IMG/VR virus record: IMGVR_UViG_3300025066_001543
Location: 1-37,695 of that record
Reading direction: 5' to 3' (one strand)
Origin: a virus
Taxonomy: Duplodnaviria > Caudoviricetes
Length of the DNA stretch: 37,695 bases
Each line of letters opens with the position of its first letter. Positions within the stretch are counted from its first letter, which is position 1. This document shows, in pieces, positions 1 to 37,695 of the stretch. The notes beneath the pieces are model-generated. The model saw only the letters and a program-made list of their open reading frames with translations. It had not been told where the DNA came from and did not search any database. The position numbers and the translations under genes are program-made.

Positions 1-110
1 AGTATATTGTTAGTTGGTACTATTAACGTAAAAAAAATTAATACGAAGATATATGATATTATTAACGTTTAATACATATTTATATATAAATTAATCATTA
101 GGAATAGAAT

Positions 111-1073
111 TTGAAAACATCTAACGAAATAAGAAAAAATTGGAATTTAATTTTAGAGAACTTCCGTAACACAGGTACAATCAATGAATTAGATTTCAAA
201 GACAAAGAAGCTTACAATACCTATACCGATAAACATGACATTAATCCTGATACGGAAGTTACTGTAGATGGTAAGAAGATGAAAGCTGGTGATGTTAATA
301 AGCAAGAAGATGATCCTGCAGAAGATGATCCTGCAGAGAAGGGTCCTAGTAAACTTTCAGGTGATGATTTTGCTTCTGCTGCAGAGAAAAAACCAGAAAA
401 ACAATGGAAAAGAAAAAGAGGTGAATTTACACCTCGTCATCCAGAAGGTGAACTTCCTATAAAAGATAAAATTAATGCCGTTGCAGCACTTTGGAAAAAG
501 TATAAAGAATCTGATAGAAATGATACAGATACTCGAGGAGAAATCAAAGACCAAGTGAGTAAGTATACGGCATATGATAGTGCTGATGGAGGTGGTAGTT
601 ATGTATTTGATATTTTAGATGATGCTAGATCAGAAAAAGATGTTGCTAAAATTATAAAAAAGAAAGAAAAGTGGATAGACAAGCAAAGAGTTGGTAGTGC
701 TCCAAGTGAAACAGGTCATAATATTAATACGTCTAAAGCTACTACAAATCAACAAAATTTAATAAATTACGAACTCGATGTTTCAGAGTTTGGGAATGAC
801 GAAGAAGCACAAGAGGTAGCAGATCAATTAATGAACCTTAAAACATCTGGTGATGTATATACATATTATAAAGATCAAAGAGACTTTTCTGAGGATGATG
901 CTGTAAATGCTGCATCAACTTTTGCAGGAAAGCCCTTTAAAGGTGGTGAAATGGCTGGTGCAGTAGATGATAATCCGGAAGATTTTTACGAGGTACCTAA
1001 ATCTACAAAAGAATCTAAATTTAGTAACGATCTTGCAAAGCTAATAAACGAAATTGATAAGGATATATATTAA
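111..1073 (+). CDS. Hypothetical acidic/lysine-rich phage protein, possibly virion-associated
   Basis: 320-aa ORF, TTG start, highly charged, tandem EDDPA repeat, ATATTTATA motif upstream; no catalytic motif recognised. Confidence 0.7.
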   Translation: MKTSNEIRKNWNLILENFRNTGTINELDFKDKEAYNTYTDKHDINPDTEVTVDGKKMKAGDVNKQEDDPAEDDPAEKGPSKLSGDDFASAAEKKPEKQWKRKRGEFTPRHPEGELPIKDKINAVAALWKKYKESDRNDTDTRGEIKDQVSKYTAYDSADGGGSYVFDILDDARSEKDVAKIIKKKEKWIDKQRVGSAPSETGHNINTSKATTNQQNLINYELDVSEFGNDEEAQEVADQLMNLKTSGDVYTYYKDQRDFSEDDAVNAASTFAGKPFKGGEMAGAVDDNPEDFYEVPKSTKESKFSNDLAKLINEIDKDIY

Positions 1074-1087
1074 ACGAAATTGATAAG
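1045..1087. repeat. 17-bp direct repeat TAAACGAAATTGATAAG (1045-1061, 1071-1087) across the ORF1 stop
   Basis: Exact copies read from the sequence. Confidence 0.9.
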
Positions 1088-1105
1088 TCTGTTAAATAAA
1101 ATTAT

Positions 1106-1450
1106 TTGAACAAAAATCTTATTATCCTAATACTTTTTTCTGTATTAGCACAATCCTTAACATGGATACAGACAAATGGTCAACTTATCTGGCCATGGAT
1201 TAAAAAAAACGAATATATTGTACTTTTAGGAAGCTATCCAATTGGGTGGTTATTTTGGAAATGTACTGAGTACGGGTACCCTGCATTTGACGGTCAATTA
1301 TGGCCCGTTAGATTCATTATACAGGTAGTAGGAATTATAACATTTATAATCTTTACAACATGGCTTTTAAAAGAACCTTTTACAGCAAAAATTGCGGTTC
1401 AACTAATATTATGCATTGCAATAATTGGTGTACAATTTTTATGGAAGTAA
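1106..1450 (+). CDS. Small multi-pass membrane protein (SMR/DMT-like size and topology)
   Basis: 114 aa, about four hydrophobic segments; family is inferred from size and hydropathy only. Confidence 0.6.
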   Translation: MNKNLIILILFSVLAQSLTWIQTNGQLIWPWIKKNEYIVLLGSYPIGWLFWKCTEYGYPAFDGQLWPVRFIIQVVGIITFIIFTTWLLKEPFTAKIAVQLILCIAIIGVQFLWK

Positions 1451-1452
1451 AG

Positions 1453-1483
1453 TTGTTTAAATGAAAAAGAGTTCTTATATTAA
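1453..1483 (+). promoter_or_regulatory. Bacteroidetes-type promoter TTG-N20-TATATTAA upstream of SSB
   Basis: TTG 1453-1455, TATATTAA 1476-1483; the same 20-bp spacing recurs at other intergenic sites. Confidence 0.65.
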
Positions 1484-1576
1484 GTATAAATTCAGTTACA
1501 GTTGATATTTATATATGGTATCAATTAGAAATTGAAAAGTTTTATTATTAATTAACAATTAAAAAAGGAAGTTATT

Positions 1577-2338
1577 ATGGCAATCGACATAGACGCAATC
1601 CGCAAGAAGTTAAATTCACTTCAAAACAAGACAGGACAACAAAACAATCTTTGGAAACCAGAACCTGGTAAACAACAAGTGAGAATTGTCCCTTATCAAC
1701 ACAATAAAGATAATCCATTTATTGAATTATTTTTCCATTACGGGCTTAACGGAAAGACTCATCTTTCTCCAATCTCTCACGGAAAATTAGATCCAATTGT
1801 AGAGTTTTCCGAAAAACTTAAAGCAACTGGTAATTCTGATGACTGGAAATTATCTAAAAAGTTGGAACCAAAAATGAGAACCTATGTTCCTGTTGTCGTT
1901 AGAGGACAAGAATCAGAAGGTGTTAAATTTTGGGGATTTGGTAAAAGCGTATATCAAGAATTACTTGGTTTTATCGCAGATCCTGATTACGGTGACATTA
2001 CTGATCCTGTCAATGGTAGAGATATCACAGTAGAGTTTAAAACTGCCGAAGAAACCGGTAAGAATTATCCCTCTACAACTATTAGGGTAAAACCTAATCA
2101 AACTCCAGTTAGCGAAGATAAAGCTATTATTGAGTTAATTACTAATCAAAAGGATATTAACGATATCTTCAGGGAACCATCCTATGAAGACTTAACTAGT
2201 GCTCTACAAGAGTGGTTAAATCCAGATGATAGTGAAGGTACTGAAGGCACTGAAAGTAAGTCAACAACGTCTGAAACTACAACAGACAATAAAGTTGATG
2301 ATGTTTCACAGGCATTTGAAGAACTCTTCAATAAGTAA
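1577..2338 (+). CDS. Single-stranded DNA-binding protein, T4 gp32-like
   Basis: LWKPEPG, VRIVP, GVKFWGFGK, DITDPVNGRDI motifs; acidic tail ending FEELFNK; next to recombinase. Confidence 0.85.
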   Translation: MAIDIDAIRKKLNSLQNKTGQQNNLWKPEPGKQQVRIVPYQHNKDNPFIELFFHYGLNGKTHLSPISHGKLDPIVEFSEKLKATGNSDDWKLSKKLEPKMRTYVPVVVRGQESEGVKFWGFGKSVYQELLGFIADPDYGDITDPVNGRDITVEFKTAEETGKNYPSTTIRVKPNQTPVSEDKAIIELITNQKDINDIFREPSYEDLTSALQEWLNPDDSEGTEGTESKSTTSETTTDNKVDDVSQAFEELFNK

Positions 2339-2340
2339 AG

Positions 2341-2370
2341 ATATGGGCGCAAGCCCATATTTTATTTTTT
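2341..2370 (+). terminator. Intrinsic terminator-like hairpin
   Basis: ATATGGGC-GCAA-GCCCATAT perfect stem with GNRA loop, then T-rich run. Confidence 0.8.
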
Positions 2371-2395
2371 AATTTATATTAACTACAATAATCGT

Positions 2396-3547
2396 ATGGC
2401 TAAAAGTAAACAAAAAAAATCTCAAGTACATGATGAATTAGCTGGTATTTTGGCTGAGGGCTTAAATAAAAAATTTAAAAATTCGGCTAACAAAGTAGCG
2501 TTCTTTTTAAACGGACAAGGAGATTCACCTAGCGAAATAAAAGGGTATATTGGTACTGGAAGTTCAATGCTGGATATTGCAATCGCAAATAAATCAGGAG
2601 GGGGATTTCCAGTGGGTAGAATTTCAGAAATAACTGGTTTAGAAGCTTCAGGTAAATCCTTATTAGCAGCACATGCTTTAGGTAACACACAAAAACAGGG
2701 AGGTCTAGGTGTATATATTGACACAGAAAATGCTGTAAGCAGAGAATTCTTAGAAGCAATAGGTGTTGATCTAGAAAAAATGTTATATGTCCCGTTAGAA
2801 ACAGTAGAGGATATATTTGAGGCTATTGAAAGTATAGTACTTAAAGTAAGAGAAAGTAACAGGGACAGACTTGTTACTATTGTTGTTGATTCTATTATGG
2901 GAGCTTCAACAAAAATTGAGATGGCAGCTGAATTTGAAAAAGACGGGTACGCTACTCAAAAAGCTATTATATTATCTAAAGCAATGAGAAAGATTACTAA
3001 TATGATTGGCAGGGAAAAGATCTGTCTTATATTTACTAATCAACTAAGAACACGATTAGGTGTAATGTTCGGGGATCCCTGGACAACTAGTGGTGGTAAA
3101 GCCATTGCATTTCATTCATCAGTCAGGTTGAGATTAAAATCAATCGGTCAGATTAAAGTTAAGAAGAATGGTAAAGATCAGGTAGTAGGTATTAAAACTA
3201 GATGTCAGGTAATTAAAAACCGACTAGGACCACCATTGAAGACTATAGATTATGATATCTACTTTGACAGTGGTATCGATGATTTTGGAGGGTGGTTAAA
3301 TCTATTAAAAGACAATAAACTTGTAACCGTCGCAGGAGCGTGGTACACGTACGTTAATACTGAAACTAAAGAAGAGGTTAAATTTCAATCTAAGGAGTTT
3401 GAAGATAAAATAATTGGTAATCCTGTTTTAAAAGAACAAATTTACAATAGAATATGTGAAGCTGTTATCCTTAAGTACAAGCCGGGAGAAGACGGAGGAA
3501 TTGATGATATTATTATAGATGATAAAGTTATAAATTCCGAAGGATAA
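2396..3547 (+). CDS. recA: RecA/UvsX recombinase
   Basis: Walker A GLEASGKS, YIDTE, Walker B IVVDS, IFTNQLR, TTSGGKAIAFHSSVRL. Confidence 0.95.
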   Translation: MAKSKQKKSQVHDELAGILAEGLNKKFKNSANKVAFFLNGQGDSPSEIKGYIGTGSSMLDIAIANKSGGGFPVGRISEITGLEASGKSLLAAHALGNTQKQGGLGVYIDTENAVSREFLEAIGVDLEKMLYVPLETVEDIFEAIESIVLKVRESNRDRLVTIVVDSIMGASTKIEMAAEFEKDGYATQKAIILSKAMRKITNMIGREKICLIFTNQLRTRLGVMFGDPWTTSGGKAIAFHSSVRLRLKSIGQIKVKKNGKDQVVGIKTRCQVIKNRLGPPLKTIDYDIYFDSGIDDFGGWLNLLKDNKLVTVAGAWYTYVNTETKEEVKFQSKEFEDKIIGNPVLKEQIYNRICEAVILKYKPGEDGGIDDIIIDDKVINSEG

Positions 3548-4584
3548 TGTTAAAGAAATATGCAGACTTACTAAAAGAAGTACAAGAAAACACCACCGAT
3601 TCACAACAACCTGACGACAAGGTTTTAATTATTGATGGATTGAATAACTTTATTAGAGTTTTCAGTGCTATATCAACAATGAATGACGATGGAGAGCATA
3701 TTGGAGGATTGGTTGGATTTTTAAAATCAATAGCAGCTGCAATTCGTCAACATAATCCAACTAGATGTATTATTGTATTTGACGGACATGGTGGTTCTAA
3801 TAGACGTAGGAAACTATTTAAAGGTTATAAGAGTGGGCGATTTTCAAAAAGTAGATTAAATAGGAGTATTGAATATTCTAATGTACAAGATGAACAACAA
3901 AGTCTTAAAGCTCAGTTATATAAACTAATTGAATATTTAGATCAATTACCCATTCACACACTTTCAATTGACAATATAGAAGCTGATGATACTATCGCGT
4001 ACATAGCAAAAAGCTTAATAACTAAAGAAGTTGTTATAATGTCTTCTGATAAGGATTTCTTACAACTAGTAGATCACAGAATTAATATATGGAGTCCAAC
4101 AAAGAAAAAGCTTTACACACCTGAATTAATAAAGGAGGAATACGGTATATCATCAACTAACTTTATTTGGTACAGGGCACTGGATGGAGATAAATCAGAT
4201 AATATACCAGGTATAGGTGGAGTAGGGCTCAAAACACTAAAAAAATACTTACCTATATTAACTGAAGATGAATTAGTAGATTACGATAAAATGGTTTCAT
4301 ATATAGATAAACAAGAAAAATCATATAAATTGTATGAATCAATAAAATCATCTGAAGATACTATTAATCTCAATTACAGGCTTATGCAATTACATGATGT
4401 TGATATTAGTGGTAGTATTAAGTCGAGAATTAAAGATATAGTTAGATCACCTATACCACAATTAAATGCATTTAACTTTAAAAGACTTTTTATTAGAGAT
4501 AAACTATATTCTAATATATCTAATTTAGAATACTGGCTCAATCAAAGTTTTAGACCGTTAAGTAGATATTCTACAGTTAAATAG
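3547..4584 (+). CDS. 5'-3' exonuclease / flap endonuclease (T4 RNase H / PolI 5' nuclease family)
   Basis: LIIDG, IVFDG, EADD, SSDKDFLQL, GDKSDNIPGI.GVG.KT motifs. Confidence 0.93.
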   Translation: MLKKYADLLKEVQENTTDSQQPDDKVLIIDGLNNFIRVFSAISTMNDDGEHIGGLVGFLKSIAAAIRQHNPTRCIIVFDGHGGSNRRRKLFKGYKSGRFSKSRLNRSIEYSNVQDEQQSLKAQLYKLIEYLDQLPIHTLSIDNIEADDTIAYIAKSLITKEVVIMSSDKDFLQLVDHRINIWSPTKKKLYTPELIKEEYGISSTNFIWYRALDGDKSDNIPGIGGVGLKTLKKYLPILTEDELVDYDKMVSYIDKQEKSYKLYESIKSSEDTINLNYRLMQLHDVDISGSIKSRIKDIVRSPIPQLNAFNFKRLFIRDKLYSNISNLEYWLNQSFRPLSRYSTVK

Positions 4585-4615
4585 TTGTGATCGTACAACT
4601 TTTTTATTATATTTA
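4585..4615 (+). promoter_or_regulatory. Promoter TTG-N20-TATATTTA upstream of helicase
   Basis: TTG 4585-4587, TATATTTA 4608-4615. Confidence 0.65.
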
Positions 4616-4627
4616 AGAGAAAAATAA

Positions 4628-5974
4628 ATGAGCAACGATTCTTTTCATAAGTTTGGATATACATTTCAAGTAAAAATTATAACATCATTAATTACAGATG
4701 TATCATTTCTACAGCAAATATCCGATATGCTAAATATTGATTATTTTGAATCAGATTCTAATAAATGGTTAGTAAATTGTATTATGGAGTATTTTGTAAA
4801 ACATAAATCACAGCCTACGATGGAGGTGTTTAGGGCAGAGGTTGCAGATATTGATAACGATACGTTAAAGGCTGCAATTATTGAATCTCTCAAGGATGTG
4901 TACAGGTACATTGAATCAGCTGACCTGGATTTTGTAAAAGAAAAGACAATAGATTTCTGTAAAAATAAATGTATAAAAAATGCAATACTCGATTCAGTTC
5001 CTTTACTAGATCTAGGTAATTATGACGGTATTAAAACACTTATCGACAGCGCAATGAAGGCCGGTGCTGATAAAGAAATCGGTCATGAATATAACACACA
5101 GATACAGGAAAGATATACAGAGAGCGTTAGGAAAACAGTGCTTACACCATGGCCTGTCCTCAACGATTTAACTGATGGTGGGTTAGGAAGAGGAGAGCTA
5201 GGAGTATTTGTTGCACCTGCAGGAATTGGAAAGTCATGGGCATTAATCAACATTGGAGCTGATGCTATTAAAAACGGTAAAAATGTCATACACTACACGT
5301 TGGAGCTTAGTGAAGCATACGTTGGGCTAAGATATGACAGTGTAATGACTGGTATACCAGCTCAAAATCTAAAACATCATCAAGATGATGTAGAAAAAAT
5401 TATAAATCAAGTACCTGGTAATCTGGTAATAAAATATTATCCAACAAAAGGTGCTAGAGTAAATACATTAAGGGTACATATTGAAAAAAGTATTGCACTA
5501 GGACAACCACCTGATATTATTATATTAGATTACGCTGATTTGTTACGTTCAGATCATAAAGGAGAAAAAAGACATGAACTAGAGACGATATATGAAGATA
5601 TTCGTGGATTAGCAGGGGAATATAATATACCGTTATGGACAGCATCACAAGCTAACAGATCAAGTCTCGAAGAACAAGAAATAACTGCTATGAATGTAGC
5701 AGAAAGTTACGCTAAGGTTATGATTGCTGACTTTATAATTTCACTCTCTAGAAAAGTAGAAGATAAGATAGCAGGAACAGGAAGATGGCACGTTATTAAA
5801 AATAGGTTTGGACCAGATGGATTAACATTCCCGTCAGATATGAATACTAGTAATGGTCAGATTAAGATACACGAAAGAACAACAGTAGAAGGCCGTACTG
5901 CTTCAGAAAAGATGGAAAATCAATCTGAATATGCACGTCAAATATTATCTCAAAAATTTAAAGAATTATTATAA
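4628..5974 (+). CDS. Replicative DNA helicase, DnaB/T4 gp41-like
   Basis: Walker A APAGIGKS, TLELSE, ILDYADLL, WTASQANR, KNRFG. Confidence 0.93.
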   Translation: MSNDSFHKFGYTFQVKIITSLITDVSFLQQISDMLNIDYFESDSNKWLVNCIMEYFVKHKSQPTMEVFRAEVADIDNDTLKAAIIESLKDVYRYIESADLDFVKEKTIDFCKNKCIKNAILDSVPLLDLGNYDGIKTLIDSAMKAGADKEIGHEYNTQIQERYTESVRKTVLTPWPVLNDLTDGGLGRGELGVFVAPAGIGKSWALINIGADAIKNGKNVIHYTLELSEAYVGLRYDSVMTGIPAQNLKHHQDDVEKIINQVPGNLVIKYYPTKGARVNTLRVHIEKSIALGQPPDIIILDYADLLRSDHKGEKRHELETIYEDIRGLAGEYNIPLWTASQANRSSLEEQEITAMNVAESYAKVMIADFIISLSRKVEDKIAGTGRWHVIKNRFGPDGLTFPSDMNTSNGQIKIHERTTVEGRTASEKMENQSEYARQILSQKFKELL

Positions 5975-6108
5975 AATAATTTGAGATAACTATCGGTATT
6001 GATATGTACTAGCATAATTATATTCACAACAATAATTAAAACAGCTACATGCTACAGGTTTTATTTTTTACAATTTTCTTCTTAATTTAAATAAAGGTTA
6101 TTAATATT

Positions 6109-7965
6109 ATGAATATATCTAATCAAATACTCAGTGATATCACAGTCCATATGAAATACGCAAGATTTTTACCGGAAAATAATAGAAGAGAAACCTGGGA
6201 TGAGATAGTAGATAGAAATAAAGATATGCACATTAAAAAATTTCCTAAATTAAAAAAAGAAATTAATCATGCATATAAATGGGTACATGACAGAAAAGTT
6301 TTACCTTCAATGAGATCAATGCAATTTGCAGGAAAGCCAATTGAAATCTCCCCCAACAGAATTTATAATTGTGCATTTGTTCCTGTAGACGACTGGAGAT
6401 CATTTGCAGAAATTATGTTCCTACTATTAGGTGGAACTGGAATAGGATTTTCAGTACAAAAACATCACGTAGAAAAATTACCTGAAATCCAAAAACCGAG
6501 TACAAAACGTAAAAGAAGATTTTTAATTAATGATTCAATTGAGGGGTGGGCAGATGCTGTTAAGGTGTTAGTTAAGTCGTATTTTTGTGGAGGATCAAAT
6601 ATAATATTTGATTTTAGTGATATTAGACCGAAAGGTGCACGTTTAATTACATCTGGTGGTAAAGCACCGGGACCACAACCATTAAAAGAATGTTTAATTA
6701 AGGTCAGAGGTATTTTAGATCATAAAGAAAATGGAGATTCACTAGAACCAATCGAAGTTCATGATATTGTTTGTCATATTGCAGACGCAGTACTAGCTGG
6801 TGGTATTAGAAGAGCAGCTTTAATTTCACTTTTTTCTGCTGACGACGATGAAATGATTTCTTGTAAAGCTGGTGACTGGTGGGAAACTAACCCACAGAGA
6901 GGAAGAGCTAATAATTCAGCTGCACTTTGTCGAAGCAAGGTACAGAAAGATTTCTTTTTAGATTTGTGGAAAAGGATCGAATTAAGTGGTGCAGGGGAAC
7001 CTGGTATTTATTTTACAAATGATAAAGAATGGGGAACTAATCCATGTTGTGAAATAGCATTACGACCTTATCAATTCTGTAATTTATGTGAAGTAAATGT
7101 TTCAAATATTGAATCTCAGGAAGATCTTAATGAACGTGTAAAGGCTGCAGCATTTATAGGTACACTTCAAGCAGCATACACTGATTTCCATTACCTACGA
7201 GCGGTGTGGCAAAGAAATACAGAAAAGGACGCATTAATAGGCGTAAGCATGACTGGAATCGGTAGTGGTAGAGTTTTAGGATATGATATGAAAGAAGCGG
7301 CTAGTATTGTAAAGGAAGAAAATGCAAAAATAGCAGAAATAATAGGTATAAAAGCCGCGGCAAGAACCACAACAGTAAAACCAGCTGGGACAACCTCACT
7401 TGTATTAGGTACATCGTCTGGTATCCATGCATGGCACAGTGATTATTATATAAGACGTATACGTGTTGGAAAAAATGAATCTATATACACCTATCTTTCA
7501 ATTAATCATCCAGAACTATTACAAGATGAATATTTTAGACCTCATGATACCGCTGTAATTGAGATACCACAAAAGTCACCTTCCGGATCAATATTAAGAA
7601 CTGAATCTGTATTTAATTTATTAGATAGAGTAAAGAAAATATCTAAGGAATGGATTAAATCAGGGAATAGAAAAGGTATGAACTCACATAATGTATCAGC
7701 TACAGTTTCAATAAAAGAAGACGAATGGGATCTTGTTGGTGAGTGGATGTGGCATAACAGAAAATTTTATAATGGACTATCTGTGTTACCTTACGATGGT
7801 GGTAGTTACATACAGGCTCCGTTTGAGGATTGCAGTGAAACTACATATAATAAAATGATGGGATCACTACAATCCATAGATTTATCAAAGGTTGTTGAAA
7901 TGACTGATGAGACAGATCTTAAAGGAGAACTAGCTTGCGCAGGAGGTAACTGCGAAGTAAAATAA
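6109..7965 (+). CDS. nrdJ: Class II (adenosylcobalamin-dependent) ribonucleotide reductase
   Basis: RRETW, YNC, GGTGIGFS, TNPCCEI, FCNLCE, TTVKPAGT and C-terminal CAGGNC; no adjacent beta subunit. Confidence 0.9.
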   Translation: MNISNQILSDITVHMKYARFLPENNRRETWDEIVDRNKDMHIKKFPKLKKEINHAYKWVHDRKVLPSMRSMQFAGKPIEISPNRIYNCAFVPVDDWRSFAEIMFLLLGGTGIGFSVQKHHVEKLPEIQKPSTKRKRRFLINDSIEGWADAVKVLVKSYFCGGSNIIFDFSDIRPKGARLITSGGKAPGPQPLKECLIKVRGILDHKENGDSLEPIEVHDIVCHIADAVLAGGIRRAALISLFSADDDEMISCKAGDWWETNPQRGRANNSAALCRSKVQKDFFLDLWKRIELSGAGEPGIYFTNDKEWGTNPCCEIALRPYQFCNLCEVNVSNIESQEDLNERVKAAAFIGTLQAAYTDFHYLRAVWQRNTEKDALIGVSMTGIGSGRVLGYDMKEAASIVKEENAKIAEIIGIKAAARTTTVKPAGTTSLVLGTSSGIHAWHSDYYIRRIRVGKNESIYTYLSINHPELLQDEYFRPHDTAVIEIPQKSPSGSILRTESVFNLLDRVKKISKEWIKSGNRKGMNSHNVSATVSIKEDEWDLVGEWMWHNRKFYNGLSVLPYDGGSYIQAPFEDCSETTYNKMMGSLQSIDLSKVVEMTDETDLKGELACAGGNCEVK

Positions 7966-8002
7966 TTCAATATTTATATTTTTAAAAAAACAAAAAGGTT
8001 AT

Positions 8003-11000
8003 ATGAACATAAATTTATTATGTGTACTACTACTATTGTGTTTTAATGTACACGCACAATTATCTCAGTGTAATACCGGAGGTTGTTATAATTTAACATT
8101 ACAAAATCCATCTAATACATTTTCAACAACATCTAATGGATGGGGTTTAGTTGGTAATTGTATGGTAGGTGGTAATTATGCACTATTCGATGTACAATGT
8201 GGATCAACCTATGAATGGACAACGTGCAGTGATTTCGGAGGAACTCAAGCCTGGAATTCAGAATTAACATTATTAGATATAAGTAATAATATTATCTGCT
8301 ATCAAGATAATTCAAATAGAATATCCTGTTCAAGTTCTCCATACCTAGGATGGACTGCTACATTTACAGGTCAAGTAAAGGTACTGTTAACAAAAACAGG
8401 GTGTGATCCAGTACCTAGTGGCTGTAATCGCCTAGTATGGCGAATGTCGCAAGGAAGTGGTAACACAATAAATGCTCCTCCTGTTATCGCTCAACCAGAT
8501 CCAACTAACCCTACCGCTGGTATATTATTAACTTGGTCATCAGTACAAGGAGCAACATCTTACGATATTATTGACTGTAGTAATAATAGTATTGTAGGTA
8601 ATACACAGTCCATTCAGTATTCCGTCAGTGGTTTACAGAGTGGACTTTCTTATTCTTTTAAGGTTGGTGTAAATATTGGCAGTTGTGCTAGTGTAAATTC
8701 ATCTTGTGCTACATCAACAACACAAGCAGCAGCAATGCCACCAGTAGCAAACTTCACTTCAAACATAACTTCAGTTATTGAGGGGAATGTCGTTAACTTC
8801 ACAGACCTATCAACGAACTCACCAACAACAATTGGTTGGACACTCCAAGGAGGTGTACCACCAACATCAAATCTTAAAGATCCATCAATAAGTTATATCA
8901 CTACAGGGCTTTATTCGGTATCACTAACCGTTGGTAATGCTTACGGTAGTGACACCAAAACAGAGGTACAATATATAAACGTATTACAACAAGGTAGTAC
9001 ATCACTTTATATTGGTGGTTTAATAATGTACGCTGATAATATAACACCTACTGGTAATATGAGAACGGCAACTGGTAACGTAAGGATTGGTTTAGTTGGA
9101 TGTAACAGCTTCATTCACTTCTCTGATGACGTTTATATTGAGATGGGAACTAGCGAGATAACTTCAAACTGTCAGGTATTCTTTGTTGGTAACACAGGAG
9201 ATACTACTAACTTAATAAACATGCCGTTTACATATAAGATTACGGGAGCCACACTGACTGATATGAATAACCCAATAAACGGTGTATTCAGATTGGCAAA
9301 ACTTCCTGTACAGATAGACAACTTCGAATTCTTATGTGATGGTATATTGATTGAAGGTTATTTGTCATTACCTGCTGATGTATCTAGTTGGACATCAAAT
9401 CCAGCATTTGGTTCAACATCAATGACAGCAACATTAAACGCTTTAAAGATAACACAAAGCAATGGTATTCAGTTCAACGCTAATATACACGTAACAAATG
9501 TAAAGGTGATGAACAAACTAAAACTAAACTATTTGGATATTGGTTTGAATACTATTGATGACATCTTCACTGGGTCAACAAAACTAACAACACCAATAAT
9601 AGGAATCGGTGGTAGTGTAAGAATATCACAAGGTAAACTTGATCAGATTGGATTATCAGTAACTCCTTTAACACCAATACCTTTGGGAACAACGGGACTG
9701 GCAATATCAACAGGGTATGGTAGTATTCAATATCTGGCAACACCACCACCTATCGAAATGACATTGGGTTGTTATGTAGTACCAGCAACACCATATTCAT
9801 TTGAGTCATTAGGTTATTTAGATCTATCATGTACGTATCAGTTGGGGACATATTTCGGTGCCAATGGTAAGATATCAATATTCGATCATTACCTTGCCAA
9901 TGTTGGTTTCAAAGTATGGAGTTATAAATTTAATGTAAGTGGTTCAGTGGGGTTTAAAAATATCATATATGGTTACGGAACTTTTACGATACAGAAACCA
10001 CCAACAAATCCTGTTGAGATGTACGGCACATTTGGTGCAGCACTTAAAATGCCACCACAATCAACGGTAGATTCATTACCAGCATATTTGAGATATCCCC
10101 TAACATATGCCTTTCCAACGGGACAAACAATAGCAAGCTGTGACAACTACGTCAATACCGATTATTTGGCAGGAGTTGCTGAGGTGAACGCTCAGACATT
10201 AGGATTCTCGATACCAAAGATATTCTATAAACTTAACTGGGTTGGTAGTGGAGTACACTTTACTTGGGGAATCAATTATCAAATCATGCCGATAGAAGCT
10301 CGTTATGAACTGGGAATAAATAGATCACAATTGAATGTGTCGGTATTTGAACTGTTTGCAAGCTCAAAAAGTATTCTCATTGAGAAGTACGGTTACGGAG
10401 ATTGGAAGTTGAGGTTACCAAATGGTGACAGCATCACAACAGCGACTGGTAACATAACATCATTCACACAAGATGGTTATACCGTTATTCATATCGAAGA
10501 TGGTGAGTTGGGAGAATATGAGTTCGTAACGCCAGACGATAGTACCACAGTTATCAGAGCAAACATGCCACCAAGTATTGAGATAAAATCATTTGATGGT
10601 AGTAAAGTCATATGGGAAGATTACGATATCGATGACGATGCAAATATAATGTTCGGTTTGGATAATGACATGAAAGATGTTGATGGTGTTTGGATTGCTG
10701 ATAATATATCTGAAGATGATAAAGACACAATAATATTATCAACAGACGTGCCTACGGGAACTTACTATCTTTATGCTATTATTAAAGATGAGATAGGACA
10801 ACAACATTATGATTACTACCCAACACCTATAACAATAGTCGCAGCAAATGCTCCATCAAAACCAACAGGGCTAACATATCAAACAACAGATACCACATTG
10901 ACACTTAGCGTTGATGACGCAACTTCTGAGAGTTACGTATTATATTATAGTAATAAAGATGACATAAGTCATTCTAGTAAAAATATATTATTCGGCAGCG

Positions 11001-12139
11001 ACAGTTCATTTGAATTCTCTAACTTCGAACCTGGTATGGACTATTGGTTTGGGATGACACAGATGGACACAAACTTTGTTGAGTCAGAGATGAGTGATGT
11101 GATATCATTTAACTGGGTGAGCACAACAAGAAATAATATACCAACGATCGATGTTGATGGTAATACTTTAATATTAGAACAGAATGGAATATACACTCAC
11201 ATGATAATATATAATGATGTCGATAATGACCCAATAACGTTTACAGTGATGGATGGTCCTGGTACATTTAACGGTGATGAGTATTTAATAGATACTGATA
11301 CTGCCACTGGTGACTTCTTTGTGAAGTATTCTTATACCGATGGTAAGTATATTGATAGTTCACATTTCGTTATTAAAGTATTGAGTGATGATATGGCAAA
11401 GCCAAGAGTTGATGTTGATAAGACATACATCAAAGACGGTGAAGATTTATTGGTTAGGATATTTGATCCTTTTGCCAATGATGTTGAGTTCACAGTCGAT
11501 GGGGATACATACACTGCGGAATATGAAGCCAATGGTTGGTGGAAGAAAAACTTAACTCCATTAGTTATAATAAACCAAGACATCGAAGTTACTTACCTTT
11601 CAGAAACAAAAATAGTTAAGGGGTATGCTTTAACGGTAAGCTTCGAAACAGAGAATGATGAGTATTGTTCGTTATATGAGATTGAGTTTGATAATTCTTC
11701 TTTTGGTGATAATGTAAGTTATCTTTGGGACTTTGGTGATGGTAACACATCTTATGAAAAAGAACCAAAACACACATATTATGTCGACGGATTTTACAAT
11801 GAAATATATGACGTCAAATTAAAAATTAAAGATGATGAAGGAAATACTGTTACAAAAACAAAAGCATTAACTATTAAAGGATCAACTAGTTATGATTGTT
11901 TTAATTTACCATATCTCAATTTCTTTATTAAGGAAAACGGTACAATTGTATTTAGCAATGAATATGAAGGATTATTTTTAAAAGTGTATTCTTTAGATGG
12001 TAGATTAATTATTGATAAAACAATTAATACTAAAAATAAAGAATACAAATTAAAAAAAGGTAATATTACTAATGGATTATATTCAATAATAATTTCAAAT
12101 GACAGTGAATTCAAAATGGATAAATTAATAATAAAGTAA
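8003..12139 (+). CDS. Large secreted protein with FN3, PKD and cadherin-like modules and a T9SS-like C-terminal sorting domain
   Basis: Signal peptide ending VHA|Q; PKD motifs PVANF..VNFTDLS and YLWDFGDG; C-terminus KVYSLDGRLI..GLYSIII..KLIIK. Confidence 0.8.
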   Translation: MNINLLCVLLLLCFNVHAQLSQCNTGGCYNLTLQNPSNTFSTTSNGWGLVGNCMVGGNYALFDVQCGSTYEWTTCSDFGGTQAWNSELTLLDISNNIICYQDNSNRISCSSSPYLGWTATFTGQVKVLLTKTGCDPVPSGCNRLVWRMSQGSGNTINAPPVIAQPDPTNPTAGILLTWSSVQGATSYDIIDCSNNSIVGNTQSIQYSVSGLQSGLSYSFKVGVNIGSCASVNSSCATSTTQAAAMPPVANFTSNITSVIEGNVVNFTDLSTNSPTTIGWTLQGGVPPTSNLKDPSISYITTGLYSVSLTVGNAYGSDTKTEVQYINVLQQGSTSLYIGGLIMYADNITPTGNMRTATGNVRIGLVGCNSFIHFSDDVYIEMGTSEITSNCQVFFVGNTGDTTNLINMPFTYKITGATLTDMNNPINGVFRLAKLPVQIDNFEFLCDGILIEGYLSLPADVSSWTSNPAFGSTSMTATLNALKITQSNGIQFNANIHVTNVKVMNKLKLNYLDIGLNTIDDIFTGSTKLTTPIIGIGGSVRISQGKLDQIGLSVTPLTPIPLGTTGLAISTGYGSIQYLATPPPIEMTLGCYVVPATPYSFESLGYLDLSCTYQLGTYFGANGKISIFDHYLANVGFKVWSYKFNVSGSVGFKNIIYGYGTFTIQKPPTNPVEMYGTFGAALKMPPQSTVDSLPAYLRYPLTYAFPTGQTIASCDNYVNTDYLAGVAEVNAQTLGFSIPKIFYKLNWVGSGVHFTWGINYQIMPIEARYELGINRSQLNVSVFELFASSKSILIEKYGYGDWKLRLPNGDSITTATGNITSFTQDGYTVIHIEDGELGEYEFVTPDDSTTVIRANMPPSIEIKSFDGSKVIWEDYDIDDDANIMFGLDNDMKDVDGVWIADNISEDDKDTIILSTDVPTGTYYLYAIIKDEIGQQHYDYYPTPITIVAANAPSKPTGLTYQTTDTTLTLSVDDATSESYVLYYSNKDDISHSSKNILFGSDSSFEFSNFEPGMDYWFGMTQMDTNFVESEMSDVISFNWVSTTRNNIPTIDVDGNTLILEQNGIYTHMIIYNDVDNDPITFTVMDGPGTFNGDEYLIDTDTATGDFFVKYSYTDGKYIDSSHFVIKVLSDDMAKPRVDVDKTYIKDGEDLLVRIFDPFANDVEFTVDGDTYTAEYEANGWWKKNLTPLVIINQDIEVTYLSETKIVKGYALTVSFETENDEYCSLYEIEFDNSSFGDNVSYLWDFGDGNTSYEKEPKHTYYVDGFYNEIYDVKLKIKDDEGNTVTKTKALTIKGSTSYDCFNLPYLNFFIKENGTIVFSNEYEGLFLKVYSLDGRLIIDKTINTKNKEYKLKKGNITNGLYSIIISNDSEFKMDKLIIK

Positions 12140-12238
12140 TAGATGCCCTCGGAAACGGAGGTGTTGTTGGCATTATCGCAATCGTTGTTCTGATTTCTCT
12201 TATAGGGAAAAAGTAACATAATTTGTAAATAGTAATAG

Positions 12239-12275
12239 AAGGTATAGGATATAAATCTCTGTACCTTTTTTTTTT
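12239..12275 (+). terminator. Intrinsic terminator after the large secreted-protein gene
   Basis: AAGGTATAG...CTGTACCTT stem followed by a 10-T run. Confidence 0.7.
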
Positions 12276-12289
12276 GCTTTTTATTGAGG

Positions 12290-12352
12290 AATAGTTGGAA
12301 GTCTGTGGAATAGTTCGTATCTTTATTATATAAGAAGAAAGATAACAATTAA
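12290..12352 (+). promoter_or_regulatory. Repeated promoter/leader module, copy 1
   Basis: TTG-N20-TATCTTTA; 33-bp core GTTCGTATCTTTATTATATAAGAAGAAAGATAA identical in three copies. Confidence 0.85.
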
Positions 12353-12374
12353 CAATAATAAAAACAACAACATT

Positions 12375-12728
12375 ATGAGTTACACAAATTTCGATAGACA
12401 CGCTAACATGGAAACAGAAACCAGAAGAGCTATTTTAGATTTAATTACCACCGTTGGTCTTACCAGGTACCACATTCAGAAGACTGATACAGAAAGTAAA
12501 TACTGGGAAGACTGTAAAGAACTAAGCAGCTTAGTGAATCACCTATATGGTTTATTCGATGGGTTTCTTTACGACGAACTGCTACTTGAGTTAGCTACAT
12601 TCCTTAAATACAAAAAGGATGATACCAAGATCGTTACTAAGATTTATAACGAAGTGAGTAACTACCCAAAGGTAGATAAATACTACAATGCTGAAGGTTT
12701 AATTCAAAAAATGGTAAACGGAAAATAA
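12375..12728 (+). CDS. Hypothetical protein (putative early gene)
   Basis: 117-aa ORF directly behind repeat copy 1. Confidence 0.75.
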   Translation: MSYTNFDRHANMETETRRAILDLITTVGLTRYHIQKTDTESKYWEDCKELSSLVNHLYGLFDGFLYDELLLELATFLKYKKDDTKIVTKIYNEVSNYPKVDKYYNAEGLIQKMVNGK

Positions 12729-12739
12729 AAACAACAATT

Positions 12740-12967
12740 ATGAAAGTATTAGAATTTAGTATAAATAACAATGTAGATTTACAAGAAGCTGTTACTGAGT
12801 ATCTTAATTTTTGGAAGCTTTACACTGAAGCTCAAGAAACGTTAAGACTAAAAAATACAGCTAATAATTTTGAGAAAGTATTAGGTTACAGGAAAGGCGG
12901 TCAACGGTGGATGAAAATCATTGAAGATATTACAGGTTTACAAGAGCATGAGTTTGGATTACTTTAA
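12740..12967 (+). CDS. Hypothetical protein
   Basis: 75-aa ORF with A-rich leader AAAACAACAATT-ATG. Confidence 0.7.
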   Translation: MKVLEFSINNNVDLQEAVTEYLNFWKLYTEAQETLRLKNTANNFEKVLGYRKGGQRWMKIIEDITGLQEHEFGLL

Positions 12968-12982
12968 AAAAACTTAAGATAA

Positions 12983-13042
12983 AGTTGGAGCCCTGAAAAA
13001 AGGTTCGTATCTTTATTATATAAGAAGAAAGATAACAATTAA
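12983..13042 (+). promoter_or_regulatory. Repeated promoter/leader module, copy 2
   Basis: AGTTGG..., same 33-bp core starting at 13003. Confidence 0.85.
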
Positions 13043-13062
13043 AAATTAAATAACTTAGTATA

Positions 13063-13308
13063 ATGAAAAAAGGATTTAACAATATCGAAGAGGCGGTAAT
13101 TGCAATTTGGGAAACCAATGCATTAACTGAGAAAAAAACAATATTACTTAAAATTATCAGTAGTGGGTTGTATAAGGTAACGAATACAAAAAAAATTCAA
13201 TTTGCAAGAGCTGTTGAAGCTATGATATCTAATGATAAATTAGATCAGTTTGCTAGTAATATTATGATGCAAGATAGCAGGTTAACAGCAAGTCAAAAAT
13301 GTTTATAA
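13063..13308 (+). CDS. Hypothetical protein (putative early gene)
   Basis: 81-aa ORF behind repeat copy 2. Confidence 0.7.
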   Translation: MKKGFNNIEEAVIAIWETNALTEKKTILLKIISSGLYKVTNTKKIQFARAVEAMISNDKLDQFASNIMMQDSRLTASQKCL

Positions 13309-13332
13309 AATTAATTTGAAAAAAAACACTAA

Positions 13333-13397
13333 AATAGTTGGAAGTCTGCGGAATAGTTCGTATCTTTATTATATAAGAAGAAAGATAAAAATTAACA
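13333..13397 (+). promoter_or_regulatory. Repeated promoter/leader module, copy 3
   Basis: Nearly identical to copy 1; core starts at 13356. Confidence 0.85.
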
Positions 13398-13400
13398 ATT

Positions 13401-13802
13401 ATGAAAAAATTTGATAGAGTAGAAGTTTTAAGTTATATAAGTGATTTGTATAAAGATGTTAATGGTGTTAGACCAAGATTTTATAATTTTAATGATTGGT
13501 CAGATGCTGAATTAGAAGCATTTGAAGCTCAATTAATTGCTCAATTAAAAGAAAATGAAGAATTAGAGCGCCTTCAGGAGGAAGCTGATGTTAAAAGTTT
13601 TGAAGATCAAGTTCAAAAAACAATTGATCTTGGAGCTGGTAATAGAAAAACAGCTCTTAGATGGTTATTCTCAAGTGAAGAATATGACCAAGGAGAATAT
13701 GTTACAGATTGGGATGTTGAAGGTTTCCTTTACAGAAAAGGAATTGGTCATTCTGATCTAGGTCAAAAAGTTAAAAAAGAATTATTAGAAATTTACGCTT
13801 AA
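13401..13802 (+). CDS. Phage hypothetical protein (SDLYKDVNGVRPR motif)
   Basis: 133-aa ORF behind repeat copy 3, acidic coiled-coil middle. Confidence 0.75.
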   Translation: MKKFDRVEVLSYISDLYKDVNGVRPRFYNFNDWSDAELEAFEAQLIAQLKENEELERLQEEADVKSFEDQVQKTIDLGAGNRKTALRWLFSSEEYDQGEYVTDWDVEGFLYRKGIGHSDLGQKVKKELLEIYA

Positions 13803-13812
13803 AATAAAAATA

Positions 13813-14106
13813 ATGACAAATAGTGAATTAAGATTAAATCCTCCAACATTAAAGATTGAAGGTACTCCAAGAGAAATTAAAATTGATACAGTAGCAAGTA
13901 TGTGTGATAATAAACATCGCTTCACAATTAAATTAAATGAAGAAGGTGATTATAAAATATCTAGACACGGTTATGCTTGGTCATGTTTTGGTATTAAAAT
14001 GAGACAAGATGACGTAGAATGGCTCGCTGACGATGGTGAGTGGAATAAGGTATTTGAAGCATTTAATTCAGGATATCAACTAATTGAATCAGTTAAATAT
14101 AGATAA
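13813..14106 (+). CDS. Hypothetical protein
   Basis: 97-aa ORF, tightly packed with neighbours. Confidence 0.7.
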   Translation: MTNSELRLNPPTLKIEGTPREIKIDTVASMCDNKHRFTIKLNEEGDYKISRHGYAWSCFGIKMRQDDVEWLADDGEWNKVFEAFNSGYQLIESVKYR

Positions 14107-14116
14107 AATAAAGGTT

Positions 14117-14383
14117 ATGAAAGAAACACATACACATACAAATAGATACGGTGAAGTATTTACATTCGAACATGATGATGGTGGGAATATTCTTTGGGAA
14201 GGTAATTTCGAGTATATTCGAACATCTTTAAATGAAGATAAAGATGTTATAATGGTAGACCCAGCGGGAGGACCTTATTTATGTTCAGGTATGGAATCAG
14301 AATTAATCCACTCAGATATAGAAGGTAAAGAAATTGTAAAATTCGAGTACATAGAAACTGGGTTTAAAATAATACTTAAATAA
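14117..14383 (+). CDS. Hypothetical protein
   Basis: ATG at 14117 preferred to the overlapping start at 14084. Confidence 0.7.
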   Translation: MKETHTHTNRYGEVFTFEHDDGGNILWEGNFEYIRTSLNEDKDVIMVDPAGGPYLCSGMESELIHSDIEGKEIVKFEYIETGFKIILK

Positions 14384-14388
14384 AAAAG

Positions 14389-14601
14389 GTGAGGGCTAGA
14401 TATAAAATAAACGATAAGGTTATCGTAAATATTCTAGGAGGTAATCAAGAAGGGATTATATACAAGGTAGATAGGATGGAGACTAAAATTATGTACACAG
14501 TATTAACAAAACGCGGAAGGAAATATCCATACACAGGTATAGATGGTTCGGAGAAATTTTTTAATATTGACTCTAAACTAACAAAAAAAATAAAAAACTA
14601 A
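14389..14601 (+). CDS. Small basic hypothetical protein, possibly SH3/KOW-like beta barrel
   Basis: 70 aa, GTG start, YKINDKVIV..GII pattern. Confidence 0.55.
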   Translation: MRARYKINDKVIVNILGGNQEGIIYKVDRMETKIMYTVLTKRGRKYPYTGIDGSEKFFNIDSKLTKKIKN

Positions 14602-14607
14602 TAAAAG

Positions 14608-14638
14608 TTGTTTGTTTGATAATTTTTATCTATATTTA
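14608..14638 (+). promoter_or_regulatory. Promoter TTG-N20-TATATTTA in front of the ORF-free region
   Basis: TTG 14608-14610, TATATTTA 14631-14638. Confidence 0.7.
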
Positions 14639-14645
14639 TAATATT

Positions 14646-14678
14646 ATTGACAAAATAGTCAATTTACGTTCTTTAACA
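14646..14678 (+). promoter_or_regulatory. boxB-like hairpin plus boxA-like antitermination element
   Basis: ATTGAC-AAAATA-GTCAAT hairpin, then CGTTCTTTAACA (10/12 to rrn boxA TGCTCTTTAACA). Confidence 0.6.
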
Positions 14679-14679
14679 T

Positions 14680-15190
14680 AATGAGGTAATAAGAGGTGCA
14701 CATCACCTGATGTCGAATATAAAAGGCAGGATCAGGTTATTTAAGCATGAGTTAAACGTTTAAAAACGGCCTCTGACAATATAGGAAGGCATTTTATTAT
14801 CGACGGACGATAAAATGTTTTACGTGGCTGAATAATATCTGAACAGAAGGATATAAGGCACTCGATCAGGTCGATGGACCACAGGACTTCACCAAATGGT
14901 GACCTGAACTGGGTAACTCCGGGATTCGAGGTTTTCGTTACAAACAGAACTAACTAGATTCTGTAAGTGGTGTGTAGGTAAATAAATAAATCCTACCTAG
15001 TGACGGAATAACGCGTTGATTGTGGCGTAACGTATTTTTTCTTACTATAGTAGTTTAACACGATGCTATGGCTGCAAACCATAGTAAGGGTTAATCAAGG
15101 CATTGGTAGAAAAAAATCACCATCTCCAAAAGCAATTTAACGAAATGAGAGTAATCTATAATCTCTCCGTAGGTTCACTTCCTTTTTTAT
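14680..15190 (+). ncRNA. Candidate large structured ncRNA (~500 nt), family unassigned
   Basis: No ORF of 60 aa or more, more GC-rich than flanking spacers, over ten nested helices, own promoter, ends in a T-run; boundaries approximate. Confidence 0.7.
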
Positions 15191-15197
15191 TTTTAAT

Positions 15198-15224
15198 TTA
15201 GTAGCGCTCAATTGAGGTTACTAA
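15198..15224 (+). promoter_or_regulatory. Inverted repeat/hairpin in the hsp20 leader
   Basis: TTAGTAGC-GCTC-AATT-GAG-GTTACTAA. Confidence 0.5.
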
Positions 15225-15271
15225 GAGTTATTAGATTTTTAATTATTAATTTCAAAACAAAAGGTTTTATT

Positions 15272-15739
15272 ATGAAACACTTACCAAACATTTTTAAACA
15301 CAGAGACAGTTTTGTCAACTCATTTGACAAAATATTCGACCAAATGGTCCAAAAACAATATCCAACACTAACAAACGAATTAGGAGTTGATTTCTTTTCC
15401 AAAACATCTTATCCAAAAGTAGATATTATCGATTATAACGATAGTATAAAAATTGTATCAGAGATACCAGGGTTATCTAAAAAAGATATCACAATTGAAG
15501 TTAAAGACGGTACTTTAACGATTTCAGGTAAAAAAGCAACAAAAGGTGATTCCACTGATACAAAAGGGACATATATCTATAAAGAGTTAAAACATTCATC
15601 TTTTAATCGTTCTTTTACTTTAGGTGATAGTTTAAATACAGAAAAAGTACAAGCTAAATTTAAGGATGGAATTTTAAATGTAACAATCCCTAAGTTAGAA
15701 CCGAAGGAAGAACAAATACAAGTAGTAGATATTGAGTAG
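15272..15739 (+). CDS. Small heat shock protein, Hsp20/alpha-crystallin family
   Basis: YPKVDI, EIPGL.K.DI.I, LTISG, F.RSFTL, AKFKDGILNVTIPK; ATG 15272 preferred to TTG 15212. Confidence 0.95.
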   Translation: MKHLPNIFKHRDSFVNSFDKIFDQMVQKQYPTLTNELGVDFFSKTSYPKVDIIDYNDSIKIVSEIPGLSKKDITIEVKDGTLTISGKKATKGDSTDTKGTYIYKELKHSSFNRSFTLGDSLNTEKVQAKFKDGILNVTIPKLEPKEEQIQVVDIE

Positions 15740-15746
15740 TAATAAT

Positions 15747-15771
15747 AAAGGGACATAGTCCCTTTTTCTTT
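15747..15771 (+). terminator. Intrinsic terminator after hsp20
   Basis: AAAGGGAC-ATA-GTCCCTTT then T-rich run. Confidence 0.8.
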
Positions 15772-15779
15772 AATTTTAG

Positions 15780-15810
15780 TTGGAAATTTAGCTAAAATTT
15801 ATTATATTGG
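15780..15810 (+). promoter_or_regulatory. Promoter TTG-N20-TATATTGG upstream of the deazaguanine cluster
   Basis: TTG 15780-15782, TATATTGG 15803-15810. Confidence 0.55.
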
Positions 15811-15827
15811 TTTAAAATTAAACATAC

Positions 15828-16616
15828 ATGAAAGTATCACATGAGTGCCCGTTATCACTTCTAGAGGAAAGTAGAAATTTTAACGATTATTGTTACGCTT
15901 TAGTACACCTATTTCCAGATCATCCACAATATTATAATTTCTTTGCTGAATCACTCCACCGTTACGGTAGGAAAGTCATTTTAGATAATAGTATATTTGA
16001 ATTAGGTACAGCGTATGAACCCGAAGAGTTTGTAAAGTGGATATTAAGACTGAGACCAACAGAATATATTATACCTGATACATTAGAAGATTCAGCTAGT
16101 ACTGTACGAAACGGTATAAGTTTTACACAAGCATATCCTGATCTGCCTGGAAAAAGCATCGGTGTAGTACAGGGTAAATCTTACGATGATATAGTTTGGT
16201 GTTACAGGAATTTAGATAAAGGAGTAGGTGTTGATAAAATAGCAATTAGTTTTGATTATTCGTACTATCAGAGCTTAGTACCTAGTGAAAATAAATACAT
16301 AAGTTTTATGTTAGGTAGAATAACATTAATTAATATGCTACTAAGAGATAGGGTAATTAATTTAAATAAGCCACATCACTTGCTCGGAGCCGCGTTACCT
16401 CAAGAATTTACATATTATAAAGGTATGGATTTTATAGAGTCTGTAGATACTTCATCTCCAGTTGTACATGCAATTAAGGGCATTCGTTATAATGATTGGG
16501 GATTATTAAATAAAGAATCACAAAAATTAGTAGATCTATTTAATACTAAAGAGGATAGCATTAACAAAGAAACACTTTATTATAATCTAACTAAATTTAA
16601 GGAATTTGCTCAATAA
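15828..16616 (+). CDS. TGT/DpdA-like TIM-barrel protein, candidate 7-deazaguanine transglycosylase
   Basis: ILDNSIFE, GVVQG, HHLLG and SVDTSS resemble transglycosylase motifs (LDSG.F, G..QG, HLLG, DS); heads the que cluster. Confidence 0.65.
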   Translation: MKVSHECPLSLLEESRNFNDYCYALVHLFPDHPQYYNFFAESLHRYGRKVILDNSIFELGTAYEPEEFVKWILRLRPTEYIIPDTLEDSASTVRNGISFTQAYPDLPGKSIGVVQGKSYDDIVWCYRNLDKGVGVDKIAISFDYSYYQSLVPSENKYISFMLGRITLINMLLRDRVINLNKPHHLLGAALPQEFTYYKGMDFIESVDTSSPVVHAIKGIRYNDWGLLNKESQKLVDLFNTKEDSINKETLYYNLTKFKEFAQ

Positions 16617-17178
16617 CGAAAATAGGCCTTGGATAGCTTTTTTTTCGCAAACAGGGACAGAGATAGTAAATATACATAAACAGTTAGGCGTTACACCTGA
16701 TATGATTGTAACAAATAATAGACCATCTCATCTACGTACAGTAAATGAATATATTTACAGAAACTGGGGTGATAAATTTTATATGTTACCTAATAAACCT
16801 ACAGTTAGTAATTATAAACAAATAATAACTAAATTACATAATCCGTTAATAACATTACACGGGTGGTTAAGAATTGTACCAAAAGCTATAGTTGAGCAGT
16901 ATGAAATATATAATGGACACCCTGCATTAATTAACGAACATCCAGAATTAAAGGGAAAGGATAAACAAGAGGATATATTTTATCATAAAAATAAGTACCC
17001 GGTCGTAGGATCTGTAATACATCAAGTTACAGAAGGTGTTGATGAAGGGGATATTTTAATTAGTGTTAGTGCTCCTAACACAGCTAAAAATTTAGATGAT
17101 GCATACAATATATTATATAAAACATCGTTTGAAACATGGAAAACTTTTTTTAATTCACAAAAAGGTTTGGGAAAGTGA
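16606..17178 (+). CDS. PurN-like formyltransferase, candidate DpdN-type preQ1 formyltransferase
   Basis: FFSQTGT, LHGWLRIV, NGHPAL, GSVIHQVTEGVDEGDI match the formyltransferase fold (N.HP, H.V...D.G.I). Confidence 0.85.
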   Translation: MLNNENRPWIAFFSQTGTEIVNIHKQLGVTPDMIVTNNRPSHLRTVNEYIYRNWGDKFYMLPNKPTVSNYKQIITKLHNPLITLHGWLRIVPKAIVEQYEIYNGHPALINEHPELKGKDKQEDIFYHKNKYPVVGSVIHQVTEGVDEGDILISVSAPNTAKNLDDAYNILYKTSFETWKTFFNSQKGLGK

Positions 17179-17197
17179 TAAATTTTTCTTATATTAA
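17167..17197 (+). promoter_or_regulatory. Promoter TTG-N20-TATATTAA upstream of the kinase
   Basis: TTG 17167-17169, TATATTAA 17190-17197. Confidence 0.6.
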
Positions 17198-17215
17198 GAT
17201 AAAATTAATAACGAT

Positions 17216-17752
17216 ATGGTAATAGCTTTTTCTGGGACACACTCTACAGGTAAAACAACATTATTAGATAATCTAAAACATAGTGAAGATTATAAATATG
17301 ACTATACATTCATAGATGAAATAACCAGGAGAATGTCTAAGCGTGGATTAAAAATTAATGAAGATGGAGATGACGTTGTTCAGTTATTAATAATGAATGC
17401 ACATTTAAAAAATGCATTAAATAAAAATGCAATTATGGATAGATGTGTATTAGATGGCGTTGTGTACACACATTGGCTGGTAAACGAAGGTAAAGTAAGT
17501 CAGTGGGTACTAGATTACGCTGTTAATGTATTTCAATTAGTTATAGTCAAATATGATTACGTATTTCATCTTGTACCTGAATTTGATATAGTAGAAGACG
17601 GGGTTAGAAGTACAGATATTAGATTTAGGGATGAAGTAGCAGATTTATTTAAGTTTTATATAAACCGATATAATGTACCAGTAGTTAATTTAACAGGTAC
17701 AGTAGAAAATAGATTACAGCAATTTAAAAAAATAATATATGAAAGAAGTTAA
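17216..17752 (+). CDS. P-loop nucleotide/nucleoside kinase (NadR/AAA_28/dNMP-kinase-like)
   Basis: Walker A GTHSTGKTT, MDRCVLD, EDGVR lid-like motif. Confidence 0.8.
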   Translation: MVIAFSGTHSTGKTTLLDNLKHSEDYKYDYTFIDEITRRMSKRGLKINEDGDDVVQLLIMNAHLKNALNKNAIMDRCVLDGVVYTHWLVNEGKVSQWVLDYAVNVFQLVIVKYDYVFHLVPEFDIVEDGVRSTDIRFRDEVADLFKFYINRYNVPVVNLTGTVENRLQQFKKIIYERS

Positions 17753-18635
17753 ATCAGTAATTGACATTGCAAGTAAGCATTTAGGCCAAACAGTAAGTAG
17801 CTATTCAGATAGGTATGATAAAAAACTATTAGTTCGTGTACCTAGATATCTTAATAGAGAAGCTTACGGAATTAATGAAGATGATCTTCCATTCACTGGA
17901 TATGATGTGTGGAATGCCTATGAAGTATCTGCAGTTACAAATAACGGAAGACCGGTTTCAGGTGTACTAAAAATAGTTTACTCTGCAGATTCTGAATTTC
18001 ATGTAGAATCAAAAAGTATAAAATTATACTTAAATTCATTTAATATGCACCCTTGTGGAGATACAGTTGAGGAATGTGCTACAGTTATTGAAAATACAGT
18101 AAAAAGAGATTTAGAAAAATTATTAAATACTGATGTACAGATCAAACTCTTTACGAAAAACGATTCTATAATTTGTTTTACTGATTATAAATCACTAGAT
18201 ACATTAATAGACTTAGACAGTATTAAGTTTGATACATATAAATCAGATTCTGAATTACTAACTGGTGAATATACAAAAGATCTAAATACTGTAAAAATAC
18301 ATAGTGACATGCTCCGCAGTAATTGTAGAGTTACCAATCAACCTGACTGGGGCGATATATACATTCACATTAAAAGTAATTATAAAATAGATTACAGTTC
18401 AATAGCTAAGTATATAGTCTCACATAGAAAGGTATCTCATTTTCACGAAGAGATATGTGAGATGGTATTTAAACATCTACAAATAGCATATAGACCAGAA
18501 GAGTTAATGGTTACTTGCTTATATACTAGAAGAGGGGGAATTGATATTAACCCAACAAGAACAACACATACAAAATTAATACCACATATGTTTAGTGGTA
18601 CATCATATTTAAATGGCAAAACATTAAGACAATAA
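17739..18635 (+). CDS. queF: NADPH-dependent preQ0 reductase, bimodular type
   Basis: DVWNAYE, ESKSIKLYLNSF, RSNCRVTNQPDWG, FHEE, YTRRGGIDINP. Confidence 0.95.
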   Translation: MKEVKSVIDIASKHLGQTVSSYSDRYDKKLLVRVPRYLNREAYGINEDDLPFTGYDVWNAYEVSAVTNNGRPVSGVLKIVYSADSEFHVESKSIKLYLNSFNMHPCGDTVEECATVIENTVKRDLEKLLNTDVQIKLFTKNDSIICFTDYKSLDTLIDLDSIKFDTYKSDSELLTGEYTKDLNTVKIHSDMLRSNCRVTNQPDWGDIYIHIKSNYKIDYSSIAKYIVSHRKVSHFHEEICEMVFKHLQIAYRPEELMVTCLYTRRGGIDINPTRTTHTKLIPHMFSGTSYLNGKTLRQ

Positions 18636-18655
18636 TAAAATAATATAAATAAATT

Positions 18656-19459
18656 ATGGATAACAAAAAACAAAAAACAGCTGTTGTTTCACTTAGTGGT
18701 GGGATGGATAGTACAGGATTACTAATGCATTTGTTAGCTGACGGTTATAAAGTGTATGGTATTAGTTTTTACTATGGACAAAAACATAGTGTAGAGTTAG
18801 ATAAGTTACAAGAGAATTTAGCTTATTTAAATTCAAAAGGATATACAATCGAACATAATTTAGTAGATCTTTCATCAGTGATGGGAATATTCAATTCAGC
18901 GTTAACGGATCCTAGCTATGAAGTACCAGAAGGACATTACGCTGAAGATAATATGAAAGCTACGGTAGTTCCTAATAGGAATGCAATTTTTAGTTCAATC
19001 GTATACGGTTATGCACTATCACTTGCAACTAAATTTGACACACAAGTAGATATTTGCTTAGGGGTACACTCGGGAGATCATGCAATATATCCAGACTGCA
19101 GGCCTGAGTTTTACGTGGCTATTCAAGCAGCATTTGATCTAGGAAACTGGGATTCAGAAAAGGTAGATTACTATTTACCGTATCTTAGTGGAGATAAATT
19201 TACTATCTTACAGGATGCAACTGCGGCAATCGATAAGTTAGGATTAAATTTTGATACTGTATTTGCAAATACTAATACATCGTATAAACCTTATCCGTCA
19301 GGAAATTCAGATTACAAGTCAGCTTCTTCAGTTGAAAGAATTGAAGCATTCCTTAAATTAGGAAAAAAGGACCCAGTTCAATACGAAGATGAAACTGGAC
19401 CAGTTGATTTCGATGTAGCTGCAGAGCACGTAAAAACAGTATTAGCAGAACACGTTTAA
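18656..19459 (+). CDS. queC: 7-cyano-7-deazaguanine synthase
   Basis: SGGMDS PP-loop, YGQKH, VPNRN, DH..YPDCRPEF; C-terminal Zn cysteines absent. Confidence 0.93.
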   Translation: MDNKKQKTAVVSLSGGMDSTGLLMHLLADGYKVYGISFYYGQKHSVELDKLQENLAYLNSKGYTIEHNLVDLSSVMGIFNSALTDPSYEVPEGHYAEDNMKATVVPNRNAIFSSIVYGYALSLATKFDTQVDICLGVHSGDHAIYPDCRPEFYVAIQAAFDLGNWDSEKVDYYLPYLSGDKFTILQDATAAIDKLGLNFDTVFANTNTSYKPYPSGNSDYKSASSVERIEAFLKLGKKDPVQYEDETGPVDFDVAAEHVKTVLAEHV

Positions 19460-19468
19460 AAGAGAATT

Positions 19469-19948
19469 ATGGCAAAATTTCAATCAACAAAAATATTCGA
19501 TAATTATTCAGTAGCAATCAGACAATGGAAAGCTCAGCATTCACATTGCTCTTTGCTTCACGGCTATGCGTTAAAATTTAAAGTATGGTTTGAGTCCAAT
19601 ACACCATTTGACGATAATGATGGACTAGATGATATGAACTGGATTGTCGATTTTGGAGGTTTTAAAGATCAACCTGTAGGAAATGGTCTTAAATCATGGA
19701 TGGATAATATGTGGGATCATACCTTACTTATTGAAAGAGACGATCCTTATTTAGATATTTTTGAATCAATGGGTCCAATGGGATTAGCTAAAGTTCATGT
19801 TATGGAAAAAATGGGGGCAGAGTCATGTGCTAAATTAGTATATGATAAATTTAATGAAGTACTATCAAAAACAGATGCAGGTAGATGCAAGGTAGTACGG
19901 GTAGAATGTTTTGAAAACGATAAAAATTCATCAATTTACGAAGAGTAA
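19469..19948 (+). CDS. queD: 6-carboxy-5,6,7,8-tetrahydropterin synthase
   Basis: HCSLLHGY, VDFG, WDH, GAES, VECFEND; context. Confidence 0.9.
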   Translation: MAKFQSTKIFDNYSVAIRQWKAQHSHCSLLHGYALKFKVWFESNTPFDDNDGLDDMNWIVDFGGFKDQPVGNGLKSWMDNMWDHTLLIERDDPYLDIFESMGPMGLAKVHVMEKMGAESCAKLVYDKFNEVLSKTDAGRCKVVRVECFENDKNSSIYEE

Positions 19949-19962
19949 AAAAATAAAAAATT

Positions 19963-21636
19963 ATGGCAAAGAAAAATTTAAAATTTGAGTCTTCCGCTAG
20001 ACAGGGAATTAAGTCAGGGGTAGATAAATTAACACGTGCTGTTAAATCAACACTAGGACCACGTGGTAGAAATGTAGTTATTGAGCAAGCTTACGGTAGC
20101 CCAACTACAACTAAGGATGGTGTTACAGTAGCTAAAGAAATAGAGTTGGAGGATTCAATTGAAAATCTAGGAGCGCAAATGGTAAAAGAGGTTGCAATCC
20201 AAACAAATGATCAAGCTGGAGACGGTACAACAACAGCAATCGTGTTAGCGCATTCGATTGTTAAGCACGGATTTAAAGCAGTATCAAAAGGAACTAATCC
20301 AATTGAACTTAAAAGGGGTATTGATAAAGCTGTTAACTATGTTTCAGGTAAATTAACTGAAATAAGTAAAGAGGTTATATCATCAGAAGAAGTAGCTCAG
20401 GTGGGCACGATTTCAGCTAATAATGATCCAGAGATTGGTGGTTTACTATCTACAGCAATGGAAAAGGTAGGTAAAGAGGGAGTAATTACTGTCGAAGAAG
20501 GTAATACATCAGAAACAACTTTAGAGGTTGTTGAAGGAATGCAATTTGACAGAGGATACATTTCTCCGTATTTCATTACTAATAAAACGTCAATGAAAAC
20601 AGAATTAGAAGATCCTTATATATTGTTATATGATAAAAGAATTACAGCACTGAACGATGTAATGAAAATTCTAGAATCAGCTGTTCAACAAAGTAGATCA
20701 ATGTTAATTGTGGCTGAGGATATTGAAGGGGAAGCACTTGCAACGTTAGTTGTAAACAACCTAAGAGGTACTTTTCAGGTTTGTGCAATAAAAGCACCTG
20801 GGTTCGGGGATAAGAGAAAAGCAATGTTAGAGGATATCGCTACACTCACAGGAGCAACAGTTATCTCATCAGATAGGGGTATGAAGTTATCAGAAGCAAC
20901 TATAGATGATTTAGGTACATGCAAAAGAGTTGTAGTAGATAATAAAACAACTACAGTGGTGGATGGAGCTGGTAAAGAAACTGATATAGCTACTCGAGTG
21001 GAATCCATTAAATCAGAAATTGAAAGTTCAACATCAGATTATGATAAAGAAAAACTCCAAGAAAGACTAGCTAAACTTTCAGGTGGTGTTGCAGTAATTA
21101 AAATTGGTGCAGAATCAGAATTGGAGATGAAGGAGAAAAAAGACAGACTAGATGATGCATTAAATGCAACTAAAGCTGCTGTCGAAGAAGGAGTTGTCCC
21201 AGGTGGTGGAACAGCGTTGCTTAAAATCGGTAACTCCCTATCACGTATGCTACAGGTAATTAATCAAGATGATATTGTACTTGATAACGATGAACAGAAA
21301 TTAGGAGCTGATATCGTTGTCAGTGCATGTTACGCACCATTCAAAGCTATTATGAAAAATGCAGGACTTGATCCACAGGAAATATCAGCTGAATTACCGA
21401 CTGCTGTATTAAGCAGTAAAGGTACTAATATTGGATTTGATGCAAGAAATGAAAAAATCACAGATATGTTCGAAGCAGGTATTATTGATCCGACTAAAGT
21501 AACAAGAACGGCTTTACAAAAAGCAGCTTCTGTTGCAGGGTTAATATTAACTACAGAATGTGTTATTACAAATATCTCAGAAGAAGGTAAGCCCACAGCA
21601 GGTATGCCTCCACAAGGTATGCCACCAATGATGTAA
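19963..21636 (+). CDS. groEL: Chaperonin GroEL
   Basis: [52 protein letters not shown]. Confidence 0.98.
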
Positions 21637-21640
21637 AATT

Positions 21641-22003
21641 AAACCCGCTACCGCGATTATTTTTTTACAAATAAATTTTTAATTATGGAAACAGTAATAT
21701 TAGTATCAGTTTTGTCAACATTAGGTGTAGTTGCAATAGCAATAGCTTTTGCGGTTACGTTTAAAAGGTTGAATAGTAAGGTTGATGTTAACGAACAAAA
21801 TAATTATGATATTGAGTTTCAAGACATACACCGAGAGTTGGAAAATACAACCAACGATTTAAATAGAAGAATTGATGACCTAGATAATAATCATGGAAAT
21901 GAATTCAGTCAGATTTACAGTACAATCGATTCGCGATGTGATAAATTGTACGATTTAGTAACAAATACAAAATAAAATAATTTAAAATCGTGGTAGCGGT
22001 TTT
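21641..22003. repeat. 18-bp imperfect inverted repeat bracketing one small gene
   Basis: AAACCCGCTACCGCGATT (21641-21658) and AATCGTGGTAGCGGTTTT (21986-22003), 16/18 Watson-Crick plus one G-U. Confidence 0.85.
21685..21975 (+). CDS. Small membrane-anchored coiled-coil protein
   Basis: 96 aa, N-terminal hydrophobic helix then heptad-like polar region. Confidence 0.75.
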   Translation: METVILVSVLSTLGVVAIAIAFAVTFKRLNSKVDVNEQNNYDIEFQDIHRELENTTNDLNRRIDDLDNNHGNEFSQIYSTIDSRCDKLYDLVTNTK

Positions 22004-22035
22004 TAAGTAATAACATCAAAAGTGGGTAAAAACAA

Positions 22036-22200
22036 ATGTACTTAGAGAAACTGATTAAAAAGTTAGAAGAGGCAAGAAAGGTATGCAGAACTAACATAGA
22101 AAAGAAAAATGTAGAAATTAATATTAAAATTTGTGAAATGCAAATTAAAATTAGAGAGGGATACCGAAATAAAAGTAAAAAGATTAAAGTCAAGAGGTAA
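22036..22200 (+). CDS. Small basic hypothetical protein (54 aa), not in the ORF track
   Basis: MYLEKLIKKLEEARK...KVKR; TAA overlaps the queE ATG (TAATG). Confidence 0.6.
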   Translation: MYLEKLIKKLEEARKVCRTNIEKKNVEINIKICEMQIKIREGYRNKSKKIKVKR

Positions 22201-22979
22201 TGAGTAATATAGAGAGATTAGAAGATTATAACAAACCAGTAGTGTTGGAACTTTATCCTTGCTTACAAAGTGAAGGATCTCGTGCTGGTTTCCCAACAGT
22301 AGCAGTAAGAACAACAGGATGTACTCATAGATGTTATTTTGGAGAAGGAGGTTGGTGTGATACCTGGTACACAAGTATTCATCCAAACAAAGCACAGTAC
22401 ACATTTAATGATATTATTAAAATATATGATGAAAATCCTCATATTAAAGAAATGATGCTTACTGGTGGTTCACCAACAATGCATCCAAAATTAGTAAATG
22501 AATTAACACATTTTGCTCATGAAAGAGGTATTTTTATCACTATAGAAACTGAGGGATCACATTTTTTAAAAACAGATTACCCAATCAATCTTATTAGTTT
22601 TAGTCCTAAATTTTCTAACAGTGTTCCTGTACTTGGGGTTACCACTCCTGGCGGTGATGTGGTTGACGAGCGATTTATACAAACTCATAATAGATATAGA
22701 CTTAATCTTGAAGCAATGACTGAGATGATTGATTATCATGATGACTATCACTATAAACCAGTTTGGGTTCCCGGAGATGAAAGCGCTTTAAAAGATATAG
22801 AGGAATTTAGACAAGTAATGAAAATTCCAAAAAATAAAACTTGGTTAATGCCCGGAGGTAGCACCAGAGAAGAATTAATACCCCACTACGCAGGTGTTAT
22901 AGATAAAGCCTTAGAGATGGGATATAATTTCTGTCCGAGGGCGCACATAATTGCGTTCGATTCGGACCGTTGCGTTTGA
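22200..22979 (+). CDS. queE: 7-carboxy-7-deazaguanine synthase (radical SAM)
   Basis: LQSEG, VRTTGC...C...WCDT, LTGGSP, IETEG, SPK; context. Confidence 0.9.
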   Translation: MSNIERLEDYNKPVVLELYPCLQSEGSRAGFPTVAVRTTGCTHRCYFGEGGWCDTWYTSIHPNKAQYTFNDIIKIYDENPHIKEMMLTGGSPTMHPKLVNELTHFAHERGIFITIETEGSHFLKTDYPINLISFSPKFSNSVPVLGVTTPGGDVVDERFIQTHNRYRLNLEAMTEMIDYHDDYHYKPVWVPGDESALKDIEEFRQVMKIPKNKTWLMPGGSTREELIPHYAGVIDKALEMGYNFCPRAHIIAFDSDRCV

Positions 22980-23039
22980 TGATAAACGAGGGGTTTAACT
23001 TTAATTAACAAAAATAAAAAATTAACAAAAAGAAAAATT

Positions 23040-23219
23040 ATGGCAAAGAGAGGAAGACCACCTAAAGCGATTGTAAAGCACAATCCATCGTACTCACGAT
23101 TACGAATTAAAAAAGTGTTACAAGATTATTTTATGTCAGATCCAAATAACCCGATTCTAATGGAAAATACAAAAGTAGCTATTAATCACGTTTTAACTCA
23201 ATTAGATGCAGCAATTTGA
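23040..23219 (+). CDS. Small AT-hook-motif protein (59 aa), not in the ORF track
   Basis: MAKRGRPPKAIVK...LDAAI*, long A-rich leader, fills the queE-hpt gap. Confidence 0.65.
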   Translation: MAKRGRPPKAIVKHNPSYSRLRIKKVLQDYFMSDPNNPILMENTKVAINHVLTQLDAAI

Positions 23220-23724
23220 AATATTAGTACCTGAGTACAAGATTGAAAGAAACATTAGACGTATAGCCCAGGAAATTACAGTAGACCACAAAGAAAGTGG
23301 GAATCAATTTCCACCTGTAATGGTATGTGTTTTAAATGGGGCCTTTATGTTTTTTACTGATCTAGTAAAGTGTATGGGTATTGATGTTGAAATCGATTTT
23401 ATCAGAGCTAAGTCTTATGAAGGTAGAGATAACTCAAACGGTGTACAAATTACAAAAGGAATTGAACGCGATTTACGCGGAAAAAGAGTGTACATCGTCG
23501 ACGATTTAATAGATACTGGTGAAACCATGAAAGAAATTTTAGTTTGGCACTTACCTGATCATCAACCTGAAGATGTAAAAACTGTAACATTAGCACATCG
23601 ACGGAACTCTACACATCCTGTAGATTTTTACGCGTGTGAAGTAGGAGATGAATGGCTAATCGGATTTGGTTTAGATGATAACGGATTAAAAAGAAATTAC
23701 AGAAATATCTATGCGAAAGTTTAG
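23206..23724 (+). CDS. hpt: Purine phosphoribosyltransferase, HPRT-like
   Basis: VCVLNGAFMF, AKSY, PRPP motif IVDDLIDTGET, IGFGLD..RN. Confidence 0.9.
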   Translation: MQQFEILVPEYKIERNIRRIAQEITVDHKESGNQFPPVMVCVLNGAFMFFTDLVKCMGIDVEIDFIRAKSYEGRDNSNGVQITKGIERDLRGKRVYIVDDLIDTGETMKEILVWHLPDHQPEDVKTVTLAHRRNSTHPVDFYACEVGDEWLIGFGLDDNGLKRNYRNIYAKV

Positions 23725-23771
23725 GTAATACGAATTATTTTTCATATATTTAACATATTAAAAGATACAAG

Positions 23772-24479
23772 ATGAAAACAAAAAATACAATAACAGGTAT
23801 TGAAAGTGTAGCACCAGGTATGGCGAATGGTATCTCTACACAACTAGCAGAAAAACAAGCCATATACGGTCCTGACATTTCATTAACTGATGCAGAAAAA
23901 AGTGAAATTATAGCTGCAGCAGCTAAACATTTTGGTAATTTTTTAACTGCTCTTGGGGTAGATTGGAGACATGATCCTAATTCCTCTGATACACCTAGAC
24001 GGGTAGCTAAAGCATATGTAAATGACCTATGGACAGGTAGGTACAACGCTCCAACATCAATCACAGGGTTTCCTGCAGATGGATATAGTGGAATTGTTCA
24101 GGAGAGCAACATCCCAATGACTTCAATGTGTAGTCATCATCATCAAAATATACAAGGACGTGTAAGTATCGCGTATGTACCATCTGAAAACGGATTCGTA
24201 GTAGGATTGAGTAAACTGAATAGACTTGTGGAATATTTTTCAAGAAGAGGAGCAATACAAGAACAGTTAACAGTAGCTATACACAGAGCTGTTGATGGAA
24301 TATGTACTGATAATTTAGGAGTAGCTGTTATGATAGATGCAGGTCACAGTTGTGTAAGTTGTAGAGGTGTTAAACATCAGGGAGCTTCAATGCAAACTGC
24401 AAAATTAACAGGCTGCTTTCTTGATGAAGATGCTGCAAGAGCTGAATTTTATAAAAATATAGAACTCTCTGGTAAGTAG
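23772..24479 (+). CDS. folE: GTP cyclohydrolase I
   Basis: DTPRRVAK, SMCSHH, GLSKLNR, IQEQLT, HSCVSCRGV. Confidence 0.95.
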   Translation: MKTKNTITGIESVAPGMANGISTQLAEKQAIYGPDISLTDAEKSEIIAAAAKHFGNFLTALGVDWRHDPNSSDTPRRVAKAYVNDLWTGRYNAPTSITGFPADGYSGIVQESNIPMTSMCSHHHQNIQGRVSIAYVPSENGFVVGLSKLNRLVEYFSRRGAIQEQLTVAIHRAVDGICTDNLGVAVMIDAGHSCVSCRGVKHQGASMQTAKLTGCFLDEDAARAEFYKNIELSGK

Positions 24480-24509
24480 TTCTTATACGTTAACAAAAAA
24501 ATAAAAATC

Positions 24510-25004
24510 ATGATTTTAAATGCAAAAGAAATAATAGAAGAAGGTTTAATTATATTAGAAAATGCAAAGGGTAAACCAGCTCAAGTTGGATACGATCTAA
24601 GCCTTAAGGAAGTATATTCATTACAGGGTAACGGAAAGGTAATGAAATCTGGTACACTAGTAAATGAACTTAAAGCAGTTGACGCAACAACTGACAAGGA
24701 AGGTAATACAGTATATGTGTTAACACCAGGTACTTATGACGTAACCTGTAACGAAGGATGTAATATATCCCCTGACAGAACAGCAATGGTTCGTCAAAGA
24801 TCATCACTGCTAAGAAATGGGGCCATAATTGCTAGTTCAATATTTGATCCAGGATTTGTTACAGATAATATCGGTACCGTTATGATTGTCACTAAAACAA
24901 TCACTATAGAACAGGACGCAAGGATAGCGCAAATGTACTTCCACACAAATAATGAAGGGGAGATATATGACGGTCAGTTTCAAAACGACAAGCAAAGAAA
25001 ATAA
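24510..25004 (+). CDS. dUTPase / dCTP deaminase superfamily protein
   Basis: GYDL, RSSL.R.G, FDPGF, RIAQM, YDGQFQ. Confidence 0.85.
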   Translation: MILNAKEIIEEGLIILENAKGKPAQVGYDLSLKEVYSLQGNGKVMKSGTLVNELKAVDATTDKEGNTVYVLTPGTYDVTCNEGCNISPDRTAMVRQRSSLLRNGAIIASSIFDPGFVTDNIGTVMIVTKTITIEQDARIAQMYFHTNNEGEIYDGQFQNDKQRK

Positions 25005-25007
25005 TAA

Positions 25008-27575
25008 ATGTACCAAAACATTTATGTAAATAGAAGAAAGAAAGAAGTCATCATATGGGATGATATTAAGGGTAAATTAACGTTACCTATATATGGCCGT
25101 AGTGCAACAGATTATGGATTTGCGTACGGGTACAAGAAAAGTTCTAGTGGTAAGTATCATGATATTTACGGTAATAAGTTTAATAAATTTAAACTAGCTG
25201 GTCGGTTATCTGAAGAAGATAGGTACTCTACTAATTTTGCTGAAACAGACGTACCCCACGACACTAGGGCCTTAATAGATCTTTATTACGGGAGTGATGA
25301 GATGTCAACTGGTCACCGTACTTTATTTTTTGATATAGAAACGGAAATATTACAAGGATTCCCTGACAGTAATAACCCAGTTAATAAAATAACTGCAATA
25401 TCTTATTACATAGATTGTATAGATCAGTATGTAGCTTTAATATTAGATGAAGATGGGAAAGTACCTAAAAGTAATAAAGATAATGTAACAATTAAAAGTT
25501 ACACTACAGAGTTTGAATTACTTTCTGATTTCCTAAAACAGTATCTAGAGATAAAGCCGACTATTTTAACAGGTTGGAATATTGACTTCTTTGATATTCC
25601 TTACTTGTACAATAGAATAAATAGAGTATTTGAATCTCGAGGTATTGAAAATGCAGGAGCATTGCTAAGCTGGGATCCAGACATTAGAGATGTACATGAA
25701 AATGAAAATTTTGCACCTGGTACTTACACTATAGGAGGTGTTTCTGTTTTAGACTATTTACCGCTTTACAAAAACTTTACAATGGGAGAGAGATCTTCAT
25801 ATAGATTAGATGCTATAGGTAAGGTAGAGGTTGATATGGGTAAGATAGAATACGATGGTACACTAGATGATTTATATGAGCAAGATATTAATAAGTTTAT
25901 TGAATATAACTTAAATGATGTAATAATCGTTAAAAAAATTGACGATAAACTTAAGTACATTGATTTGGCTCGAGCTATATGTCATAAAGGTCACGTACCT
26001 TATAATAGTATATACGTAACAAGTCGTTACTTAGAGGGAGCCATATTAACGTACACTAAAAGATTAGGTATTGTAACTAAAAACAAACCACGTCGTATTA
26101 AAAAGGAAAATAAATTTACAGGTGCATATGTAAAATCTCCAGTACCGGGTAGGTATGAATGGGTATATGATCTCGACCTAACATCACTATATCCTTCTAT
26201 TATTATGACGTTAAATATATCACCAGAAAAAAAGATTGGAAAGATAGTTAATTGGGAATGGGACGAATTTCATGAAGGTAAAGACAAACATTATACGTTA
26301 GATATAGATAATAAAGAAATAGGATATACTACAGGAGACCTTAAGGAACACATTAAGAACAACAAGTATTCTGTGTCTGCTAATGGAGTCTTATACGATA
26401 CACAAAAAATAGGACTAATGCCATCTATCTTGAATACGTGGTTCGATGAACGTGTTGAGTTTAAAAATCTTATGAAGAGATATGCTAAAGAAGGTAATGA
26501 AGAAAAAAGATTATATTACCATCAACGACAGTATACTACTAAGATATTACTTAACAGTTTATATGGTGTACTCGGATTAGCATCTTTTAGGTTCTTTGAT
26601 ATTGATAATGCCGAAGCAGTTACAACAACAGGAAGACGACTAATTCAAAATACTGCAAAAATGATAAATCATTATTATGCTTCAGAATTAGGTGTAGATA
26701 AAGAATATTGTATATACATTGATACTGATTCATGCTTCACGTTAGCTGAGCCGATGATCAAAAAAAGATTTCCAAATATCGATTTTACAGATCAAGAATT
26801 AATATCTCAAAAGACATTAGAATTGGCAGCTGAAGTACAGGGTCATATAAATACTTCTTACAATTTATATGCTAAAAGATTTCATTTTGTAGACTCACAT
26901 CGATTTGAAATTAAACAAGAATATGTTGCAAGAGCAGGATTTTGGGTAGCTAAAAAGAGATACGCTCAGTGGATCATAAATAATGAAGGTGCACCGGTTG
27001 ACAGACTAGACGTAAAAGGGTTAGATGTAGTAAGATCTAATTTCCCTAGGGCATTTAGAGACTTTATGAGCGGTATATTAGAAGATATTCTTAAAGGTGA
27101 AACGAAAGAGTATATTGATACAAAAATCCTAGATTTTAAAGAAGAGATAAGACATTTACCGTTAACGTTAATAGGAAAACCTACTGGTGTTAAAAAAATC
27201 AAAAAGTTTCTAGATACAAATACAGATAGTAATATAGATATAGCTATTAAAGGTACACCTGTTCATGTTAAATCAGCAATGGCATATAATAATTTTTTAA
27301 GATTAAAAAATCTTACTCGTGATTATTCTCCTATACGTGAAGGTGATAAGATTATGTGGTTATATCTTAAAGATAATAAATATAAGTACGAAACAATAGC
27401 ATTTAAAGGGGATGAAGACCCTGATCAAATCATGGATTTTTTAACAAAGTACATTGATTACGAAAAAACATTTAATTCTAATTTAGAAAATAAATTACAA
27501 GACTTCTACCAAGCTTTACAGTGGGGTAAGATACCTGAAAATGCATTAATTAACGAATTTTTTAATTTCTCATAA
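25008..27575 (+). CDS. Family B DNA polymerase with 3'-5' exonuclease
   Basis: FDIET, GWNIDFFDIPY, YNLND, DLTSLYPS, KILLNSLYG, YIDTDS, KKRYA. Confidence 0.97.
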   Translation: MYQNIYVNRRKKEVIIWDDIKGKLTLPIYGRSATDYGFAYGYKKSSSGKYHDIYGNKFNKFKLAGRLSEEDRYSTNFAETDVPHDTRALIDLYYGSDEMSTGHRTLFFDIETEILQGFPDSNNPVNKITAISYYIDCIDQYVALILDEDGKVPKSNKDNVTIKSYTTEFELLSDFLKQYLEIKPTILTGWNIDFFDIPYLYNRINRVFESRGIENAGALLSWDPDIRDVHENENFAPGTYTIGGVSVLDYLPLYKNFTMGERSSYRLDAIGKVEVDMGKIEYDGTLDDLYEQDINKFIEYNLNDVIIVKKIDDKLKYIDLARAICHKGHVPYNSIYVTSRYLEGAILTYTKRLGIVTKNKPRRIKKENKFTGAYVKSPVPGRYEWVYDLDLTSLYPSIIMTLNISPEKKIGKIVNWEWDEFHEGKDKHYTLDIDNKEIGYTTGDLKEHIKNNKYSVSANGVLYDTQKIGLMPSILNTWFDERVEFKNLMKRYAKEGNEEKRLYYHQRQYTTKILLNSLYGVLGLASFRFFDIDNAEAVTTTGRRLIQNTAKMINHYYASELGVDKEYCIYIDTDSCFTLAEPMIKKRFPNIDFTDQELISQKTLELAAEVQGHINTSYNLYAKRFHFVDSHRFEIKQEYVARAGFWVAKKRYAQWIINNEGAPVDRLDVKGLDVVRSNFPRAFRDFMSGILEDILKGETKEYIDTKILDFKEEIRHLPLTLIGKPTGVKKIKKFLDTNTDSNIDIAIKGTPVHVKSAMAYNNFLRLKNLTRDYSPIREGDKIMWLYLKDNKYKYETIAFKGDEDPDQIMDFLTKYIDYEKTFNSNLENKLQDFYQALQWGKIPENALINEFFNFS

Positions 27576-27576
27576 T

Positions 27577-28293
27577 ATGAATAAAGATATATTTGTCAAG
27601 TTTATTAATAAGTACTACCTAGGTGGTGAAATTGATAAAGCTAAAATAGTGGCTGAAGGTAATATGATAACTACTAAAGCAACCAATGACAGTCATAACT
27701 TGCTATGTAGTGTTATATTAAATGACTTTACGTTAGATACAGGGATGTACGGAATATATAATACATCCTTACTACTTAAACTAATTAATGTACTAGAAGA
27801 TACAGTAGATATTAACATAACAAAAAAGGAAAATATACCAACAGGGCTTAACATAAATGATAATATATCTAATGTGGAGTATGTGCTGGCTGATACCAAT
27901 GTTATACCTACATCTCCAACATTAAAACAGTTACCACCGCCAAATGTTTACTTAAAACTTAACAGTGATATAGTAACAAAGTACAATAAATGTTTTAATG
28001 CTTTGTCTGATATCGATAATGTAACACTGTTAACAAAAGACAATAACATACATATAGTGTTTGGGTACGCAACTACTAATTCAAATAGGATTAGTTTCAA
28101 AGTCAATGGAGATATAACTTCTGACTTAAAACCTATATCATTTAACGCGAAAATATTCAAGGAAATTATTACTACTAATAAAGATATAATAGGAGATATG
28201 GAAATATCTGATAAAGGGTTAGCTAGTATAAAATATAAGGATACCTTATTTACAGCAGATTATTTTTTAATTGCTTCAAATTTAAATAAATAA
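27577..28293 (+). CDS. Sliding clamp, gp45/PCNA-like
   Basis: 238 aa beta-rich protein between polymerase and clamp loader; GIY....L and YFL patterns. Confidence 0.75.
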   Translation: MNKDIFVKFINKYYLGGEIDKAKIVAEGNMITTKATNDSHNLLCSVILNDFTLDTGMYGIYNTSLLLKLINVLEDTVDINITKKENIPTGLNINDNISNVEYVLADTNVIPTSPTLKQLPPPNVYLKLNSDIVTKYNKCFNALSDIDNVTLLTKDNNIHIVFGYATTNSNRISFKVNGDITSDLKPISFNAKIFKEIITTNKDIIGDMEISDKGLASIKYKDTLFTADYFLIASNLNK

Positions 28294-29222
28294 TGTTTAA
28301 CAGAACTGAAAATACTTTATTTGTAGAGAAATATCGACCAGGAAAATTAGAAAACTATATTTGTAGTTCCTTAATGAAGGAAACGATTCAATCCTATATA
28401 GATAAACAAGATATACCACATTTATTATTATATGGGGATGCAGGTACAGGTAAAACAACATTAGCTAAATTATTAGTCAATAACATTGAATGTGATCATA
28501 TCTATATTAATGCTAGCGATGAAAATAATGTTGATACGGTACGAGACAAAATTAAATTATTTGCATCTTCTGTCGGGTTTATGCCGTTAAAGGTTGTAAT
28601 ATTAGATGAATCTGAGTACTTAACACCAAACGCTCAAGCTGCATTAAGAAACTTAATGGAGACTTTTTCACAAACTACAAGATTTATACTGACTTGTAAT
28701 TATGTAGAAAAAGTAATAGATCCAATACAAAGTAGATGTCAGTCATTTAATATCACACCTCCTTCAAAACCAGAAGTTGCAAAACACGTAAAAAATATAC
28801 TAGATATTGAAGGTGTTAAATATACCCCAACTGATCTAGTAGCTATAATCAATTCAAATTACCCTGATATAAGACGTACAATAAATACCACTCAACGATT
28901 AGTTGTTGGTAATACATTAAAATTAGATAAGATAAGTATTATTGAAACTAATTATACAACTAAGATCATAGAAATGATAAGTGGTACAGGGAATACTAAA
29001 GAGAAATTTAAAGGTATAAGAAAATTTTTAGCAGACAATCAAGTTCGTGATTATCAAAATTTATTTCGAGAATTATACGATAATTCAGAACTGTTGTTTC
29101 AAGACCAAGCTACTGCATTATTAGATATAGCAGAATATCAATACAAAGCTGCATTTGTTGTAGATCAAGAAATAAACATTTGCGCACTATTAATTAAATT
29201 ATTAAACAATACAAAAAATTAA
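28293..29222 (+). CDS. Clamp loader ATPase subunit (RFC small / gp44)
   Basis: VEKYRP, GDAGTGKTT, INASDE, ILDE, QAALR, SRC, PDIR. Confidence 0.95.
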   Translation: MFNRTENTLFVEKYRPGKLENYICSSLMKETIQSYIDKQDIPHLLLYGDAGTGKTTLAKLLVNNIECDHIYINASDENNVDTVRDKIKLFASSVGFMPLKVVILDESEYLTPNAQAALRNLMETFSQTTRFILTCNYVEKVIDPIQSRCQSFNITPPSKPEVAKHVKNILDIEGVKYTPTDLVAIINSNYPDIRRTINTTQRLVVGNTLKLDKISIIETNYTTKIIEMISGTGNTKEKFKGIRKFLADNQVRDYQNLFRELYDNSELLFQDQATALLDIAEYQYKAAFVVDQEINICALLIKLLNNTKN

Positions 29223-29228
29223 GTTATT

Positions 29229-29516
29229 ATGAAAGCACAACCACTAGGTGATAGAGTCTTAATTAAGGAAGATACTACTGAGCAGAGAAGTAGTGTAGGG
29301 ATTATTATTCCCGACACTGTCGACGGAGCCCACAAAAAAGGGACCATTGCTGCAATAGGAACAGGGTTATTTACTCAGACTGGAGATAAGATTCCTATGA
29401 CCATTAAGCAGGGAGATACTGTTTTATTTGATAAATCATTCTCCAGTAAAACAGTTAAAGTAGAAGGAGAGGAATATGTAATTCTTCGTGAGAGTGATAT
29501 ATTAATGATTATATAA
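29229..29516 (+). CDS. groES: Co-chaperonin GroES
   Basis: PLGDRVLI, GIIIPD, GDTVLF, ILRESDIL. Confidence 0.95.
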   Translation: MKAQPLGDRVLIKEDTTEQRSSVGIIIPDTVDGAHKKGTIAAIGTGLFTQTGDKIPMTIKQGDTVLFDKSFSSKTVKVEGEEYVILRESDILMII

Positions 29517-29526
29517 AAAGTAAATT

Positions 29527-29778
29527 ATGGCTAAAATAAGAAATATTTCTGGAAAACCACAACCTGGTGCTTCAGCAAAAGTTAATGTTGATCTAACTAA
29601 AGCTTCTGATCTACAGTGCTCTAATTGTGAGTGTAAGGTATTTGAAGCAGCATTTATGTTTAAGAAATTATCAGCTCTAGTATCCCCGACAGGACAGGAA
29701 ACTCTAGTTCCTGTACAGACATTTAAGTGCTCTGAGTGCGGGAATATTGAAGATATGTTTTTACCAGAAACACAGTAA
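29527..29778 (+). CDS. Zinc-ribbon hypothetical protein
   Basis: CSNC ... CSECG pairs. Confidence 0.75.
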   Translation: MAKIRNISGKPQPGASAKVNVDLTKASDLQCSNCECKVFEAAFMFKKLSALVSPTGQETLVPVQTFKCSECGNIEDMFLPETQ

Positions 29779-29783
29779 TAAGT

Positions 29784-30224
29784 GTGAAAAAACAGGCTAC
29801 TTTATTTGATCATCTGAATAATATTTCGTATATTAAGAAAGAATGGTCGTCTCTATCAGAGATGGATAAAAAGACATTCTCTACATATATGATTAATAGG
29901 TTCCTTTCAATGTCAACTACATATATTGATTTGGTGAATGAAATACAGCATTACACTAACGGTCAATTAGGAGATAAAGAAGTATATAATTTATATAAAG
30001 AGATATTACCGAAAAGGAAAGCTTTTTTTGGTTACATTAAGGGCTCCAAAAAGGAAAAATATAATCCAGACTTACTAAGTTACTTAAAGGAGTATTACGA
30101 AGTCAGCAATCGAGAGTTATATGATTATTTAGATATATTATCAATTGATGACATAACAGATATTTTAAGTAAATTTGGGTTAAATCAAAAAGATATAAAT
30201 AAATTAGTAAAGCATGAAAAATAG
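29784..30224 (+). CDS. Probable clamp loader small subunit, gp62-like
   Basis: LFD.LN.I, YMINRFLS, PKRK.F, YY..S..E patterns; near gp44-like gene. Confidence 0.65.
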   Translation: MKKQATLFDHLNNISYIKKEWSSLSEMDKKTFSTYMINRFLSMSTTYIDLVNEIQHYTNGQLGDKEVYNLYKEILPKRKAFFGYIKGSKKEKYNPDLLSYLKEYYEVSNRELYDYLDILSIDDITDILSKFGLNQKDINKLVKHEK

Positions 30225-31161
30225 TAAAACATTTTTTGACTTCAATGTCAATACGGAAAAACCAGCTGGGGTTAGAACTATTAGTTGGTCACAATTTGCT
30301 ATGTACAGTCAATGTCCACATCACTGGAAGTTAAATTACGCTGAGGGGTTAAGAGAGTTTAGACAAAGTATTCATACTATTTTCGGGACTGCGTTCCACG
30401 AAACAATGCAACATTATTTAGATATAATGTACAATGACAGTATTAAGAAAGCTGATGATATGGATTGTAATAAAATGTTATCAGATCAAATGTTTACCTT
30501 GTATAAAGAAGCAGTAGGTGAAATGGGATCACATTTTTCTACAAAAGAAGAGTTAGGAGAATTCTATCAAGATGGAATTGCAATATTAGATTGGTTCAAA
30601 AAAAAGCGAGCAGGGTATTTTTCAACAAAAGGATATCAATTAGTAGGTATTGAAATGCCTATAATGCACCCAGCATCTAGTGTTAATCCAAGCGTGTACA
30701 TGAATGGGTTTATTGATTTAGTAATTAGAGATACAGATCAAGATAAGATTATAATTTACGATATTAAAACATCAACTAAAGGTTGGAACAAATATCAAAA
30801 ATCTGACAAGTACAAAGCTAATCAACTAGTACTGTACAAATCATACTTTGCTAAACAATACGGGTATCCAGAAGATAAAATTGAAATAAAGTACTTTATC
30901 GTTAAACGTAAGTTAATCGAAGGATTTGCATATCCTCAAAAACGAATACAAGAATTCGTTCCTGCATCCGGAAAACCAACTATAAATAAATTACATCGAG
31001 AGATTGATTCATTTATAACCCAATGTTTTGCACATGACGGAAGCTTTAAAACGGATACAAACTACTTACCTATTGCTGGTAAAAAAGGTAAAAATTGTAG
31101 ATGGTGTGAATGGAAGGATAACGAAGATAAATGTCCTGCAGGAAATAGAATTAAGGAATGA
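30214..31161 (+). CDS. PD-(D/E)XK nuclease, Cas4/RecB-like
   Basis: QCP, FGTAFHE, GFIDL, YDIKT, QL..Y, CRWC..C. Confidence 0.85.
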   Translation: MKNSKTFFDFNVNTEKPAGVRTISWSQFAMYSQCPHHWKLNYAEGLREFRQSIHTIFGTAFHETMQHYLDIMYNDSIKKADDMDCNKMLSDQMFTLYKEAVGEMGSHFSTKEELGEFYQDGIAILDWFKKKRAGYFSTKGYQLVGIEMPIMHPASSVNPSVYMNGFIDLVIRDTDQDKIIIYDIKTSTKGWNKYQKSDKYKANQLVLYKSYFAKQYGYPEDKIEIKYFIVKRKLIEGFAYPQKRIQEFVPASGKPTINKLHREIDSFITQCFAHDGSFKTDTNYLPIAGKKGKNCRWCEWKDNEDKCPAGNRIKE

Positions 31162-31559
31162 GAATCGCAATAACAGGGTCTCGACTTTACGAAGACAAAA
31201 GAAAAGTAAAGGAACTCATATTTCAATTAAAACAAAAATTTGGTACCGATCTTGAAATAGCTTCCGGAGGGACAAAGGATGGGATTGATAGATATGCAAA
31301 AAAATATAGCTTAGATCTTGGACTGCAGTACCTTGAATATAACCCACAGTACACACAACATAATTTATACAGTAGGTTTAGTGAACAAGCCTATAATAAA
31401 CCATACCATGTATCTCAAATACATAAACGAAACGATTTTATGGTAAAGGAAAGTGATATGTTGATTTGTTTTATATATGAAAACGAGTCATTAAACGGAA
31501 TTCAAGGTACAATTAAAGCAGCTAAGAGGTACGGTAAAAAATATGTTATTATAACTTAA
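31158..31559 (+). CDS. SLOG-family (YspA/DUF2493-like) protein
   Basis: IAITGSR, SGG..G.D, RN..MV..SD, GT. Confidence 0.75.
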   Translation: MRIAITGSRLYEDKRKVKELIFQLKQKFGTDLEIASGGTKDGIDRYAKKYSLDLGLQYLEYNPQYTQHNLYSRFSEQAYNKPYHVSQIHKRNDFMVKESDMLICFIYENESLNGIQGTIKAAKRYGKKYVIIT

Positions 31560-31565
31560 AAAAAA

Positions 31566-31599
31566 TATAGAATTCTATAGTTTTCTATATATTTCTACA
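31566..31599. promoter_or_regulatory. Phased repeats plus palindrome, candidate operator
   Basis: TTCTA(T/C)A at 31573, 31583, 31593; palindrome TATAGAATTCTATA 31566-31579. Confidence 0.55.
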
Positions 31600-31611
31600 T
31601 ATTTATTATAT

Positions 31612-31752
31612 ATGCATAGAAGTGAAAAAACAACAGTACAGGTTGACAAGAAAATTAAAGATCTTTTCAAGTTATACTGCGCAAAAAAAGGTTACAAAAT
31701 ATCAGGGAAAGTAGAACAGTTAATGTTAATGTGCGTCTCTGGAAGTATATAA
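31612..31752 (+). CDS. Small ribbon-helix-helix-like DNA-binding protein (46 aa), not in the ORF track
   Basis: MHRSEKTTVQVDKKIKDLFKLYCAKKGYKISGKVEQLM...: strand, helix, G-x-x-x-S turn, helix. Confidence 0.65.
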   Translation: MHRSEKTTVQVDKKIKDLFKLYCAKKGYKISGKVEQLMLMCVSGSI

Positions 31753-31782
31753 TAGTTATTAATTATTTAAATATAAAACAAA

Positions 31783-33285
31783 ATGACACAACTTAAGTTA
31801 CCTAAACTTAAAAAAATTCAAAAAATAGATTACAAATTTCCAATCGGTTCAACAAGAAATGGGTTTCCAGTACTACCAAAAAATGAAAGAAAAACAATTC
31901 TTTTATTAGGAGATGATATGAGAATGCATTCGGGCATAGCAACTATGTCTAAAGAATTCGTTACAAATTCATGTCATTATTTTAACTGGATAAATTTAGG
32001 AGGAGCAATTAAACATCCAGAAGCAGGTAAGGTAATTGATCTGTCGAGAGATACAGAAGAAGAAACTGGTGTTGAAGATGTTTACACTAAATTGTACCCT
32101 ACAAATGGTTACGGGAACCAGGATCAACTAAGACAGTTAATTGCAATTGAAAAGCCAGACGGAATAGTACACTTTACAGATCCAAGATTTTGGTTATGGT
32201 TATATCAAATGGCTCCTGAATTTAATGCAGGTGAAAACGCAATACCTCTAATGTACTATAATATATGGGACGACGCTCCACCACCAATGTGGAATAAACC
32301 ATTTTATGAATCATGTGACAGTCTTTTTTGTATATCCAAACAAACAATGGGGTTAGTCAAGACAGTATTAGGTGAAGATAACTATAGATTGATCGACGAA
32401 AATAATAACAAAAGATTAGTTAGTTATATTCCACACGGTGTTAATCACAGATATAAACCCTTAACAGAGAAAGAGGATATAGAAAAATTAACAACACGTA
32501 AAAAAGATATGTTTCAGGATAAAGAATATGATTTTATTGTATTTTGGAACAATAGAAATATAAGAAGAAAACAACCCGGGGATGTTATATTAGGATTTAA
32601 GCATTTCTGTGATAAAATAACAGCTGAACAGAGATCAAGATGCTTACTTCTGATGCACACACAACCGGTAGATGAAAACGGTACTGATTTACCAGCTGTT
32701 TGTCAGATGGTGGCTCCCGACTGTAATGTTATGTTTTCAAATAAACAAACATCCACAGAGGATATGAACTTATATTATAATATGGCTGATATTACAGTTA
32801 ATATTGCATCAAATGAAGGTTTTGGATTAGGTACGTGTGAATCCTTGAGAGCTGGAACACCGATAGTAGTTAACGTTACTGGAGGATTACAAGATCAATG
32901 CGGTTTTAAAAATGAAAAAGAAACCTACCTGTGCGCAAACGTATACGGAAAAGACAGATGGTATTCCAATCATGATGGTAAATATAAAAACCATGGGGAA
33001 TGGGTTAAGCCAGTATTCCCTTCAAATCGTAGCTTACAAGGTTCGGTACCTACTCCATATATCTTCGATGATCGCGCAAAATTTGAAGATCTAGGAGATG
33101 CAATATATGACTGGTACAAGACACCTAAAAAGGATAGAATTGCAGCAGGAATGACCGGTCATGAATATGTAATGAGCACAGAAGCTGATATGTCAGGAGA
33201 AGCGATGGGACGTAATTTTATGTCTCATATCGATAATACGTTTGAAAATTTTACACCAAGAAAAAGATTTACAATCTATAAATAA
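31783..33285 (+). CDS. GT-B (GT4-like) glycosyltransferase
   Basis: SGIA, YIPHGV, NRNIRRK, YNMADI, NEGFGL..CES...GTP. Confidence 0.9.
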   Translation: MTQLKLPKLKKIQKIDYKFPIGSTRNGFPVLPKNERKTILLLGDDMRMHSGIATMSKEFVTNSCHYFNWINLGGAIKHPEAGKVIDLSRDTEEETGVEDVYTKLYPTNGYGNQDQLRQLIAIEKPDGIVHFTDPRFWLWLYQMAPEFNAGENAIPLMYYNIWDDAPPPMWNKPFYESCDSLFCISKQTMGLVKTVLGEDNYRLIDENNNKRLVSYIPHGVNHRYKPLTEKEDIEKLTTRKKDMFQDKEYDFIVFWNNRNIRRKQPGDVILGFKHFCDKITAEQRSRCLLLMHTQPVDENGTDLPAVCQMVAPDCNVMFSNKQTSTEDMNLYYNMADITVNIASNEGFGLGTCESLRAGTPIVVNVTGGLQDQCGFKNEKETYLCANVYGKDRWYSNHDGKYKNHGEWVKPVFPSNRSLQGSVPTPYIFDDRAKFEDLGDAIYDWYKTPKKDRIAAGMTGHEYVMSTEADMSGEAMGRNFMSHIDNTFENFTPRKRFTIYK

Positions 33286-33291
33286 TATAAT

Positions 33292-34632
33292 ATGGAAAAA
33301 ACACTTTGCTTAGTACAAGGACCTGCATCGTCAAGATCAGGATATGGGGATAGATTAAGAGATTTAATAAGAAGTTTAGTTTCCTTAAAAGGAAATGAAT
33401 GGGATATAAGAGTATTTGATTTACCGTGGGGAAGCTGTCCAAAGAATGCTTTAAATGAAAAAGATCCAAATGATGCTTGTATTATTGAAAGATTAATGCA
33501 AACACCTGAACTACCAAAACAACCAGAAGTATTTATACAGGTATCTGTCCCGAATGAATTTCAGTCAATTGGTAAGTACAATATTGGAGTCACTGCAGGT
33601 ATAGAAACGGACATTTGCGATCCTACTTGGATTGAAGGTTGCAACAGGATGAATTTAATATTAACGTCATCTAATCACTCTAAAACAGTATTTGAAAAAA
33701 CTGTTTACGATAAGATGGATGAAAACACAAAACAAAAAATAGGTGAATTAAAAGTAACAACACCAGTGAATGTATTATTTGAAGGTGTAGATATTAATTT
33801 ATTTAAAAAAATAAAACAATTCCCTAGAACATTAGTTGACGAAATGTCTGCTATAAAGGAAGATTTTTGCTTTTTATTTGTTGGTCACTGGCTTCAAGGA
33901 GATTACGGGCACGACAGAAAAGATGTAGGGGTACTAGTAAAAACATTTTGTGAAGCATTTAAAAATCAACGTAAAAGACCCGCGTTAATATTAAAGACAT
34001 CGGGAGCAGGTTTCGATATAATGGATAGAAATTTAATCTTAAACAAGATACATCACTTAACACAAAATAACCCTGCATATCCTAACGTATATTTACTGCA
34101 CGGTGATTTGTTACCGGAAGAAGTAAACGCTCTGTACAATCATCCAAAAGTAAAAGCACACGTTAGCTTTACTAAAGGTGAAGGGTTTGGGAGACCGTTA
34201 GCAGAAGCTTCAATATCCGGTAAGCCTGTAATTGCAACTAATTGGGGAGGCCACATTGATTTTCTACACCCTGACTATACCATACTTTTACCAGGACGAC
34301 TTATGCCTATACATAAATCAGCTCAAATGAAAGGAATGCTTAATGAAGGATCTAAATGGTTTTACGTTAATCCTGATTATGCTGGTAAGGTGTTAAAAGA
34401 TGTATTTAAGAATTATAAAAGACACGTAGAAGCTTGTATGAAGCTTCCGCAACATATTAGAGCTAACTTTTCACTAGAAAAGATGACTGAATTATTAGGC
34501 ACGTACTTAGCAGAAAATGTAACAGAAGCTCCAAAACAAATATCGTTACAGTTACCTAAATTAAAAAAAGTTGAGACTAGTTCAACAACAGAGCCTCCAA
34601 AAATAAAATTACCTAAATTAAAAAAAGTTTAG
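33292..34632 (+). CDS. GT-B (GT4-like) glycosyltransferase
   Basis: SRSGYG, FLFVGHW, RKD, GEGFGRPLAEA...GKPVIATNWGGH. Confidence 0.9.
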   Translation: MEKTLCLVQGPASSRSGYGDRLRDLIRSLVSLKGNEWDIRVFDLPWGSCPKNALNEKDPNDACIIERLMQTPELPKQPEVFIQVSVPNEFQSIGKYNIGVTAGIETDICDPTWIEGCNRMNLILTSSNHSKTVFEKTVYDKMDENTKQKIGELKVTTPVNVLFEGVDINLFKKIKQFPRTLVDEMSAIKEDFCFLFVGHWLQGDYGHDRKDVGVLVKTFCEAFKNQRKRPALILKTSGAGFDIMDRNLILNKIHHLTQNNPAYPNVYLLHGDLLPEEVNALYNHPKVKAHVSFTKGEGFGRPLAEASISGKPVIATNWGGHIDFLHPDYTILLPGRLMPIHKSAQMKGMLNEGSKWFYVNPDYAGKVLKDVFKNYKRHVEACMKLPQHIRANFSLEKMTELLGTYLAENVTEAPKQISLQLPKLKKVETSSTTEPPKIKLPKLKKV

Positions 34633-35091
34633 ATGCAAGAAGAAACAAAAATAAATTGTCCTAACTGTAATTCACCTAATTGTTTTGAACAAGAATTACA
34701 AGGTCTAATGAATTATTTATGTATAGGTTGTGGATTTACTAGTAACGGTAATTTCGACCCAGAGAGTGAATTTACACAAGATGTAGAATTAGGTAATCCA
34801 CAAATTGTTAACGCTCTTAAGTTTTACGATAAGGACAGAAACTTAAATTGGTACCCGTCAGTCATTAACACCACAAATGGAATGATATTTCCTGAAGGAG
34901 ATTTTAAAGACTGGGAATGGAAGTTTGCCCCAATAGTTAAAATGGATGAAGAGGAAAAAAAGCAATATCCAATACTCGGTCAACCCGGAGAATTTTACGA
35001 AACTAGATTAGGTGTTGAATTAGCGCAAACATTTGATAAAACTAATTTTCAAGGAGCACTATCCGCTATGGGTGCAGTTAAGGAAAACTAA
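34633..35091 (+). CDS. Hypothetical protein with N-terminal zinc ribbon
   Basis: CPNC...CIGCGF. Confidence 0.75.
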   Translation: MQEETKINCPNCNSPNCFEQELQGLMNYLCIGCGFTSNGNFDPESEFTQDVELGNPQIVNALKFYDKDRNLNWYPSVINTTNGMIFPEGDFKDWEWKFAPIVKMDEEEKKQYPILGQPGEFYETRLGVELAQTFDKTNFQGALSAMGAVKEN

Positions 35092-35565
35092 ATGGCTAAT
35101 TTTCAACCGTCATACATGAATAAGTACTATAAACCTACTGACTTTACGTTTATAACTAAAGGTCAAATTGAAAGGGGAATGGTACTGGAAATGGATTACG
35201 TAAAACAACATCCAAAAAAAGGAGAGAAAGCCGGGGGCTTATATTTTATATTAGTGTTAGATGTAAACTATATGGGTGGTAGTAAGGGATGGGCCGTGCA
35301 CGCATTAAATTTAAAAGAGATCAAGCCATCTATATTCGATCAGATAGTACAGAAATCAAAGGCAGGTACAATAACAGAAAATTTTAGAGGAAGAGAGTTC
35401 GCACGATTGGGATTTACAAAAACACCTAGACAACAATATATGTCCGAACTTAAAACATTTATCAGGACGACCGCGAGAAATTCATACAGAACCTTTGATT
35501 ACTATAATGGAATTAAAACTCTTAAATTATATAATTTTAATTTTTACCCAAATGTTAAGCAATAA
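35092..35565 (+). CDS. Hypothetical protein
   Basis: 157-aa ORF abutting neighbours. Confidence 0.7.
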   Translation: MANFQPSYMNKYYKPTDFTFITKGQIERGMVLEMDYVKQHPKKGEKAGGLYFILVLDVNYMGGSKGWAVHALNLKEIKPSIFDQIVQKSKAGTITENFRGREFARLGFTKTPRQQYMSELKTFIRTTARNSYRTFDYYNGIKTLKLYNFNFYPNVKQ

Positions 35566-36181
35566 GAAAATAAGAATAAGTTACGCTATATTAGCATGTG
35601 TTGAATCAGTAGAGTTAGAGCAATTACTCCCTTTTCTAAAAAAATATAAAAGAGATGAAGATGAAATAGTTGTTTTATTAGACAACGAAACATATACCGC
35701 CTCCGTAGAGGAAGTTGCCAATAAGTATGCTGATAAGGTAGAATTTAGATCATTAGATAAAGATTTTGCATCTCAAAAGAATGAATTAATTAAGAGATGT
35801 AGTGGGGATTATATTTTTAACATAGATGCTGATGAATTGCCTCATACTAACCTAATGGAAAACCTACATACCCTCTTAGAAAAAAATTCTGAGGTTGATG
35901 TATTTTATGTCCCAAGAGTCAACACAGTAGCAGGTATTACAAATGAACATATACATGAATGGCGTTGGCACGTAAATGATAAGGGTTGGGTAAATTTTCC
36001 TGATCCACAAATGAGAATAATGAAAAACATTCCTTCAATAAGATGGGAAAATCCCGTGCATGAAATTTTGAGAGGTCATGGTACTTTCGTACATTTGCCT
36101 CACGAAGAGCAATGGTCAATATATCACCATAAGGATATAGACCGACAAGAAAAACAAAACGAATTTTACAGTAGGATATGA
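35552..36181 (+). CDS. GT-A (GT2-like) glycosyltransferase
   Basis: ISYAI, DEIVVL.D, DFASQKN, YIFNIDADE (DxD), VHE; ATG 35552 preferred. Confidence 0.88.
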   Translation: MLSNKKIRISYAILACVESVELEQLLPFLKKYKRDEDEIVVLLDNETYTASVEEVANKYADKVEFRSLDKDFASQKNELIKRCSGDYIFNIDADELPHTNLMENLHTLLEKNSEVDVFYVPRVNTVAGITNEHIHEWRWHVNDKGWVNFPDPQMRIMKNIPSIRWENPVHEILRGHGTFVHLPHEEQWSIYHHKDIDRQEKQNEFYSRI

Positions 36182-36867
36182 AAGCTGTGCAGGAAGAAAT
36201 ACAAGAATACAACGAATGGCGCAGTAAATGCAAAACACGAGGATTTTTCTGGGATACAGAGCGCTTTGTTTTGATAAACCATCTAATCAAGCACTTTAAT
36301 TATATAAATTATTTAGAGATAGGTGTCAATGATGCATCATGTATACGGAATGTTATAGCTCACCATAAAGATGGTGTTGACCCGGGTACAGAAGTGATTA
36401 ACCCCCCTGAGGTAAATTATCCTGTCACATCTGATGAGTTTTTTGAATTAATTAACAGTCACGATATTAAGTATGATCTTATTTTTATTGATGGGCTCCA
36501 CCATGACTATCAAGTTTATAAAGATATTAAGAATGCGCTAAAGCATATAACTGATACTGGTACTATTATGTGTCACGATATGAATCCTCAATGGGAAATA
36601 GTACAACGAAAACAGGTACCTACTACTGTTGGGTGTTGGAACGGTGACTGTTGGAAAGCTTGGGTAAAACTGCGTACTGAGTTAAGTGACTATACAATGC
36701 AAGTTGTTAATACTGATCACGGTATTGGTATTATACACCCAGGTAAACAAACTACTATTGATTTACCAAAAGATGCATTTGATTTAGATTTTTGGTTTTT
36801 ACATAAAAATAGAGAGGAATTATTAAATCTAATTTCAGTCGAACAATTTTACGCAGCGTATCATTAA
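36178..36867 (+). CDS. Class I SAM-dependent methyltransferase (Methyltransf_24-like)
   Basis: YLEIGV, GVDP, TSDEFF, DLIFIDGLH, G.IMCHD. Confidence 0.88.
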   Translation: MKAVQEEIQEYNEWRSKCKTRGFFWDTERFVLINHLIKHFNYINYLEIGVNDASCIRNVIAHHKDGVDPGTEVINPPEVNYPVTSDEFFELINSHDIKYDLIFIDGLHHDYQVYKDIKNALKHITDTGTIMCHDMNPQWEIVQRKQVPTTVGCWNGDCWKAWVKLRTELSDYTMQVVNTDHGIGIIHPGKQTTIDLPKDAFDLDFWFLHKNREELLNLISVEQFYAAYH

Positions 36868-37695
36868 GATAAAATTATATGAATTAGACAGGCATCGCAA
36901 CGAATGTGCTTTTAGACCATTTCTATGGGCCCAACATGCTTTAAACGAAATCGGTATTGAATTTACCAGTGGTGATTCATATGATTACGCATGGGTAGCT
37001 CAAGCATCTATTGTAAATAAAAAAATATCGCTGGGAGAATCAGTAAATAATGGTTTAGAGTTTCTATCAAATATTACCGGTGATTATATGATTATCGATG
37101 GTCAAGATTCTACATCTTTAATCGGTACATATGAAGTTTTCAAACAATCTAATGCTACATTAATGCTAAAGAACAGTCTTTTAAAAGATCGGTCTTTATA
37201 TAAAACAGGATTAGCAACAGGTCGATATTATTGGGGAGAAGGTGATTATGTATCACCGGATTTTGATGAATATTCAGATAGAATTGTGTTAAGTGGGGTT
37301 AATTGGTTAACTACTCATTGGACAGGTATTAATGTACAATGGTATGATTATTCTCAACCTAAACACTTTGATATATCAGCAATGTTTCAATATCCAATGG
37401 GTATAGATGTGTTTGAACATGATGTATTGCAAAGTACATATTATGATGATCATAGAAAACCTATGATAAATATTTTAGATAGAATGGATTATAATATAGC
37501 TAGGATTATAAACGGTCAGCGAGTACCTATCGAAGAATATTATAATCGTATTTCAAATGCTAGGATATTATTAGCACCTTTCGGTTACGGTGAAATGGCA
37601 CCGAGAGATCTTGAAGCAGCTATGTTCGGTTCAATATTAATAAAGCCAGACATGAGCTTTATAGATACTATACCTAACCCATATATAGATGGTGA
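36860..37695 (+). CDS. Partial glycosyltransferase-like ORF running off the window end; start uncertain
   Basis: Frame open from 36833 to the end; IIKIKLYELDRHRNE... and EEYYNRISNARILLAPFGYGEMAPRDLEAAMFGSILIKP resemble a GT-B C-terminal domain; first in-frame ATG is at 37088. Confidence 0.75.
   Translation, partial: MIKIKLYELDRHRNECAFRPFLWAQHALNEIGIEFTSGDSYDYAWVAQASIVNKKISLGESVNNGLEFLSNITGDYMIIDGQDSTSLIGTYEVFKQSNATLMLKNSLLKDRSLYKTGLATGRYYWGEGDYVSPDFDEYSDRIVLSGVNWLTTHWTGINVQWYDYSQPKHFDISAMFQYPMGIDVFEHDVLQSTYYDDHRKPMINILDRMDYNIARIINGQRVPIEEYYNRISNARILLAPFGYGEMAPRDLEAAMFGSILIKPDMSFIDTIPNPYIDG

Follow-up and report, generated by a model that had tools for sequence, protein, structure and literature searches.

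A nested double manA RNA in a marine tailed phage, predicted to assemble into an RNA-only cage

Introduction

A 670-nt gap without genes in a tightly packed phage sequence raises the question of what it encodes. The gap (14601-15272) lies in IMG/VR record IMGVR_UViG_3300025066_001543, a linear virus record of 37.7 kb and about 21% completeness, which was analysed in full and is called the window throughout. All other intergenic gaps there are far smaller, the runner-up measuring 226 nt, and this one contains no ATG-started ORF longer than 29 aa. The GC content of its two structured parts reaches 39-40%, against 17-34% in the other spacers of more than 60 nt. A preliminary description made from the sequence alone had singled out the gap on both grounds, correctly, and had proposed a structured non-coding RNA of ~500 nt on the + strand, with its own promoter, placed directly before hsp20 and belonging either to a divergent branch of the ornate phage RNAs ROOL and GOLLD or to a new class. 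The family that proved relevant is manA, filed as cis-regulatory since 2010 (PMC2864571) and recently reported to build RNA-only cages of up to 60-mers (10.64898/2026.07.01.735769).

The phage and its probable host

The window is part of a large tailed phage genome. It encodes a gp32-like SSB, RecA, DnaB, a class II RNR, PolB and a clamp loader, along with GroES/GroEL, Hsp20 and genes of the 7-deazaguanine pathway, and the sequencing runs containing the stretch are marine. A promoter pattern of the Bacteroidota type, whose consensus has been given as TAnnTTTG (PMC10309648), occurs ten times in the window, six of these directly upstream of genes or of the RNA; judging from these promoters, the host is probably a member of the Bacteroidota. 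By RecA, the nearest cultured relative is PP395634.1 (L540; 59%), whose gene order is similar. It was deposited with a Microcystis host, whereas the promoters of the window look Bacteroidota-type. manA, ROOL and the motif were all searched for in PP395634.1 and none is present. Against cultured phages, blastn gave only short chance matches for the window and no match for one of its relatives.

Two manA units

At gathering level, an Rfam search of the window returned nothing. Below that level, the full manA model (RF01745) matches 14811-15002 (38 bits, E 4.8e-8) and, when the second half is scanned alone, positions 22-183 of the model match 15000-15168 (16.9 bits, E 0.018), neither half attaining the manA gathering cut-off of 55.2 bits. 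One half does attain it in 6 of 20 related loci of the double type. A covariance model (R1) trained on nothing but the second half of 29 distant relatives matches the window twice, in the inner unit (37.4 bits, E 2.7e-6) and once more (E 6.4e-5), and matches none of 20 control loci.

Relatives were collected with a junction pattern, written for the point where the two halves meet, which found 76 IMG/VR loci, 59 of them distinct; an earlier, looser pattern yielding more than 3000 stretches was not used. A filter asking for the first motif and an end kept 45 of the 59, two of them incomplete, and dropped 14 as chance or truncated, although one of those dropped (L301) is a true member. Searching with a subfamily pattern brought up 7 loci from viruses and 104 from metagenomes, of which eleven are close homologs, alignable from ~14770 onward, and one further locus is the window's own record. 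The profile of the distant subfamily likewise matches the window across the junction (E 2.2e-8). When the junction pattern was run against GTDB, none of the 120 loci among the matches listed fitted either family profile. Judged from its sequence, then, the stretch is a nested double manA: in place of the wholly new class that had been envisaged, it is a variant of manA built from two RF01745 units.

A nested architecture supported by covariation

The conserved RNA runs from 14784 to 15182 on the + strand, as do all its parts, and is closed by helices 14784-88/15178-82 and 14821-24/15168-71. Inside the first of these, a manA P1-like 5' hairpin (14789..14818), with two-sided changes at 6 of its 10 pairs, precedes the outer unit (14824..14930), which is defined by the Rfam manA alignment and by covariation. 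This unit comprises a signature internal loop, capped by a hairpin, at 14824-14859 and a four-way junction with three hairpins at 14861-14930. Two inter-unit helices, the outer P8 (14933-40 with 15138-45) and the inner P8 (14967-72 with 15118-23), connect it to the inner unit (14974..15115), which is defined by its Rfam manA match, by R1 and by covariation. There the order is rotated: the manA 3' hairpin comes first (14974-96) and is followed by a 3-nt linker, the second signature loop (15000-33) and the second four-way junction (15035-15115). The 3' hairpin of the outer unit (15147..15167), with 3 of 5 pairs changing on both sides, lies on the far side of the P8 helices. A second, circularly permuted manA unit sits in the P8 arm of the outer one.

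In the window and 10 close homologs, 90.7% of the cells of a 118-pair structure are paired and 58 of the 118 pairs change on both sides; 0 of 500 shuffles reach this value and slid controls give 41-47%, the structure having been derived from the very sequences on which it was scored, which favours it. A truncated near-copy of one homolog (L405, of L379) was omitted from the alignment. The outer P8 is two-sided at 6 of 8 pairs in the 11 close sequences and again at 6 of 8 in the 29 distant ones, the inner P8 at 2 of 6 and 4 of 6, and in the 29 distant sequences, which form an independent subfamily, two-sided changes affect 12 of the 19 pairs of three long-range inter-unit helices. The single-sequence minimum-energy fold reproduces the nesting. 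Compensatory changes at 14872/14877, 14911/14920 and 14912/14919 also appear in contigs from RNA libraries. Helices 14944/14964 and 15055/15094 are poorly supported in the alignment (51% and 67%), and an unfiltered scan of column pairs was too noisy. Three other readings were set aside: covariation replaced a side-by-side tandem of two units by the nested model, an initial reading as a 90-nt insertion within the second manA motif was wrong, and two subfamilies carrying the units in swapped order are unsupported, both profiles favouring the first half of the window.

The homologs and covariation sought at the outset thus exist, and a structured, conserved RNA on the + strand is real. All 16 helix arms originally quoted are found where they had been placed, and most of the helices are kept with compensatory changes. 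Two lack support. Helix 14933/15000 pairs in 90 of 99 cells with zero two-sided changes, is broken in 3 sequences, conflicts with the nested fold and would unfold the second manA motif; helix 15016/15093 pairs in only 51 of 64 cells and conflicts with the nested fold as well. The pairings that close the RNA (14784/15182 and 14821/15171) had gone unseen, as had the two long-range helices responsible for the nesting. Against shuffles, the folding energy of the interval first quoted (z -1.77 (+), -1.95 (-)) is not clearly better, and the core 14784-15182 gives z -3.5 with 100 shuffles and boundaries picked afterwards. The length shrinks from ~500 to ~400 nt: of the 16 loci that were inspected, only 3 have the part at 14692-14774 in long form, 4 have a short hairpin there and the others lack it.

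Compared with manA, each unit retains the signature loop GUGRCUGAAUAA/UAAGG with its capping hairpin (here at 14824-14859 and 15000-15033) and the four-way junction with three hairpins, both copies of which covary. The P8 arm is likewise common to both RNAs, the 3' hairpin GGUA..AAUCC occurs twice in the window RNA, and the closing helix is present once, the 3-nt linker replacing it in the inner unit. Marine phages, and hsp20/ibpA among the neighbours, are also common to both. manA is a single unit of ~190 nt, whereas the RNA of the window spans ~400 nt in two nested units that are fused through P8, with circular permutation of the inner one; it scores below the cut-off and has its own promoter and boxA-like site. 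The hosts of manA are cyanobacteria, that of the window RNA probably a member of the Bacteroidota by its promoters.

Flanking elements, expression and neighbouring genes

A Bacteroidota-type promoter-like element, TTG-N20-TAnnTTT (14608..14638, +; predicted start near 14645), begins exactly at 14608, which bears out the suggestion that the RNA has a promoter of its own; in promoters of this type the TTG falls at -33. Downstream lies an element (14668..14678, +) that we take to be a boxA-like antitermination site. Among the 57 loci whose upstream DNA is long enough, 48 carry a similar 9-mer upstream, for the most part 39-53 nt 5' of the first manA motif, by a pattern written once the data had been seen. 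The optional 5' accessory domain (14692..14774, +) consists of three nested helices; 8 of its 25 pairs are two-sided in 3 sequences, and its inner helices covary. It has no Rfam match and no true homolog in IMG/VR, where two pattern matches are chance ones in coding DNA. Its reading as a ribozyme or a preQ1 riboswitch, considered by eye against the consensus, was dropped on that missing Rfam match. In the window, L312 and L413 the domain carries a TAAA bulge.

At the other end, a U-rich tract (15183..15195, +) follows the closing helix and is kept in close relatives; it is a possible 3' end signal and has no intrinsic-terminator score. At many distant loci the RNA is immediately followed by a terminator-like hairpin. 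Where such a hairpin lies 20-90 nt 3' of the RNA (L229, L233, L241, L258 and others) it has a conserved inner TTTTTAGTTTCCAC tract, and the same kind of hairpin with TTTTTAGTTTCCAC is seen at L130 without the RNA. In the window, a separate leader hairpin of hsp20 (15198..15224, +; fold -11.3 kcal/mol) stands outside the RNA core, followed by hsp20 itself (15272..15739, +; Pfam PF00011, E 1.7e-21) and, directly 3' of the gene, by a two-way terminator-like hairpin (15747-15765). Similar leader hairpins precede relatives of hsp20 with and without the double-manA RNA, and the element is possibly one of translational control. A GCUCAANNGAG core is conserved in it (L123, L128, L129, L312, L325, L365).

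Six RNA runs from 4 studies contain contigs of relatives 85-99% alike, up to 343 nt long and all within 14790-15162; the runs were picked for containing this stretch, and the contigs show neither strand, true ends nor level. Several have their ends close to both predicted ones, with no loose letters, and one begins at an adapter, at 14791; the other RNA-library pieces listed are shorter than 50 nt. The flanking genes and 14608-14789 are uncovered by these libraries, which proves nothing alone, and DNA run X3 has a hole of its own at 14790-15095. Relatives of the double-manA RNA, and not the flanking genes, are in this way weakly shown to appear in ocean RNA libraries.

These observations bear on whether the RNA is instead a cis-regulatory 5' leader of hsp20, riboswitch-like or a thermosensor, possibly switching between the nested fold and helix 14933/15000. 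manA is listed as cis-regulatory and often lies upstream of ibpA chaperones (Weinberg 2010, PMC2864571). In the window the RNA ends 89 nt before hsp20 with no scored intrinsic terminator between them, so that read-through and co-transcription are possible, and the alternative helix pairs in those 90 of 99 cells in close relatives. That helix, however, shows no two-sided change, the RNA contigs end short of hsp20, the leader hairpin of hsp20 persists without the RNA, and many distant loci place a terminator-like hairpin directly after it. The next gene also varies: among 60 non-independent loci examined, 55 have a downstream ORF, the first being gp32-like in 35 and hsp20 in 8, the window included. 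Conversely, 8 of 10 hsp20 relatives show no sign of the RNA; among seven inspected, it lies upstream of two (a single sequence) and is missing from five, two of these truncated. The position before hsp20 noted earlier is thus true of the window and a trait of a subfamily. We regard the leader reading as decidedly unlikely: given the promoter, the boxA-like site, the RNA contigs and the 8 of 55 loci with hsp20, the double-manA RNA is most likely a stand-alone product.

Relation to ROOL and GOLLD

No score was obtained against either of the families to which the RNA had first been compared. ROOL (RF03087, cut-off 99.1 bits) has no match in the window at E 10 in a search that finds ROOLs elsewhere, nor has the model of the conserved 3' domain of GOLLD; for the second half scanned alone, GOLLD yields just a 26-nt piece (E 4.6). 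GOLLD (RF02032) shares with the window RNA the character of a large ornate phage RNA of unknown function, and is a cage former. The comparison with ornate phage RNAs holds for the size class and likely for the functional class, and the link to ROOL survives only as a resemblance of motif and topology.

ROOL has been described as ~580 nt long, with six multistem junctions as well as three pseudoknots (Weinberg et al. 2017, PMC5737381); like the RNA of the window it is phage-borne and likely a cage former (Kretsch et al., PMC12286853). The two share one arrangement of elements: a closing helix, then an internal-loop hairpin, a four-way junction, a long arm and a final hairpin. In the long arm of both (14974-15011 in the window) an inner module of hairpin then GUGGCUGAAUA is nested in an outer shell, and the Rfam consensus of ROOL contains manA's 3' hairpin together with its signature loop, in permuted order, within a shell of manA topology. 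The window RNA, at ~400 nt, lacks the extra domains and linker of ROOL, and its inner part is a full manA unit. ROOL is often near tRNA genes; a tRNA/tmRNA search found none in the window, and a tRNA lies within 600 nt at 6 of 60 related loci.

Might the RNA then be a compact, divergent ROOL? The same order of elements in the ROOL consensus speaks for it, as do 2 ROOLs among 50 records found by the manA motif, 37 of which match manA. So does the manA signature 9-mer: in 6 of 7 ROOLs found independently of the manA pattern (from 5/151 and 2/151 genomes) it lies 62-65 nt from the 3' end, where ~0.05 would be expected per RNA; five of the seven were rescanned, and the remaining two, near-copies, were read from an earlier scan. 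In the same seven, a strict 3'-type hairpin is at the expected place in 2 and the strict full module in 0, and the covariance models R1 and R2 match 0, R2 resting on a poor 6-row alignment. The missing match at E 10, the difference between ~400 and ~580 nt and a ROOL 5' part unmatched by Rfam manA further oppose this assignment, which we consider very improbable. An attempt to prove homology with ROOL by covariance models failed, and one further test was circular. Shared ancestry of the double manA and ROOL is plausible on motif and topology.

In a class of ~290 nt (L132, L138, L142, L164, L179, L180), a single full manA motif is combined with two hairpins of the 3' type and an inner module like that of ROOL, and several members lie inside tRNA arrays; the class looks intermediate. 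One phage tRNA array also contains a group I intron match (L142:1922-2133). Tentatively, and at somewhat less than even likelihood, these RNAs would form one superfamily of cages in phages (manA, 190 nt; the two-hairpin class, 290 nt; double manA, 400 nt; ROOL, 580 nt) grown by nesting a permuted copy of the core in the P8 arm, with the double manA as the missing link and as a covalent pseudo-dimer whose cross-unit kissing would give a cage of new, non-pentameric geometry.

A predicted RNA cage

On balance we favour the reading of this ~400-base nested double manA as a likely free-standing RNA that would self-assemble into an RNA-only cage acting as scaffold or decoy inside infected cells. The cage is predicted because five manA variants oligomerise through kissing loops: all those imaged are closed oligomers, 8-, 10- or 60-mers, formed via L5-L7' kissing loops (10.64898/2026.07.01.735769), in each case in vitro. 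A scaffold or decoy role is predicted by following the hypotheses voiced for ROOL and GOLLD (PMC12286853).

In the proposed course of events, the host-type promoter at 14608 and the boxA-like site would give rise to an antiterminated precursor in the style of rRNA and tRNA, whose leader, optional 5' domain included, would be trimmed to a 5' end near 14784. The two manA folds, the inner one permuted, join via their P8 arms and the outer helix closes, as the covariation indicates. The hairpin loops of the four-way junctions may then pair between molecules, by analogy with the cryo-EM of manA, and each chain, as a covalent pseudo-dimer, would build alternating, even-numbered rings and not the pentamers of manA. 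Late in infection such a cage might shield or titrate components of translation or anti-phage nucleases of the host, a speculative last step that we hold to be rather doubtful.

The loops themselves admit two outcomes. In the Rfam consensus of manA, L5 and L7 pair within the same unit (GUGGU with ACCA), whereas complementarity in the window is cross-unit only (GAUG with CAUU, UAGU with ACU); even-numbered alternating rings or a self-closed monomer are therefore predicted. Of 45 loop pairs tried in the distant subfamily, one, a cross-unit pair, outscores all 300 shuffles, with relatedness uncontrolled. The proposed kissing loops do not vary in the close subfamily and so lie beyond a test by covariation there. 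A free-standing monomer would satisfy the kissing loops of its two units within one chain, as cross-unit complementarity allows, and would offer a tRNA-like or protein-binding decoy surface without any cage; its 3' hairpin looks like the T-arm of a tRNA, and related RNAs occur in tRNA arrays. All five manA variants imaged are nevertheless closed oligomers, and the loop pairing of ROOL, once drawn as intramolecular, proved to be intermolecular (10.1101/2024.12.08.627333). A monomer seems to us unlikely.

Significance

In searches of the openly readable literature on manA, ROOL, GOLLD and RNA cages, neither a double manA nor a link between manA and ROOL turned up; a supplement that groups manA variants (10.64898/2026.07.01.735769) may bear on novelty. 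A nested dimer that is natural and widespread, that has a promoter of its own and whose neighbours change speaks for the manA fold as a product in itself. It provides a direct test of the effect of a covalent pseudo-dimer on cage geometry, allows a core shared by manA and ROOL, now treated as unrelated, to be tested, and offers a two-valent scaffold of 400 nt for RNA nanostructures.

Other features of the window

A 7-deazaguanine cluster occupies 15828-24479, with QueF, QueC, QueD, a QueE-like gene and FolE. For the 262-aa ORF at 15828 Pfam gives no match; as a guess, it may encode the DNA transglycosylase. Three near-identical promoter-like repeats at 12295, 12985 and 13338 precede short hypothetical genes and are likely early promoters.
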